This document shows, one piece after another, positions 1-64,000 of a DNA stretch of 64,000 bases. The notes beneath the pieces are model-generated. The model was not told the DNA's origin and searched no databases. It saw only the letters and a list, made by a program, of their open reading frames with translations. The stretch is from Vescimonas sp. GTDB taxonomy: Bacteria > Bacillota > Clostridia > Oscillospirales > Oscillospiraceae. The translations under genes were made by a program, and so were the position numbers. The stretch is taken from assembly GCA_045637545.1 (NCBI GenBank), contig JAZTZR010000037.1:435-64434 (forward strand), given 5' to 3'. The stretch's first letter is position 1. Each line of letters opens with the position of its first letter.

Positions 1-1137
1 CCTATGTATCAGAAGAAGGGCCTGTATCTGGAGTATGCCAGAGCAGTGAAGGAAGTGGTGGATGTGCCCATCCTCTGCGCCGGCCGTCTTGACGATCCTG
101 AACTGTCCTCTATGGCTGTCCGTGAGGGTTGGATCGACATGGTTTCTCTTGGTCGTCCGCTGCTGGCTGACCCTGACTATGTCAACAAGCTTCGCGCCGA
201 TAAGGTGGCGGATATCCGTCCCTGCATCAGTTGCCAGGAGGGCTGCATGGGCCGTATTCAGAACTACTCTCTGATCAACTGCGCCGTCAATCCTCAGTGT
301 GCCCGTGAGCGTGACTACGCCTACAACCCCATCCTGCAGAAGAAGCGTGTGGTCATTGTCGGTGGCGGTGTGGCAGGTATGGAGGCCGCCCGCGTGCTGG
401 CTATCCGTGGCCACGAACCCGTAATCTATGAGAAGGCTGACCATCTGGGCGGCGCTTTGGGTGAGGCAGGCGTACCCTCTTTCAAGGAGGACGATCTGGC
501 ACTGATCGCATGGTATGTCCATATGATGGACAAGCTGGGTGTGGAGGTGCATCTGAATTCCACTGTGACCCGTACCGATTTGGAGAAGATGACCTACGAT
601 GCGCTGATCGTGGCTACGGGCGCAACACCTAAGATGTTCGACTTGGGTAGCGGTATCCCGGTGACGGATGCCAAGACCATGCTCCGCAGCAAGGGCGAGG
701 GTATCGGCGAGACTGTCGTCGTGGTGGGCAGCGGTATGGTGGGCTGTGAGCTTGCACTGTGGTTGCGGAAAGACCTTGGAAAGCAGGTTGTACTGGTAGA
801 GCAGCTGGACAAGATCCTGTCGGTGAATGCACCTTTGTGCTCGGCCAATCGCGATATGCTGGCAGGCCTTGTAGCCTTCACGGGTTGTGATGTACGGGCA
901 AACACCACCGTAGTGGGTGTTACGGCCAATGGCGCTATCCTCAAGGATATGGCAACGGGTGAGGAGACGGAAATCAAGGCTGACGCTGTGGCACTGGCTG
1001 TGGGCTTTACCTCCGAACAGAGCCTCTTTGAGGAGATGCAGGATGCCGATGAGATTTACGCCGTGGGCGATTGTCGCCAGTTCAAGAATGTCCACCAGGC
1101 GATCTGGGATGCCTACGAAGTAGCGAACCATATCTAA
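1..1137 (+). CDS. NADH:flavin oxidoreductase / 2-enoate reductase-like (OYE barrel + Fe-S + FAD domain), 5'-truncated by the window edge
   Basis: LGRPLLADP, CISCQEGC-x11-CAVNP Fe-S motif, GGGVAGMEAA and GSGMVG Rossmann motifs; frame open from position 1. Confidence 0.85.
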   Translation, partial: PMYQKKGLYLEYARAVKEVVDVPILCAGRLDDPELSSMAVREGWIDMVSLGRPLLADPDYVNKLRADKVADIRPCISCQEGCMGRIQNYSLINCAVNPQCARERDYAYNPILQKKRVVIVGGGVAGMEAARVLAIRGHEPVIYEKADHLGGALGEAGVPSFKEDDLALIAWYVHMMDKLGVEVHLNSTVTRTDLEKMTYDALIVATGATPKMFDLGSGIPVTDAKTMLRSKGEGIGETVVVVGSGMVGCELALWLRKDLGKQVVLVEQLDKILSVNAPLCSANRDMLAGLVAFTGCDVRANTTVVGVTANGAILKDMATGEETEIKADAVALAVGFTSEQSLFEEMQDADEIYAVGDCRQFKNVHQAIWDAYEVANHI

Positions 1138-1138
1138 T

Positions 1139-1168
1139 AAAAAAGAGAGCCTTTCGGCTCTCTTTTTT
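1139..1168. terminator. Bidirectional intrinsic terminator
   Basis: aaaaaagagagcc-tttc-ggctctctttttt hairpin between convergent genes. Confidence 0.85.
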
Positions 1169-1173
1169 ACGCG

Positions 1174-2115
1174 TTATACAGCTGCCAGAATATGCATATT
1201 TCGTAATTCACTGTCTGCAATACGGTCATTGACAGAGTAGGCGTGCTTTTCCAGGTCGCCGCAGATGGCTTCGGTAAGCTGCTGATCCTGCAGGAGGGAA
1301 ATGACCTGTGAAGCCAGATCTTCCATTAGCTGTTGCTTCTCCTGTGCAGTGTCCTCATCGTTGGGGGTGCAGAGGAGATATTCCAGCACACGCGCCGATT
1401 CCGACAGCAGTGGAAGCTCCCGCAATGCGCGAAAGCGCCACTTATAGAAGGGGAGATAGCGCTCATTCAGCAGGAAGATGACAGAGAGTGCTGCATTGAC
1501 AAATTCGTTTATTGCCAGCTGTGCTGCGGCTGTTTCGCTGTGAGCGAGGCAGCGGGAGAAGTTATACTGTCCGGCCTGTGCCATCAGCAGCAGGTTGCCG
1601 GCCAACTTTTTGCACCGTATATCGTGGGGATAGCGGGCGAGATTTTGCCGGATGGTGCTGACCTCGCCGTAATTGTCAAAAAACAGTGTTCCGTTGGTAC
1701 ACTCGGCCAGTGCGTATTCCGGTACACGCAGCCAATCATAGAGGCTCAGTTCTCCGGTTGCACTGCCGATTTTTTCAGAGAAGAATTCATTTGTGCGCAG
1801 TGCGCCCTGTCGAGCACCGCCCACAGGCGTGACGAGACTGCGGCGCAGCCCCATAAATTCACGGGGCAGCTTGGCATAGGCCCGTTCCAACTGGAAGGAG
1901 GTACGACGGTCAACTATATCCTCTCCGGGAAGAAAGAGGCAGAAACCAGGCTCGAAGTCATGGTCTCGTGAAATTTCGTCATCATAACCGAAACACTCTG
2001 ATCCACTGCCAAATAATCCAACGGCCAGAAAGGGCAGGACCTCCGGAAACTGTTCTTCCAGTATGGGGCGGCCGTATTCCTCAAAAAATGCGCGGCTCAG
2101 ATCAAGCCCGTTCAT
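1174..2115 (-). CDS. DUF4037-domain protein (nucleotidyltransferase-like)
   Basis: VGLFGSGSECFGYDDEISRDHDFEPGF and PFYKW motifs typical of DUF4037 proteins. Confidence 0.75.
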   Translation of the reverse strand: MNGLDLSRAFFEEYGRPILEEQFPEVLPFLAVGLFGSGSECFGYDDEISRDHDFEPGFCLFLPGEDIVDRRTSFQLERAYAKLPREFMGLRRSLVTPVGGARQGALRTNEFFSEKIGSATGELSLYDWLRVPEYALAECTNGTLFFDNYGEVSTIRQNLARYPHDIRCKKLAGNLLLMAQAGQYNFSRCLAHSETAAAQLAINEFVNAALSVIFLLNERYLPFYKWRFRALRELPLLSESARVLEYLLCTPNDEDTAQEKQQLMEDLASQVISLLQDQQLTEAICGDLEKHAYSVNDRIADSELRNMHILAAV

Positions 2116-2926
2116 AGATCGTCCTCGCTCTCTGCTTCAAGTCATTGGCTACGAAAAAGTAGCCATAATAGTCAAAGGTAGGGGCGCACTTCTCACAGAC
2201 AAAGGCATAGTATCCGTTGCGGGGAAGGGAAGAGGTATCCAGCAGATCGGCAGCAATATCGAGGTACTGGGCAATTTTGGCTTCAGCTTTCTCCAAGCCA
2301 TGTTCAGCCTCCACCGCATTGGCCATATTCAAATAGGTAATGGCCTGCTCCAGTGCACCGTTTTCTGCACCGCCCATAATGTTCAATGCTTTCTTGTACA
2401 GTTCGTGAGCTTCACCGTAGCGACCGAGACTCACCAGCGTCAGCGCCATGTTGTTGTACAGACCACCTACGCGGGCATCATCGGGGGATAGCTCACAGTG
2501 ATAGATGGCTTGTGCCCGCTCGAAGAGGGGGAGGGCAGCCTCAGGTTGGGAGAAAGCCTGATAGACGGTAGCGGCATTGATACACACGGTAGCGGCGGCG
2601 ATAGAATCTTCGCCTACCTCATGGAGCAGTGCCAGTGCAGCCTTTGCGTGGGCGATGGCTTCCTCGCCTTCGCCCATCTTACGGGAAAAACCCATCCATT
2701 CGCTGTGTACACCAAAGGCACCGCGCAGGTCGCCTCCACTCTCCGCTTCGGCCAGCCAGAAAGTGAGGTGCCGCCGCGCAGCGGCAAAATCCTGTCGTCC
2801 CATATATTCGTCCAGCTTTTCGGCCACGCGTTCAAGGGGGATGCGCTTGACGGCGTTCTGATTCATGCATAAGGGACAGACGGGCTCCAGATAGTCCTCG
2901 GGAGAAAGATTGCGTCTATTTTCCAT
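2102..2926 (-). CDS. Tetratricopeptide-repeat protein with N-terminal CxxC
   Basis: Start re-assigned to ATG 2926 (GGAGG upstream); TPR-like repeats (YNNMALTLVSLGRYGEAHELYKKAL); overlaps the DUF4037 start. Confidence 0.75.
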   Translation of the reverse strand: MENRRNLSPEDYLEPVCPLCMNQNAVKRIPLERVAEKLDEYMGRQDFAAARRHLTFWLAEAESGGDLRGAFGVHSEWMGFSRKMGEGEEAIAHAKAALALLHEVGEDSIAAATVCINAATVYQAFSQPEAALPLFERAQAIYHCELSPDDARVGGLYNNMALTLVSLGRYGEAHELYKKALNIMGGAENGALEQAITYLNMANAVEAEHGLEKAEAKIAQYLDIAADLLDTSSLPRNGYYAFVCEKCAPTFDYYGYFFVANDLKQRARTIYERA

Positions 2927-3027
2927 GTGCAAACCTCCGTGTGCAATTTGTTTTGTATATACTACCACAACATTTTGCGGTTTACTTGTGGCATATATCA
3001 CACCGCCTGCAAAATGCGGTGTTTTTA

Positions 3028-3056
3028 TTGACATTGTTGCCGTCGTTTTGTAAAAT
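3028..3056 (+). promoter_or_regulatory. SigA promoter of rnpB
   Basis: TTGACA(3028-3033)-17 bp-TAAAAT(3051-3056). Confidence 0.8.
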
Positions 3057-3062
3057 AGACGA

Positions 3063-3420
3063 GCGAGGTGTTCAGACAGTCGCGGCGGCAAAGGCGAAAG
3101 CCTGCCGATGAGGAAAGTCCGGGCTCCACAGGGCGAGGATAACGGGTAACGCCCGCCGAAGGCGACTTCAGGAAAAGTGCAACAGAGATATACCGCCTTG
3201 TTGTCGGCTTATGCCGTTGACGAGGTAAGGGTGGAAAGGTGAGGTAAGAGCTCACCCGATGGCTCGAGAGTGCCCATCGCTGTAAACTCTATCCGGAGCA
3301 ACACCGCTATGGGGACGCATGGTTGGCCCGACCGTCTCCGAGGTGGCTTGATCGCCGCGGCAACGCGGCGGCTAGATAGATGACTGTCAACGACAGAACC
3401 CGGCTTACAGAACAGCTCGC
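3063..3420 (+). ncRNA. rnpB: RNase P RNA (bacterial type A)
   Basis: GAGGAAAGTCCGGGCTCC, AGTGCAACAGA, GGTAAGAG, GTAAAC..GGAGCAA, AGATAGATGA, ACAGAACCCGGCTTA; P1 pairing gcgaggtgttc/gaacagctcgc. Confidence 0.97.
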
Positions 3421-3427
3421 AGATATG

Positions 3428-3464
3428 GAAACAACGGCGTAAATCGCCGTTGTTTTCTTTTTTT
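3428..3464 (+). terminator. rnpB terminator
   Basis: gaaacaacggcg-taaat-cgccgttgtttt followed by a T-tract. Confidence 0.85.
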
Positions 3465-3621
3465 GATAAAATTGTTGTGTAAGATGCACAAAATGGCTTG
3501 CGTATTTTGCGGATATTTGTTGATAATAAGTCTTTACATTAGCGTGCTAAAGTGTTAGAGTGATAGCACAACAAGCGCGGCGGTGCGACAGGAACGCGAG
3601 GCCGCTGAAAAGGAGAAAAAT

Positions 3622-4440
3622 ATGAAAAAGTTTTTTGCAATGATGCTGGCACTGGTTATGGTGCTGTCTCTGGCCGCCTGCGGCGCCAAGGCTCCCGCTG
3701 ATGACGCTGCCACCCCCGATGACGGTGCTGTTGAAGATACCAAGATTGTCTACGCCGTTGAGGCCGGCTCCGCCGGTGAGGCTGCTGCTCAGGATAACGG
3801 TTTCGAGTTCGTTTCCGTTGAGACCCAGGCTACCGCTCTGATGGAAGTTCAGGCCGGTACTTCCGATGCCGCTATCATCGACTCCCTGATGGCCGCTGCC
3901 ATGGTGGGTGAGGGCACCAGCTATCCCGATCTGGTCATCACCGATCAGAAGCTGACCGAGGAGCTGTATGGCGCCGGTTGCCGCAAGGACAGCGACCTGA
4001 CCTCTTTCATCAATGAGGTGTTCTATGAGACCTACCAGTCCGGCAAGCTGCAGGAGATCGCTGCTACCTACGGTGTTGAGGCTGCTCTGATCGAGATGCC
4101 CGAGGCTGCTTTCGAACCCGCCGCTGAGAACAGCGATGTGGAGTACATCAAGGCCAATGGCAAGCTGGTGGTTGGTATCACCGATTTCGCCCCCATGGAT
4201 TATAAGGATGAGAACGGCGAGTGGATCGGCTTTGACGCTGACATGGCCAAGATCGTGGCTGAGAAGCTGGGTGTCGAGTGCGTGTTCGTCGAGATCGACT
4301 GGGGCAGCAAGATCATGGAGCTGGATGCCAAGAACATCGATGTGGTGTGGAACGGCATGACTCTGACCGACGCTGTTGTGGCCGCTATGAACTGCACCAA
4401 CCCCTACTGCAACAACGCTCAGGTGGTCATCACCAAGTAA
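3622..4440 (+). CDS. Polar amino-acid ABC transporter substrate-binding lipoprotein (family 3), apparently circularly permuted
   Basis: AGGAG RBS; lipobox LAAC; family-3 motifs GFDADMA, DW..., IDVVWNGMT, EELYG...RKDS present but in swapped order. Confidence 0.9.
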   Translation: MKKFFAMMLALVMVLSLAACGAKAPADDAATPDDGAVEDTKIVYAVEAGSAGEAAAQDNGFEFVSVETQATALMEVQAGTSDAAIIDSLMAAAMVGEGTSYPDLVITDQKLTEELYGAGCRKDSDLTSFINEVFYETYQSGKLQEIAATYGVEAALIEMPEAAFEPAAENSDVEYIKANGKLVVGITDFAPMDYKDENGEWIGFDADMAKIVAEKLGVECVFVEIDWGSKIMELDAKNIDVVWNGMTLTDAVVAAMNCTNPYCNNAQVVITK

Positions 4441-4461
4441 CAAACAAGATAACAATTTCAT

Positions 4462-4495
4462 CCGAAGGCAGAGAGCGGGTGCTCCCTGCCTTCGG
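4462..4495 (+). terminator. Intercistronic hairpin (mRNA stabiliser or partial terminator)
   Basis: ccgaaggcagagagc/gctccctgccttcgg stem between the binding-protein and permease genes. Confidence 0.55.
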
Positions 4496-4533
4496 GGCTG
4501 TTTTTGAGTACTGTATTTGAGGAGAAATCCCGT

Positions 4534-5190
4534 ATGTTTCTGACTGTAACGCTGAGCGTTTTGGGCGGCGTAGTGGAGCTGTTAAAGCTCTTTGCACTGA
4601 CGCTGCTGTTCTCGCTGCCTCTGGGCCTTGTGATCGCCTTCGGTCTTATGAGCCGTGTCAAGTTCATCCGCGCCGTATGCGATGTCTTTGTGTGGATCAT
4701 CCGCTCCACACCGCTGATGCTGCAGCTGATGATCGTTTTCTATGGTCCCGGCATGTGGTTTAACTTCAACCCCTGGAGCGCTATGGGTGATGGACGCATG
4801 ACTGCCTGCGTGGTGGCCTTCGTCATCAACTATGCCTGCTATTTTGCCGTGATTTATCGCGGTGGTATCGAGGGTGTCCCTATCGGTCAGCGCGAGGCCG
4901 GTGAGGTGCTGGGCATGACCAACAGCCAGATCTTCTTCAAGGTCACTCTGCTGCAGATGGTCAAGCGCATTGTGCCTCCTATGTCCAACGAGATCATTAC
5001 GCTGGTGAAGGATACCTCTCTTGCCCGTATTATCGGCGTTATTGAGGTGATCAAGGCCGGTGAGTCTTTCATGAAGTCTGCCGGTATCATCTGGCCTTTG
5101 TTCTACACGATGATCTACTACCTTATTCTGGTGGGCATCCTCACCATCCTCTTCAACTACATCGAGCGTAAGCTCAGCTACTTCAGATAA
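4534..5190 (+). CDS. Amino-acid ABC transporter permease
   Basis: RSTPLMLQL, RGGIEGVPIGQREAGEVLG (EAA loop), LVKDTSL. Confidence 0.92.
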   Translation: MFLTVTLSVLGGVVELLKLFALTLLFSLPLGLVIAFGLMSRVKFIRAVCDVFVWIIRSTPLMLQLMIVFYGPGMWFNFNPWSAMGDGRMTACVVAFVINYACYFAVIYRGGIEGVPIGQREAGEVLGMTNSQIFFKVTLLQMVKRIVPPMSNEIITLVKDTSLARIIGVIEVIKAGESFMKSAGIIWPLFYTMIYYLILVGILTILFNYIERKLSYFR

Positions 5191-5207
5191 TGGGAGGTGA
5201 AGCTGCT

Positions 5208-5978
5208 ATGACGATTTTGGATGTACAGAATATCGAAAAAAGCTTTGGCGCCACCCGCGTGCTGGAGAACATCAGCTTCACACTGGAAGAGGGACAGGCT
5301 CTGAGCATTATCGGTTCGTCCGGCAGCGGTAAGACTACGCTGCTGCGCTGCCTGAACTTCCTGGAGACCCCTGACAGCGGCAAGATCTTCGTGGGCGGCA
5401 AGAAGCTGTTTGACTCCGATGACCCCGCCACCCGCAGCGAGTCGGAGATCCGGAAAAAGCGTCTCCACTTCGGTCTTGTGTTCCAGAACTTCAACCTCTT
5501 TCCCCAGTATACGGCGCTGGAGAATGTGACGCTGGCCCGTAAGCTGATGGCCAAGAGCGAAAAAACCGGTGAGAGTGAGGAGCATATCCTCCGCGAGGGT
5601 AAGGCTCTGCTGGAGATGATGGGTCTTTCCGACCGTATGGAGAACTACCCCCATCAGCTCTCTGGCGGTCAGCAGCAGCGTGTGGCCATTGCCCGCGCCC
5701 TTGCCATGAAGCCCGACATTCTCTGCTTTGACGAGCCTACTTCCGCGCTTGACCCGGAGCTGACGGGCGAGGTGCTGAAGGTGATCCGCTCCCTTGCCGA
5801 GCAGCACACCACCATGATCATCGTCACCCATGAGATGGCGTTTGCCCGTGATGTGGCCGATCAGGTGATTTTCATGGACGGCGGTGTCATCGTGGAGCAG
5901 GGCGACGCCAAGCAGGTTATCGACCACCCCACGCAGGAGCGCACCCGCCAGTTCCTTGCCCGCTATTCTCAGGAATAA
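5208..5978 (+). CDS. Amino-acid ABC transporter ATP-binding protein
   Basis: GSSGSGKTT Walker A, LSGGQQQRVAIARAL, FDEPTSALDPE; GGAGG RBS before ATG 5208. Confidence 0.95.
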   Translation: MTILDVQNIEKSFGATRVLENISFTLEEGQALSIIGSSGSGKTTLLRCLNFLETPDSGKIFVGGKKLFDSDDPATRSESEIRKKRLHFGLVFQNFNLFPQYTALENVTLARKLMAKSEKTGESEEHILREGKALLEMMGLSDRMENYPHQLSGGQQQRVAIARALAMKPDILCFDEPTSALDPELTGEVLKVIRSLAEQHTTMIIVTHEMAFARDVADQVIFMDGGVIVEQGDAKQVIDHPTQERTRQFLARYSQE

Positions 5979-5985
5979 CGCCTAT

Positions 5986-6014
5986 AAAATCCACCCGGAA
6001 GGGTGGATTTTTTT
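5986..6014 (+). terminator. Intrinsic terminator
   Basis: aaaatccaccc-ggaa-gggtggattttttt. Confidence 0.85.
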
Positions 6015-6027
6015 CGGCTTCTCCGTG

Positions 6028-6056
6028 TTGAATATCGCACCGTATTGCAGTATAAT
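6028..6056 (+). promoter_or_regulatory. SigA promoter of murD
   Basis: TTGAAT-17 bp-TATAAT. Confidence 0.6.
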
Positions 6057-6093
6057 ATACAAGAGAAATTATGCGTATCAGGGAGGGTATCCC

Positions 6094-7479
6094 ATGAAAT
6101 TACAGGATTACATTGAATCTCTTCGCGGCCGTAGTGTGGCGGTCATTGGCATCGGCGTCAGTAATACGCCCCTCATTCGCCGTCTGTGCCAATCCGGTAT
6201 TGATGTGACCGCCTACGACAAGGCAAGTGCCGAGCAGTTAGGCGCACTGGCCGAGGAACTGACGGAGCTGGGTGCCAAGCTGCAGCTGGGGGAGGACTAT
6301 CTTGACCATCTGACACAGGATGTGATTTTCCGCACGCCGGGTCTGCGCCACGATGTACCTCAGTTGAAGGCGGCTGTGGAGCGTGGAGCCACCCTTACCT
6401 CTGAGATGGAGGTGTTCTTCGAGGTCTGCCCCTGTCCCATCATCGCCGTTACCGGCTCCGATGGCAAGACGACCACCACCACCATCATTGCCAAGCTTCT
6501 GGAGAAAGCGGGCTATACCGTCCACTTGGGCGGCAACATCGGCAATCCTTTGCTGTGTGAGGCTGATACTATGCGGGTCACCGACATCGCAGTGCTGGAA
6601 CTGTCCAGCTTCCAGCTGATGACCATGACCCACAGCGCCCATGTGGCGGTGATTACCAACCTCGCTCCCAACCATCTGGATGTGCATACCGACATGGAGG
6701 AGTATGTGGCCTCCAAGGAGAACATTTTTCTGCACCAGTGGGCAGGAGACAGCGTGATCCTCAACTACGATAATACCTTGACCCGCGCCGAGGCTGAGAA
6801 GGCTGTCGGGAATGTTCAGTTCTTCAGCCGTCTCGAGCAAGTGGAGGAGGGCACTTACCTCCGTGGCGATGTGATTTTCCGCCGCAGCGGGGGACAGGTG
6901 CAGCGCATCATGTCCGTGGAGGACATCAAGCTTCCCGGTATTCACAATGTGGAGAACTATCTGGCTGCTATTGCCGCTGTGGGCGATCTGGTGCCTGCCG
7001 AGGTGATCCGCGAGTTTGCCCGTGAGTTCGGCGGCGTGGAACACCGTATCGAGTTGGTGCGTACCTACCGCGGTGTGCGGTACTATAACGACTCCATCGC
7101 CTCCAGCCCCAGCCGCACCACGGCAGGTCTGCGCTCCTTCAAGGAGAAGGTGATCCTCATTGCCGGCGGCTATGATAAGCAGATTCCTTTTGACGATCTG
7201 GGAAAAGAAATCGTGGAGCATGTGAAACTCCTCGTCCTCTGCGGCGATACGGCGGAAAAGATCCGTGCCGCTGTGGAAGCTGCCCCCAACTATAAGACTG
7301 GTTACCCTGAGATTGTAATGGCTTCTCCCTTTACAACTGCGGTGGAAACAGCCCGCGACCGTGCAGCAGAGGGTGATGTGGTGACATTATCTCCTGCCTG
7401 TGCCGCTTTTGATCAGTTCAAGAACTTTATGGTGCGCGGCAAGACCTTCAAGGCTATTGTCAACAGCTGGGAGGAATAA
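6094..7479 (+). CDS. murD: UDP-N-acetylmuramoyl-L-alanine--D-glutamate ligase
   Basis: TGSDGKTTT, GGNIG, ELSSFQL, HRIE, YNDS, LSPACAAFDQF; start at ATG 6094 with GGAGG. Confidence 0.95.
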   Translation: MKLQDYIESLRGRSVAVIGIGVSNTPLIRRLCQSGIDVTAYDKASAEQLGALAEELTELGAKLQLGEDYLDHLTQDVIFRTPGLRHDVPQLKAAVERGATLTSEMEVFFEVCPCPIIAVTGSDGKTTTTTIIAKLLEKAGYTVHLGGNIGNPLLCEADTMRVTDIAVLELSSFQLMTMTHSAHVAVITNLAPNHLDVHTDMEEYVASKENIFLHQWAGDSVILNYDNTLTRAEAEKAVGNVQFFSRLEQVEEGTYLRGDVIFRRSGGQVQRIMSVEDIKLPGIHNVENYLAAIAAVGDLVPAEVIREFAREFGGVEHRIELVRTYRGVRYYNDSIASSPSRTTAGLRSFKEKVILIAGGYDKQIPFDDLGKEIVEHVKLLVLCGDTAEKIRAAVEAAPNYKTGYPEIVMASPFTTAVETARDRAAEGDVVTLSPACAAFDQFKNFMVRGKTFKAIVNSWEE

Positions 7480-7503
7480 GGAAAAGCCCTGCTGCCATAC
7501 CCT
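7473..7503 (+). promoter_or_regulatory. Putative SigE promoter of yunB
   Basis: GAATAA-~17 bp-CATACCCT resembles the SigE consensus ATA-N16-18-CATAcaxT. Confidence 0.45.
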
Positions 7504-7522
7504 TATCTGAAGGGGTGAGGGG

Positions 7523-10199
<2,677 letters not shown>

Positions 10200-10218
10200 A
10201 ATAAGGAGAAACAGTACC

Positions 10219-11496
10219 ATGGCAAGCAATACCGACCTCACTCTGCGGAGTAAGGTACTTTACAGCGTTTTTGTCCGTACCCATACCCCCGAGGGTACAT
10301 TCCGTGCCCTGGAGGGTGATCTGGATCGTCTTCGTTCGCTGGGGGTGGATATTCTGTGGCTCATGCCCATCCATCCCATCGGCCAGGTAAGCCGTAAGGG
10401 TACATGGGGAAGCCCCTACGCCATCCGTGACTACCGCGTCGTCAACCCCGACATGGGTACGGTGGAGGATTTGCAGCACCTTGTGGACGAGTGTCACAAG
10501 CGGGAGATGAAGCTGATCATCGATGTGGTGTATAACCACACCTCGCCCGATTCCGTGCTGGCTCACGAGCATCCCGAGTTTTTTCTGCGGGATGAGAATG
10601 GCAATCCCACCCGCCGCGTGGCGGATTGGAGCGACATTGTGGATCTAGACTACTCCAATGCTCCTTTGTGGGACTATCAGATCGAGACGCTGGTACAGTG
10701 GGCCAAAATCGTGGACGGTTTCCGCTGCGATGTGGCCAGCTCCGTGCGGGTGGAGTTCTGGTGCCGCGCCCGTGAGGCGGTGGCAGAGGTGCGTCCCGAT
10801 GCCATCTGGCTGGCTGAGAGCGTCCATGGTATCCACAACCGCAATCTCCGCTCCCATGGCGCTGTGGCCGTCAGTGACGGCGATCTCTATCGCGCCTTTG
10901 ATATTACTTACGACTACGATATCTGGCCCCATATTGAGGAGTGCTTTGAAGGTCCCCGAGGCCTCAAGACTTTCCTCCATATGCTGAACATGCAGGAGGC
11001 GGCCTACACGGAGAATTATATCAAGCTCCGCTGTATCGAGAATCACGATCAGCCCCGTGCCGCTTCCCGTGTGGAGTCGGAGGAGAGCCTGCGCAACTAT
11101 TTTGCCATGCTCTATTTCCTCCGCGGTACGACGCTGCTCTACAGTGGCATGGAGTTTGCACCCCGTCATCAGGTGAGCCTGTTTGAGAAGGAGGACTCCT
11201 TCGGCGAGAAGAACATCGACTTACAGGAGTATCTCCGCACACTGCGGAAGATGAAGGCAGCCTTGCCCCTTGCGGAAGGTGCTTTCTGGGCAGAAGAGGG
11301 AAGTGAGGGTATCGCCCTTATGTCCTATGACTGCCCCACACAGCATGTTCGCGGCGTCTTTGGACTCTACGGCCATCGCGGTACGGTGGCGGTGGAGCTT
11401 CCGGACGGAGAGTATGAAAACCTCCTGGGCGGAACTGTGACCGTAGAAAAGGGTTGCGTGGCCTTTACGGGCGAGCCCATGGTTTTCGGAAAATAA
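10219..11496 (+). CDS. GH13 alpha-amylase family glycoside hydrolase (cytoplasmic)
   Basis: DVVYNH, GFRCDVA, WLAE, ENHD conserved regions; no signal peptide. Confidence 0.9.
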   Translation: MASNTDLTLRSKVLYSVFVRTHTPEGTFRALEGDLDRLRSLGVDILWLMPIHPIGQVSRKGTWGSPYAIRDYRVVNPDMGTVEDLQHLVDECHKREMKLIIDVVYNHTSPDSVLAHEHPEFFLRDENGNPTRRVADWSDIVDLDYSNAPLWDYQIETLVQWAKIVDGFRCDVASSVRVEFWCRAREAVAEVRPDAIWLAESVHGIHNRNLRSHGAVAVSDGDLYRAFDITYDYDIWPHIEECFEGPRGLKTFLHMLNMQEAAYTENYIKLRCIENHDQPRAASRVESEESLRNYFAMLYFLRGTTLLYSGMEFAPRHQVSLFEKEDSFGEKNIDLQEYLRTLRKMKAALPLAEGAFWAEEGSEGIALMSYDCPTQHVRGVFGLYGHRGTVAVELPDGEYENLLGGTVTVEKGCVAFTGEPMVFGK

Positions 11497-11505
11497 GATA
11501 TTGCG

Positions 11506-11538
11506 GAAAACACCGTGACTTTTGTCACGGTGTTTTTG
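11506..11538 (+). terminator. Intrinsic terminator
   Basis: aaaacaccgtgac-tttt-gtcacggtgttttt. Confidence 0.85.
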
Positions 11539-11615
11539 TGAAATGAGGGGTGGCGCGACAGTCCATTGACTTTTTTTCGCCCCTCTTGTAAGATACTGCC
11601 CAGAGGTGATACTCC

Positions 11616-12599
11616 ATGACGGACAAAAAGACATTCGGTGCCTTTATCAAAAGTCGCCGCATTGAAAAGAACTATTCCCAGAAGGAATTGGCGGAGCTGT
11701 TGTTTGTGACGGAGGGCGCCATCAGTAAATGGGAACGGGGGGCGTCCTATCCCGATATCACATTGATCTCCGATATCTGCCGTGTTCTTGACATCAGCGA
11801 GCACGAGTTTTTGACCGCCTCTACCGATACGGCGACGAGAAAGATGCAGCGCGAAGCACATAAGTTTCGCACAATCCGCAGCACATGGTTCTGGATTCCC
11901 ACCATTGCCTACTCCTTGGCGCTGCTCACTTGCTTCATCTGCAATCTGGCGGTGAATCATACCCTCTCTTGGTTCTTTATCGTGCTGGCGGCACTGGTAT
12001 GTGCCTATGCCTTTATTCCGACATTTACATTGTTTTTCGAGGAGTACAAGTTTCAGGTCTTTGTTGCCAGCAGCTATCTCTCCATCTGTCTGCTTTTGTT
12101 CACCTGCGGCATATATACCAAAACTCTTTACTGGGCTCCCACCGCCTGCATCGGCGTGCTGATGGGGTATGTGGCGGTCTTTTTGCCCATTCTGATGGCA
12201 AAAACGCGATATAAGCGCTATGCGTTCCTTGCCGTATCGGTGCTGCTGTTGCTGCTGACGGTGGTGCTGTTGCTGACAGTTTCCACTGCGCTGGCACCTG
12301 CCATCGCCATTACGGTGTATAGTTTCGTGCCTCTTTTGGCCTGTGCACTGATCTGTCTGCTGCCGTGGAATGGGCTTATGAAGGGCGGCGTATGTACGCT
12401 GGTTTGTGCAGTGATGTATTACTTTGTGGGATATGTGGTCGATTTCCTGCTCCACACAAAGAGTGACCATTATTATGTGGATTTCCACAACTGGGAACAG
12501 TGTATCAACGGAAACATGCAGTTGCTGATCTTCGTGTCAGCTGCGTTGATTGGCATCGTGCTGCTGCTTATTGGTTTACGAATACGAAAGAAAGCATAA
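11616..12599 (+). CDS. XRE-family HTH regulator fused to a multi-pass membrane domain
   Basis: SQKELAELLFVTEGAISKWERGASYPD followed by about eight hydrophobic segments; TTGACT-17-TAAGAT promoter at 11566-11594. Confidence 0.85.
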   Translation: MTDKKTFGAFIKSRRIEKNYSQKELAELLFVTEGAISKWERGASYPDITLISDICRVLDISEHEFLTASTDTATRKMQREAHKFRTIRSTWFWIPTIAYSLALLTCFICNLAVNHTLSWFFIVLAALVCAYAFIPTFTLFFEEYKFQVFVASSYLSICLLLFTCGIYTKTLYWAPTACIGVLMGYVAVFLPILMAKTRYKRYAFLAVSVLLLLLTVVLLLTVSTALAPAIAITVYSFVPLLACALICLLPWNGLMKGGVCTLVCAVMYYFVGYVVDFLLHTKSDHYYVDFHNWEQCINGNMQLLIFVSAALIGIVLLLIGLRIRKKA

Positions 12600-12600
12600 G

Positions 12601-12632
12601 AAAACTCCCTCCGTATTGCACGGAGGGAGTTT
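12601..12632. terminator. Bidirectional terminator
   Basis: aaactccctccgt-attgc-acggagggagttt. Confidence 0.8.
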
Positions 12633-12637
12633 GATAT

Positions 12638-13525
12638 TTAGTTGTTTTTCACGCGGAGGGACTCCATCTTCGCTTTTACCGCGCGGCCTGTGGGAGTAGC
12701 GGCCAAGCCGCCCAGAGCCGTCTCACGGAACTCCACGGGCATACGGCGGCCTACCTCGTCCATGGCATCGATGACCTCGTCCACGGGCACCTGACTCTCG
12801 CAGCCTGCCAGCGCCATATCGGCGCAGCTGACGGCGTTCATAGCACCCACCACATTACGCTTGACGCAGGGGACTTCCACCAGACCGGCAATGGGATCGC
12901 AGACCAGACCCATCAGATTGGCCAGGTTCATAGCAACAGCGTGGCAGATCTGCTCACCGCTGCCGCCGCGAAGGGCAACCAGCGCGCCCGCTGCCATGGC
13001 AGAGGCAGAGCCGATCTCCGCCTGACAGCCGCCGGCAGCACCGGCAATAGAGGCCTTGTAGGCGATTACAGCGCCGATACCGCTGGCTACATACAGTGCC
13101 TGCAGGATTTGCTGCTGGCTTACTTCCTCGTACTTGCCAAGGGGCAGCAGCACGGCAGGAAGGACACCGCAGGCGCCTGCGGTAGGCGCAGCCACGATGC
13201 GGCGCATACAGGCATTGGATTCGCCCATGCTCAGTGCCTCGGCGATCACATCGCCGATATAGCCGCCGGAGAGGGAGTCGTGACGAAGATTGTACTGACG
13301 CATCTTCATGCCTTCTCCGCCTACAAGCCCACTGACACTGCGGCGCGTACCGGTATAGGAGTCGGCAGCATCCTGCATGGCCTGCCACACGCTGAGCATC
13401 TTGGCCATGGAGGCTTCCCGCGTCACCTGACGCTCCTCCATGTCGTCCTCCAGAACGACTTCCCAGAATGCCTTGCCGCTTTCTTTAGATTTGTCAAGGA
13501 TTTCCTGCATCGACAGTAGAGCCAT
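12638..13525 (-). CDS. sdaAA: L-serine dehydratase, Fe-S-dependent, alpha subunit
   Basis: IVAAPTAGACG, GGCQAEIG, GLVCDPIAGLVEVPCVKRN; AGGAGG before ATG 13525. Confidence 0.95.
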   Translation of the reverse strand: MALLSMQEILDKSKESGKAFWEVVLEDDMEERQVTREASMAKMLSVWQAMQDAADSYTGTRRSVSGLVGGEGMKMRQYNLRHDSLSGGYIGDVIAEALSMGESNACMRRIVAAPTAGACGVLPAVLLPLGKYEEVSQQQILQALYVASGIGAVIAYKASIAGAAGGCQAEIGSASAMAAGALVALRGGSGEQICHAVAMNLANLMGLVCDPIAGLVEVPCVKRNVVGAMNAVSCADMALAGCESQVPVDEVIDAMDEVGRRMPVEFRETALGGLAATPTGRAVKAKMESLRVKNN

Positions 13526-14192
13526 CGTTCTCATCCTCCTTGTCGTAATAGGTGATTGCCATAATACCGGGCAGTGTACCGATGAACTGTACCTGCTGGG
13601 GGGAGACATGCTGATCGGTCTCAATGATCATCAGCGATTCGCCGCCGCGCTTCTGCCGCCACATACTCATATTGGCAATATTGATGTGGAACTGGTTGAG
13701 AATGGTGGTCACAGCCGCCTCAGAGGAGAAGTAGTCCAGATTACGGATCACCAGCGTATTGTAGTCGCCGCTGAAATCCACGGCAATACCGTCGATCTTA
13801 TTGACCTTAATGCGGCCGCCGCCGAGACTGGAGGCCTGAATCTCCAAGCGCTTTCCATCTTTATCATAGACGCAGATCATGGCGGTGTTGGGGTGAGCAT
13901 CCCGCAGCTCGCGGGTATCGAAGTGGAACTCGAAGCCTTGCTCCTTTGCCACATCAAAGGAAATGGGAATGCGGAGATCATCGGGCTTCATACCCAAAAG
14001 ACCCGCCACCAGCGCCTTGTCCGTGCCGTGGCCCATGCCCGTCTCGGCAAAAGAGCCGTGGAGATGGATGTTGGCGCGTACAGGCTCTGTGCCCAACAGC
14101 GTACGGGCCATGAGGCCAATGCGCACAGCACCCGCCGTATGGGAAGAGGAAGGGCCGACCATCACTGGCCCGAGAATATCAAAGATGTCCAT
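13494..14192 (-). CDS. sdaAB: L-serine dehydratase beta subunit (with ACT domain)
   Basis: FDILGPVMVGPSSSHTAGA, GHGTDKA, HPNT, SLGGG. Confidence 0.95.
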   Translation of the reverse strand: MDIFDILGPVMVGPSSSHTAGAVRIGLMARTLLGTEPVRANIHLHGSFAETGMGHGTDKALVAGLLGMKPDDLRIPISFDVAKEQGFEFHFDTRELRDAHPNTAMICVYDKDGKRLEIQASSLGGGRIKVNKIDGIAVDFSGDYNTLVIRNLDYFSSEAAVTTILNQFHINIANMSMWRQKRGGESLMIIETDQHVSPQQVQFIGTLPGIMAITYYDKEDENDGSTVDAGNP

Positions 14193-14345
14193 AGATGCTC
14201 TCTCCTTGGAAAAGGAATTCATTGCGGTTCATTGTATCACATTCGATTGGAAAAGGGAAGAGGGCCAGTCGGGAAAAAGATGTAAAGAGTCCATAAAGAA
14301 GCACCTCCCATTTGCCGCAGCAAAAGGGAGGTGATGTTATCTGTA

Positions 14346-15062
14346 TTATGCGCAATAGAAACGGATGGCGGTATTGATAAACTCAGCCGTGCCCTCGCCG
14401 TGCTTATCGATATTATTTTTGAACCTCTCGTCAGCTATATACATCTGCCCAAGCCCTGCGAGGATCTCCTTGGTGCAGGTGTAGAAATTGGTGCTGATAT
14501 AGTCCTGTAATTCCTTTACCAACTGTTGTGCCTCATGGGAATCGGGCTGCTTGCCAGCCGTCATGCAATCGGCAAAAGCGGCGAGAACGGTGTTCATACC
14601 TGCAAACAGGTCGGTCGCATTCTTGCCTGTGACCTTTTCAGTATATTCGGCGTAGGCGGCAGTATCGCCCCAGCGCGCTTTGGCTTCCTCTTTGTAGGAT
14701 TCGATCTCTCTGTTATCAAATATAATCATGACATTTTCTCCTTTCACGGCACTGTCAATAGCGGAGATCAGTCGCTCCAACCGTTCTTTTTTGAGTGTGA
14801 GTAGCTGCTTTTGCTCCTGCAGTGCCTTGTTTTTCTCATAATGTGGGGAGGATAAAATATCACCAATGCGATTTAAGGAAAAGTCAAGCTCACGGTAGAA
14901 GAGGATCTCCTGCATACGAAGGAAGGAGTTTTCGTCGTAAAAACGATAGCCTGTGGAATGATCAACGGCCGCGGGTTTCAATAGTCCAATTTCATCGTAA
15001 TAATGCAGCGTGCGGACACTGACGCCGGTGAAATCGGCAAACTCCTTGATTTGCATTTTCAT
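14346..15062 (-). CDS. MerR-family regulator, TipA/Mta type (C-terminal TipAS domain)
   Basis: GVSVRTLHYYDEIGLL, YKEEAKARWG, GLGQMYIADERF. Confidence 0.9.
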   Translation of the reverse strand: MKMQIKEFADFTGVSVRTLHYYDEIGLLKPAAVDHSTGYRFYDENSFLRMQEILFYRELDFSLNRIGDILSSPHYEKNKALQEQKQLLTLKKERLERLISAIDSAVKGENVMIIFDNREIESYKEEAKARWGDTAAYAEYTEKVTGKNATDLFAGMNTVLAAFADCMTAGKQPDSHEAQQLVKELQDYISTNFYTCTKEILAGLGQMYIADERFKNNIDKHGEGTAEFINTAIRFYCA

Positions 15063-15082
15063 TTTATCACCTCACAAAAGGA

Positions 15083-15113
15083 AGAATACACTATAACGCA
15101 GCGTGAGAGTCAA
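15083..15113 (-). promoter_or_regulatory. MerR-type autoregulated promoter (19-bp spacer with operator dyad)
   Basis: Minus strand TTGACT-CTCACGCTGCGTTATAGTG(19 bp)-TATTCT; the spacer resembles Mta/TipA operators. Confidence 0.75.
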
Positions 15114-15194
15114 GAGGAAAATCTTCCAATTATCCTTTGGATTGATTTGGGCAATAAATAACTTCACTTCGTCGAAGTGAAGGGGGAGGTATGT

Positions 15195-15737
15195 TCATGG
15201 GCCACAACTGTTCGATAAATTGGAATAGGATTGCTTAGGGCCATTATCTGTAATAATATAAAACCCTTCTTGAATTGCAGAAAGTGTTGCAATGGAGCAT
15301 ACAGCTATGGCAGTGTAAGTCAATTCAAAAAAAGATAATGTCAAAGGTAATAAAAACAGAAGGAGGCCTGTTACTTTGTTCATAGTCGTATGCAAAGATA
15401 GAAACTGTTTTTTAGAAACATATCCCCATATAATGTTGTTGATTTTGATAACCGCAATCACACCGCCCCATATCCACAACCATTTTGGAATGTGGATTGC
15501 CGGCAGCAACTTAAACAAAGAAACCGCTACAAAAATAAGGTCGGCAATCGTGTCCAGTTGGCTTCCAAACTTGCTGGTACTGTTTGTTTTTCTGGCGATT
15601 GTTCCATCTATCATGTCTGTAATTCCGCAAAGCAGATATAGAATATAAAAAGTGACGGAATACACAGGGCAGGGCAACAGACAAATACTGCCTAAAATTC
15701 TGCTGATGGTTATTGTGTTTGCGATCTGCTTTCTCAT
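15195..15737 (-). CDS. CDP-alcohol phosphatidyltransferase family protein (AT-rich islet)
   Basis: ANTITISR, TDMIDGTIARKTNSTSKFGSQLDTIAD = DGxxAR...GxxxDxxxD signature. Confidence 0.88.
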   Translation of the reverse strand: MRKQIANTITISRILGSICLLPCPVYSVTFYILYLLCGITDMIDGTIARKTNSTSKFGSQLDTIADLIFVAVSLFKLLPAIHIPKWLWIWGGVIAVIKINNIIWGYVSKKQFLSLHTTMNKVTGLLLFLLPLTLSFFELTYTAIAVCSIATLSAIQEGFYIITDNGPKQSYSNLSNSCGP

Positions 15738-15870
15738 TCATTTACCTACATATTCTTAGTTATCATTGGTTTTACTCTATCATATTTTACTGCTCATATC
15801 AATGCTTGGTGAAATTGTCAGAGCTTTCCGCAAACACAATTAGGGTAAAAGGGAGAGAAAAATCCATCTC

Positions 15871-15899
15871 TTGACATTTGCCTCTAAATATAGTACACT
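15871..15899 (+). promoter_or_regulatory. SigA promoter of the valS leader
   Basis: TTGACA-17 bp-TACACT. Confidence 0.7.
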
Positions 15900-15917
15900 C
15901 TATCACGATATTGTACA

Positions 15918-16172
15918 AGCGATGAAGGGAAGCAGTAAGCAGCTTAAGCGGATGCCGAGAGAGGGAACGGTTGGTGTAAGTTCCCGTGAAGCCCTGCCCA
16001 AGTCGTCCCGGAGCTTTCGGCTGAACGAATTAGTAGGCTGCAACGGCTTGCCCACCGTTATCGGGGCGCGATGTAATAGCATCGGATGAGTGCGGGAAAT
16101 TTCCCGAATACAGGTGGTACCACGGACACAAGTTCGCCCTGTTTTGCTGCGGCAAAACAAGGCGATTTTTTG
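15918..16172 (+). promoter_or_regulatory. T-box riboswitch (Val, specifier GUC)
   Basis: GATGAAGGGAAGCAGTA stem I start, AGAGAG/GGTG loops, aaGTCgtcccggag specifier, AGGTGGTACCACGG T-box, terminator cgccctgttttgc/gcaaaacaaggcg + T-tract. Confidence 0.92.
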
Positions 16173-16206
16173 TTTTGCCAATATCTCAAGTAAGGAGAAA
16201 AGAACC

Positions 16207-18837
16207 ATGAAAGAATTACCGAAAGTGTATGATCCCCGGCAGGTGGAGAGCAGCATCTATCAGATGTGGATGGATAACAACTGCTTCCGCGCTGAGCCCA
16301 ATCCCGATAAAGAACCCTTCTGCATCGTGATGCCCCCGCCCAATGTGACGGGCCAGCTGCACATGGGTCACGCCATGGACTGCACGCTGCAGGACATCCT
16401 GATCCGCTATAAGCGTATGCAGGGCTTTGAGTCTCTGTGGCTGCCCGGCAGCGACCACGCAGGTATCGCCACCCAGATCAAGGTGGAAGAGGAGCTGCGC
16501 AACACCGAGGGCCTGACCCGCCATGATCTGGGCCGCGAGAAGTTCCTCGAGCGCGTCTGGGCATGGAAAGAGAAGTATGGCAGCCGTATTGTCGAGCAGC
16601 AGAAGAAGATGGGCGCCTCCTGCGACTGGAGCCGCGACCGCTTCACCATGGACGAGGGCTGCTCCCGCGCCGTCCGCGAGACCTTCTGCGAACTGTATGA
16701 GAAGGGTCTCATCTACAAGGGTAGCCGCATCATCAACTGGTGCCCCCACTGCCTGACCGCTCTGTCCGACGCTGAGGTGGAGTACACCGAGAAGCCCGGC
16801 AATCTGTGGCATGTCCGTTATCCTCTGGCTGATGGCAGCGGCGATATCGTGGTGGCCACCACCCGTCCCGAGACCATGATGGGCGATACCGGTGTTGCCG
16901 TGAACCCCGAGGATGAGAAGTTCAAGCACCTCATCGGCAAGAAGTGCATCCTGCCCATCATGAACCGCGAGATCCCCATCGTGGGCGACGATTACTGCGA
17001 GATCGGTTTTGGTACCGGCGCCGTGAAGATGACCCCTGCTCATGATCCCAACGACTTCGAGGTGGGTCTGCGCCACAATCTGGAGGTCATCCGCTGCATC
17101 GCCGATGACGGCACCATCAATGAGAACGGCGGCAAGTACAACGGCATGGATCGCTACGAGTGCCGCAAGGCCATCGTGGCCGATCTGGAGGCCGAGGGCT
17201 ATCTGGTGAAGGCTGAGCCCTACAGCCACAATGTGGGTACCTGCTACCCCTGCCACAACGATGTGGAGCCTCTGATCTCCGCTCAGTGGTTCGTGAAGAT
17301 GCAGCCTTTGGCCGAGGAGGCCATCCGCGTTGTGAAGGACGATACCGTCAAGTTCGTCCCCGAGCGCTTTACCAAGACCTATATCAACTGGATGGAAAAT
17401 GTCCACGACTGGTGCATCTCTCGTCAGCTGTGGTGGGGTCATCAGATCCCCGCATGGTACTGCGATGAGTGCGGCCACATCAATGTGGATCGCGAAGATC
17501 CCACCAAGTGCGCCAAGTGCGGCAGCACCAGCCTGACCCGTGAAGAGGATGTGCTGGACACCTGGTTCAGCTCTGCTCTGTGGCCCTTCTCCACCTTGGG
17601 CTGGCCCGACCTGGACGCCAAGGATCTGAACTACTGGTATCCCACCTCTGTACTGGTCACCGGCTATGACATTATTTTCTTCTGGGTTGCCCGCATGATC
17701 TTCTCCGGTATGGAGCAGATGAAGAAGGAACCCTTCAAGACCGTGCTGATCCACGGCCTTGTCCGCGACGACAAGGGCCGCAAGATGTCCAAGTCTCTGG
17801 GTAACGGTATCGATCCTCTGGAGATGGCTGAGCAGTACGGTGCCGATGCCCTGCGCTTCAATCTCATCACCGGCAACAGCCCCGGTAACGATATGCGTTT
17901 CTTTGTGGAGAGGGGCGAGGCAATGCGTAACTTCGCCAACAAGATCTGGAACGCCTCCCGTTTCGTGATGATGAACCTCACCATCGATAAGGTGGAGCTG
18001 CCTGAGAAGCTGGAGCTGGAGGATAAGTGGGTGCTGTCCAAGCTGAACACCCTGATCCGCGAGGTCACCGAGAACATGGACGCTTTCGAGCTGGGCATCG
18101 CCTCTGCCAAGGTCTATGACTTCATCTGGGACACCTATTGTGACTGGTATATTGAGCTGACCAAGACCCGTCTCAACGGCGAGGATGCTGAGGGTAAGAA
18201 GGCTGCTGAGAATGTGCTGTGCTATGTGCTGCTGCGCGTGCTGGAGCTGATGCATCCCTTTATGCCTTTCATCACGGAGGAGATCTGGCAGGCCCTGCCT
18301 CACGAGGGTGATTTCCTCATCACCGCAAATTGGCCCCAGTACGACGAGAAGTTCGCATTCCCCGAGGCTGAGGCTGATATGGAGTGCGTGAAGGATGCCA
18401 TTACCGCCGTCCGTGCCCGCCGCAACGAGATGAATGTGCCTCCTTCCAAGAAGGCACAGATGATCATCGTCACTGATCGCGGCGCTACCTATGAGGTGGG
18501 CAGCCACTTCATCATGCGTCTGGCCTACGCCAGTGAGGTGACTGTCACTAATGAGGCTCCCGCTGATCTGACGGGTATGGTGGCTGTGGCTACCCACGAT
18601 GCCACCATCTATCTGCCTCTGGCCGAGCTGGTGGATATCGCTGCCGAGCTGGACCGTATCGCCAAGGAGCGCGCCAAGGCGGAGGACAACCTGCGTCGCA
18701 TTGAGGCAAAGCTCAGCAACGAGTCCTTTACCTCCCGTGCACCCGAGGCCGTGGTCAACGCCGAGCGTGAGAAGGCTGACAAGGCTCGCGCCCTCATCGC
18801 CAAGCTGGACGAGTCCGCTGCCGCCATGCAGTTCTGA
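16207..18837 (+). CDS. valS: Valine--tRNA ligase
   Basis: PPPNVTGQLHMGH, WCISRQLWWGH, KMSKS; C-terminal coiled coil. Confidence 0.97.
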   Translation: MKELPKVYDPRQVESSIYQMWMDNNCFRAEPNPDKEPFCIVMPPPNVTGQLHMGHAMDCTLQDILIRYKRMQGFESLWLPGSDHAGIATQIKVEEELRNTEGLTRHDLGREKFLERVWAWKEKYGSRIVEQQKKMGASCDWSRDRFTMDEGCSRAVRETFCELYEKGLIYKGSRIINWCPHCLTALSDAEVEYTEKPGNLWHVRYPLADGSGDIVVATTRPETMMGDTGVAVNPEDEKFKHLIGKKCILPIMNREIPIVGDDYCEIGFGTGAVKMTPAHDPNDFEVGLRHNLEVIRCIADDGTINENGGKYNGMDRYECRKAIVADLEAEGYLVKAEPYSHNVGTCYPCHNDVEPLISAQWFVKMQPLAEEAIRVVKDDTVKFVPERFTKTYINWMENVHDWCISRQLWWGHQIPAWYCDECGHINVDREDPTKCAKCGSTSLTREEDVLDTWFSSALWPFSTLGWPDLDAKDLNYWYPTSVLVTGYDIIFFWVARMIFSGMEQMKKEPFKTVLIHGLVRDDKGRKMSKSLGNGIDPLEMAEQYGADALRFNLITGNSPGNDMRFFVERGEAMRNFANKIWNASRFVMMNLTIDKVELPEKLELEDKWVLSKLNTLIREVTENMDAFELGIASAKVYDFIWDTYCDWYIELTKTRLNGEDAEGKKAAENVLCYVLLRVLELMHPFMPFITEEIWQALPHEGDFLITANWPQYDEKFAFPEAEADMECVKDAITAVRARRNEMNVPPSKKAQMIIVTDRGATYEVGSHFIMRLAYASEVTVTNEAPADLTGMVAVATHDATIYLPLAELVDIAAELDRIAKERAKAEDNLRRIEAKLSNESFTSRAPEAVVNAEREKADKARALIAKLDESAAAMQF

Positions 18838-18886
18838 TTTTCCAACTGCTGCGACAGACTTCGCGGAGTTCCGCATCTGAAAAGAA

Positions 18887-18927
18887 TTATAATCACCGTA
18901 GAGATTTCTCTGCGGTGATTATTTTTT
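18887..18927 (+). terminator. valS terminator
   Basis: ataatcaccgtagag-attt-ctctgcggtgattat + T-tract. Confidence 0.85.
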
Positions 18928-18981
18928 GCAAAAAAAAGACATGCCCGCAGAGCATGCCTATACCTACGAAAAGGAGTCATT

Positions 18982-19290
18982 ATGATGGAAGTGATCGCAA
19001 CGAGCCGTGACCGCGCCTTGGAATTGAAGCTAAAAGGGGAACTGGATCATCACGGTGCCTGCGGATTATTGTCAAAATTGGAGCGTGAGATCGACGCCGT
19101 ATTGCCAACAGAGCTAGTGATGGATTTTCATGGCGTTACCTTTATGGACAGCGCAGGGATTGCCGTGGCACTGCGTGGATGGCAGCGGATGCGGGAGATG
19201 GGAGGAAGCGTGATTTTGCGTGGTGTATCAGCCCAGGCACGAAAGGTGTTGGAGACTGCCGGTGTGGGGCGAATGATGAGTATTGAGTGA
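18982..19290 (+). CDS. spoIIAA: Anti-sigma F factor antagonist (STAS)
   Basis: GELDHH, FMDSAG; first gene of the spoIIA operon. Confidence 0.9.
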   Translation: MMEVIATSRDRALELKLKGELDHHGACGLLSKLEREIDAVLPTELVMDFHGVTFMDSAGIAVALRGWQRMREMGGSVILRGVSAQARKVLETAGVGRMMSIE

Positions 19291-19315
19291 ATCCATCGAT
19301 AAGGAGGGTATACAT

Positions 19316-19753
19316 ATGCAGCGCACTGAAAATTATATGGTGTTGGAATTTTTGAGCCGCAGCAGCAACGAGGGCTTTGCCCGCAGTGCCGTGGCGGCTT
19401 TTGCCGCGCAATTGGATCCCACGCTGGATGAGCTGGGGGATATCAAGACCGCCGTCAGTGAGGCGGTTACCAATGCCATCGTCCATGGCTATCCCGACAA
19501 ACTGGGGAAAATTGTTTTGAAGGTTCGCATTCTGGAGAAGAATACGATGGAGTTGAGTGTCCGCGATTGGGGGCGTGGTATTGAGAACATTGAAAAGGCC
19601 CGTGAGCCCCTCTATACCACAGGTGGCGCGGAGCGCAGCGGCATGGGTTTTACCATTATGGAGAGCTTTACCGACCGTATGCGTGTTAAATCTGAAGTAG
19701 GCCGTGGTACTACCGTGGTGATGCAGAAGCGTATTGCACCCCGCCTGCGATGA
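19316..19753 (+). CDS. spoIIAB: Anti-sigma F factor
   Basis: KTAVSEAVTNAIVHGY, ERSGMGFTIME. Confidence 0.95.
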   Translation: MQRTENYMVLEFLSRSSNEGFARSAVAAFAAQLDPTLDELGDIKTAVSEAVTNAIVHGYPDKLGKIVLKVRILEKNTMELSVRDWGRGIENIEKAREPLYTTGGAERSGMGFTIMESFTDRMRVKSEVGRGTTVVMQKRIAPRLR

Positions 19754-20454
19754 ACGAGCGGTTGGCATTATTGGAGCGGGCGCAGGATGGAGATGAGGCG
19801 GCAACCAGCCAAATGCTGGAGGAGAACAGCGGGCTTATCTGGTCTATTGTGCGGCGCTACTACGGCTGCGGTGTGGAGAGTGAAGACCTTTATCAGTTGG
19901 GATGCATTGGATTTATCAAGGCTGTAAAGGGATTTGACTTTGCATATGGAACGCAGTTCTCTACCTACGCTGTTCCGAAGATCGCAGGAGAAATCAGACG
20001 CTTTTTGCGGGATGATGGAGCTATTAAGGTGGGGAGAACCATCAAGGAAAAGGGGCAGCTCCTGTGGTCCACTCGTGAGAAGCTTCGTCAGCAGTTGGGG
20101 AGAGATGCACGCCTGTCGGAACTGGCAGAAGAAACAGGCATCAGCGTGGAGGAGATCGCCACCATCGACCTGGCCACCATCGCACCGGAATCTCTGCAAC
20201 AGGAGACAGCAGAGGGATTGACGCTGGAGTCAACTTTGGGAAACGACGGGGAAGAGGAGCGGTTGGTGGAAAAACTGGCTTTGCGTCAAGCCATCGATAC
20301 ACTGCCGGAAAAGGAGCGAATGACCATTCTGCTGCGGTTTTTCAAGGCTCTTACCCAACAACAGACGGCAAAGATCCTGGGAGTGTCTCAGGTGCAGATA
20401 TCGCGCCTTGAACGAAGGGGCCTTTCAAAACTACGGATTCTTCTGGAGGAGTAG
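19750..20454 (+). CDS. sigF: Sporulation sigma factor F
   Basis: DLYQLGCIG, FSTYAVPKIAGEIRRFLRDDG, GVSQVQISRLE; follows spoIIAB. Confidence 0.9.
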   Translation: MNERLALLERAQDGDEAATSQMLEENSGLIWSIVRRYYGCGVESEDLYQLGCIGFIKAVKGFDFAYGTQFSTYAVPKIAGEIRRFLRDDGAIKVGRTIKEKGQLLWSTREKLRQQLGRDARLSELAEETGISVEEIATIDLATIAPESLQQETAEGLTLESTLGNDGEEERLVEKLALRQAIDTLPEKERMTILLRFFKALTQQQTAKILGVSQVQISRLERRGLSKLRILLEE

Positions 20455-21205
20455 TGGTAGTCTCATCCGAAAGAAATTCCGTCATCGTGCCGCGGTAGCG
20501 TTTGGGAAGAAAGGTGTTTTGACAGCGGGGATTGTGCCGCTCTTCAATAGAAATTGTATTGAAAAAGCGCCTCCACAGCATACGGAAATGTACTTCCTCC
20601 TCGCCGGGCAACGCCAATTGCAAACTGTCTACCTGCAAAATACGGGAATGCCCTTTGATGTAAACCAGTAGTTCCTTGTGAGTGCGGTCATAGATGAAAA
20701 AGGATTCCTCGGCGTAGCGGGCGCAGAAGTGATAGCGGAGAAGAGGCAAAACGCGGTTTTTCGGTTCAATCTCCGCACCCAGTACGCCGCTATAATCCGA
20801 AAAACGAACAAAACCACGCAGTTTTTCAAGCTCTCCGTTCAAATGTCGCAGAGCGCAGGCGATGGGGTGATATACCTCGTCGGCAGGATTGTGGATAAAG
20901 GATGCACCGTCCTGATAAAGTTTGCGGATGAACGCGTAGAGATGCTGCTCTTTATCTGCAAGACAGGTGAGAAAACCGCGCCGAACAATATCGGCAGCGG
21001 CTTTGGACCGGTTTTTGATGCTCTTATCAATGCGCTGTGATTTTTCTTTGTCTGTGGCCACAAAACGAACTTCATAGAGCGTGCAACAATCCTCATCGCC
21101 GTAAAAGGCGATGGGGAATTCTTTATGCACATAGCTATCGAACACGCAGCAGAGAAAACCCTCAAAGGTGCCATCATATTGAAAAACGACATCACGCCAT
21201 GCCAT
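20351..21205 (-). CDS. TIGR03915-family putative DNA repair protein (DUF4130)
   Basis: YDGTFEGFLCCVF, KLRGFVRFS, IEPKNRVLP, FFIYDRTH, RHNPRCQ; downstream of the radical SAM partner. Confidence 0.85.
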   Translation of the reverse strand: MAWRDVVFQYDGTFEGFLCCVFDSYVHKEFPIAFYGDEDCCTLYEVRFVATDKEKSQRIDKSIKNRSKAAADIVRRGFLTCLADKEQHLYAFIRKLYQDGASFIHNPADEVYHPIACALRHLNGELEKLRGFVRFSDYSGVLGAEIEPKNRVLPLLRYHFCARYAEESFFIYDRTHKELLVYIKGHSRILQVDSLQLALPGEEEVHFRMLWRRFFNTISIEERHNPRCQNTFLPKRYRGTMTEFLSDETTTTPPEESVVLKGPFVQGAISAPETLPGSLPSVVG

Positions 21206-21209
21206 GTGC

Positions 21210-22478
21210 TCACCCCACTGCATCGAAAAGAGAAAGTTGCTGCGCCTCACTATGAGGCAAATCACCCCGCTCCACTGCCTCCAACTGTTGCAGCAGTGTA
21301 GTAGGGGAGAAGTGTAGTCCCGGGCGCATCCGGCCACCGCAGGTGAAGAAAAATTGCGCCCGCTTCATCACCACGCCCAGTTTTTGTAAGTCCTCAAACC
21401 GTATATAGGTATTGCGGCGTGCCGAGACAATGCGCCGCGCGCTGACCGGTCCGATACCGGGAACGCGCAGCAGTGTTTCTATATCGGCAGAGAGAATATC
21501 CACAGGGAACTGTTCCAAATGACCCAGTGCCCAGTGTGCTTTTGGATCCAGGTAAGGGTTGAAGTCGGGATGCTTCTCGTCCAGCAGTTCCTGAGCCCGA
21601 AAGCCGTAAAACCGCAGCAGCCAATCGGCCTGATATAAGCGATGTTCCCGCAGCAGCGGTGGCTTTGTATCCAAGGAGGGAAGAAGGGCATTTTCCACTA
21701 CCGGAATGTAGGCAGAGTAGAACACACGCTTGAGCTGGTACTTTCCATACAGTGACTCCGACAAATGGAGAATATGCCGATCGGAATCCGCCGTGGCACC
21801 GACGATCAGCTGTGTACTCTGTCCGGCGGGGGCAAAGGTAGGCGTGTGTTTATACTTTACCAGCTCCCGACGATTCTCCTGTGCCGTATCCCTGATTTGC
21901 CCCATAGGACGCAAAATGGCCTCCTTCGACTTGTCGGGGGCCAAGGTCTGCAACCCTTGCTGAGAGGGTAGCTCAATATTCACACTGAGACGGTCTGCCA
22001 GGAGACCGAGCTGATGTACCAATTCCGGTGAAGTGCCGGGGATGGCTTTTGCATGGATATAGCCGTTAAAACGATACTCCTGCCGCAGCATCCGGAGAGC
22101 AGCGATCATCTGCTCGGTGGTATAGTCCGGTGAGCGCAGCACACCGGAAGAGAGGAAGAGTCCTTCAATATAATTGCGCCGATAAAACTCAATGGTCAGC
22201 TCTGCCAGTTCACGCGGCGTAAAGGAAGCGCGGGGCGTATCGTTACTGCGGCGATTGACGCAGTAAGCGCAATCGTAACAGCAGGCGTTGCTCATCAATA
22301 CTTTGAGAAGCGTAATGCACCGCCCATCTGCCGAGAAGCTATGGCAGCATCCGGCAATAGAGGAGGTGGTATTTCCAATCATTCCCGGGCGGGAAGCACG
22401 GCGCACACCGCTGGATGTGCAGGCGGCATCGTACTTCGCCGCATCGGTGAGAATGGCTAGTTTTTGCGCGATATCCAT
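21210..22478 (-). CDS. Putative DNA modification/repair radical SAM protein (TIGR03916-like) with HhH
   Basis: AKYDAACTSSG, CCYDCAYC (CxxxCxxC), RVPGIGPVSA HhH, REHRLYQADWLLRFYGF. Confidence 0.92.
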   Translation of the reverse strand: MDIAQKLAILTDAAKYDAACTSSGVRRASRPGMIGNTTSSIAGCCHSFSADGRCITLLKVLMSNACCYDCAYCVNRRSNDTPRASFTPRELAELTIEFYRRNYIEGLFLSSGVLRSPDYTTEQMIAALRMLRQEYRFNGYIHAKAIPGTSPELVHQLGLLADRLSVNIELPSQQGLQTLAPDKSKEAILRPMGQIRDTAQENRRELVKYKHTPTFAPAGQSTQLIVGATADSDRHILHLSESLYGKYQLKRVFYSAYIPVVENALLPSLDTKPPLLREHRLYQADWLLRFYGFRAQELLDEKHPDFNPYLDPKAHWALGHLEQFPVDILSADIETLLRVPGIGPVSARRIVSARRNTYIRFEDLQKLGVVMKRAQFFFTCGGRMRPGLHFSPTTLLQQLEAVERGDLPHSEAQQLSLFDAVG

Positions 22479-22502
22479 AGCGCGTCAATGAGGGGAAGTG
22501 CT

Positions 22503-22625
22503 TTACGCAGCGCTGCGGCTGCGGCGACGGCGAGGACGCTCCAGACGATCGATCAGACGCATGATATTCACGGACACGGACAGTGCGCCGGCAATGATAA
22601 TGATGTAACCGAGAGTAGTGAACAT
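22503..22625 (-). CDS. 40-aa single-TM small protein with Arg-rich tail
   Basis: AGGAGG RBS before ATG 22625; MFTTLGYIIIIAGALSVSVNIMRLIDRLERPRRRRSRSAA; first ORF after the LexA-boxed promoter. Confidence 0.7.
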   Translation of the reverse strand: MFTTLGYIIIIAGALSVSVNIMRLIDRLERPRRRRSRSAA

Positions 22626-22643
22626 AGGTGAATACCTCCTGTT

Positions 22644-22713
22644 AGAATGTTTGTTCGAGTACATTATATATCGAACAAAGGTTCTTGTCAATAGAAAATC
22701 GAACAAAAATTCG
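22644..22713 (-). promoter_or_regulatory. SigA promoter with three Gram-positive LexA (Cheo/SOS) boxes
   Basis: Minus-strand TTGACA(22691-22686)-17-TATAAT(22668-22663); CGAACAAAGGTTCT 22672-22685 (perfect GAAC-N4-GTTC), AGAATGTTTGTTCG 22644-22657, CGAACAAAAATTCG 22700-22713. Confidence 0.88.
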
Positions 22714-22795
22714 AAATTCTTCCAAAGAGGTTGACCCATACATGATTTTGTATTACAATGGGGATGAATCTACAAGTGATAGAGGACGATTGTAT

Positions 22796-25273
22796 ATGAC
22801 CGAACTGGAAAAGAGATTTGTTGCCGCCCGAAAGCGTGCCATCGAGGTGGATTTTTCGAAATTGAACCCTATGCAGCGCCAAGGTGTATTGACCACAGAG
22901 GGGCCGCTGTTGTTGCTGGCGGGTGCCGGTAGTGGCAAGACCACGGTACTGATCCATCGCATTGCCAATCTGCTGCGCTATGGTCGCGGCAGTGACTGTG
23001 ATGAGATTCCCATGCCCATTTCCGAGGATGAGGTGGAGTTTCTGGAGGCCTACGCCGATGCCCCTACCGAGGAGCAGAAGCCGCTGGCCCGTTATCTCTG
23101 TGCTGTAGAGCCGCCCCAGCCCTATGAAGTGTTGGCTATCACCTTCACCAACAAGGCTGCCAACGAGCTGAAGGAGCGCTTGGAGCGGATGCTGGGGGAG
23201 GAAGGCTGCGATGTTTGGGCCTCCACATTCCACTCTGCCTGCGTGCGTATTCTGCGTCGGGACATTGATCGCATCGGCTACAGCCGCGACTTTACCATCT
23301 ACGATACCGATGACAGTAAGCGGGTCATCAAGGATTGTCTCAAGGAACTGGATCTGGATGAAAAGACCTTTTCCACCCGCGAGGTACTCTCTGCCATCTC
23401 CCGCGCCAAGGAGGAGATGGTCAGCCCCGCAGAATACTGTGAGCACTGGGAAAAACAGTCTGATTGGCGTAAGATTCGCATTGGTAAAGTCTATTCGCTT
23501 TACACGAACAAGCTTCGTAGCGCCAACGCGCTGGACTTCGATGATCTGATTTTACAGACGGTGCACCTGCTGGAGAGCGACCGTGAGGTGCGGGAGTACT
23601 ACCGCTGCCGTTTCCGCTATGTGCTCATCGACGAGTATCAGGACACCAACCACTTGCAGTACCGGCTGACCACGCTGTTGGCAGGCGGTTACCGGAATAT
23701 CTGCGTGGTGGGAGACGATGACCAGAGTATCTACCGCTTCCGCGGTGCCAATATTGAGAATATCCTCAACTTTGAAAAGCAGTATGCCGGAACCCGCACC
23801 ATTCGATTGGAGCAGAACTATCGCTCCACCCAGCATATTCTCGATGCCGCCAACGCCGTTATCCGCAATAATGAAGGACGCAAGGGTAAGACATTGTGGA
23901 CCGATCGGGGAGAAGGTGAGAGGGTCACCATCAAGACTACCTTCAACGAGAACGACGAGGCGAACTTCGTGCTGGGCGAGATCATGATGAACTACAATCG
24001 CGGTTTGAACTGGCGTGACCACGCCATTCTCTACCGCATGAACGCCCAATCCAACGCACTGGAATATGCCTTCCGCCGCAATGGTGTACCCTATAAGGTA
24101 ATGGGCGGCATGAAGTTCTTCGATCGCGCCGAAGTTAAGGACATGCTGGCTTATCTCTGTCTTATCAACAACCCCACCGATGACCTGCGTCTTCGGCGTA
24201 TTGTCAATGTGCCCTCCCGCAAGATCGGTGCCGCCAGTATCGACAAGGCACAGCGCATTGCCACAGAGAATGGCTTGCCTCTCTATGAGGTGCTACGCCA
24301 TGCTAAGGACTATCCCGACCTGAAAACCGCGGCAGTAAAGTTTTATCCCTTTACGGATATGATTGAGGAGATGCGGGAAAAGGCCGACCAGATGGAACTG
24401 GTGGACTTCTATGAATATGTCTGTGAACGCAGCGGATATGCCGCTATGCTGACGGAGAAGAACGACATGGAGAGCCGTGGCCGTCTGGAGAACATCCGAG
24501 AGCTGACATCCTCCATCCGTGCCTTTTTGGACAACGATCCCGAGAATCCCACACTGGCGGGTTTCCTCGATGAAGTGGCACTCTATACCGACCTGGACAG
24601 TGCCGATGCAGGGGACAACGCCGTGGTAATGATGACCATCCATAGTGCCAAGGGCCTGGAGTTCCCCCATGTGTATGTAGTGGGCATGGAGGACGGCCTT
24701 TTCCCGGGAAATCGCGCCATGAGCGAGCCGGAGGAGATGGAAGAGGAGCGCCGGTTGTGCTATGTGGCCATGACCCGTGCCATGGAGAAGCTGACGCTGA
24801 CCCACGCACGGCAGCGTATGCTGTTTGGCCGTACTACTCCTGCCATGCCTTCCCGTTTCCTGGAAGAGGTTCCCGAGGAGAACTCCCAGTGGATCGGTAA
24901 GCCTGAACCCCGTACCGAGCGCCACTGGAGCGACGACTACAACGACGATGTTGGCGGATTTTCCTCCAGCTTCGGCGGTGGCTATAGTGGTGGACACGGA
25001 AGCTTTGGCGGCTATAATACCACCTATGCCTCTGCGCCCAAGGTTTCGGCCAAGAAACCTGCCTTTACCGAGAGCATCAAAAAGGCTGCCCCTGCTGCGC
25101 CTGCGCTGCAGCTGCAGCCGGGTGAGAGCGTACGGCACGATGCCTTTGGACAGGGCTTGGTGATCTCCGTCCGTCCTATGGGTGGCGATGCCCTCATTGA
25201 GGTGGCCTTCGACAAGGTGGGTACCAAGAAGCTGATGCTGAAGGCAGCTTCAGCACATTTGAGCAAAGAATAA
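22796..25273 (+). CDS. pcrA: ATP-dependent DNA helicase PcrA/UvrD
   Basis: AGAGSGKT, TFTNKAA, DEYQDTN, VGDDDQSIY, MTIHSAKGLEF, EERRLCYVA; C-terminal Tudor-like domain. Confidence 0.95.
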   Translation: MTELEKRFVAARKRAIEVDFSKLNPMQRQGVLTTEGPLLLLAGAGSGKTTVLIHRIANLLRYGRGSDCDEIPMPISEDEVEFLEAYADAPTEEQKPLARYLCAVEPPQPYEVLAITFTNKAANELKERLERMLGEEGCDVWASTFHSACVRILRRDIDRIGYSRDFTIYDTDDSKRVIKDCLKELDLDEKTFSTREVLSAISRAKEEMVSPAEYCEHWEKQSDWRKIRIGKVYSLYTNKLRSANALDFDDLILQTVHLLESDREVREYYRCRFRYVLIDEYQDTNHLQYRLTTLLAGGYRNICVVGDDDQSIYRFRGANIENILNFEKQYAGTRTIRLEQNYRSTQHILDAANAVIRNNEGRKGKTLWTDRGEGERVTIKTTFNENDEANFVLGEIMMNYNRGLNWRDHAILYRMNAQSNALEYAFRRNGVPYKVMGGMKFFDRAEVKDMLAYLCLINNPTDDLRLRRIVNVPSRKIGAASIDKAQRIATENGLPLYEVLRHAKDYPDLKTAAVKFYPFTDMIEEMREKADQMELVDFYEYVCERSGYAAMLTEKNDMESRGRLENIRELTSSIRAFLDNDPENPTLAGFLDEVALYTDLDSADAGDNAVVMMTIHSAKGLEFPHVYVVGMEDGLFPGNRAMSEPEEMEEERRLCYVAMTRAMEKLTLTHARQRMLFGRTTPAMPSRFLEEVPEENSQWIGKPEPRTERHWSDDYNDDVGGFSSSFGGGYSGGHGSFGGYNTTYASAPKVSAKKPAFTESIKKAAPAAPALQLQPGESVRHDAFGQGLVISVRPMGGDALIEVAFDKVGTKKLMLKAASAHLSKE

Positions 25274-25276
25274 AGT

Positions 25277-25309
25277 AAAAGAGCGTGCACGAATCGTGCA
25301 CGCTCTTTT
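25277..25309. terminator. Bidirectional terminator
   Basis: aaaagagcgtgcacg-aat-cgtgcacgctctttt. Confidence 0.85.
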
Positions 25310-25320
25310 GCTGTGTAGCA

Positions 25321-26199
25321 CTATTCAGTCAACGCCTTGATCAGGGCAGGGACAAGCGGATTGCGGTTATCCTTGCGCCATGCGGCTACAAGGCCTGTGG
25401 TGCGGCTTTCAGGGAAGTCGATGATACGCAGCGTCGTGTTGCGCTCAAGGCGGGTGTTGCGATCCAGCATGGCCACGCCCATACCCATTTCCACGCAGAG
25501 GAAGAGACTTTCCATAGTGGTGGGCTCGCGTACAATATTCGGCACAAACCCGCATTCACTGCACTGCTGCATCAGCAGGTTGTAGCCACCCTGGGATTCC
25601 TCGCGGGAGATGGCTACAAAAGGCTCATTGCGGAAGTCGGAGAAGGTGAGGTTCTCCTTCTGTGCCAATGGATGGGATTTGCTGAGGATAATGGCACCGT
25701 GATGGCGAAATAGCGTGACGCTGTCCCAATCGGGATGTCCGTCCATTTCGAACTCCATGGTAAAGAGAACATCGTATGTGCCGCGGTCAAGACCGTGACG
25801 GAGATTGCGGAAGGAGTTGCGCTCCATTTCGATGAGTACCTTGGGATCCTTTTTGCGCAGGGAATTGATACGCTCAGAGAGGAAGAGGTTCACATCCTGT
25901 CCTTCCAGCACGCCGATGGAGAGACTGCCCACCTCGCGGTGGCTGAGGGTCTCGGCGTGGGATACGGCCCGCTCAATATGTTCGGGGATATCCCGCACTT
26001 GGTTATAGAGGTATTCTCCTGCACGGGTAAGGCTGATGCGCTTTCCGTTACGCTGGAAGAGGGAAAAGCCCACTTCCTGTTCCAACAGGGCGATCTGGCG
26101 GGAGAGGTTGGGCTGGGAGACATAGAGCGCTTGTGCCGCTTTTGAAAAACTGCACCAGCGTGCTACCTCCACAAAATATTTGACTCGCATTAAATTCAT
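25321..26199 (-). CDS. LysR-family transcriptional regulator
   Basis: SFSKAAQALYVSQPNLSRQIALLEQEVG; divergent from the flavoprotein gene. Confidence 0.92.
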   Translation of the reverse strand: MNLMRVKYFVEVARWCSFSKAAQALYVSQPNLSRQIALLEQEVGFSLFQRNGKRISLTRAGEYLYNQVRDIPEHIERAVSHAETLSHREVGSLSIGVLEGQDVNLFLSERINSLRKKDPKVLIEMERNSFRNLRHGLDRGTYDVLFTMEFEMDGHPDWDSVTLFRHHGAIILSKSHPLAQKENLTFSDFRNEPFVAISREESQGGYNLLMQQCSECGFVPNIVREPTTMESLFLCVEMGMGVAMLDRNTRLERNTTLRIIDFPESRTTGLVAAWRKDNRNPLVPALIKALTE

Positions 26200-26283
26200 A
26201 CATATCACATCCTAATTTGATTATAGCATGATGTCCAATTATAAGCAAGTAACTTTGACAAACTGCACAAAAAACTTCTGAAC

Positions 26284-26357
26284 TATAACCAGAATGCAAT
26301 TATTTGTTGCGAAAAAAGTATTTTACATATAACCAAAAATCATATATGCTATAACCA
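26284..26357 (+). promoter_or_regulatory. Three phased TATAACCA repeats, probable LysR binding sites
   Basis: TATAACCA at 26284, 26328 and 26350 (spacings 44 and 22 bp) in the divergent intergenic region. Confidence 0.55.
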
Positions 26358-26421
26358 TGAAACTGGGTCACTGTGTGTAAGAGTGGCGCAGACAAGAGAG
26401 ATTTTTGAGGAGGAAACAATA

Positions 26422-27417
26422 ATGAAGATTTTGGGCGTTTCTCTGGGTACTAAGAACGGTAACAACGATACCATGTGCCGCGTGGCTCTGGAAGCTGCTA
26501 AGGCCAAGGGTGCCGAAATCGAGTTCATCCATCTGCACGACTGGAAGATCGACTACTGCTCCGGCTGCGTGGCTTGCTCCCGTGGTCTGGTTATGGGCAA
26601 GGGTATGATCTGCACCCGCAAGGACGATTTTGCCGCTTTCTACAACAAGCTGGTGGAGGCTGACGGCGTGCTGATCGTTGATCCCATCTTCGAGTCCGGC
26701 GGCACCGGCCTGTTCCATTCCATCACCGACCGCATGGGCCCCGGCCACGACACCGGTATGCTGCTGATGCTGGACGGCAAGCTGAAGGAGCAGGGCAAGG
26801 AGGGTCTGGATCCCCGTCTGTTCCGTCAGAAGGCTATCTCCTTCATCGGCATCGGCGGTTCCGACTGGGCTGTCCGTACCGAGACCGACCACGCCATGTT
26901 CGCCATGTCCCCCGGCTGGAAGGTCGTCAACAATGAGTTCTTCTCCTGGTCCAAGGATATCATCATGCAGGATGACAAGATCGCCCGCATGCAGGAGATC
27001 GGCGCCAATCTGGTTGAGGCCGCTCAGTACATCATCGACAACAATGTCATGATCCCCGGCTCCGAGAACCTCGACCTGTGGAAGGGTGCCGACGGCGCTT
27101 GCCCCCACTGCCACGGTAACAACTTCTACATCTTCCCCGGCACCAACCACGCTGTTTGCGAGCTGTGCGGCCTGGAGGGTCACCTGGAAGTGAAGGATGG
27201 CGCCATGAAGCTGGTTGCCGATCCCGAGCTGGGTCCCAACGGTCAGGAGTGGCACTGCCACGACATCCTCTCCGGTAAGGCTGCCCACGGTCAGGACATC
27301 TTTGAGAACGAGGGCCGCCTGATGGAACTGCATAAGGACGAGACCTTCAAGGCTCGTAAGGCTCACTACACCGCCGTGTGCGAGCCCACTCCCGCTCCCA
27401 GCAAGGCCAACGCCTGA
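26422..27417 (+). CDS. Flavodoxin-family / iron-sulfur flavoprotein with C-terminal zinc-ribbon-like extension
   Basis: KILGVSLGTKNGN, CSGCVAC...C motif, ADGVLIVDPIF; C-terminal CPHC and CELC. Confidence 0.8.
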   Translation: MKILGVSLGTKNGNNDTMCRVALEAAKAKGAEIEFIHLHDWKIDYCSGCVACSRGLVMGKGMICTRKDDFAAFYNKLVEADGVLIVDPIFESGGTGLFHSITDRMGPGHDTGMLLMLDGKLKEQGKEGLDPRLFRQKAISFIGIGGSDWAVRTETDHAMFAMSPGWKVVNNEFFSWSKDIIMQDDKIARMQEIGANLVEAAQYIIDNNVMIPGSENLDLWKGADGACPHCHGNNFYIFPGTNHAVCELCGLEGHLEVKDGAMKLVADPELGPNGQEWHCHDILSGKAAHGQDIFENEGRLMELHKDETFKARKAHYTAVCEPTPAPSKANA

Positions 27418-27440
27418 TTGAAATCACGCCATATAGCACT

Positions 27441-27474
27441 GCAGGAGACAGCTGATGCTGTCTCCTGCTTTTTT
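27441..27474 (+). terminator. Intrinsic terminator
   Basis: gcaggagacagc-tgat-gctgtctcctgc + T-tract. Confidence 0.85.
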
Positions 27475-27492
27475 GATATCTGCTGATAAAAG

Positions 27493-27520
27493 AAAAAATC
27501 CCTGCCCGAAAGGGCAGGGA
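27493..27520 (-). terminator. rpmB terminator
   Basis: tccctgccc-gaaa-gggcaggga with an upstream A-tract (T-tract on the minus strand). Confidence 0.75.
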
Positions 27521-27534
27521 ACATGTTTGACCAC

Positions 27535-27723
27535 TTAGATAGCGCGGGTAACTTTACCGGAACGCAGGCACCGGGTACAAACATACACATGGCGAGGCGT
27601 ACCATTGACCAGAGCCTTCACGCGCTTGACGTTGGGCTTCCAGGGACGATTGGAACGACGGTGAGAATGAGACACCTTAATACCAAAAGTCACGCCCTTG
27701 TTGCAAAACTCGCACTTTGCCAT
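27535..27723 (-). CDS. rpmB: 50S ribosomal protein L28 (Zn-binding C+ form)
   Basis: MAKCEFCNKG...VSHSHRRSNRPWKPNV...VCTRCLRSG; GGAGG RBS; TTGCAT-17-TATGAT promoter. Confidence 0.96.
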   Translation of the reverse strand: MAKCEFCNKGVTFGIKVSHSHRRSNRPWKPNVKRVKALVNGTPRHVYVCTRCLRSGKVTRAI

Positions 27724-27933
27724 CCGTTGCACCTCCTTGCTGTCGTAACATCATGCTTGGTTATTCGCAAGCAAAAGCTATCATAACAGAAGTTGAACCA
27801 AAATGCAAGCATTATTTGACAAAAAAATGAAAAAATTTTTGTGAGTCTTGATGGGGAAATTTCATTGCGAAAAAGGGGCGGTTGAGGTATAATATACTCT
27901 GTATAATTATAGTATCGGCAAGGAGATCGTACT

Positions 27934-28881
27934 ATGGAAAAGGTAAAACGCACCCCCGCATCCCTGAAGAAGCTGGTAGAGACATTTAACATGGAAATCA
28001 TCCATAAGGGAAGTGACTATGATACCGCAGTCATCACCGTGTGCGATGCCTTCCGTCCCTCACTGCAGCTGGTGGGATTCTTTGATTATTTTGATGACAA
28101 GCGTTTGCAGGTGCTTGGCAAGAGCGAGATGCAGTATCTGGCCCGTATGGATGTGGCAGAGCGTACCCGTGTGCTGAACCGCCTCATGAGCTATGAATTT
28201 CCTGCCTTGATCGTCTCCCGCAATCTCGAAGTGTTCAACGAGATAGTGGAGATGGCCAAGAAGCATGGCCGCACGCTGCTGCGCACGGAGATGGACACGG
28301 TGGATACCACCAGCCATGTGATCGAATATCTGAATATGGCACTGGCACCCCAGATCACCCGCCACGGCGTGTTGGTGAATGTGTACGGTCAGGGCGTGCT
28401 GATGCTGGGTGAGAGCGGTGTCGGTAAGAGTGAGACGGCCATAGAGCTGCTTAAGCGCGGCCATCAGCTGGTGGCTGACGATGCCGTGGAGATCCGCCGC
28501 ATCAACAATATGCTGATCGGTACGGCTCCCGAGATCATTCGCCACTATGTGGAGATCCGTGGCGTGGGTATCATTGATATTCAGCAGCTGTTTGGTATGG
28601 GTGCTGTTCAGTTTGAGAAGGAGATCGACCTCATCATCCAGTTGGAACAGTGGGAGGACGGCAAGTTTTACGACCGTCTTGGTCTCGGCGAGGATATGTA
28701 TACGCTTCTTGGTGTGGATCTGCCCATCGTGACGATTCCTGTTCGTCCCGGTCGAAATCTGGCCGGTATCGTGGAGATCGCTACCATGAAGAATCGCCAG
28801 ATGCGCTACGGACAGAACTCCAGCCGCGACTTTATGACACAGTTTGATGCAAAGATGACGGAGTTGAGCCAGCAGAGTTAG
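27934..28881 (+). CDS. hprK: HPr kinase/phosphorylase
   Basis: HGVLV, GESGVGKSETA, LVADD, EIRGVGII, PVRPGRN; TTGCGA-17-TATAAT promoter at 27865-27893. Confidence 0.96.
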   Translation: MEKVKRTPASLKKLVETFNMEIIHKGSDYDTAVITVCDAFRPSLQLVGFFDYFDDKRLQVLGKSEMQYLARMDVAERTRVLNRLMSYEFPALIVSRNLEVFNEIVEMAKKHGRTLLRTEMDTVDTTSHVIEYLNMALAPQITRHGVLVNVYGQGVLMLGESGVGKSETAIELLKRGHQLVADDAVEIRRINNMLIGTAPEIIRHYVEIRGVGIIDIQQLFGMGAVQFEKEIDLIIQLEQWEDGKFYDRLGLGEDMYTLLGVDLPIVTIPVRPGRNLAGIVEIATMKNRQMRYGQNSSRDFMTQFDAKMTELSQQS

Positions 28882-28896
28882 CAACGGAGGTTTTTT

Positions 28897-29862
28897 GTGA
28901 GATATATCGGCATCGATATCGGAGGAACCAACTTAAAAGCCGGAATGGTGGACGAGGGCGGACGGCTGATCGCCGTGCAGAAGATGAAGATCGCTTCTGT
29001 TACCGATGCGGCAACCTTAGCCTGGACACTTCATGCCATGGTTATGGATCTGTGCAAGGAGACCGACACCAGTGAGGCAGAACTGTTTTCGGTTGGTGTG
29101 GGCTGTCCCGGTACGGTACAGATCCGCAGCGGTTCGATTCTCAGTACCTGCAATCTGCCCTTCCGCAATGTACCTCTGCGCCGCCTCTATCACCAGATGA
29201 GCCGTACGCCCTTCTATATTGAAAACGATGCCAACTGTGCCGCGCTTGGTGAATACTATGCCGGTGCCGGCCGTGGCAGCAAGCGATTTATCACCGTTAC
29301 GCTGGGTACCGGTGTGGGCGGCGGTATCATCCACAACGGAAAGATCTACCACGGCTCCAATGGTATTGCCGGCGAGGTGGGTCACATGACCGTGGATATG
29401 AACGGTGAGGAGTGTCCCTGCGGCAACCGTGGCTGTTGGGAGGGGTATGCCTCCGCCACAGCTCTGAAGCGGCTGACAAAGGAAGTATGGGAGCAAAATC
29501 CCGACAGTATTTTGGCTCGTGTAATTGCCGAGAACGGTGGAAAAGTTTCCGGACGCTCTGCCTTTATCGCTGCCCGTGAGGGGTGCCCTGCAGGGCAGGT
29601 GGTGTGCGATCGGTACATAGACTATCTCTCCGTTGGCATTATCAATTTGATCAATATTTTCCAGCCCGATACCCTTGCCATCGGCGGTGGTGTCAGCAAC
29701 GAGACAGATGAGCAGCTGCTTTTCCCCCTGCGTGAGCGGGTGGCCAGGCGCGCCATCTCCTACAAGGCAGAGAAACTGCCCCATATCGTCAAAGCGGAGT
29801 TGGGCAACGATGCCGGACTCATTGGTGCGGCGTTGTTGGGTCGCAAAAAACGCATTATTTAA
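28897..29862 (+). CDS. ROK-family sugar kinase (glucokinase-like)
   Basis: GIDIGGT, ENDANCAA, TLGTGVGGG, GEVGH, CPCGNRGCWE. Confidence 0.9.
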   Translation: MRYIGIDIGGTNLKAGMVDEGGRLIAVQKMKIASVTDAATLAWTLHAMVMDLCKETDTSEAELFSVGVGCPGTVQIRSGSILSTCNLPFRNVPLRRLYHQMSRTPFYIENDANCAALGEYYAGAGRGSKRFITVTLGTGVGGGIIHNGKIYHGSNGIAGEVGHMTVDMNGEECPCGNRGCWEGYASATALKRLTKEVWEQNPDSILARVIAENGGKVSGRSAFIAAREGCPAGQVVCDRYIDYLSVGIINLINIFQPDTLAIGGGVSNETDEQLLFPLRERVARRAISYKAEKLPHIVKAELGNDAGLIGAALLGRKKRII

Positions 29863-29883
29863 TGACCGTGCAGGAGGCACTTT

Positions 29884-30801
29884 ATGTCTAGGTTTACCCT
29901 TTTGGATCAGAAAATTACAGACTATCTTCCCGATATGACCGTGGTGCAGGATGAGCCTCTCAGCCGCCACTGCTCCTTCCGTATCGGTGGCCCCGCCAAA
30001 CGGATGGCATTTCCTGTCAACGGTGAGCAAGTGGTTCTGCTGCAGGCCCTTGCAGAGGAGTGCGGTGTTCGCATGATGCTGCTGGGTCGCGGCAGCAATG
30101 TACTGTTCCCCGATGCGGGACTGGAGGCCTTGGTGATCAGTACCGAGAAGATGGATGAAATCACCTCTCCCGAGCCGGGGCAGTATGTGGCCCGCGCCGG
30201 TGCAACACTGAACCGTCTGGCGCTGGCGGCTTGCCGCGACGGCTATACGGGTCTTGAGTTTGCCCACGGCATTCCCGGCAGTGTGGGCGGCGGCGTATGC
30301 ATGAACGCCGGTGCCTACGACGGAGAGCTGCGACAGGTCATCGAATGGGTGGAAGTGCTGTTCCCTGATGAAGGTGTGAAGAAGATCCCCTGTGAGGAAA
30401 TGGATTTCTCCTATCGTCACAGCCTTTTAAGCGACCGCCCCGATGCCATCGTGCTGCGTGCGGCCTTCCGTCTGCAGGAGGGCGACAGCAGCGCCATTCG
30501 CGGCAAGATGGACGAGTTTATGCAGCGGCGTAAGGCATCCCAACCGCTGGAATTCCCCAGTGCCGGCAGTACTTTCAAGCGTCCTGTCGGACATTTTGCC
30601 GGACGCCTGATCGAAGAGGCAGAGTGTAAGGGTTTGACTGTGGGGGGCGCACAGGTTTCGGAAAAGCACGCCGGTTTCGTCATCAATTACGACGGTGCAA
30701 CGGGCGAAGATGTCCGAAACCTCATCAAAGAGGTACAGCGCCGTGTCTACGAGCGCTCCGGCGTGATGCTGGAGCCGGAGGTACGGATCATCGAGGGATA
30801 A
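29884..30801 (+). CDS. murB: UDP-N-acetylenolpyruvoylglucosamine reductase
   Basis: GRGSNVL, GIPGSVGG, MNAGAY, PSAGSTFKRP, SEKHAGF, LEPEV. Confidence 0.95.
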   Translation: MSRFTLLDQKITDYLPDMTVVQDEPLSRHCSFRIGGPAKRMAFPVNGEQVVLLQALAEECGVRMMLLGRGSNVLFPDAGLEALVISTEKMDEITSPEPGQYVARAGATLNRLALAACRDGYTGLEFAHGIPGSVGGGVCMNAGAYDGELRQVIEWVEVLFPDEGVKKIPCEEMDFSYRHSLLSDRPDAIVLRAAFRLQEGDSSAIRGKMDEFMQRRKASQPLEFPSAGSTFKRPVGHFAGRLIEEAECKGLTVGGAQVSEKHAGFVINYDGATGEDVRNLIKEVQRRVYERSGVMLEPEVRIIEG

Positions 30802-30811
30802 GGAGGAGGCT

Positions 30812-31669
30812 ATGGAGCTTCTGATCATCACCGGTATGAGTGGCAGCGGCAAAAGCCGCGCAGCCTCCATTTTGGAGGATATCGGATTTTACATTGTGGA
30901 TAATCTCCCTGCGGAGATGATGGTGAAGTTTGCCGACTTCTGTGCCGCATCCCGTGACCACTATAAGCGTGTGGCACTGGTGTACGATGTGCGTGCCGGC
31001 GAGCCTTTCGATCTGCTGCTTGGAACATTGGAGCGCATCAAGGCAAACGATATCAACTGCCGTATGCTGTTCCTCGATACCGATACATCCACCATTATTA
31101 ACCGCTATAAGGAGACGCGCCGCAGCCATCCACTGTCGGTCGGTGAGCGCAGCATTCAGGAGGCGGCAGAGCTGGGGCGCAGTATGTTGCAGATAGTGCG
31201 CGACCATGCAGACATTGTGCTGGACACTTCGGCTCTCTCTGTGGGCAAGCTCCGCAGCGAGCTGCTGTCCCTGTTTGGCAGCGAGCGAGATCGCCGCGGC
31301 ATCCATGTGGATGTGATGTCCTTTGGATATAAACACGGCCTGCCCATGGAAGCAGACCTGGTCTTTGATGTGCGCTTTCTGCCCAACCCCTATTATGTTC
31401 CGGAGCTGAAGCGCCGGACAGGCCTTGAACAGAGCGTGCGGGACTATGTTTTCAACAGCGAGCAGACCCATGAGTTCCTGCGCCAGCTGGAGACCATGCT
31501 GAAGTTCCTGCTGCCCCAATACAGCGCAGAGGGTAAGTCTGTGCTGGTGGTGGGTATTGGCTGCACCGGAGGCCACCATCGCAGTGTGGCCATCACCCAT
31601 GAACTGGCTGTGCATCTGCGCAGCGCCGGATTTGATGTGACTGAGAGTCACCGTGACATCTCCCGATAA
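30812..31669 (+). CDS. rapZ: RNase adapter RapZ/YvcJ P-loop protein
   Basis: TGMSGSGKS, VDNLP, SFGYKHG, DVRFLPNPY, GCTGGHHRSV. Confidence 0.95.
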   Translation: MELLIITGMSGSGKSRAASILEDIGFYIVDNLPAEMMVKFADFCAASRDHYKRVALVYDVRAGEPFDLLLGTLERIKANDINCRMLFLDTDTSTIINRYKETRRSHPLSVGERSIQEAAELGRSMLQIVRDHADIVLDTSALSVGKLRSELLSLFGSERDRRGIHVDVMSFGYKHGLPMEADLVFDVRFLPNPYYVPELKRRTGLEQSVRDYVFNSEQTHEFLRQLETMLKFLLPQYSAEGKSVLVVGIGCTGGHHRSVAITHELAVHLRSAGFDVTESHRDISR

Positions 31670-31682
31670 GAAAGGAAGAGCC

Positions 31683-32588
31683 ATGCAATCGTTTTCCCTG
31701 AGAGCCAAATCAGAGCTGTGCCGTATTCCGGTGCAGCGCCTTTGCTGCAGTCGTGCCGAGAGCTACGGTGTGCTGCTCTATTGCAATACTTTTACCACCC
31801 GTGAGGTGCGTATTATTACGGAAAATCCCGAGTTTGCCGCCCGCTTGCCACGCCTGTTTCATAAGGCGTTCGGTATCCGCTTTGACCGCGTACCGGAGGA
31901 TACCGGTGGAGGCAAACTGATTTTTCAGATTACCGATGAGGACAAGCTTCGGCGCATTCTCGATACGCTGGGCTACGATGTGACCAAGGCACTGGCCCTC
32001 CATGTAAACTTTGCCATGCTAGAGGATGACTGCTGCCGCGCTGCATTCCTGCGTGGTGCGTTCTTGGCCGGTGGCAGCGTTACCGACCCGGAAAAGCGCT
32101 ACCATCTGGAACTTTCCACATCCCATGTCCAGGCCAGCCGTGAAGTTTCCACCATTCTCGAGGAGATGGGCTTCCTGCCCCGTGCCGTCATGCGCGGTGC
32201 CAATGCGGTTATCTATTTCAAACAATCCGAGCATATTGAGGACATTCTGACCACTATCGGTTCTCCTGCCTCCGCCACGGAGATCATGGCTGCCAAGGTG
32301 GATAAGGAGATCCGCAACGATGCCAACCGCGCCACCAACTGCGATATTGCTAACCTCAACAAGACGCTGGACGCCGTTGCCCAGCAGACGGAGGCTATCG
32401 AGAAACTGGTGGAGCGGGGACAGCTGAAAATGCTGCCGGAAAAGCTACAGGAGACGGTGCAGCTGCGCCTTGCCAATCCTGAGATGTCCCTGGCCCAACT
32501 GGCCAATATGTTCGATCCCCCCATCAGCAAATCTTGTCTGAACCACAGAATGCGAAAAATTATGGAAGTTGCGAGGAATGTAAAATGA
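31683..32588 (+). CDS. whiA: DNA-binding protein WhiA
   Basis: AFLRGAFLAGGSVTDPEKRYHLE, NRATNCDIANL, ISKSCLNHR. Confidence 0.93.
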   Translation: MQSFSLRAKSELCRIPVQRLCCSRAESYGVLLYCNTFTTREVRIITENPEFAARLPRLFHKAFGIRFDRVPEDTGGGKLIFQITDEDKLRRILDTLGYDVTKALALHVNFAMLEDDCCRAAFLRGAFLAGGSVTDPEKRYHLELSTSHVQASREVSTILEEMGFLPRAVMRGANAVIYFKQSEHIEDILTTIGSPASATEIMAAKVDKEIRNDANRATNCDIANLNKTLDAVAQQTEAIEKLVERGQLKMLPEKLQETVQLRLANPEMSLAQLANMFDPPISKSCLNHRMRKIMEVARNVK

Positions 32589-33034
32589 CAAAACAGGAAC
32601 GCTGTGTATTTGCCCACGATTGCCACGCCTCGGGTCTTAACTGTGCCCAGAGCGTTGCAGCAGCTTTTTCTGATGTAACGGGCTTAACAAAAGAACAGAG
32701 TATCGCCTTGTGCAGCGGCTTTGGCGGCGGCATGCGCTACGGCGGCGTCTGCGGTGTGGTCAGTGCCGCCGTCCTGGTGCTGGGTGCTGCGTTCCCTGCC
32801 ACCGCAGAGGACGGTGCAGAAGGGAAGAAGCGCGCCGGTGCCATCACCATGGAGTATGAGCGCCGTTTTTCCGATCGTTTCGGCAATCTTGACTGCCGCG
32901 CCCTGAAGGCAAATCCCGTCGGGGAGGGTACCGACATGGCAAAGGAACTCCATGCCACCAACCACTGCCGTATGCTGGTGGTTTCCGGAACGGAACTGCT
33001 GCACGAATTCCTCGAAGAACTCAAGGAGAAATAA
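32585..33034 (+). CDS. C_GCAxxG_C_C family putative redox protein
   Basis: NCAQSV, GFGGGM..GGVCGVV, GNLDCRAL, final C. Confidence 0.8.
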   Translation: MTKQERCVFAHDCHASGLNCAQSVAAAFSDVTGLTKEQSIALCSGFGGGMRYGGVCGVVSAAVLVLGAAFPATAEDGAEGKKRAGAITMEYERRFSDRFGNLDCRALKANPVGEGTDMAKELHATNHCRMLVVSGTELLHEFLEELKEK

Positions 33035-33035
33035 T

Positions 33036-36000
33036 ATGTCCTTCGTCCACCTCCATGTCCATAGCGAATACAGTCTCTTAGACGGTGCTTGCCGCATCCG
33101 CGACCTACCCAAGCTGGTCCGCGAGATGGGGCAGAGTGCTTGCGCCATTACCGATCACGGTGCCATGTACGGCGTGATCGATTTTTATCGCGCCTGTAAA
33201 GCGGAGGGCATTAAACCAATCATTGGCTGTGAGGTGTATGTGGCGCGCCGTACCCGCTTTGACAAGCAGCATGAGTTCGATACCGAATCCCGCCATCTGG
33301 TGCTGCTGTGCCAGAACGAGACGGGTTACCGCAACCTATCCTATATGGTGTCTCAGGCCTATGTGGAGGGCTTTTATGTCCGTCCCCGCATCGACCTCGA
33401 CTTGCTCCGTCAGCATAGCGAGGGTCTGATTGGTCTCTCGGCCTGCTTGGCAGGTGAGATCCCCAAGCGCATCTTAAACGGCGACTATGACGGCGCCAAG
33501 AGCTATGCTCTGGAGATGCAGGAGATCTTGGGTGAGGGGAATTTCTATCTGGAACTGCAGGATCACGGCATCGCCGAGCAGACTATGGTAAACCGCGCCC
33601 TGCTGCGTCTGCACAACGAGACGGGTATCCCTTTGGTGTGTACCAACGATGCCCATTATCTCCGCGAATCCGATGCCGAGAGCCACGATGTTCTGTTGTG
33701 TATCCAGACGGGCAAGACGGTGGATGATGAAAACCGTATGCGCTACGAGCCCCGTAAGTTCTATCTCCGCTCTACTGAGGAGATGGCGGCACTGTTCTCC
33801 GGCTATCCCGAGGCTATGGAGAACACGGTGCGTATCGCTGAGCGATGCAATCTGGAGTTCACCTTCGGCAAGTATCACCTGCCTGAGTTCCCGTTGCCTC
33901 CCGGTTTCGATTCGCCCACTTATCTGCGAAAGCTCTGCGACGAAGGCTTTGCCAATCGATACGGTGCAGAAAAAGAGGAATATCGCACCCAGCTCAGCTA
34001 TGAGATCGATATGATCGAGAAGATGGGCTTTACCGACTATTTTCTCATCGTTTCCGACTTCGTGCGCTATGCCAAACGGCAGGGCATCCCTGTCGGCCCC
34101 GGCCGTGGCAGCGCTGCCGGCTCCATGGTGGCCTATTGCCTTGATATTACCGATGTAGACCCCATGGCCTACAACCTCTATTTTGAGCGTTTCCTCAACC
34201 CTGAGCGTGTGTCCATGCCCGATATCGATATGGACTTTGGCGATACCCGCCGCGGCGAGGTGGTGGACTATGTCCGTAAAAAGTACGGCGATGACCGCGT
34301 AGCACAGATCGTCACTTTCGGTACCATGGCCGCCCGCGGTGCCATCCGCGATGTGGGCCGTGCCCTCAATATGACCTATGCTGAGGTGGATGTGGTGGCC
34401 AAGCTGGTGCCCACAACCCTCCATATTACACTGGATGATGCTTTGAAGGTGAGCCACCAGCTCTCCGACCTCTACGAGAGCGACGAGCGCATTGCCAAGC
34501 TCATCGACACGGCCCGCGCTTTGGAGGGTATGCCTCGTCATGCCTCCACCCACGCTGCCGGTGTGGTGATCACCAAGCGCCCTGTGCATGAGTATGTGCC
34601 CCTGGCCCGCAACGATGAGGCCATTGTCTGCCAGTTCAACATGATCACGCTGGAGGAACTGGGCCTTTTGAAGATGGACTTTCTGGGATTGCGCAACCTG
34701 ACGGTGCTGGACGATGCGGTGAAGATGGTGCGTAAACATACCCCGAATTTCCGCCTTGAGGATATTCCCGACCACGATGATGCGGTTTTTGAGATGCTGA
34801 CGGCGGGTAAGACCTCCGGTGTGTTCCAGATGGAGTCCACCGGTATGACCGGCGTGTGCCTTGGACTCAAGCCCCATTCTATTGAGGATATTACAGCTAT
34901 TATTGCTCTGTATCGACCCGGTCCCATGGAGTCGATCCCGCGCTTTATCGCCTGTAAGCACGATCCCAAGCTCATTACCTACAAGCACCCCTCTCTGGAG
35001 CCCATCCTGTCGGTGACTTACGGCTGTATCGTCTATCAGGAGCAGGTCATCAAGATCTTCCAGCAATTGGGCGGATTCTCCCTCGGTCAGGCGGATATGG
35101 TGCGCCGCGCCATCTCTAAAAAGAAGGCCAAGGAGATTGAGAAAGAACGCAACGCCTTCGTCTATGGTGATGAAAGCCGCGGTATCTGTGGATGTATCCA
35201 AAACGGTATCCCCGAGGCTACAGCCCAGGCCATCTATGACGAGATCTATGATTTTGCCAACTACGCCTTTAACAAGGCTCACGCCGTCAGTTATGCTATC
35301 GTTGCCTACCAGACTGCGTGGTTTAAGTGCCACTATGTAAAGGAGTATATGGCGGCACTGCTGACCTCTGTGCTGGACAATACCGACAAGGTGGCCGAGT
35401 ATATCGCCGAGTGTAAAGAGTGTCGTATCCCGTTGCTGCTGCCGGATGTGAACCACTCTTTTGACGGATTTACCGTGGAAGAGGGCGGCATCCGTTTCGG
35501 TCTTGTGGCCATCAAGAACATCGGCCGCGGCTTCATTCAGGCAGTTGTTCGTGAGCGCGAGAGCGGTGGTTTGTTTACTTCGTTCCAGGACTTCTGCTCC
35601 CGTATGCTCTCCTGCAGCGACATGAATAAGCGCGCTGTGGAGAACCTTATCAAAGCCGGTGCTTTTGACTCTCTCGGAGCCCATCGCTCCCAGTTGATGA
35701 GGGTTTACGAGAAAGTTTTGGATTCTCTCATTGCCCGCCGCCGCACCAATGTGGAGGGGCAGTTGGATTTCTTCGGTATGGCTTCTGCCACTGTCTCAAT
35801 GCCTGCGGGTGAAATCGATCTGCCTGAAGTGCCGGAATATACGGCCACGGAGCGGATGTTTATGGAGAAGGAGACCACCGGCATTTATCTCAGCGGTCAT
35901 CCCATGAGTGACTATCGTGCTGCCGCGCGACAGGCCGGTGCCGTGTCCATCCATGACATTATGACCGATTTTGCCGCCGAGGAAGGCCCTGAGCGCTTTT

Positions 36001-36515
36001 CCGACGGACAGCAGATCACGCTGGCCGGTGTGGTGGTGTCTGCCAAGACCCGCACTACCAAGAACAATACCCTCATGGCCTATGTGGTGGTGGAAGATGA
36101 ACTGTCCTCTATTGAACTGCTCTGTTTCAGCCGTACCATCGATCAGTGCGGCAGCTATATGGCAGTCAATACGCCCGTGGTGGTGAAGGGACGGCTCTCC
36201 GTCCGCGACGAAAAACCGCCACAGGTTATGTGCGACAGTATTTATCCGCTGCAGACGGATGTAACGATTCCGCAGGTTGCAGAGCCTGCCGATGACGGCG
36301 CGGTGATTTATCTCCGTGTCCCCAGTCTCGATAGCCGCGAGTTCCGTCAGATCAAGCGTGTTATGACTATGTTCGAGGGTGAGACCCCTGTGAAGATCCG
36401 CTTGGCAGATACGGGTAAGCTGGTGGGCAGCAAATGTCTCAATCACCCAGCCTTCTTGGATGAATGCCGTCTGTGGCTGGGGCCCGAAAATGTGGTTGTA
36501 AAGAAGAAATCGTAA
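33036..36515 (+). CDS. dnaE: DNA polymerase III alpha subunit
   Basis: HLHVHSEYSLLDG PHP domain, GPGRGSAAGS, SMPDIDMDF, KMDFLGL, YAFNKAH. Confidence 0.97.
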   Translation: MSFVHLHVHSEYSLLDGACRIRDLPKLVREMGQSACAITDHGAMYGVIDFYRACKAEGIKPIIGCEVYVARRTRFDKQHEFDTESRHLVLLCQNETGYRNLSYMVSQAYVEGFYVRPRIDLDLLRQHSEGLIGLSACLAGEIPKRILNGDYDGAKSYALEMQEILGEGNFYLELQDHGIAEQTMVNRALLRLHNETGIPLVCTNDAHYLRESDAESHDVLLCIQTGKTVDDENRMRYEPRKFYLRSTEEMAALFSGYPEAMENTVRIAERCNLEFTFGKYHLPEFPLPPGFDSPTYLRKLCDEGFANRYGAEKEEYRTQLSYEIDMIEKMGFTDYFLIVSDFVRYAKRQGIPVGPGRGSAAGSMVAYCLDITDVDPMAYNLYFERFLNPERVSMPDIDMDFGDTRRGEVVDYVRKKYGDDRVAQIVTFGTMAARGAIRDVGRALNMTYAEVDVVAKLVPTTLHITLDDALKVSHQLSDLYESDERIAKLIDTARALEGMPRHASTHAAGVVITKRPVHEYVPLARNDEAIVCQFNMITLEELGLLKMDFLGLRNLTVLDDAVKMVRKHTPNFRLEDIPDHDDAVFEMLTAGKTSGVFQMESTGMTGVCLGLKPHSIEDITAIIALYRPGPMESIPRFIACKHDPKLITYKHPSLEPILSVTYGCIVYQEQVIKIFQQLGGFSLGQADMVRRAISKKKAKEIEKERNAFVYGDESRGICGCIQNGIPEATAQAIYDEIYDFANYAFNKAHAVSYAIVAYQTAWFKCHYVKEYMAALLTSVLDNTDKVAEYIAECKECRIPLLLPDVNHSFDGFTVEEGGIRFGLVAIKNIGRGFIQAVVRERESGGLFTSFQDFCSRMLSCSDMNKRAVENLIKAGAFDSLGAHRSQLMRVYEKVLDSLIARRRTNVEGQLDFFGMASATVSMPAGEIDLPEVPEYTATERMFMEKETTGIYLSGHPMSDYRAAARQAGAVSIHDIMTDFAAEEGPERFSDGQQITLAGVVVSAKTRTTKNNTLMAYVVVEDELSSIELLCFSRTIDQCGSYMAVNTPVVVKGRLSVRDEKPPQVMCDSIYPLQTDVTIPQVAEPADDGAVIYLRVPSLDSREFRQIKRVMTMFEGETPVKIRLADTGKLVGSKCLNHPAFLDECRLWLGPENVVVKKKS

Positions 36516-36535
36516 CGGAAAGGAACGCAAACACC

Positions 36536-37057
36536 ATGTCTATGGGTTTTATTCGAGAAAGTTTGGAACTTAAGTGTCTTATTTTATATGTGGCTGCCCG
36601 CGTCCCCGAGCCGTTGTCGCTGACGGAACTGCAGGGCTTGACCATGATCGATGACGGCATCGATTATTTCAGCTTTGCCCAGTGTCTTAACGAATTGGTG
36701 CAGACGGAACATCTCACGGTAGATACCGATGAGCGCTATCTCATCACCGCCAAGGGCGTGAAAAACAGTATGATTACCGCTGACTCCCTGCCCCAGTCCG
36801 TGCGCAACAAGGCACGGATGGTGGTTGAGGACTTCAACCGCGAACTGCTGCGCCGTGCACAGGTTGCCGCCCGTGTAGAGCACCGCGATAATGATACCTT
36901 CACGGTGGTGCTGCATCTGAGCGATGATGTAGACGATCTGATGGATCTGCGGCTGCTGGCAGCCTCCGAAGAGCAGGCAAAAGCATTGGCAGAACGCTTC
37001 CGTGAGAATCCGGAAACGCTCTACCAAAAAGTTGTCAAAGCACTGTTTGAGAGCTGA
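36536..37057 (+). CDS. DUF4364-family winged-helix protein
   Basis: KCLILY...IDYFSFAQCLNEL...YLITAKG pattern. Confidence 0.7.
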   Translation: MSMGFIRESLELKCLILYVAARVPEPLSLTELQGLTMIDDGIDYFSFAQCLNELVQTEHLTVDTDERYLITAKGVKNSMITADSLPQSVRNKARMVVEDFNRELLRRAQVAARVEHRDNDTFTVVLHLSDDVDDLMDLRLLAASEEQAKALAERFRENPETLYQKVVKALFES

Positions 37058-37073
37058 ATATACAATATATGAG

Positions 37074-37106
37074 AAAAGAGAAACGGCTTGGCCGTTTCTC
37101 TTTTTT
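37074..37106 (+). terminator. Intrinsic terminator
   Basis: aaaagagaaacggc-ttg-gccgtttctctttttt. Confidence 0.85.
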
Positions 37107-37135
37107 GCATATACGGGGACGAGCCATCATAGAGT
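37107..37135 (+). promoter_or_regulatory. Putative SigE promoter of the spoIIIA operon
   Basis: GCATAT-~16 bp-CATAGAGT; spoIIIA is SigE-dependent in Bacillus and Clostridium. Confidence 0.55.
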
Positions 37136-37164
37136 TGTGTATCAACAAAAGTGGGGGAGAGCAC

Positions 37165-38082
37165 ATGAAAGACCGGATCGCCCGATATGAACAGGCAGCG
37201 GCACTGCTGCCGCCTAAATGGCAGCGTTTGGCACTGCACCTGCCGGATCATCAAAAGGAGAGAGCAGAGGAACTGCGTCTGCGGGTAGGGCAGAGTATGA
37301 CGGTACTGCTGCCGGAGGGGGAGGTGTGGCCCTCTCAAGAACAGCTCCGTCCTGTGGTCATGCAGGCAGATTTAGAGCAGCTTTGTGACATTGTCAGCGG
37401 TTATTCCCGTTATGCCAGTTCTGAAACACTGGCACAGGGCTATCTCACCGCGCCCGGTGGTTTCCGTGTGGGTTTTTGCGGTACGGCGGTATTGCGGGAG
37501 GGCCAGCGGCGGAATCTGCGTGACTTCACCTCTGCCTGTATCCGTATCGGGCGGGAACAGCAAGGTCTGGCGCTTCCACTGCTTCCGCGGCTGATGGAGG
37601 GAGATCGGATTTGCAGCACATTGATTCTCTCACCGCCGGGATTGGGAAAAACCACACTGCTCCGGGATATGGTGCGGTGCTTTTCCGACGGAACAGAGAA
37701 AATCCTGCCATACCGTGTGGCGGTGGTGGATGAGCGAGGAGAAATTGCGGGCGTTTGTCGCGGTGCACCGCAGCTGGCGATTGGCTGCCATACGGATGTG
37801 TTGGATGGCTGTCCGAAAGCTGCGGGCATTCTGATGTTGCTGAGAGCACTAAATCCGCAGATCATTGCTGTAGATGAGATCACAGCACGAGAGGACATTA
37901 CCGCCATCGTCAGTGCTGCCCACTGCGGTGTGACGCTGTTATCTACGATTCATGCTGTATCGGTTGAGGAACTGAGAGAAAAGCCACTTTATAAACATTT
38001 GTTGCGCAGTTGCGTATTTTCTCGTGCTGTAGTGATTGGAAGAGAAGGCGCGAAGCGCACATACGAGGTGAAAAGACTGTGA
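37165..38082 (+). CDS. spoIIIAA: Stage III sporulation protein AA (ATPase)
   Basis: EELRLR, SPPGLGKTTLLRD, VDERGEIA, AVDEI. Confidence 0.93.
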   Translation: MKDRIARYEQAAALLPPKWQRLALHLPDHQKERAEELRLRVGQSMTVLLPEGEVWPSQEQLRPVVMQADLEQLCDIVSGYSRYASSETLAQGYLTAPGGFRVGFCGTAVLREGQRRNLRDFTSACIRIGREQQGLALPLLPRLMEGDRICSTLILSPPGLGKTTLLRDMVRCFSDGTEKILPYRVAVVDERGEIAGVCRGAPQLAIGCHTDVLDGCPKAAGILMLLRALNPQIIAVDEITAREDITAIVSAAHCGVTLLSTIHAVSVEELREKPLYKHLLRSCVFSRAVVIGREGAKRTYEVKRL

Positions 38083-38558
38083 CCTTGAAATTGATTGGCG
38101 CGGCCTGTGTAGCATTGGCCGCAGGCGGTACACTGCGCACCATCTTTATCCAGCGGCGGCGAGAGGAACGCTTGCTGCAGCACATGGCGTCGGCACTGGA
38201 TACTATGGCGCGGGAGATTCGATGGAAACATTCCCGTATTCCGGACATCCTTGCGTTGCTGGAAAGGGATGTGATTGTGGGAATATATTTTAAGAATATC
38301 AAGGCAAAGATGGACAGGAAAATCCCTTTACAGTTTGCTTGGAATACTGTGTTTTCTGCATTTCCTCTGGTAGAAGAAGTGCTGCTGAATATCGACTTGA
38401 ATGGTGATGAGACGCAGATGGAGAAATCCCTTGCACAAGGAGCTGTATCGCTGCGGCAACTGCTGGAAGAGCGAAAAAGACAGCGCCCTGAGCAGACGAA
38501 GCTGTGTACTGCGGCGGCGCTGTCCATAGCGGGCGGTTTGATTTTACTCTTATTATGA
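38079..38558 (+). CDS. spoIIIAB: Stage III sporulation protein AB
   Basis: GTG start overlapping the AA stop; LKLIGA N-terminus; C-terminal TM; position in operon. Confidence 0.8.
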   Translation: MTLKLIGAACVALAAGGTLRTIFIQRRREERLLQHMASALDTMAREIRWKHSRIPDILALLERDVIVGIYFKNIKAKMDRKIPLQFAWNTVFSAFPLVEEVLLNIDLNGDETQMEKSLAQGAVSLRQLLEERKRQRPEQTKLCTAAALSIAGGLILLLL

Positions 38559-38567
38559 GGAAAAGAC

Positions 38568-38762
38568 ATGGATGTAGATTTGATTTTCAAAATCGCCGCG
38601 ATCGGAATTTTGGTGGCGGTGCTGAATTTGATACTGGTGCGCTCGGGACGGGACGAGCAGGCACTGCTGACCACTTTGGCGGGGCTCGTGGTGGTGTTGG
38701 TAATGCTGCTGCAGGAGATCAGCGACCTGTTTGGCCTCATCAAGAGCCTGTTCTCCCTATGA
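38568..38762 (+). CDS. spoIIIAC: Stage III sporulation protein AC
   Basis: MDVDLIFKIAAIGILVAV...GRDEQA. Confidence 0.93.
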   Translation: MDVDLIFKIAAIGILVAVLNLILVRSGRDEQALLTTLAGLVVVLVMLLQEISDLFGLIKSLFSL

Positions 38763-39148
38763 CGGAAGCATTATGGAAAGCCGTGGCGCTGTGTCTGATC
38801 GGTGCTTTGTTGGCGGTGTTTTTAAAAAAGACGAACCCCGATGTGGCACTGGTGCTGGCGCTCTGTGTCTGTGTGGCAGTTCTGGCGGTCATCATCCGCG
38901 GGGTAGGGGAGATATGGTCATTTCTCACAGAGGTTCTGGAACGCGGTGGCCTCAGCATGGATTTGTTTACACCGCTGCTGAAGATGGTTGGGATTGCCCT
39001 CATTACCCGCACTGCGGGAGAACTATGCCGCGACGCAGGGCAGAGTGCGCTATCAGGAGTGGTGGAGACAGCAGGTGCCTTTGCTGCGATTTTGGTTTCG
39101 CTCCCTTTGTTTCGCGCTGCATGGACACTGTTGGAGGGATTGCTGTGA
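38759..39148 (+). CDS. spoIIIAD: Stage III sporulation protein AD
   Basis: LLKMVGIA...ELCRDAGQSA; ATGA overlap. Confidence 0.9.
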   Translation: MTEALWKAVALCLIGALLAVFLKKTNPDVALVLALCVCVAVLAVIIRGVGEIWSFLTEVLERGGLSMDLFTPLLKMVGIALITRTAGELCRDAGQSALSGVVETAGAFAAILVSLPLFRAAWTLLEGLL

Positions 39149-40236
39149 AATGGGTCATTACATTTGTTCTTTGCCTGTTTCTTGCATTTCTATGCCTTAC
39201 TGCGGCCTGGGGACAGATACCGGATGTGGTAGAGGACGCTCTTCCCGAGGCAGCGGAGGAACTGTTGGATGATTTGGGTGAACCATCACCCGACACAGGC
39301 ACGCTTCGGCGGGGATTGCGGCGAATGGGGGAAATGGCGTGGGAATTGCTGACACAGGATTTCCGATCCAGTCTCCGTGTGTCGATTCTGTTGTTGAGCG
39401 TTGTGCTGCTCCATGGGATGACAGAGGCGTTATTTGAGGCATCTTCGGGCGGGAAGATGGTTCATGCTGTGGGACTTGCCTTTGTGATCGTGGTGACCAT
39501 GACGACAGCCGGGGATATGCAGACGATGATTGGGACAGGCCTCCGCACCATGGAGGAATTGGATGTGCTGGCAAAAGCGCTGCTGCCCACATTGGCAGCG
39601 GCTGTCGCCGCAGGTGGAGCCATCGTTACCTCAGGGGTACAGCAGGTGGGGACGGTGTTTTTTGCCAACATTCTTCTGACACTGATCCGACAGATCCTGA
39701 TGCCGTTGGTGTACTGCTATATTGCCGCCGTGACGGCTAACGCTGTCTTGCCGCAGCAGGTGCTTAAGGGCTTGGCGCAGGCCGTGCGTAAGGGGATTAC
39801 ATGGCTTCTGACAGGGTTGCTGGTGATTTTTACGGGATATCTCTCTATCACAGGTACGGCGGCGACTTCGGCAGATAAGGTAACCCTACAGCTGACCCGC
39901 AGTGCCATCTCCACCGCTGTCCCCGTTGTCGGCGGCATTATATCCCGGGCAGCGGACAGCTTGCTGGCAGGAGCGGGACTGCTGAAAAATGCTCTTGGTG
40001 TGGTGGGTATGCTGGCGGTACTGGCCACCTGTTTGACGCCCTTTGTATCGATGGGAGTACAGTATCTCCTGTATAAGCTGACGGCCTTCTTGGCAGGGCT
40101 CTCCGGCGGGGGAAGGGTAGTGGAACTCATTGATGCCCTGGGCAGCGCCTTCGGCCTTGTGCTGGGCATGGTAGGTGCCTGTGCTGCACTGTTGCTCATA
40201 TCCATAACCTCTTCTGTATCGGTGGTGATCGCATGA
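39145..40236 (+). CDS. spoIIIAE: Stage III sporulation protein AE
   Basis: GTG start; AVPVVGG...LKNALG; polytopic membrane protein. Confidence 0.9.
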   Translation: MKWVITFVLCLFLAFLCLTAAWGQIPDVVEDALPEAAEELLDDLGEPSPDTGTLRRGLRRMGEMAWELLTQDFRSSLRVSILLLSVVLLHGMTEALFEASSGGKMVHAVGLAFVIVVTMTTAGDMQTMIGTGLRTMEELDVLAKALLPTLAAAVAAGGAIVTSGVQQVGTVFFANILLTLIRQILMPLVYCYIAAVTANAVLPQQVLKGLAQAVRKGITWLLTGLLVIFTGYLSITGTAATSADKVTLQLTRSAISTAVPVVGGIISRAADSLLAGAGLLKNALGVVGMLAVLATCLTPFVSMGVQYLLYKLTAFLAGLSGGGRVVELIDALGSAFGLVLGMVGACAALLLISITSSVSVVIA

Positions 40237-40712
40237 CCTTTTTCAGCAGTTGGCTTTTTGGTATTGTGGCGGCCTCTATAGCGTTGTCTCTTGTTTATGC
40301 CATGGTGCCCAAAGGGGCTATACTTTCCGCTGCCAAGTGTGCAGGGAGTCTGATATTGATTCTGGTGATGCTGCGACCGCTGCTTAATCTGCGGGCGGAG
40401 GAGTTTACCGTTTCCTATGAAAAATGGGAAGGGCAGCTTTCTGCACAGACAGAGGATTTAACAGAGGAAAACCTGCGGGAAATGGAAACGCTCATAGAGA
40501 GCGAAGTGCGTGCATATATATCGGAAAAAGGGGTGCAGCTTGGGTTGGCGGTACAGCCTGAGGTATACTGTGAGGTACGCGATGGTGTACCCTTTCCCGT
40601 GGAAGCACATCTCGACATCCCCTATCACGGGGCGTTATCCCGGTATATTTCAGAGGAGCTGGATATCGACCCGTCGAGACAGTATTGGCTGGAAACAGAG
40701 GAAGAAAAATGA
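40233..40712 (+). CDS. spoIIIAF: Stage III sporulation protein AF
   Basis: Two N-terminal TM helices; operon position. Confidence 0.75.
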   Translation: MTFFSSWLFGIVAASIALSLVYAMVPKGAILSAAKCAGSLILILVMLRPLLNLRAEEFTVSYEKWEGQLSAQTEDLTEENLREMETLIESEVRAYISEKGVQLGLAVQPEVYCEVRDGVPFPVEAHLDIPYHGALSRYISEELDIDPSRQYWLETEEEK

Positions 40713-41200
40713 AAAAAACTGCGATACAAGTGCTGAAAAAGTATAAGTTTGTGGTGCTGATTTTGCTGGTGGGGCTGGTGTTGATGCTGCTGCCAACCTC
40801 CGGAGGGAAAACAGAAGGTGGGAATGATGAACACAGCGAAGAATATTCACTATCCCGGACAGAGCAGCGCTTGGAGGCACTTTTGCGCAATATGCAGGGG
40901 GTGGGGCAAGTCAATGTAATGCTGACGCTGAAGAGCGGTTCCACACTGGAGCTGGCAAAGGACAGTTCCACCAGTGTGCGGGACAATGAAACAAGGCGGG
41001 AGAGTGATATCGTGACCGTGTCGCAGGGCAGCGGCAACGAAGAGGTGGTGGTGACACAGGAGCGGTACCCCATCTATCAAGGTGCCGTGGTGGTCTGCGA
41101 GGGTGGCGGCAACAGTGCCGTACGGCTGTCGGTCATTGAGGCAGTTTCCGTACTGACAGGTCTTGGAAGCGACAAAATAACGGTGGTGCAATGGAAATGA
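40709..41200 (+). CDS. spoIIIAG: Stage III sporulation protein AG
   Basis: GVGQVNVMLT, PIYQGAVVVCEGG, EAVSVLTGL. Confidence 0.9.
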   Translation: MKKTAIQVLKKYKFVVLILLVGLVLMLLPTSGGKTEGGNDEHSEEYSLSRTEQRLEALLRNMQGVGQVNVMLTLKSGSTLELAKDSSTSVRDNETRRESDIVTVSQGSGNEEVVVTQERYPIYQGAVVVCEGGGNSAVRLSVIEAVSVLTGLGSDKITVVQWK

Positions 41201-41214
41201 AGAAAGGGGAAACT

Positions 41215-41811
41215 ATGGCTTTGCAGGAGAAGAAGGAACACGCAAAACGGGAGAAAAAAGGTGTGAGTACGCTGCTGAAACGGCAGTGGAAGCGCAACGC
41301 GGTGGTGCTCGCTGTGCTGGTTTTGGTGGGTACATCCGTCTATCTCAACTGGCGTTATGCCGACAATGTGGCTGAGACAGGGAAAATCTTGGGTCAGGCA
41401 ACGCTGGTCAACGGTGAAGATGAAGCTGTTGCACAGACGGAAACGGCAGCAGGTGAGGAGAATAGTTACTTTGATACGGCGCGTCTCAGCCGTCAGCAGG
41501 CCCGTGACAGTGCCATCAGTATGCTGCAGGAGGCGGAGATGGATGAGAACGCCACAGAGGACGTACTGAATGAGGCCAGTCTCGCCCTGCAGGTGCTGGC
41601 ATCCTACACGGTTGCAGAGGCGCAGATCGAGAGCCTTGTCACTGCGAAGGGCTACGACGATTGCGTGGTATTCATGGGTGAGGATTCCTGCAGTGTGGTG
41701 GTGGCAGACCCCGATGGCATCGACAGCACCGATGCTGCCCGCATTAAGGATATCGTCATCTCTGAAAGCGATTATACGGCATCTCAGATCAAGATCATGG
41801 AGGCAGAGTAA
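41215..41811 (+). CDS. spoIIIAH: Stage III sporulation protein AH
   Basis: VYLNW, YFDTARLSRQQAR, IESLVTAKGY. Confidence 0.9.
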   Translation: MALQEKKEHAKREKKGVSTLLKRQWKRNAVVLAVLVLVGTSVYLNWRYADNVAETGKILGQATLVNGEDEAVAQTETAAGEENSYFDTARLSRQQARDSAISMLQEAEMDENATEDVLNEASLALQVLASYTVAEAQIESLVTAKGYDDCVVFMGEDSCSVVVADPDGIDSTDAARIKDIVISESDYTASQIKIMEAE

Positions 41812-41820
41812 AAAATAGTG

Positions 41821-41849
41821 TTGTAATTTTCGCCGACAGATGGTATACT
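41821..41849 (+). promoter_or_regulatory. SigA promoter (extended -10) of the asp23-nusB operon
   Basis: TTGTAA-17 bp-TATACT preceded by TG. Confidence 0.65.
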
Positions 41850-41888
41850 CAAGTGTACGAATGAGAAAATGTAAGGAGTATAGTATCT

Positions 41889-42251
41889 ATGCCTGAAAAT
41901 AAAGATTATATGATCCACCACGAGGAGATGGGCTCCATCCAGATCTCTGAGGATGTGGTGGCCAGCATCGCCACCGGCGCTGCGCTGGAGGTTGAGCATG
42001 TGACCGGTCTGCAGGGCGCCAATGTTGCCGACTTTATGGGCGGCAAGAAGATGACGGCTCGCGGTGTTCGTGTGGAAACGGATGGCGCAGGCGGCATCGT
42101 GGTGAACCTCTTTATCACCGTGCGCTACGGCTGCACTATCGGTGATGTGGCCAAGAAGGTGCAGAAGGCTGTGCTGCAGGCACTGCAGAACAGCACCGGT
42201 TTCGCTGTCTCTGCTGTGAATGTACAGGTGGGCGGCATCAGCTTTAACTAA
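41889..42251 (+). CDS. Asp23/Gls24 family (YqhY-like) protein
   Basis: GSIQISEDVVASIA, RGVRVE, VRYG..I..VA..VQ; upstream of nusB. Confidence 0.88.
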   Translation: MPENKDYMIHHEEMGSIQISEDVVASIATGAALEVEHVTGLQGANVADFMGGKKMTARGVRVETDGAGGIVVNLFITVRYGCTIGDVAKKVQKAVLQALQNSTGFAVSAVNVQVGGISFN

Positions 42252-42274
42252 CGAAGAGAAGAGAGAGAGAACTT

Positions 42275-42724
42275 ATGACACGCAATACTGCCCGTGAGAT
42301 CGCCATGCATCTGGCCTTTGAGCTGAGCTTCACCGATCTCCCCATTACTGAATTTTTGGATCACTATCTCTCTGCTGAAAAGTTTGCAGAGCTGGCCACG
42401 GAGTGCGAGGTTTACGCCGAGGCACCCAACGCCAAGCAGAACAGCTATATCCGCCGCCTTGTCACCGGCGTTGCCGAGCACGCAGCGGAGCTGGACACCT
42501 ATATTGAGAAGTATGCCAAGGGTTGGCGCTTTGAGCGCATCTCTTTGGTGGCTGCCGCCATTATGCGTGTGGCGATGTTCGAGATCATGTACATGCCCGA
42601 CATCCCCCACGGTGCCGCCATCAACGAGGCAGTGGAGCTGACCAAACGCTACGATGAGCCCGAGACCGTGAAGTTTGTCAACGGTATTCTGGGCAGTTTC
42701 CTGCGTGAGGAAGTCAAGGCATAA
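42275..42724 (+). CDS. nusB: Transcription antitermination factor NusB
   Basis: RNTARE, WRFERI, INEAVELTKRY, FVNGILG. Confidence 0.95.
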   Translation: MTRNTAREIAMHLAFELSFTDLPITEFLDHYLSAEKFAELATECEVYAEAPNAKQNSYIRRLVTGVAEHAAELDTYIEKYAKGWRFERISLVAAAIMRVAMFEIMYMPDIPHGAAINEAVELTKRYDEPETVKFVNGILGSFLREEVKA

Positions 42725-42736
42725 CAACAGCGTTCA

Positions 42737-42764
42737 AAAGGCAGGGCTTCGGCTCTGCCTTTTC
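42737..42764 (+). terminator. Hairpin/terminator between nusB and xseA
   Basis: aaaggcagggc-ttcg-gctctgcctttt. Confidence 0.6.
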
Positions 42765-42783
42765 CCACAGGAGGTGAGTGGAC

Positions 42784-43989
42784 ATGTCTGAACAGCAGGT
42801 ATTGACTGTATCGGAACTGAATGGATTTATTAAGGATATTCTGGAGAATGTCCCGCCTTTGAGCAACATAATGGTGCGGGGTGAACTGTCAAATTATAAA
42901 ATCTATCCTTCGGGGCATCATTACTTTACCTTGAAAGACGGTGACAGTGCCCTCAAGTGTGTGATGTTCAAGGGCAGCGCCATGAAGCTGCGCTTTCGTC
43001 CCGAAAACGGTATGCAGGCGGTGGCAACGGGCCGCATTTCCGTCTATCCTCGGGATGGTGTCTATCAGCTCTATTGCTCAGCCCTCTCCGCCGACGGTGT
43101 GGGTGATCTGTATGTGGCCTTTGAGCAGCTGAAAGAGAAACTCTATCGCGAGGGTTTGTTCGATCCTGCCCACAAAAAGCCGCTGCCTCAGTATCCCCAG
43201 CGGATCGCCGTCATTACCTCTTCGGCGGGTGCGGCAGTACACGATATGATCCGGATCCTCCGCAGCCGCTATCCGCTGGCGAAGGTGCTGCTGCTGCCGG
43301 TGCGCGTACAGGGTGTGGAAGCCCCGCCTGAGATCGTGGGTGCCATCCGCTACGCCAACCGCCACAAACTGGCCGATGTGATCATCACCGGTCGCGGCGG
43401 CGGCTCCATCGAGGATCTGTGGGCCTTCAACGACGAGCGTGTGGCCCGCGCCATCTTTGCCTCGGAGATTCCTGTGATCTCCGCTGTGGGCCATGAACCC
43501 GATGTGACCATTGCCGACTTCGTGGCGGACAAGCGTGCCTCCACACCCTCCAATGCCGCAGAACTGGCGGTACCGGAGCGGCGCGATCTAATTAAGCACC
43601 TGCAAAGCGCAGAAGCCGCTATGACCAAGAGCGTGCTGGCCACCCTTGAAAAGGCATCTGCCAGGCTGGATAATGTGAAGCAGAAGCGTGTAATGCAGGA
43701 TCCTATGGCCACCATTGATGATAGAAGGCTGCATCTGGACAATGTGCAGCAGCGTATGGGTCTGACGGCGCAGCGTAAACTCAGCGCGCAGATGCAGCGT
43801 TTTGCCCGTGTGGCCGCCTCTCTGGACGCACTGAGCCCTTTGAAGGTACTGGGCCGCGGCTTTGCCATGGCACAGAGTTCGACGGGCACGGTGATCCGCA
43901 GTGCTGCACAGGTGCAGGTGGGAGAAAAGATTGAGGTACGATTAGGGGAGGGAACCCTTGGCTGTACCGTGGACGATAAAAAGGAGTAA
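42784..43989 (+). CDS. xseA: Exodeoxyribonuclease VII large subunit
   Basis: GELSNYK..SGHHYFTLKD, RGGGSIEDLWAFN, AVGHEPD, TPSNAAE. Confidence 0.96.
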   Translation: MSEQQVLTVSELNGFIKDILENVPPLSNIMVRGELSNYKIYPSGHHYFTLKDGDSALKCVMFKGSAMKLRFRPENGMQAVATGRISVYPRDGVYQLYCSALSADGVGDLYVAFEQLKEKLYREGLFDPAHKKPLPQYPQRIAVITSSAGAAVHDMIRILRSRYPLAKVLLLPVRVQGVEAPPEIVGAIRYANRHKLADVIITGRGGGSIEDLWAFNDERVARAIFASEIPVISAVGHEPDVTIADFVADKRASTPSNAAELAVPERRDLIKHLQSAEAAMTKSVLATLEKASARLDNVKQKRVMQDPMATIDDRRLHLDNVQQRMGLTAQRKLSAQMQRFARVAASLDALSPLKVLGRGFAMAQSSTGTVIRSAAQVQVGEKIEVRLGEGTLGCTVDDKKE

Positions 43990-43993
43990 GAGT

Positions 43994-44230
43994 ATGGCTG
44001 ATAAGAAAACCTTTGAAGAGAATATGCTCCGTCTTGAGGCAATCGTGGCCCAACTGGAGAAGGGAGAAGTGTCTCTTGACGATTCCTTAAAGTTATTTGA
44101 AGAGGGCACCCAGCTGATCGGAGAATGCCGCACGGCCTTGGATAAGGCTGAGCAGCAGGTGGTCAAGCTGATGAAGGGGCCCGACGGCGAGCCTATTGAG
44201 AGCAGCTTTGCAAGCGAGGAGACTGTATGA
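43994..44230 (+). CDS. xseB: Exodeoxyribonuclease VII small subunit
   Basis: FEENMLRLEAIVAQLEKGEVSLDDSLKLFEEG. Confidence 0.95.
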   Translation: MADKKTFEENMLRLEAIVAQLEKGEVSLDDSLKLFEEGTQLIGECRTALDKAEQQVVKLMKGPDGEPIESSFASEETV

Positions 44231-45096
44231 CCTATACCGAGCGTTACCGTGAATATCAGCAGGCCATTGAACAGTATCTGAATGGTCTGTTTATGAAGGA
44301 AGTGCCTTACGGAAAGCTTTACGAGGCCATCCGCTACAGTATCCTGGGAGGCGGCAAGCGTATCCGCCCTGTACTGACACTGGAGTTTGCCCGTCTTGGC
44401 GGTATTGACTGGCGTCTGGCGCTGCCCTTTGCCTGTGCTCTGGAATTGGTGCATAACTACAGCCTCATCCACGATGACCTGCCTTGCATGGATGATGACG
44501 ATCTTCGTCGCGGCAAGCCCACCACCCACAAGGTCTATGGTGAGACGCTGGCGGTGCTGGCAGGTGATGCATTGCAGCCGGAGGCTTTCCGCTTGATTCT
44601 CGATGCACCGGCCTTGTCCTCCGAGCGGAAGATGGACGGCTTGCGTGTGCTGCTGGATGCCTGCGGTGCAGATGGTATGGTGGCAGGTCAGGTGCTGGAC
44701 ACCCTCTGTCCTATTGAGACGGTAGAGCAGCTGCGCCACATGGAGAGCCTGAAAACCGGCTGTATGATCGCTGCCGCTGCCGAACTGGGCTGCGCCGCCT
44801 CCGGCATGAATGCCGGTATGCGAAAACTGGCAGTGCAGTATGCCAGTGATCTTGGTTTGGCATTCCAGATCCGCGACGATATGCTGGATGTAGAGGGTGA
44901 GGCCGAGGTGTTCGGAAAGCCCATCGGTTCAGATGTCCAAGAGGGTAAATTTACCTTTGTGGATGCCCTCGGTCTCGACGCCTGCCGCGCCGAGGTGGAG
45001 CGCTTGACAAAGGAAGCCAAGTCCGTGGTCTCGGTATGGCCTGACTGCTCTTTCTTGCTGGAACTGGCCGATCAGTTGGCCGGAAGAGTGCAATAA
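44227..45096 (+). CDS. ispA: Geranyltranstransferase / FPP synthase
   Basis: GGKRIRP, SLIHDDLPCMDDDDLRRG, FQIRDD. Confidence 0.95.
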   Translation: MTYTERYREYQQAIEQYLNGLFMKEVPYGKLYEAIRYSILGGGKRIRPVLTLEFARLGGIDWRLALPFACALELVHNYSLIHDDLPCMDDDDLRRGKPTTHKVYGETLAVLAGDALQPEAFRLILDAPALSSERKMDGLRVLLDACGADGMVAGQVLDTLCPIETVEQLRHMESLKTGCMIAAAAELGCAASGMNAGMRKLAVQYASDLGLAFQIRDDMLDVEGEAEVFGKPIGSDVQEGKFTFVDALGLDACRAEVERLTKEAKSVVSVWPDCSFLLELADQLAGRVQ

Positions 45097-45100
45097 TTCA

Positions 45101-45130
45101 AAAGATGTGCCCGCGGGCACATCTTTTTTT
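45101..45130 (+). terminator. ispA terminator
   Basis: aaagatgtgccc-gc-gggcacatcttttttt. Confidence 0.8.
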
Positions 45131-45168
45131 GTTTACAGATTATATACAGAATATCCTGCATAAACCTG

Positions 45169-45197
45169 TTGTAAATTTCTTTCAAGTGTGATAATAT
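45169..45197 (+). promoter_or_regulatory. SigA promoter of the ole-oapA-dxs operon
   Basis: TTGTAA(45169-45174)-17 bp-TAATAT(45192-45197) with a TG extension; places the TSS near 45204, the first base of the RNA's closing helix. Confidence 0.65.
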
Positions 45198-45203
45198 ATG
45201 TAA

Positions 45204-45865
45204 TTACTGAACAGCGGCGCAGTATCCTAGTCAGATCTGCCGTCTCCTAAGAAGGGCCTAAAAATCCTTTAAAGGGCACAACTGTGAAACCTCTGGTGCT
45301 TGCTTCTTACGCCCAGTTTGGGGTGGGTGCTGGAGGGAGGTACGCATTATGCGTACCTGCGGCTGTAGGGCGCTCCCCAATGGCATGGGGAATCCGACCC
45401 TGCTTCCGTGGAGACCTGTTATTGTGCACAGGCGTACTCCCAATGTGGTCTAAGCGACCTGTGTACGAAACAGATGAATAAACCTGCAATGCGGTGCTAC
45501 CTGCCCCTTATGGGGCACGAACGCTGTGTGCAGAGTAGCCTGCCTTGCGTGGGTATGGTGGATAGGGGAGCTGATGCAATAAGTCCCCGGCCAGGGATGA
45601 TGTGCTATTCCCTTGAAACCATGTCTGCAAAAGAGGATAAGAGGCGGCGTGACTGCAGTGGAAATCACCTAGGCTGTCCATTTCGGATGGGGCCTTGGGG
45701 GGATTGCAGTGCGGACTAAGTGGCAGTCGGGTCCTGCGTGTGGTAACACCGCAGCATGACACCTAAGGGGAAACCACCTTTATCGGCGACGAGAGGTGTG
45801 TCGTGGGGAAAGCCAACCCGTACCTAAGCCGCAAGATTTACTCCCAATGTTGCCCTGTTCAGTAA
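45204..45865 (+). ncRNA. ole: OLE RNA (ornate, large, extremophilic), ~660 nt
   Basis: Terminal helix TTACTGAACAG(45204-45214)/CTGTTCAGTAA(45855-45865); conserved OLE segments recalled from known OLE RNAs: GCAGTATCCTAGTCAG, CTAAAAATCC..AAAGGGCACA, AAACCTGCAATG, GTAGCCTGCCTTG, GGATTGCAGTGCGGACTAAGTGGCA, GTGGGGAAAGCC, GCCGCAAGATTTACT; canonical ispA-ole-oapA-dxs context. Confidence 0.93.
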
Positions 45866-45902
45866 CTTTTTATAGTACAGGATGAAGTGAGGGAATTCTG
45901 TT

Positions 45903-46451
45903 TTGAGTAGCGACAAAGGCAAACCAAAGAAGAAAAAGGATTCATGGCCCATCAAGGTGTTCTTTCTGGCCATCGGTCTCAGTGCCGTTTTGAGCTTTTT
46001 TGCCTCCACGGCACTGGAGGGAACCGGTTATGTGGTAGCCATTACGGTTTTGCTTGTATTTATTGCGTTAGGCATCATCTTTGATATGATCGGTGTGGCG
46101 GTGACTGCCGCCGACCCCAGACCGTTCCATTCCATGGCGGCGCATAAGGAAAAGGGCGGCCGCGAGGCCATCCGTTTGCTCCAGAACGCAGAGAAGGTCA
46201 GTTCTATCTGCAACGATGTGGTGGGCGATATCTGCGGTATCGTCAGCGGTACCACGGCTGCAGTGATCGTAGCGGCGCTGCTGCGTGATTTTTCCACCAC
46301 TAATGTGCTGATCTCCATCGGTGTGACTGCGCTGATCTCCGGCTTTACCATCGGTGGTAAGGCACTGGGCAAGAAAGTGGCTATTAAGGACTGCACGGCT
46401 GTTGTGTACCGCGTGGCCCGTATCATGGCAGCACTCCATCTGTTCCGCTGA
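45903..46451 (+). CDS. oapA: OLE-associated membrane protein OapA (DUF21/CNNM-like)
   Basis: TTG start; about four TM helices; FDMIGVAVTAA..PFHSMA, ICNDVVGDICGIVSG, TIGGKALGK; immediately downstream of the OLE RNA. Confidence 0.9.
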   Translation: MSSDKGKPKKKKDSWPIKVFFLAIGLSAVLSFFASTALEGTGYVVAITVLLVFIALGIIFDMIGVAVTAADPRPFHSMAAHKEKGGREAIRLLQNAEKVSSICNDVVGDICGIVSGTTAAVIVAALLRDFSTTNVLISIGVTALISGFTIGGKALGKKVAIKDCTAVVYRVARIMAALHLFR

Positions 46452-46467
46452 AAAGAGGCGTTGATCC

Positions 46468-48318
46468 GTGTATTTAGAGAGAATTCACAGCCCTGAAGAT
46501 GTAAAAAAGTTAACAACTTTGGAAGCCCGCCGTCTCTGCGAAGAACTGCGCGCCGATTTGGTGCGCTCTGTTGCGCAAACCGGCGGGCATTTGGCATCCA
46601 ATCTGGGTGTTGTGGAGCTGAGCGTGGCCATCCATCGCGTGTTTGACACCGCGTATGACCGCCTTATCTTCGATGTGGGTCATCAGTGCTATGTCCACAA
46701 GATGCTGACCGGGCGCCGCGAGGAGATGGGGACACTGCGGAAGTTCCGTGGTATTTCCGGATTCCCCAAGCCCTATGAGAGTGTCCACGATGCCTTCGTG
46801 GCCGGTCATGCCTCCGCCGCCGTTTCGGTGGCACTGGGTATGGCCCGTGCACGCACGCTACGCAAGGAGAACTATCATGTGCTGGCATTGGTGGGCGATG
46901 CCTCTCTTGCCGGAGGTCTGGCATTTGAGGGCATGAACGATGCCGGTGGCTCCGGTGAGCCGATGATCGTAATTTTGAACGATAACGGTATGTCCATCAG
47001 TGAGAATGTGGGCGCGATGAGCGGCCATCTCTCCCGTCTGCGTACCCGCCCGGGCTATTATGAGTTTAAAAAGCGCTATCGTCAGGCGATGGAAACCAAT
47101 ATTGTAGGTGAAAAGCTGTATGCGTTGAGCCACGATTTGAAAACAGCATTGAAAAAGTCGTTGCTGCCTAACAGCTCTATGTTTGAAGATATGGGTTTTA
47201 TGTACATGGGCCCTGTTAACGGACACGATGTGGATGCGTTGACAGATGCGCTGCGCTGGGCCAAGGAGCAGAAGAGCCCTGTACTGCTCCATGTGCATAC
47301 AAAGAAAGGAAAGGGATATCTTCCCGCTGAGGCAAATCCCGAAAAATTCCATGGTATCGGTGCATTTGATGTCTTTACGGGAAAAACCAAGGCTGCATCC
47401 AAGGAGAGTTTCTCTGATGTGTTCGGTCAGACTATGTTGGAGCTGGCAGAGGGGGACGAGAGAGTCTGCGCCGTAACGGCGGCTATGATCGATGGAACCG
47501 GCCTTACCAAATTTGCCGAAGCCTTTCCCAAGCGTCTGTTCGATGTGGGTATTGCCGAGGGGCATGCCGTTTCCATGACGGGCGGTATGGCCAAGCAGGG
47601 GTTGCTGCCGGTATTGGCGGTGTATTCCAGTTTTCTCCAGCGCGGTTATGATATGCTGCAGCAGGATGTATCTCTGGATAGGCTTCATGTTGTGCTGGGC
47701 GTTGACCGCGCAGGTCTTGTAGGTGCCGACGGAGAGACCCATCACGGCTGCTTTGATGTGATGTATTTGAGCCAGACACCGCACATGACGGTGTTGTGTC
47801 CTGCCAGCTTTGCAGAGCTTCGTGCTATGCTGCGCCGGGCAGTATTCCATACAGAAGGCCCTGTTGCGGTGCGCTATCCCCGCGGCGGCGAAGGTGCTTA
47901 TACCGCCTGCTGCGGTGAAGAGGACTTTACAACGCTTCGTGAGGGCGCAGATGCAAGTATTGTCACCTATGGTGTGTTGGTCAATCAGGCGCTGGAGGCA
48001 GCTCAGATCCTTACAGAGCGCGGCATTTCTGCCCGTGTGGTAAAGATCAACCGCATTGCTCCCTTGGAGAGCCATTCGGTATGCAAGGCTTTGGGCGGGG
48101 AGGCACCTATGTTGGTGTTGGAGGACTGTCTCGGTGTTGGATGTGTTGGTCAGCGCATTTCTGCCATTCTTGCACAGGGTGGCTGCTGTCCCCGCAAAAT
48201 GATTTTGAAGAATCTTGGTGTCCATGTTGCGCCTCACGGCAGCGTTGAGCAGCTCTATGAGGAACTGGAACTGGATGCCTTGAGTGTCGCTTATGCGTTG
48301 GAGGAGGCACTGAAATGA
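46468..48318 (+). CDS. dxs: 1-deoxy-D-xylulose-5-phosphate synthase
   Basis: GGHLASNLG, DVGHQCY, GDAS..ILNDN, DVGIAEGHA, DRAGLVGADGETH. Confidence 0.96.
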   Translation: MYLERIHSPEDVKKLTTLEARRLCEELRADLVRSVAQTGGHLASNLGVVELSVAIHRVFDTAYDRLIFDVGHQCYVHKMLTGRREEMGTLRKFRGISGFPKPYESVHDAFVAGHASAAVSVALGMARARTLRKENYHVLALVGDASLAGGLAFEGMNDAGGSGEPMIVILNDNGMSISENVGAMSGHLSRLRTRPGYYEFKKRYRQAMETNIVGEKLYALSHDLKTALKKSLLPNSSMFEDMGFMYMGPVNGHDVDALTDALRWAKEQKSPVLLHVHTKKGKGYLPAEANPEKFHGIGAFDVFTGKTKAASKESFSDVFGQTMLELAEGDERVCAVTAAMIDGTGLTKFAEAFPKRLFDVGIAEGHAVSMTGGMAKQGLLPVLAVYSSFLQRGYDMLQQDVSLDRLHVVLGVDRAGLVGADGETHHGCFDVMYLSQTPHMTVLCPASFAELRAMLRRAVFHTEGPVAVRYPRGGEGAYTACCGEEDFTTLREGADASIVTYGVLVNQALEAAQILTERGISARVVKINRIAPLESHSVCKALGGEAPMLVLEDCLGVGCVGQRISAILAQGGCCPRKMILKNLGVHVAPHGSVEQLYEELELDALSVAYALEEALK

Positions 48319-49130
48319 GTAAGAAAATTCGTTTGGATGTGCTTCTTGTGGAGCGCGGATTTCAAGAGAGCCGTCAGAAGGCACAGGCGGTCATTATGGC
48401 CGGCAGCGTGTTTGTGGCAGGTCAGCGGGTGGACAAACCCGGTACTGCTGTGGCGGAGGATGCCGAGATTGAAGTGCGCGGTGGAGGCCTGCGCTATGTA
48501 AGCCGCGGCGGCTTAAAGCTGGAGAAGGCTATGCAGACCTGGCCCATTACCCTTGTGGGTAAGACATGTGCCGACATTGGTGCCTCCACCGGCGGATTTA
48601 CTGATTGCATGCTGCAAAATGGTGCCGAGAAGGTCTATGCTGTGGATGTGGGTTACGGTCAGCTGGACTGGAAGCTGCGTAACGATCCTCGTGTGGTGTG
48701 TCTTGAGCGTACCAACGCACGGTATCTGAGTCATGAAGAAGTGTCCGATGAGTTGGATTTTGCCTCCATTGATGTCTCCTTCATTTCACTGAAGCTGATT
48801 TTCCCGGCACTGTATCAGCTGCTGCGCGAAGGCGGTGAGATCGCCTGTCTTATCAAACCGCAGTTTGAAGCAGGCCGCGAGAAGGTGGGGAAGAAGGGCG
48901 TTGTCCGCGACCCTGCCGTTCATCTGGAAGTGTTGGAAAACTTCTTGGGACATGCAAAGGAAAATAACTTTACAGTACTGGGTATTACATATTCTCCTAT
49001 CCGTGGACCTGAAGGAAATATTGAGTACTTAGGCTATCTTCGCAAATCAGAAGAGGTTGATGTGGCAGTTGATTTGGCCGCTGTCGTCAGCGCCTCCCAC
49101 GATACACTGAAAGAGGGTGCAAGCGTATGA
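48315..49130 (+). CDS. tlyA: TlyA-family rRNA methyltransferase (S4 + FtsJ)
   Basis: RLDVLL, YVSRGGLKL, DIGASTGGFTD, DVSFISL, KPQFEAG. Confidence 0.93.
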   Translation: MSKKIRLDVLLVERGFQESRQKAQAVIMAGSVFVAGQRVDKPGTAVAEDAEIEVRGGGLRYVSRGGLKLEKAMQTWPITLVGKTCADIGASTGGFTDCMLQNGAEKVYAVDVGYGQLDWKLRNDPRVVCLERTNARYLSHEEVSDELDFASIDVSFISLKLIFPALYQLLREGGEIACLIKPQFEAGREKVGKKGVVRDPAVHLEVLENFLGHAKENNFTVLGITYSPIRGPEGNIEYLGYLRKSEEVDVAVDLAAVVSASHDTLKEGASV

Positions 49131-49999
49131 AAAAGGTGATCCTCTGTCCGAATCCCTACCGCGACAGCGGTTTGAAGGTGGCAAAAGCTTCCCGCGAAAT
49201 TCTCGAGTCTATTGGATTTGAAACAGTGGTGTGTTTGCCCTTCCATCACGAGACTTCCGGCGAAGAACTGGATGTTCCTGTGTTGCCCTTGCAGCAGGAG
49301 ATCCGAAACGCGGATCTTTTGATTGCCTTTGGCGGTGACGGTACGATTTTGCATCTGTCCCGCACAGCGGCGTTGCACCATGTTCCGGTGTTGGGTATCA
49401 ATCTGGGTAGTCTCGGATTCATGTCGGAACTGGAGGCCAACGAACTGGAGCGTCTGCGTGATCTGAAGGATTGGAATTTTACGGTGGAATCCCGCATGAT
49501 GCTGGATGTGACCATCTTCCGTGATGACAAGGCGGTATTCAGCAATATTGCACTCAATGATGCCGTTGTTTCCAAGGGCGCGGTGGCCCGTGTGGTGCGA
49601 CTTGATATCTCCACAGAAGAGGGTCGTTTGACTAAGGTGACAGGCGACGGTGTTGTGATTGCCACCCCCACAGGTTCTACCGGCTATTCCATGGCTGCCG
49701 GCGGTCCCATTGTGGAGCCTACCGCCCGCAATTTGCTGATTACACCCATCTGCGCCCACTCGACCCGTAACAGCTGTTATGTGCTCTCTCCCGAGCATGT
49801 GATTACGGTAGAGACTTCGGACGCCAACCGCAAATTCGTCTATCTCTCCGCCGATGGCGGCAAAGCATTCTCCTTGAAAAATGGCGACCGCATCCGCGTG
49901 CGCCAGTCGAAATTTGACATGGGTCTCGTGCGCTTGAGTAAGAAGAGCTTCTGTGAGATCCTGGACTACAAAATGGGGGCTGTGGAAGATGAAAAATGA
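49127..49999 (+). CDS. nadK: NAD(+) kinase
   Basis: GGDGTIL, GINLGSLGF, ALND, TPTGSTGYSMAAGGP. Confidence 0.95.
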   Translation: MKKVILCPNPYRDSGLKVAKASREILESIGFETVVCLPFHHETSGEELDVPVLPLQQEIRNADLLIAFGGDGTILHLSRTAALHHVPVLGINLGSLGFMSELEANELERLRDLKDWNFTVESRMMLDVTIFRDDKAVFSNIALNDAVVSKGAVARVVRLDISTEEGRLTKVTGDGVVIATPTGSTGYSMAAGGPIVEPTARNLLITPICAHSTRNSCYVLSPEHVITVETSDANRKFVYLSADGGKAFSLKNGDRIRVRQSKFDMGLVRLSKKSFCEILDYKMGAVEDEK

Positions 50000-50441
50000 T
50001 CGTCAGGAAAAGCTGTTGCAGATCATCAGCGAAGAGAATATTGAAACCCAGGAGCAGTTGCTGCAGCGCCTTGAGGCCCGTGGTATCCGTTCTACGCAGG
50101 CTACCATTTCCCGTGATATCAAGCAGCTCCATTTGATCAAGGAACCCACGGGATTTGGCACCTATCGTTACGCCGTGTCTACCCACCGTACACGCCTGAA
50201 TTTTGCCGAGAAGCTGCGCAACATCTTCCGTGAATGCGTGCTGAGCGTGGATTACGCCCAGAATTTGGTGGTTGTGAAGACGATGGCCGGTCTGGCAGGT
50301 GCGGCTGCCTCTGCATTGGACGGCATGGAAAATGACGAAATCGTCGGCTCTATTGCAGGCGACGATACGGTGCTGGTGGTATTGCGCGATACCGAGAGTG
50401 CCGCAGACTTCTGTGTGCAGATGCGGGAGCAGCTGCTGTAA
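49989..50441 (+). CDS. argR: Arginine repressor
   Basis: TQEQL, TQATISRDI, GSIAGDDT. Confidence 0.95.
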   Translation: MKNDRQEKLLQIISEENIETQEQLLQRLEARGIRSTQATISRDIKQLHLIKEPTGFGTYRYAVSTHRTRLNFAEKLRNIFRECVLSVDYAQNLVVVKTMAGLAGAAASALDGMENDEIVGSIAGDDTVLVVLRDTESAADFCVQMREQLL

Positions 50442-50468
50442 ATCTAACGAAGAGGGGAGGGGCTTCCC

Positions 50469-52157
50469 GTGCTGGAAATTCTGCATATTGAGAATATTGC
50501 CATCATCGAGCGTGCAGAGATCGCCTTTGCCCGCGGCTTTAATGCGCTGACAGGTGAGACCGGTGCCGGTAAATCCATCGTTATTGACTCTATGAGCGCC
50601 GTGCTGGGCCAGCGCACCTCCCGTGATTTGATCCGTACCGGTGCTGACAAGGCATTTGTCAGCGCATGGTTTTCCCATGTTCCCTTGTCTATCTGCGAGG
50701 ATTTGGGTGTTACGCCCGATGAGGATGGAAATCTGATGCTGCAGCGCGAGATCCACGCTGACGGCAAGAATGTCTGTCGCGTGGGTGGTCGACCCGTCAC
50801 CGTGTCACAGCTCCGTCAACTGGGTAGCCGCTTGGTGAATATCCACGGTCAGCACGATGGACAACAACTGTTGGATGAGGAGCAGCATCTGACTTTTTTG
50901 GATAGCTATGGAAAGCTGGAAGAAGTCCATTCTTCCTATGCTGAAAAGTATTCTTCCTTAACAGAAATCCGCCGAAAAATGACGGCGTTGCAGATGGACG
51001 AGGCGGAGAAAGCGCGCCGCATGGACACGCTGCAATATCAGATTGCAGAGCTGGAGCGGGCCAAGCTGCAGGAGGGGGAAGAGGAGTCGTTGACTTCTCG
51101 CCGCAACCTGCTGCGCAACGGTGAGAAATTCATCTCCGCCGTCTCCGGCTGTGACCATTTCCTCAGCGGTGGCGATGACAGCGACGGTGTACTGACGCTG
51201 TTGAAGCGTGCGCAGGAGTCCCTTGGCAGTGTGCGGAATCTGGACGAGAGCTTTTCTGGTCTCTACGAGCGGTTGCAGGAGGTCTACAGCGAGATCTACG
51301 ACATTGCCGATACTGTCAGCGATCAGCGGGCCAACTTCGACTTCTCCCCAAATGAGCTGGACGAAGTGGAGAGTCGTCTCGATCTTCTTTATCGACTGAA
51401 GAAGAAATACGGCCCCACGGTGGAGGAGATGTTGGCATACCTCGATAAGTGCCGCGCAGAACTGGATAACATCTGCTATGCCGGTGACACACTTGAGCGG
51501 TTGAAGAAGGACGAGCAGAAGGCAGAGAAGGCTGCCATGGCTGCAGCGCAGGAACTGTCAGCTCAGCGCAAGAAGGCTGCTGCCGACTTGGAAGTGTTGG
51601 TGCTGGATGAGCTGCGGCAGTTGGATATGGCCAATATTCGCTTCTGCGTGGAATTTACCCAGCAGACCCCTGATGCCACCGGTATCGACAGCGTTCGTTT
51701 CCTTATGTCTGCCAATGTGGGTGAGGAGTTGAAGCCCATCAATAAGATCGCCTCCGGTGGTGAATTGGCCCGTATCATGCTGGCGCTGAAGAATGTCCTC
51801 AGCGAGCAGGACATGGTAGGAACGCTCGTTTTTGACGAGGTGGACACCGGCGTCAGCGGCCGCGCGGCACAGAAGGTGGCCGAGAAAATGGCCCGCATCG
51901 CCGGCAGTAAGCAGGTGCTGTGTGTGACCCATTTGCCGCAGCTGGCCGCAATGGCCGATACCCATTTCTCTGTTGAGAAGGGCGAGCGTGACGGACGCAC
52001 CTACACCAATGTGGAGGAATTGGGGCGCGCTCGCCGCAGAGAAGAGTTGGCTCGACTGACCGGCGGCGCCCTTGTATCCGATACCATGCTGCAGAGTGCC
52101 GAGGAGCTTCTCGCACAGGCAGAGACATTCAAAAAAAAACTGTCCGTCCAGTCTTGA
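50469..52157 (+). CDS. recN: DNA repair protein RecN
   Basis: TGETGAGKS, IHGQH, ASGGELAR, FDEVDTGVSG, VTHLPQ. Confidence 0.96.
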   Translation: MLEILHIENIAIIERAEIAFARGFNALTGETGAGKSIVIDSMSAVLGQRTSRDLIRTGADKAFVSAWFSHVPLSICEDLGVTPDEDGNLMLQREIHADGKNVCRVGGRPVTVSQLRQLGSRLVNIHGQHDGQQLLDEEQHLTFLDSYGKLEEVHSSYAEKYSSLTEIRRKMTALQMDEAEKARRMDTLQYQIAELERAKLQEGEEESLTSRRNLLRNGEKFISAVSGCDHFLSGGDDSDGVLTLLKRAQESLGSVRNLDESFSGLYERLQEVYSEIYDIADTVSDQRANFDFSPNELDEVESRLDLLYRLKKKYGPTVEEMLAYLDKCRAELDNICYAGDTLERLKKDEQKAEKAAMAAAQELSAQRKKAAADLEVLVLDELRQLDMANIRFCVEFTQQTPDATGIDSVRFLMSANVGEELKPINKIASGGELARIMLALKNVLSEQDMVGTLVFDEVDTGVSGRAAQKVAEKMARIAGSKQVLCVTHLPQLAAMADTHFSVEKGERDGRTYTNVEELGRARRREELARLTGGALVSDTMLQSAEELLAQAETFKKKLSVQS

Positions 52158-52181
52158 CAAACGGAAAATTTCTGTTATAAT
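52154..52181 (+). promoter_or_regulatory. SigA promoter of the tyrS leader, overlapping the recN stop codon
   Basis: TTGACA(52154-52159)-16 bp-TATAAT(52176-52181) with a TG extension. Confidence 0.75.
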
Positions 52182-52206
52182 GACGGCGAAAACAGCATAC
52201 CTTACT

Positions 52207-52473
52207 GTGATGAAGAGAACACAGTAGCATGCCGCGCAATCCTGCAAAGAGAAACCCCGGTTGGTGGAAGGGGGGGAGGATCGGACATGCGAATTACCTC
52301 TCGGAGCAGCCCTTTGAACGCCCGTGTGGTCAGTAGGAGTGTGTCGGGTTCGCCCGTTATAGCGATAGGGTGTTTTCGTGCACCCGACGAGGCCGTAATT
52401 GTGAGATTGCGGCGAATATGAGGTGGTACCGCGATATTTTCGCCCTCTGTCTATGGACAGAGGGCGTTTTTTA
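52207..52473 (+). promoter_or_regulatory. T-box riboswitch (Tyr, specifier UAC)
   Basis: GATGAAGAGAACACAGTA, AGAGA/GGTGGAA loops, gaatTACctctcggag specifier at 52295-52297, GAGGTGGTACCGCG T-box, terminator cgccctctgtc-tatg-gacagagggcg + T-tract. Confidence 0.93.
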
Positions 52474-52531
52474 TTATTGTATTTCCCGTAACGAGACAAA
52501 CTATTGAAACAATAGAAAGGATAGGAAGATT

Positions 52532-53758
52532 ATGAAGATTTATGAAGAACTGGTAGCCCGCGGCTTGATCGCACAGGTCACCAACGAGGACGAGATCCGC
52601 GAGATGGTGAATAATGGCAAGGCCACTTTCTATATCGGGTTTGACTGCACCGCTGACTCCCTCCATGTGGGTCACTTTATGGCACTGTGCCTGATGAAGC
52701 GCCTGCAGATGGCCGGCAACAAGCCCATCGCCCTGATTGGCGATGGTACTACCCTCATCGGCGATCCTTCCGGTCGTAGTGATATGCGTCAGATGCTCAC
52801 CGAGGAGACCATCAAGTACAACGCAGAGTGCTTCAAGCGTCAGATGGAGAAGTTCATCGACTTCTCTGACAATAAGGCAATGATGCTGTACAACTCCGAG
52901 TGGCTCAAGCCTCTGAACTATATCGAGATGCTGCGAGAGGTGGGCGCTTGCTTCTCCGTTAATAACATGCTGCGTGCTGAGTGCTACAAACAGCGTATGG
53001 AGAAGGGTCTCAGCTTCCTGGAATTCAACTACATGATCATGCAGAGCTATGATTTCTACTACATGTTCCAGCACTATGGCTGCAACATGCAGTTCGGCGG
53101 CAACGATCAGTGGAGCAATATGCTGGGCGGTACGGAGCTGATCCGCCGCAAGCTGGGTAAGGATGCCCACGCCATGACCATCACCCTGCTCCTCAACTCC
53201 GAGGGAAACAAGATGGGCAAGACCGCCAACGGCGCCGTATGGCTGGATCCCAACAAGACCTCTCCCTTCGAGTTCTATCAGTACTGGCGTAATGTGGACG
53301 ATGCCGATGTTCTCAAGTGCATCCGTATGCTGACCTTCCTGCCCATTGAGGAGATCGAGAAGATGTCCGATTGGGAGGGCGCACAGCTGAACGAGGCAAA
53401 GGATATCCTTGCATATGAGCTGACTAAGCTTGTTCACAGTGAGGAGGAGGCCGAGAAGGCACGCACCGCCTCCAAGGCATTGTTCTCCGGCGCAGGCGAT
53501 GCCGAGCATATGCCTACCACCGAACTGACCAACGACGATTTCGGTGGCGGCAGTATTGACATTATGAGCCTGATGGTCAAGTGCGGTTTGGCACCCTCCC
53601 GCGGTGAGGCCCGCCGTCTCATCCAGCAGGGCGGCGTCAGCGTCAACGATGAGAAGGTCACTGCCATCGACGCCACCTTCGGCTGTGAGCAGTTCACCGG
53701 CGACGGTGTGATCATCCGCAAGGGTAAGAAAGTCTTCCACCGCGCTGTGTTGGTGTGA
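52532..53758 (+). CDS. tyrS: Tyrosine--tRNA ligase
   Basis: GFDCTADSLHVGH, QFGGNDQW, KMGKT, C-terminal S4. Confidence 0.97.
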   Translation: MKIYEELVARGLIAQVTNEDEIREMVNNGKATFYIGFDCTADSLHVGHFMALCLMKRLQMAGNKPIALIGDGTTLIGDPSGRSDMRQMLTEETIKYNAECFKRQMEKFIDFSDNKAMMLYNSEWLKPLNYIEMLREVGACFSVNNMLRAECYKQRMEKGLSFLEFNYMIMQSYDFYYMFQHYGCNMQFGGNDQWSNMLGGTELIRRKLGKDAHAMTITLLLNSEGNKMGKTANGAVWLDPNKTSPFEFYQYWRNVDDADVLKCIRMLTFLPIEEIEKMSDWEGAQLNEAKDILAYELTKLVHSEEEAEKARTASKALFSGAGDAEHMPTTELTNDDFGGGSIDIMSLMVKCGLAPSRGEARRLIQQGGVSVNDEKVTAIDATFGCEQFTGDGVIIRKGKKVFHRAVLV

Positions 53759-53778
53759 GATAGAGAAATTGTATAGAC

Positions 53779-53811
53779 GCAAAAAATCCCGCCGATGGCG
53801 GGATTTTTTGC
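53779..53811. terminator. Bidirectional terminator
   Basis: gcaaaaaatcccgcc-gat-ggcgggattttttgc. Confidence 0.88.
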
Positions 53812-53814
53812 GTG

Positions 53815-55380
53815 TTATTCAAAGTGTACTTCGATGATAATGCGTACATCTTCGTCATCATCCATCGTGGAAGAAACGAGACCGGGATTTTTCGCCAGAT
53901 CGCCGTCAAAGAGAAGGGTCGTATTCTCACCGAAGGCAATATTCATCAGCATAACGGAATCACCTTTTTCGACCGTAGTGGCTTCACGATCCTGCAACCA
54001 TGAACAGGTATAGTCCTCAGCGATATCAGGAAAGCGTTCCTTTAAAGATAGAATAAGCCAACCAGCCTCCTTTGTCCCAAAAGTATATTCAGAGGCGAAC
54101 AGCAGGAAGTTTGGCTTGTAGTCATAATGGAAATCAAAACGAAATTTCCCCTTTTCTCTATCCTCCCAGTACGGTTCAAGACGAAGCGAGAGGAGACGGT
54201 CGGCATCTATCAGTCTGTCGGCGTCTATGACAAATTCCCCATTGTGATAGTAGCTGTAGCGGATATACACATCGGTAATATCTTCATGTAAATGGAATCG
54301 CCATGCGGGGGAGCGGCCGCCCGCGGTGGAGTTGCGTACATAGCTCTCGCCCAGAGGGACAGCACCCGTAAAGGCAAACACCGCGGCGAAGATGGCGATG
54401 ACGGCCACCAAGAACACGGCGGCGGCCCTGGTTTGGGGCTTTTTGGCGATCAGCACGATGCGCTCTTTCAATGTGCGCTTACCGCCCGTCATGGTGGTGG
54501 CGGTGAGAATGAGGTCGTTTGCGCGGGCGTTACGGCAGCTGAGGGCGATGAGGGTACGCCCGTAGTCGGTGCGCTGCTCCTCACCCAAGGATTCGATGGC
54601 GGCTTCGTCGCAGGCAAGCTCGGCATCGCGGCGGGAGAGGGCCGCTGCCCACCACACCAAGGGATTATACCAGTGGAGTGCCAGTGCTGCGGCACGGAAG
54701 ATACCCCAAATGTGGTCGCGGTGGCGATAGTGACTCAATTCATGGCTCAGCACATGTCGCAGGGCGGTTTCATCCGCTGCCACGGCGGGGGTCACATAGA
54801 TGGCGGGAGCGATAAGCCCGTGGAGACAGGGAGTCTCCGTCACCTCGGAGATATACACGGGGCGGGGACAGTCTACCTCCAACCTCTGCCGTGTGCGGCG
54901 GAGGCGGCGGGAAAAGATGGCGTTCACGACAATGAACCACGCCGCCACAATCCCGATACCCACCAACCACAAGGGCAGGAGGATATTTTCGGCGAAATTC
55001 TTCACGTTACTGGAACGCTGCCAGCGGGCGAACTCCTCTGCATCGGCGTTTTCGGCGATTTGGGTGTAGGCATCGGTGGCAGGTGTGCCGTCAAGGTGGA
55101 AAAAGCCCTTCACATAGCCGATGATCTCGCCATCGCTCATATGCTCCACCCTTGTGACCTTCTCCAGCCGCTCCAAATCCTGGGACAGCTGTGTGCTCTC
55201 TACAAAGGAGGCGGCGGAGTAGGGGACGTGCATCACCGAGACGGGTACAAGCAGCCGCACCAGCACCAAGCCCCACAGGAGATAGCCCACCACGGGGCTC
55301 ATTCTGCCACGCAGGGCAAAGCGCAGGATGATGACCGCCACAATGAGGAGGGAAGAGGAAATGATCCAGTTCAGCATCAT
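53815..55380 (-). CDS. M56-family (BlaR1/MecR1-like) membrane metallopeptidase sensor
   Basis: YLLWGLVLVRL, HELSH zinc motif, HWYNPLVW, ELACDE, LKERI; the C-terminal domain is not recognisably penicillin-binding. Confidence 0.9.
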   Translation of the reverse strand: MMLNWIISSSLLIVAVIILRFALRGRMSPVVGYLLWGLVLVRLLVPVSVMHVPYSAASFVESTQLSQDLERLEKVTRVEHMSDGEIIGYVKGFFHLDGTPATDAYTQIAENADAEEFARWQRSSNVKNFAENILLPLWLVGIGIVAAWFIVVNAIFSRRLRRTRQRLEVDCPRPVYISEVTETPCLHGLIAPAIYVTPAVAADETALRHVLSHELSHYRHRDHIWGIFRAAALALHWYNPLVWWAAALSRRDAELACDEAAIESLGEEQRTDYGRTLIALSCRNARANDLILTATTMTGGKRTLKERIVLIAKKPQTRAAAVFLVAVIAIFAAVFAFTGAVPLGESYVRNSTAGGRSPAWRFHLHEDITDVYIRYSYYHNGEFVIDADRLIDADRLLSLRLEPYWEDREKGKFRFDFHYDYKPNFLLFASEYTFGTKEAGWLILSLKERFPDIAEDYTCSWLQDREATTVEKGDSVMLMNIAFGENTTLLFDGDLAKNPGLVSSTMDDDEDVRIIIEVHFE

Positions 55381-55392
55381 AGCGACCCCTCC

Positions 55393-55770
55393 TTACTGCC
55401 GCTCCTCGGCGCGGCGCAGGATTGCGTACAGCTCTTCGATTTCCTTTTGTGTGAGATTTTGCTTTTCCGTCATGGCACTCACCAAGTTGCTGACGCTGCC
55501 GTGATAGACGCGACTGAGGAAATCCTCCGTCTCCCGTTGGGCGGCTTGCGCCCGCGATACAAGAGGGGCGTAAGCTTTCACACCGTCCTCGCCGTCATGG
55601 CAAGCGATGACACCTTTTTCCGTCATGCGCCGCAGCATGGTGAGGGTGGTGCTGCGACTCCACATGGCGTGGGCGTGGAGATAGTCCACCGCCTCGCGGC
55701 CTGTAACGCTGCCCTTTTCCCACAGACATTCCATCAGCTTCCACTCCGTGGGGGTAAAACTGTGTTCCAT
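55393..55770 (-). CDS. BlaI/MecI/CopY-family repressor
   Basis: EWKLMECLW, WSRSTTLTMLRRMTEKG, FLSRVYHGS; GGAGG RBS. Confidence 0.92.
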   Translation of the reverse strand: MEHSFTPTEWKLMECLWEKGSVTGREAVDYLHAHAMWSRSTTLTMLRRMTEKGVIACHDGEDGVKAYAPLVSRAQAAQRETEDFLSRVYHGSVSNLVSAMTEKQNLTQKEIEELYAILRRAEERQ

Positions 55771-55787
55771 ATGCGTACCTCCCGTTA

Positions 55788-55834
55788 GTTTACATTGTAA
55801 ACATATGGTAACACAGGCTGTTTACATTGTCAAC
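55788..55834 (-). promoter_or_regulatory. BlaI-type operator pair and promoter
   Basis: GTTTACATTGTAAAC palindrome 55788-55802 and GTTTACATTGTCAAC 55820-55834; minus-strand TTGACA-17-TACCAT. Confidence 0.8.
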
Positions 55835-55927
55835 AGGATATTGTTTCCTGAGATTTTGCTGCCTTGACGAAACGGGGTAAAGGCGGTAGAATAGGAAAAG
55901 CATTTTTCCTGTAAGGAGTACAGAACC

Positions 55928-56998
55928 ATGAAAAAAATGGGTGTTTTGCCGTTGGCGTTTACATATGTGGGCTGCTTCCTCGGTGCCGGCTTTGTGTCCG
56001 GTCAGGAACTGTGGCAGTTTTTTGGATCCTTTGGCGGCTGGGGTTTTCTGGGATTTGCGCTGGCAGCGGCGCTGTTTGTGTTTTTTGGCGTGATCCTAAT
56101 GCGCTTGACACAAATGACGGGGTATACGGAATTGGATCAGCTGCTGGTGCCATGGGAGAAAGCGGCTTGGCTTCGTAAGGCTGCCGGTGTGATCGCAGCG
56201 CTGTTCCTCTTTGGTGTGGTGGTGCTGATGTCTGCCGGTGTCGGTGCTATGCTGCAGCAGCTGTTTGGTGTTTCCGAGTGGATCGGCAGTGCGATCTTCA
56301 CTGTGATCGTGGTGGTCATTGCCCTCTTTGGTGTCAGTGGTATGATCAACGCCTTTTCCATGCTGATTCCTGTGCTGACCATTGCGGCAGTGATTTTTGC
56401 GATCTGTGCTTGGGGTAAGTTTGATACGACCCTGCTGCGCAATATGACTGTGGTGAACGAGAATCCCTTAATGCCCAACTGGTTTGTTGCCGCATTGACC
56501 TTTGTGGCCTACAATCTGCTGGGCGGTATCGGCATCATGGTGCCGGTTGGCCCGCTGGTGAAGAAGAAAGCAACCGTCTTTGGCGGTATGATCCTCAGCG
56601 GTGTTGTGCTGGTCGCCATCGCATACTGCATCCTCTCCTCCGTCTGCATCTATCCTCCTGCCGTGGAGCAGCAGTTGCCCATGGTAGCGGTAGCCAGCGG
56701 TCTTCTGCCGATTCTGGGTAATGTCTACGGCGTACTGCTGGCGCTGGCTATGTTCTGCAATTCCCTTGCATCTCTCGTGGGACTGATGACCCATCTGAAG
56801 CAGAAGGTTGCCTTTGTACAGCGCCGTGAAAAGCCGATTTTGGCAGTCTTTGCCGTAGTGGTATGGGCGGGAAGTCTCTTCGGCTTCGGTGATATCATCG
56901 GCGTGTTTTTCCCTGTGTTTGGCTATATCAGTATCCTCTTCCTTGTGACCATGGTGATCCATTACATTCAGTGCTGCCGCAGAAAGAAGGAGGCATAA
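55928..56998 (+). CDS. YkvI-like polytopic membrane protein (putative transporter)
   Basis: YVGCFLGAGFVSGQELWQFF signature; about ten TM helices; TTGACG-17-TAGAAT promoter at 55864-55892. Confidence 0.8.
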   Translation: MKKMGVLPLAFTYVGCFLGAGFVSGQELWQFFGSFGGWGFLGFALAAALFVFFGVILMRLTQMTGYTELDQLLVPWEKAAWLRKAAGVIAALFLFGVVVLMSAGVGAMLQQLFGVSEWIGSAIFTVIVVVIALFGVSGMINAFSMLIPVLTIAAVIFAICAWGKFDTTLLRNMTVVNENPLMPNWFVAALTFVAYNLLGGIGIMVPVGPLVKKKATVFGGMILSGVVLVAIAYCILSSVCIYPPAVEQQLPMVAVASGLLPILGNVYGVLLALAMFCNSLASLVGLMTHLKQKVAFVQRREKPILAVFAVVVWAGSLFGFGDIIGVFFPVFGYISILFLVTMVIHYIQCCRRKKEA

Positions 56999-57001
56999 AT
57001 A

Positions 57002-57784
57002 ATGGAAGCAATTAAGCATTACCTGCTCTCACCGCCGTTCTGGATCAGTGTTTTGACGCTGGTCGTGTCGGTGATCGTTTGGAAAGTTGTCCGTGTATTT
57101 CTGCGTAAAGTCCTGAAAACGACCAGTGAAAAAAAGGGACATACGAATCTTCGCGTTGTCAATACCGCTATCAAGAGTGCCTATGTGTTGCTGATTGCTG
57201 CTGTGATCCTGCAGATCAACGGCATTAACATTGGTACGCTGTTTACCGGTCTTGGTGTTGCCGGTATCATCGTCGGTTTTGCCCTGCAGGATATTCTGAA
57301 GGATCTCATGATGGGTAGCAGCATCATGTGGGATAAGTTCTTTGTCGAGGGTGATTACATCTGCTACGGCGGCAAGGAAGGTAAGGTTGTGGAATTCAAC
57401 GCAAAGGTGACGAAGATGTACAGCTTTGTAGATGATGCCATTCTTACCATCAGCAACCGTAACATCACTGAGATTGCGATGGCAAGTACGCTTGTTGGTA
57501 TTACCATTCCGGCACCTTATGAAGAGCCACTGTCTCACATTCGTGAGGCAATGGCGGAGATTGTGCGCCGTGCAAAAGAACTGCCCGGTGTGGAGGATGC
57601 AGAATTTCTGGGTACCGATGAGTTTGCAGACAGTGCTATCAACTATAAGCTACTGCTGCACTGCACTGATCCTTCTGCGAAAGGAGCTTCGCGTCGTGGT
57701 ACACTGGATATTGTCCAGGAGGTCTTTGCTGAGGAAAAGATTACCATTCCCTATCCCCAGATGGATGTGCATATGGGCAAGTAA
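57002..57784 (+). CDS. Small-conductance mechanosensitive channel family protein
   Basis: GLGVAGIIVGFALQD, GDYI..GKV, ITIPYPQMDVH. Confidence 0.9.
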   Translation: MEAIKHYLLSPPFWISVLTLVVSVIVWKVVRVFLRKVLKTTSEKKGHTNLRVVNTAIKSAYVLLIAAVILQINGINIGTLFTGLGVAGIIVGFALQDILKDLMMGSSIMWDKFFVEGDYICYGGKEGKVVEFNAKVTKMYSFVDDAILTISNRNITEIAMASTLVGITIPAPYEEPLSHIREAMAEIVRRAKELPGVEDAEFLGTDEFADSAINYKLLLHCTDPSAKGASRRGTLDIVQEVFAEEKITIPYPQMDVHMGK

Positions 57785-57789
57785 ATAAG

Positions 57790-57819
57790 AAAACCGGAGC
57801 GAATTCGCTCCGGTTTTTT
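57790..57819. terminator. Bidirectional terminator
   Basis: aaaaccggagcg-aatt-cgctccggtttttt. Confidence 0.85.
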
Positions 57820-57825
57820 GCATCA

Positions 57826-59928
57826 TTACATGGAAAAAAGGATATCGGCGTAGGTGGGGAAGGGCCAGTGCTTAGCAGCGGCCAGCTGTTCCAGTTCATT
57901 GATCAGCTCGCTCATCTTGCATCGCTTGGCGTCTACCTGATCGCGGTAATACTTGGCAGCACTCAGACCTCCATCCGTAGCGGGTGCCTTGTTCAAAGCC
58001 CGTTCCAATGCACTGCAGGCATTGAAGAGCTTAGAAGAGAGCTCTGACATGCGGCGCAGGGCAGCGGTCTCCGTAGTAACAGGAACAGAGACGCCACAGT
58101 TTTGCTTGTGGAAGATAGCGGTGGCCAATTCATCGGTACAAGTGGTAACAGCAGGGAGAATGTGACGGCGGGCCATCTCCAGCAGCGTGTTGCCCTCAAT
58201 GGTAACCACCTTACAGTAGTTCTCCAGATGGATCTCGTAGCGGGCCTCCAACTCAGCACGGGTCAGGATACCGTGACGGCCAAAGAGGTCAATATTCTTC
58301 TTATCGATATAGGCAGGCAGCGCCTCCACCGTATTACGGAGATTGCTCAAGCCACGGCGCTTGGCTTCTGTCATCCACTCCTCACCATAGCCGTTGCCGT
58401 TAAAGATGATGCGGCAATGGTTGGTGAAAGTTTCGCGCAGCAACTGTTGCAGAGCCGTCTGGAAATCGTCGGCCTTTTCCAGTACCTCGGCAAAGCGGCA
58501 CAGCTCATCTGCCATCATGGTGTTGAGTACGGCGGTAGGGCTGGCAATGGATTGGCTGGCGCCAACCATACGGAACTCAAACTTGTTACCGGTAAAGGCG
58601 ATGGGAGAGGTACGGTTGCGGTCGGTGGTATCCTGCGGAATCTCCGGCAGGGTATCCACACCGATCTGCAGCTTGCGCTTGGCGACCTCTACATACTCCT
58701 CACCGTTGATGATGGAATCGAGAATGGCGGTCAGCTCATCGCCAAGGAATACGGACAGTACAGCCGGAGGGGCCTCGTGACCGCCGAGACGGCAGTCGTT
58801 GCCGGGATAAGCCACACAGCAGCGCAGCATATCCTGATATTCATCCACGCCTTTGATAAAGGCGGCAAGGAACAGCAGGAACTGAGCGTTCTGGCTGGGG
58901 GTCTTACCGGGTTTGAGAAGATTTTCACCCTCGTCGGTGCACAGAGACCAGTTGTCGTGCTTACCGCTGCCGTTGACACCGTCAAAGGGCTTTTCGTGGA
59001 GCAGGCAGACAAAGTTATGGCGGCCAGCCACCGTCTTGAGGATCTCCATGGTCAGCTGGTTCTGGTCGCAGGCGGTGTTGGCATCGCAGTAAATGGGGGC
59101 GACCTCATGCTGGCAGGGAGCGGCTTCGTTGTGCTCGGTCTTTGCAAAGACGCCCAGCTTCCACAATTCCTCGTCCAGTTCGTGCATAAAAGCGGCGACA
59201 CGGGGCTTGATGGAACCGTAGTAGTGATCGTCCAGTTCCTGACCCTTGGGAGGCTTGGCACCGAAGAGCGTGCGGCCGCACAGCTTCAGATCCAGACGCT
59301 TGCGGTAGTCCTCCTTGTCAATGAGGAAATACTCCTGCTCGGCACCAACCTGAGGAATGACACGCTGAGCTGTGGTATTGCCAAAGAGACGCAGGATGCG
59401 CAAACTTTGACGCTCCAGTGCACGCATAGAGCGCAGCAGGGGAGTTTTCTTATCCAGCGTCTGACCGGAATAAGAGCAGAAAATGGTGGGAATATAAAGG
59501 GTGCGATCCTTGACGAAGGCATAGGAAGTGGGATCCCATGCGGTGTATCCGCGGGCCTCGAAGGTGGCGCGAAGGCCGCCGGAGGGGAAGGAGGAGGCAT
59601 CGGCCTCACCCTGGCTGAGTTCCTTACCGGACAGCTCCATCACAATGCCGCCGCGTCCGTCGGGTACGATAAAGCTGTCGTGCTTTTCGGCGGTGAAGCC
59701 TGTCATAGGCTGGAACCAGTGGGTAAAGTGGGTAGCACCCTGTTCGATGGCCCAGTCTTTCATGGCGGTGGCGATCTCATCGGCAATGTCGCGGCTCAAA
59801 GATGCGCCCTGTGCAAGGCACTGTTGCCATGCACGGTACAGTTCGGGGGACAGACGCTGACGCATTTTCTCCTCGTTAAATACCATGCTGCCAAACAGAG
59901 CGGGCACATTGTTCGTAAGCTTATCCAT
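57826..59928 (-). CDS. glnA: Glutamine synthetase type III
   Basis: THWFQPMTGFTAEKHDSF, DASSFPSGGLRATFEARGY, HEKPFDGVNGSGKH, DRNRTSP; AAGGAG before ATG 59928. Confidence 0.94.
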   Translation of the reverse strand: MDKLTNNVPALFGSMVFNEEKMRQRLSPELYRAWQQCLAQGASLSRDIADEIATAMKDWAIEQGATHFTHWFQPMTGFTAEKHDSFIVPDGRGGIVMELSGKELSQGEADASSFPSGGLRATFEARGYTAWDPTSYAFVKDRTLYIPTIFCSYSGQTLDKKTPLLRSMRALERQSLRILRLFGNTTAQRVIPQVGAEQEYFLIDKEDYRKRLDLKLCGRTLFGAKPPKGQELDDHYYGSIKPRVAAFMHELDEELWKLGVFAKTEHNEAAPCQHEVAPIYCDANTACDQNQLTMEILKTVAGRHNFVCLLHEKPFDGVNGSGKHDNWSLCTDEGENLLKPGKTPSQNAQFLLFLAAFIKGVDEYQDMLRCCVAYPGNDCRLGGHEAPPAVLSVFLGDELTAILDSIINGEEYVEVAKRKLQIGVDTLPEIPQDTTDRNRTSPIAFTGNKFEFRMVGASQSIASPTAVLNTMMADELCRFAEVLEKADDFQTALQQLLRETFTNHCRIIFNGNGYGEEWMTEAKRRGLSNLRNTVEALPAYIDKKNIDLFGRHGILTRAELEARYEIHLENYCKVVTIEGNTLLEMARRHILPAVTTCTDELATAIFHKQNCGVSVPVTTETAALRRMSELSSKLFNACSALERALNKAPATDGGLSAAKYYRDQVDAKRCKMSELINELEQLAAAKHWPFPTYADILFSM

Positions 59929-59977
59929 TGCAGTAACTCCTTTCGCCATCGAAGGACGGGTTGTTTCGTTTGTAGAC

Positions 59978-61462
59978 TTAGTTCAGCTTGGCAAGGCCGG
60001 CACGCAGGCGGCGCAAGCACTCGTCACGGCCAAGGATGTGGCAGATCTCCACGGCACCGCCGGGGGTCACAGCCTTACCGGCAGCGGCGATGCGGACGGG
60101 CCACATGAGGGTGGCGTTCTTTACCTCCAAAGAGGTGGCCAGATCGATGAGACCGTTGTGGATAGACTCGTTGTCCCACTGCGGCAGGTTCTCCAGCATG
60201 GGGATGGCCTTTTCCAGCATATCACGGCACACATCGGGGTTGGTCTTGGATTTTTTATTGGTGAACAGCTCGATATCATACTCAGGGCAGACATCGAAGA
60301 AATCCACCTTCTCGGGGATATCGGTCAGATGCTCGCAGCGAGCCTGCAGGAGAGCGGCGATGGCAGCGATGTCATAGTCACCCTTCACGCTCTGGCGGAT
60401 ATAGGGAGCGGCTACCTCGGCGAAAGCCTCGGGAGTCATAGCACGCAGATACACAGCGTTGAAATGATCCAGCTTGGCAATGTCGAAAATGGCGGGGGAC
60501 TTGGAGATTCCGGTCATATCGAAGATGCGGCTCAGCTCTTCCAGAGAGAAGATCTCCTGCTCGGCGTATTCGCCGCGGGGAGACCAGCCCAGCAGGGTGA
60601 CATAGTTGAGGATAGCCTCGGTGAGATAGCCGCGGGCCTTCAGATCCTCGTAGCTGGGGTCACCGTGACGCTTGGACATCTTGTTCTGTGCATCGCGCAT
60701 GACGGGGGAGCAGTGGACATAGGTAGGCACATCCCAACCGAAGGCCTCGTAGAGGAGGTTATACTTGGGGGCGGAGGAGAGGTACTCGCTGCCGCGTACC
60801 ACATGGGTAATACCCATCAGATGATCGTCGATGACATTGGCGAAGTTGTAGGTGGGAAGACCGTCGCGCTTGAGAAGCACCTGATCGTCCAGAGTGGAGT
60901 TTTCCACCGTGATGTCGCCAAAGATGGCGTCGCTGAAGGTGGTGCTGCCCTCAGAGGGGATGCGCTGACGGATGACATAGGGCTCACCGGCTGCGACGCG
61001 GGCCTTGGCCTCCTCCAGAGGCAGGTCACGGCAGGGATCGGCAGCACGCTGGAAATCGCCGCTGTCCTCCTCGGACTCGCTCTTCTCGCAGAAGCAGTAG
61101 TAAGCGCCGCCCTTTTCCACCAGGAGCTCGGCGTACTTTCCATAAGTATCACGGCGCTCGGACTGGATATAGGGAGCCACGGGGCCGCCAACATCGGGGC
61201 CTTCATCGTGGCTGAGACCACACTCTGCCATGGTGCGGTAGATCACATCAACAGCGCCTTCCACCAGACGGCCCTGGTCAGTATCCTCGATACGCAGGAT
61301 AAAGGTGCCGTTATTGGCGCGGGCAATAAGCCAGGTATAGAGGGCGGTACGCAGATTGCCCACATGCATATAACCGGTGGGAGAGGGAGCGAAACGGGTA
61401 CGCACCTTTCCACGGGGAATTTTTTCTTCCATCTGGGTAAAATAGGTCATATCAAGAGCCAT
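59978..61462 (-). CDS. gltX: Glutamate--tRNA ligase
   Basis: RFAPSPTGYMHVGN, RIEDTD, KMSKR; minus-strand promoter TTGACT-16-TATAAT at 61542-61515. Confidence 0.96.
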   Translation of the reverse strand: MALDMTYFTQMEEKIPRGKVRTRFAPSPTGYMHVGNLRTALYTWLIARANNGTFILRIEDTDQGRLVEGAVDVIYRTMAECGLSHDEGPDVGGPVAPYIQSERRDTYGKYAELLVEKGGAYYCFCEKSESEEDSGDFQRAADPCRDLPLEEAKARVAAGEPYVIRQRIPSEGSTTFSDAIFGDITVENSTLDDQVLLKRDGLPTYNFANVIDDHLMGITHVVRGSEYLSSAPKYNLLYEAFGWDVPTYVHCSPVMRDAQNKMSKRHGDPSYEDLKARGYLTEAILNYVTLLGWSPRGEYAEQEIFSLEELSRIFDMTGISKSPAIFDIAKLDHFNAVYLRAMTPEAFAEVAAPYIRQSVKGDYDIAAIAALLQARCEHLTDIPEKVDFFDVCPEYDIELFTNKKSKTNPDVCRDMLEKAIPMLENLPQWDNESIHNGLIDLATSLEVKNATLMWPVRIAAAGKAVTPGGAVEICHILGRDECLRRLRAGLAKLN

Positions 61463-61658
61463 TTTTTTGTCCTCCTGGGGTTAATTGAATAAATTGCATA
61501 AAATCACTCATAACATTATATTTCATCTACAAAAAAAGTCAATCATTATCCCCATATTTGCATACCTTTTCCGTTGCTTTTTCTTTGAGAAGATGGTAGA
61601 ATAAGCAAGAATGAATACTGGGGGCTTGTGGCCCGCAGATGAAACGAGGTATACCACT

Positions 61659-62657
61659 ATGGAACAGGTTAAGAAAAAGCGTATATTCAGCGGTATTCAG
61701 CCTTCCGGTGAGCTGACGCTGGGTTCGTATATGGGCGCAATTAAGAACTGGGTCGCCCTGCAGGATGAGTATGATTGTCTCTACTGCATCGTAGATATGC
61801 ATGCCATCACCGTGCGTCAGGATCCCGCTCTTCTGCGCAAGCGCAGCATCGACCAGCTGGCACAGTACATTGCCTGCGGTCTCGATCCCGAGAAGAATAT
61901 CATGTTTATCCAGAGCCATGTGCCGCAGCATGCAGAGCTGGGATGGATCCTCAACTGCTACACCCAGTTCGGTGAGCTGAGCCGTATGACTCAGTTCAAG
62001 GCCAAGTCTGCACAGCATGCCGATAACATCACGGCAGGCCTGTTTACTTACCCCGTGCTGATGGCTTCCGATATTCTGCTGTATCAGGCCGATCTTGTCC
62101 CCGTGGGTGAGGATCAGCGCCAGCATGTGGAGCTGACCCGCGACATCGCACAGCGCTTCAACAGCGTCTATTCCGATACCTTCACGCTGCCTGAGTCCTT
62201 CATCCCCAAGATGGGCGCCCGCGTCATGTCTCTGGACGATCCCACCACTAAAATGAGCAAGTCTCTGCCCGATGGCTGCGTGAACCTGATGGATGCTCCC
62301 GAGGTCATTATGAAGAAGTTCAAGCGTGCCGTCACCGATTGCGAGATGGCTGTGAAGTTCGATAAGGAGAATAAGGCCGGTATTTCCAACCTGCTGACCA
62401 TCTACTGTGCAGCCACCGGTAAGACCATCGAAGAGGCAGAGGCCGAGTTCGCCGGTCAGGGCTACGGTGTGTTCAAGCCCGCCGTCGGCGAAGCTGTGGT
62501 GGAGCTTCTGCGTCCTATCCGTGAGGAGAGCCAGCGCATTATGTCTGATAAGGCATATCTGGAGGGCGTTTACAAGACCGGTGCCGAGCGTGCCCGCTAC
62601 CTTGCACAGAAGACTCTCAGCAAGGTGCAGCGCAAGGTGGGCTTTGTTGCCCGATAA
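61659..62657 (+). CDS. trpS: Tryptophan--tRNA ligase
   Basis: [37 protein letters not shown]; TTGCTT-17-TAGAAT promoter at 61574-61602. Confidence 0.96.
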
Positions 62658-62739
62658 ATTTGCACGACGGTGTCATTCGGCACTGCGTATATAGAATTGA
62701 GTCACCTCAAAAATCACAAGAGAAAGGAAAATCATAACT

Positions 62740-63432
62740 ATGATTTACACGACCGAGGTTCAGCATATGTGCCCTGTGGCTAAGGGTGCGTACCATGGTC
62801 CCGCTCCCATTCCCGAGGAGGGCAAGTGGGTTCAGGCCAAGCAGATTTCCGACATTTCCGGCTTTACTCACGGTGTGGGTTGGTGTGCTCCTCAGCAGGG
62901 CGCCTGCAAGCTCACTCTGAATGTGAAGAACGGCATCATTGAAGAGGCTCTGGTGGAGACCCTGGGTTGCTCCGGTATGACCCACAGCGCCGCTATGGCT
63001 TCCGAGATCCTCATCGGCAAGACTCTGCTGGAGGCTCTGAACACCGACCTGGTGTGCGATGCTATCAATACCGCTATGCGCGAGCTGTTCCTGCAGATCG
63101 TCTATGGCCGTACTCAGTCCGCCTTCTCCGAGAACGGTCTGGCTGTCGGTGCCTCTCTGGAGGATCTGGGTAAGGGTCTGCGTTCTCAGGTTGGCACCAT
63201 GTTCGCCACCCGCGAGAAGGGTCCCCGCTATCTGGAGATGGCTGAGGGTTACTGCACCCGCATCGCTCTGAACAAGGACGATGAGATCATCGGTTACGAG
63301 TTTGTGAACCTGGGCAAGATGATGGACGCTGTTAAGAAGGGCGTCGATGCCAACGAGGCCATCGAGAAGGCCAAGGGTCACTACGGTCAGTTTGAGAACG
63401 CGGCGAAGTACATCGATCCGCGTCACGAGTAA
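62740..63432 (+). CDS. NifU/IscU-N-like Fe-S scaffold-domain protein (GGGtGRT partner)
   Basis: GWCAPQQGACKL, ETLGCSGMTHS, LVCDAIN: three-Cys IscU-like spacing. Confidence 0.75.
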   Translation: MIYTTEVQHMCPVAKGAYHGPAPIPEEGKWVQAKQISDISGFTHGVGWCAPQQGACKLTLNVKNGIIEEALVETLGCSGMTHSAAMASEILIGKTLLEALNTDLVCDAINTAMRELFLQIVYGRTQSAFSENGLAVGASLEDLGKGLRSQVGTMFATREKGPRYLEMAEGYCTRIALNKDDEIIGYEFVNLGKMMDAVKKGVDANEAIEKAKGHYGQFENAAKYIDPRHE

Positions 63433-63450
63433 GGAAGGGAGGACGAAACT

Positions 63451-64000
63451 ATGGCTCTGTTTGAAAGCTACGAGAGAAGAATTGATAAGATCAATGGCGT
63501 CCTCGCTCAGTACGGTATCAAGTCCGTTGAGGAGTGCCTGGATATCTGCAAGGAGAAGGGCTTCAACCCCTATGAGATCGTCAAGGGCATCCAGCCCATC
63601 TGCTTTGAGAACGCCTGCTGGGCTTACACCGTGGGCGCTGCAATCGCTCTGAAGTCCGGTGTGAAGACTGCTGCCGAGGCTGCCAAGTGCATCGGTATCG
63701 GCCTGCAGGCCTTCTGCATTGACGGTTCCGTCGCCGAGGATCGTAAGGTCGGTATCGGCCACGGTAATCTGGGCGCCATGCTGCTGAGCAACGAGTCCAA
63801 GTGCTTCGCCTTCCTGGCCGGCCACGAGTCCTTCGCTGCCGCTGAGGGCGCTATCGGTATCGTTCGCAACGCCAACAAGGCCCGCAAGGAGCCTCTGCGC
63901 GTGATTCTGAACGGTCTGGGCAAGGATGCTGCACAGATCATCTCCCGCATCAACGGTTTCACCTATGTGCAGACCCAGTTTGACTATGCCTCCGGCAAGG
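63451..64000 (+). CDS. GGGtGRT-family protein, 3'-truncated by the window edge
   Basis: GGAGG RBS; MALFESYERRIDKI..QPICFENACWAY..GLQAFCI.GSVA..RKVG.GHG..GHESFAAAEGA; not in the ORF track because it runs off the end. Confidence 0.85.
   Translation, partial: MALFESYERRIDKINGVLAQYGIKSVEECLDICKEKGFNPYEIVKGIQPICFENACWAYTVGAAIALKSGVKTAAEAAKCIGIGLQAFCIDGSVAEDRKVGIGHGNLGAMLLSNESKCFAFLAGHESFAAAEGAIGIVRNANKARKEPLRVILNGLGKDAAQIISRINGFTYVQTQFDYASGK

What the first reader, a model, noticed from the sequence alone, without database searches (positions are those of the whole stretch)
45204..46451. OLE RNA-OapA ribonucleoprotein locus hidden in the 800-bp 'gap' between ispA and dxs
Seen: only short spurious ORFs here, but an 11-bp perfect helix joins the two ends (45204-45214 with 45855-45865). 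A SigA promoter starts transcription at that helix. Many internal hairpins are present, several with GNRA-type loops (GTG-GTAA-CAC, GG-GAAA-CC, TCG-GCGA-CGA). A ~4-TM gene with the NDVVGDICG motif follows 37 nt downstream. Established: OLE RNAs are ~600-nt structured RNAs of anaerobic and extremophilic Firmicutes. They bind the membrane protein OapA, sit in the ispA/dxs/tlyA/nadK/argR/recN operon, and are linked to alcohol, cold and Mg2+ stress, but their biochemical function is unresolved. Inference: this is an intact, divergent OLE system in a mesophilic Oscillospiraceae-like organism, co-transcribed with isoprenoid and DNA-repair genes. The class is known, so novelty lies in this variant and host.
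Basis: partly seen in the sequence, partly recalled or inferred. Interest (0 to 1): 0.88.

Follow-up and report, generated by a model that had tools for sequence, protein, structure and literature searches.

The report
OLE RNA with an extra hairpin
The gap holds a full-length copy of OLE RNA, a known large bacterial RNA, followed by the gene for its membrane partner OapA; the only unusual feature is an extra hairpin, shared by a group of gut bacteria, that likely alters the site where the helper protein OapC binds.

Summary
Window 45198-45872 matches Rfam OLE end to end (425 bits). The next gene is oapA: invariant DxxxD, predicted CorB/CNNM-like fold. The host is not new: OLE is in 25 of 36 congeners and 42 of 150 family genomes, and this scan has reported OLE-oapA loci on other DNA many times. 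A terminator follows ispA, so OLE has its own conserved promoter.

One feature I did not find described in the paper texts I read is a covarying 21-nt hairpin (45338-45358) in junction J5/6, part of the OapC-induced k-turn 1a. It is in 45 of 74 parsed OLEs from 18 genera. It goes with loss of the canonical k-turn strand (27 of 29 without the hairpin, 0 of 45 with). oapC is kept in 19 of 19 canonical family genomes but only 7 of 18 informative hairpin genomes outside this genus. That is probably few events, and this genome and its genus keep oapC. Verdict: known system, modest lineage variant useful for the k-turn 1a/1b question.

The parts
44227..45096 (+). ispA, farnesyl diphosphate synthase (upstream neighbour)
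   Evidence: NF045485 above cut-off
45100..45127 (+). terminator-like stem after ispA, followed by a T run
   Evidence: 12 pairs
45169..45197 (+). predicted SigA-type promoter: -35 TTGTAA, 17 nt, extended -10 TG-n-TAATAT; start near 45204 inferred
   Evidence: conserved in 25 of 25 parsed genus loci; below the scanner threshold
45204..45865 (+). OLE RNA, full-length type, about 662 nt, closed by the 11-bp terminal helix 45204-45214/45855-45865 (Rfam envelope 45198-45872)
45258..45266 (+). A-rich loop L4 (dimer bridge B1 in the cryo-EM structures)
   Evidence: role from PMC12286853
45280..45289 (+). J4a/5, k-turn bulged strand in the altered form AAC-UGU-GAA (canonical AUC-GAU-GAA)
45309..45317 (+). 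loop L5 (kisses L6 in the dimer)
   Evidence: PMC12265935
45338..45358 (+). extra 9-bp hairpin inserted in J5/6, lineage-specific
   Evidence: insert against the Rfam model; -12.6 kcal/mol, 8 of 9 pairs at probability 0.9 or more; covariation
45378..45387 (+). loop L6
45408..45415 (+). J6/7 (GGAGA strand of k-turn 1b), intact
   Evidence: 45 of 45 loci with the altered J4a/5
45589..45592 (+). palindromic GGCC loop of P9 (dimer bridge B3)
   Evidence: PMC12286853
45734..45754 (+). P13 with single bulged U and GNRA loop, the OapB site
   Evidence: requirements from PMC7936274
45783..45792 (+). P14.1 GCGA tetraloop hairpin
45903..46451 (+). oapA, 182-aa four-helix membrane protein with D105-x-x-x-D109
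46468..48318 (+). dxs
   Evidence: TIGR00204 above cut-off
48315..52157 (+). tlyA, nadK, argR, recN, overlapping or closely packed

Best explanation
The locus is a full-length OLE RNA gene followed by oapA; the RNA likely works as in the studied species, as a dimer bound to OapA at the membrane in stress and Mg2+ handling, and its extra J5/6 hairpin likely blocks the k-turn 1a conformer and weakens OapC binding. Shown here: identity of the RNA and the protein, the promoter and terminator sequences, the hairpin and its covariation, and its coupling with a changed J4a/5. Taken from the literature by homology: dimer contacts, OapA and OapB binding, the membrane location and the stress role. Inferred: the hairpin pairs the purines that would form the non-bulged strand of k-turn 1a, the base of P6 is left free to stay paired, and the three G-A pairs between J4a/5 and J6/7 (k-turn 1b, seen by cryo-EM) remain. 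The junction then becomes a fixed four-way junction that depends less on OapC.
For: Rfam 425 bits over the whole model. OapA model: best match is CorB 7M1U, Z 13.3, rmsd 2.6 over 129 residues, the entry reported for H. halodurans OapA (PMC11332333); D105 and D109 invariant in 69 sequences. Hairpin in 45 of 74 parsed loci; base pairs 1-4 paired in 39 of 39 distinct hairpins with G-C/A-U and C-G/U-A/A-U swaps. Canonical AUC-GAU-GAA in 27 of 29 loci without and 0 of 45 with the hairpin; the U84-equivalent is kept in 28 of 29 against 6 of 45. U84A nearly abolishes OapC binding at 1 uM in H. halodurans, and J5/6 was required for binding (PMC9723947). Selecting GTDB records on the altered J4a/5 alone gave the hairpin in 113 of 118 parsed loci. 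ybxF/oapC is in 19 of 19 family genomes with canonical OLE and in 7 of 21 hairpin genomes outside this genus (7 of 18 after removing three assembly gaps). RNA contigs at 96% or more identity cover the OLE body, the hairpin included.
Against: This genome keeps ybxF with its RNA-contacting glycine, and so do 20 of 21 informative OLE-positive congeners. ybxF is also patchy without OLE: 39 of 69 OLE-negative family genomes. Ten of the losses fall in one clade (SH-aLRT 99) and there is only one supported independent pair, so co-evolution is not shown. The OapA tree places two hairpin carriers among canonical ones. Six hairpin carriers keep U84. The U84 mapping is inferred from the paper's numbering and the Rfam consensus, not from an alignment to the H. 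halodurans sequence. No binding, structure or phenotype was measured.
Confidence: 0.55

Rival explanations
1. The hairpin is a tolerated expansion segment at an outward-facing junction. OapC still binds through k-turn 1b, and the J4a/5 changes and oapC losses are shared ancestry, not cause and effect.
For: ybxF kept in this genome and 20 of 21 informative congeners. GAA of J4a/5, the adjacent C and GGAGA of J6/7 are intact. Hairpin length varies from 14 to 33 nt, with inserts of about 110 and 190 nt in two genomes. One or two origins only. P7 and P8 also carry extra sequence here.
Against: The bulge and C-helix, nearly invariant in canonical OLEs, change in all 45 hairpin carriers. ybxF was never missing in the 19 canonical family genomes.
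Confidence: 0.3
2. The switch is re-wired, not lost: k-turn 1a still forms, but by opening the base of the new hairpin instead of the base of P6.
For: The 5' base of the hairpin keeps an A followed by purines in all 39 distinct hairpins, like the ancestral AAG. Opening the three basal pairs costs about 7 kcal/mol by nearest-neighbour energies.
Against: The two bases that pair with the end of the bulged strand in canonical OLEs are missing. Some carriers have AAA at the base and no G to pair with C85. The -2 pair would be a mismatch in most carriers.
Confidence: 0.13
3. The region is not a real OLE gene but a decayed copy or chance structure.
For: None; short spurious ORFs overlap it.
Confidence: 0.01

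Closest known systems
Full-length OLE RNA (Rfam RF01071) with OapA, OapB, OapC and bS21, as studied in Halalkalibacterium halodurans
   Same: Whole-model match; ispA-ole-oapA-dxs-tlyA-nadK-argR-recN cluster; P13 bulge plus GNRA loop; GCGA loop of P14.1; OapA DxxxD; ybxF and rpsU in the genome, oapB in 4 of 4 near-complete congeners.
   Different: About 662 nt. Extra hairpin in J5/6; J4a/5 reads AAC-UGU-GAA; longer P7 and P8 tips; own promoter behind an ispA terminator, whereas the H. halodurans cluster is reported as one polycistronic RNA (PMC12265935).
OLE dimers of Clostridium acetobutylicum (PDB 9MCW) and C. botulinum (9LCR)
   Same: L4 A-run, L5, L6 and the palindromic GGCC of L9 are present; both strands of k-turn 1b G-A pairs are present.
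   Different: An added helix at the P5/P6 junction and a weaker k-turn C-helix; dimer formation untested here.
OLE variants 1 (TANB77) and 2 (RF39) of Fernando and Breaker 2024
   Same: Lineage-specific forms in gut Bacillota; partner genes partly lost in those clades.
   Different: Those are shortened (P7-P9 reduced, P13 site often lost). This form is lengthened and keeps P7, P8 and the OapB site.
CNNM/CorB/CorC (MpfA) Mg2+ transporter membrane domain
   Same: Predicted OapA fold matches 7M1U and 7CFG best; weak Pfam CNNM hit.
   Different: OapA has four helices, DxxxD and no CBS domains; transport untested.

Membership tests
OLE RNA (RF01071), full-length | Covariance-model match over the whole model | tested here: met
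   425 bits, positions 1-616
OLE RNA (RF01071), full-length | P7, P8, P9 and the P13 OapB site (single bulge plus GNRA loop) present | tested here: met
   criteria from PMC11332333 and PMC7936274
OLE RNA (RF01071), full-length | Dimer-contact loops L4, L5/L6, L9 palindrome | tested here: met
   sequences present; dimer itself not tested
OLE RNA (RF01071), full-length | [quoted passage not shown] | tested here: not met
   J5/6 carries a hairpin and J4a/5 is altered; this marks the variant, not loss of family membership
OLE RNA (RF01071), full-length | k-turn 1b (J4a/5 with J6/7) | tested here: inconclusive
   G-A strands and the C-G pair kept, the next pair is a mismatch
OLE RNA (RF01071), full-length | Abundant discrete transcript | tested here: inconclusive
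   RNA contigs of close relatives cover the RNA body; contigs give no ends, strand or level
OLE RNA (RF01071), full-length | Membrane location and stress phenotypes | not testable with these tools
   needs experiments
OapA | Gene directly downstream of ole, four membrane helices, DxxxD | tested here: met
   OapA-like ORF at 70 of 72 OLE loci examined
OapA | CNNM/CorB-like fold without CBS domains | tested here: met
OapA | Direct alignment to H. halodurans OapA | not tested
   no OapA family in NCBIfam and no solved OapA found by sequence
OLE RNP partners | oapB in the genome | tested here: inconclusive
   not found in G000, which also lacks neighbouring infA (72% complete); present in 4 of 4 near-complete congeners and matching PDB 7K9B
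OLE RNP partners | oapC (ybxF) and rpsU in the genome | tested here: met
   ybxF between rpoC and rpsL on C45; rpsU-like ORF on C7, by motif only

The most novel reading that the evidence does not exclude
A clade of gut Oscillospiraceae has replaced a protein with RNA: the new J5/6 helix holds the P5/P6 junction in the shape that OapC otherwise stabilises. This gives an OapC-independent OLE particle without the k-turn 1a switch, which allowed several lineages to lose oapC. If so, k-turn 1a switching is dispensable for OLE function.
Probability: 0.22. Interest if true: 0.55.

Novelty: new variant of a known kind. Interest (0 to 1): 0.3.

Why it matters
The locus itself adds nothing: OLE-oapA is catalogued in thousands of genomes. 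The variant matters modestly. The field holds three mutually exclusive folds for the J4a/5-J6/7 region: biochemistry favours k-turn 1a, cryo-EM shows 1b (PMC12054373, PMC12286853). A widespread natural form in which J5/6 is occupied by a helix while both 1b strands stay intact is a ready-made test of which fold, and which partner, OLE really needs. Named isolates carry it (a Neopoerus faecalis strain and a Dysosmobacter sp.).

Tried and rejected
The promoter scanner missed the OLE promoter; conservation settled it. Pfam KOW did not detect OapB; it was found through the map-infA interval. PDB sequence searches with OapA, alone and as a profile, found nothing significant. Foldseek had no match at E 0.001 or better, although its top six rows were CNNM/CorB/CorC chains. 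Alignment A2 held one mis-cut row and misaligned the variable hairpin, so it was not used for counts. The careful OapA tree did not finish; the FastTree version is weakly resolved. The independent-pairs test of hairpin against oapC loss had one supported pair and no power. Depth in RNA contigs is far higher over OLE than over its flanks, but it sums all OLE-bearing organisms and the runs were picked with this stretch, so I do not use it as an expression level. The lack of cover over the promoter and most of oapA is likewise not evidence. One relative's contig runs from the 3' half of OLE into oapA, which shows no single transcript. Only oapA matched CNNM in this genome, so no MpfA was found, but the assembly is 72% complete. 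The paper search pairing OLE with gut taxa listed only microbiome papers with no OLE mention. The term search in PMC10898510 found nothing. Rejected: host novelty, divergence of the core, co-transcription with ispA.

Full report
Observation. The gap between ispA (44227-45096) and the next ORF (45903) holds an OLE RNA. Rfam RF01071 matches 45198-45872 over all 616 model positions at 425 bits, E 1.8e-121. The 11-bp helix joining 45204-45214 to 45855-45865 is exact and well supported in the folding ensemble. The strand folds at z = -4.1 against 20 shuffles. The cluster is xseA-xseB-ispA-ole-oapA-dxs-tlyA-nadK-argR-recN.

Transcription signals. A 12-pair terminator-like stem with a T run follows ispA at 45100-45127. 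Upstream of the RNA lie TTGTAA, 17 nt, and TG-n-TAATAT. The scanner did not list this site, but the same arrangement is in 25 of 25 parsed genus loci (26 given, own included). OLE therefore likely starts at its own promoter near 45204 and is not read through from ispA. oapA to recN are packed within 30 nt of each other or overlap, so read-through downstream is plausible but not shown. Animal-gut metatranscriptome contigs at 96% or more identity cover the RNA body, with listed pieces from 45214 to 45833, including pieces across the new hairpin with one or two differences. Contigs give no strand, ends or level, and these are relatives.

The protein. ORF 45903-46451 has four hydrophobic stretches and NDVVGDICG at 104-112. 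D105 and D109 are invariant in 69 aligned homologues; DxxxD is described as distinctive of OapA (PMC11332333), and D100A/D104A is the PM1 mutant (PMC9723947). Pfam CNNM hits below its cut-off. The AlphaFold model (pLDDT 84.6) matches CorB 7M1U best (Z 13.3, rmsd 2.6, 129 residues) and CorC 7CFG next; 7M1U is the match published for H. halodurans OapA. An OapA-like ORF was found at 70 of 72 OLE loci.

Partners. ybxF (oapC) lies between rpoC and rpsL on contig C45 and matches YbxF structures. An rpsU-like ORF is on C7. oapB was not found in this 72%-complete assembly, which also lacks infA. It sits between map and infA in the congener examined, matches PDB 7K9B, and is present in 4 of 4 near-complete congeners. 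The RNA keeps the OapB site (P13 bulge and GNRA loop) and the dimer loops L4, L5, L6 and the GGCC of L9.

Distribution. OLE was found in 25 of 36 congeners, 11 of 24 genomes of other families in the order and 42 of 150 family genomes. A GTDB-wide survey already reported 2,822 Bacillota genomes with OLE, gut lineages included (PMC11332333). A mesophilic gut host is therefore not new. Earlier notes of this scan report many ordinary OLE-oapA loci.

The variant. Against the Rfam model this copy has three inserts. Two lengthen P7 and P8, stems known to vary. The third is a 9-bp hairpin at 45338-45358 in junction J5/6 (-12.6 kcal/mol). Of 78 OLE loci given, 74 parsed: 45 have it (26 of 26 in the genus, own included, and 19 loci in 17 other genera of the family), and 29 do not (19 family loci, 10 from other families). 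Of the four unparsed, read by eye, three have an insert (two of about 110 and 190 nt, one the second OLE copy of a genome from another family) and one does not. In 39 distinct hairpins base pairs 1-4 are all paired, with compensatory swaps. Watson-Crick cells number 145 of 156 against 107 +/- 3.4 in 2,000 shuffles; the register was chosen by best stem and the sequences are kin, so this overstates significance.

Coupled change. The k-turn strand J4a/5 reads AUC-GAU-GAA in 27 of 29 loci without the hairpin and in none of 45 with it; the U84-equivalent is kept in 28 of 29 against 6 of 45. This set overlaps the earlier one. [quoted passage not shown] Cryo-EM instead shows J4a/5 paired with J6/7 (k-turn 1b; PMC12286853 and PMC12412911), and all three folds are held to be relevant (PMC12054373). 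My mapping of U84 is inferred from that numbering and the Rfam consensus.

Mechanism. By homology the RNA would dimerise through L4, L5/L6 and L9, bind OapA at P2/P4a and OapB at P13, and act at the membrane in stress and Mg2+ handling; its biochemical activity remains unresolved in the papers read. In this lineage the J5/6 purines needed for k-turn 1a are paired inside the new hairpin, while GAA of J4a/5 and GGAGA of J6/7 are intact in 45 of 45 loci with the altered J4a/5. The likeliest result is a fixed four-way junction with 1b-like G-A pairs and a weaker OapC site.

Evidence on oapC, for and against. A YbxF profile found the gene in 19 of 19 family genomes with canonical OLE and in 7 of 21 hairpin genomes outside this genus. 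Three of those 14 absences are uninformative assembly gaps, giving 7 of 18; four of them show rpoC directly before rpsL, as does one congener. Against: this genome has ybxF, as do 20 of 25 OLE-positive congeners, and four of the five absences are assembly gaps. ybxF is in only 39 of 69 OLE-negative family genomes outside the genus (69 of 108 searched; one weak hit not counted). On a tree of the OLE 3' part (65 of 72 rows) the hairpin needs two changes, one origin not excluded. Ten ybxF-less genomes form one clade, and only one independent pair is supported. The OapA tree disagrees for two carriers. Release from OapC is thus suggested, not shown.

Literature seen. PMC11332333: parts 1-3 of 7, section 9, passages and supplement text. 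PMC12265935: parts 1-3 of 5. PMC9723947: parts 2-3 of 7 and passages. PMC12054373, PMC12286853, PMC7936274, PMC12412911, PMC12990946: passages. PMC10898510: search listing and a term search without hits. Searches. None of this text mentions a J5/6 hairpin. But figures are not held and the Stockholm alignments of PMC12054373 could not be read, so an optional hairpin may already be drawn there; subscription papers were not searchable.

Verdict. Observation confirmed, identity certain, system known. The lineage variant is real and testable but modest: interest 0.3.

Noticed in passing
window 3064-3423 (+): Bacterial RNase P RNA, class A, 260 bits.
   Followed up: no
window 15913-16144 (+): T-box leader, 113.7 bits.
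   Followed up: no
window 37069-41811 (+): Run of ORFs that look like the spoIIIAA-AH sporulation operon (recalled resemblance, not searched), upstream of the Asp23-family gene, nusB and xseAB.
   Followed up: no
window 53815-55770 (-): A 125-aa ORF and a 521-aa membrane ORF resembling a BlaI/BlaR1-type repressor-sensor pair (recalled resemblance, not searched).
   Followed up: no
G000 contig C22 (1,678 bases): A second rpoC-end, small ferredoxin-like ORF, ybxF and rpsL, different from the copy on C45; probably a contaminating contig.
   Followed up: partly
L092 (G170) and L090 (G178), J5/6: Very long inserts (about 190 and 110 nt) at the same junction; both genomes lack a ybxF match.
   Followed up: partly
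L007 and L099 (G055): One genome of another family has two OLE genes, one canonical and one with the hairpin; contamination or transfer not resolved.
   Followed up: partly
L021, L028, L029, between P7 and P8: A second small extra hairpin in 3 of 20 aligned genus OLEs.
   Followed up: no
L153, L157, L183, L201, L209: Five OLEs with altered J4a/5 but no hairpin; some are labelled as Bacilli that I recall as RF39-type, a clade reported to lack OapC.
   Followed up: no
OLE is patchy within the genus and family, missing from several genomes that are 96-98% complete; repeated loss in gut Oscillospiraceae could be profiled against MpfA.
   Followed up: no
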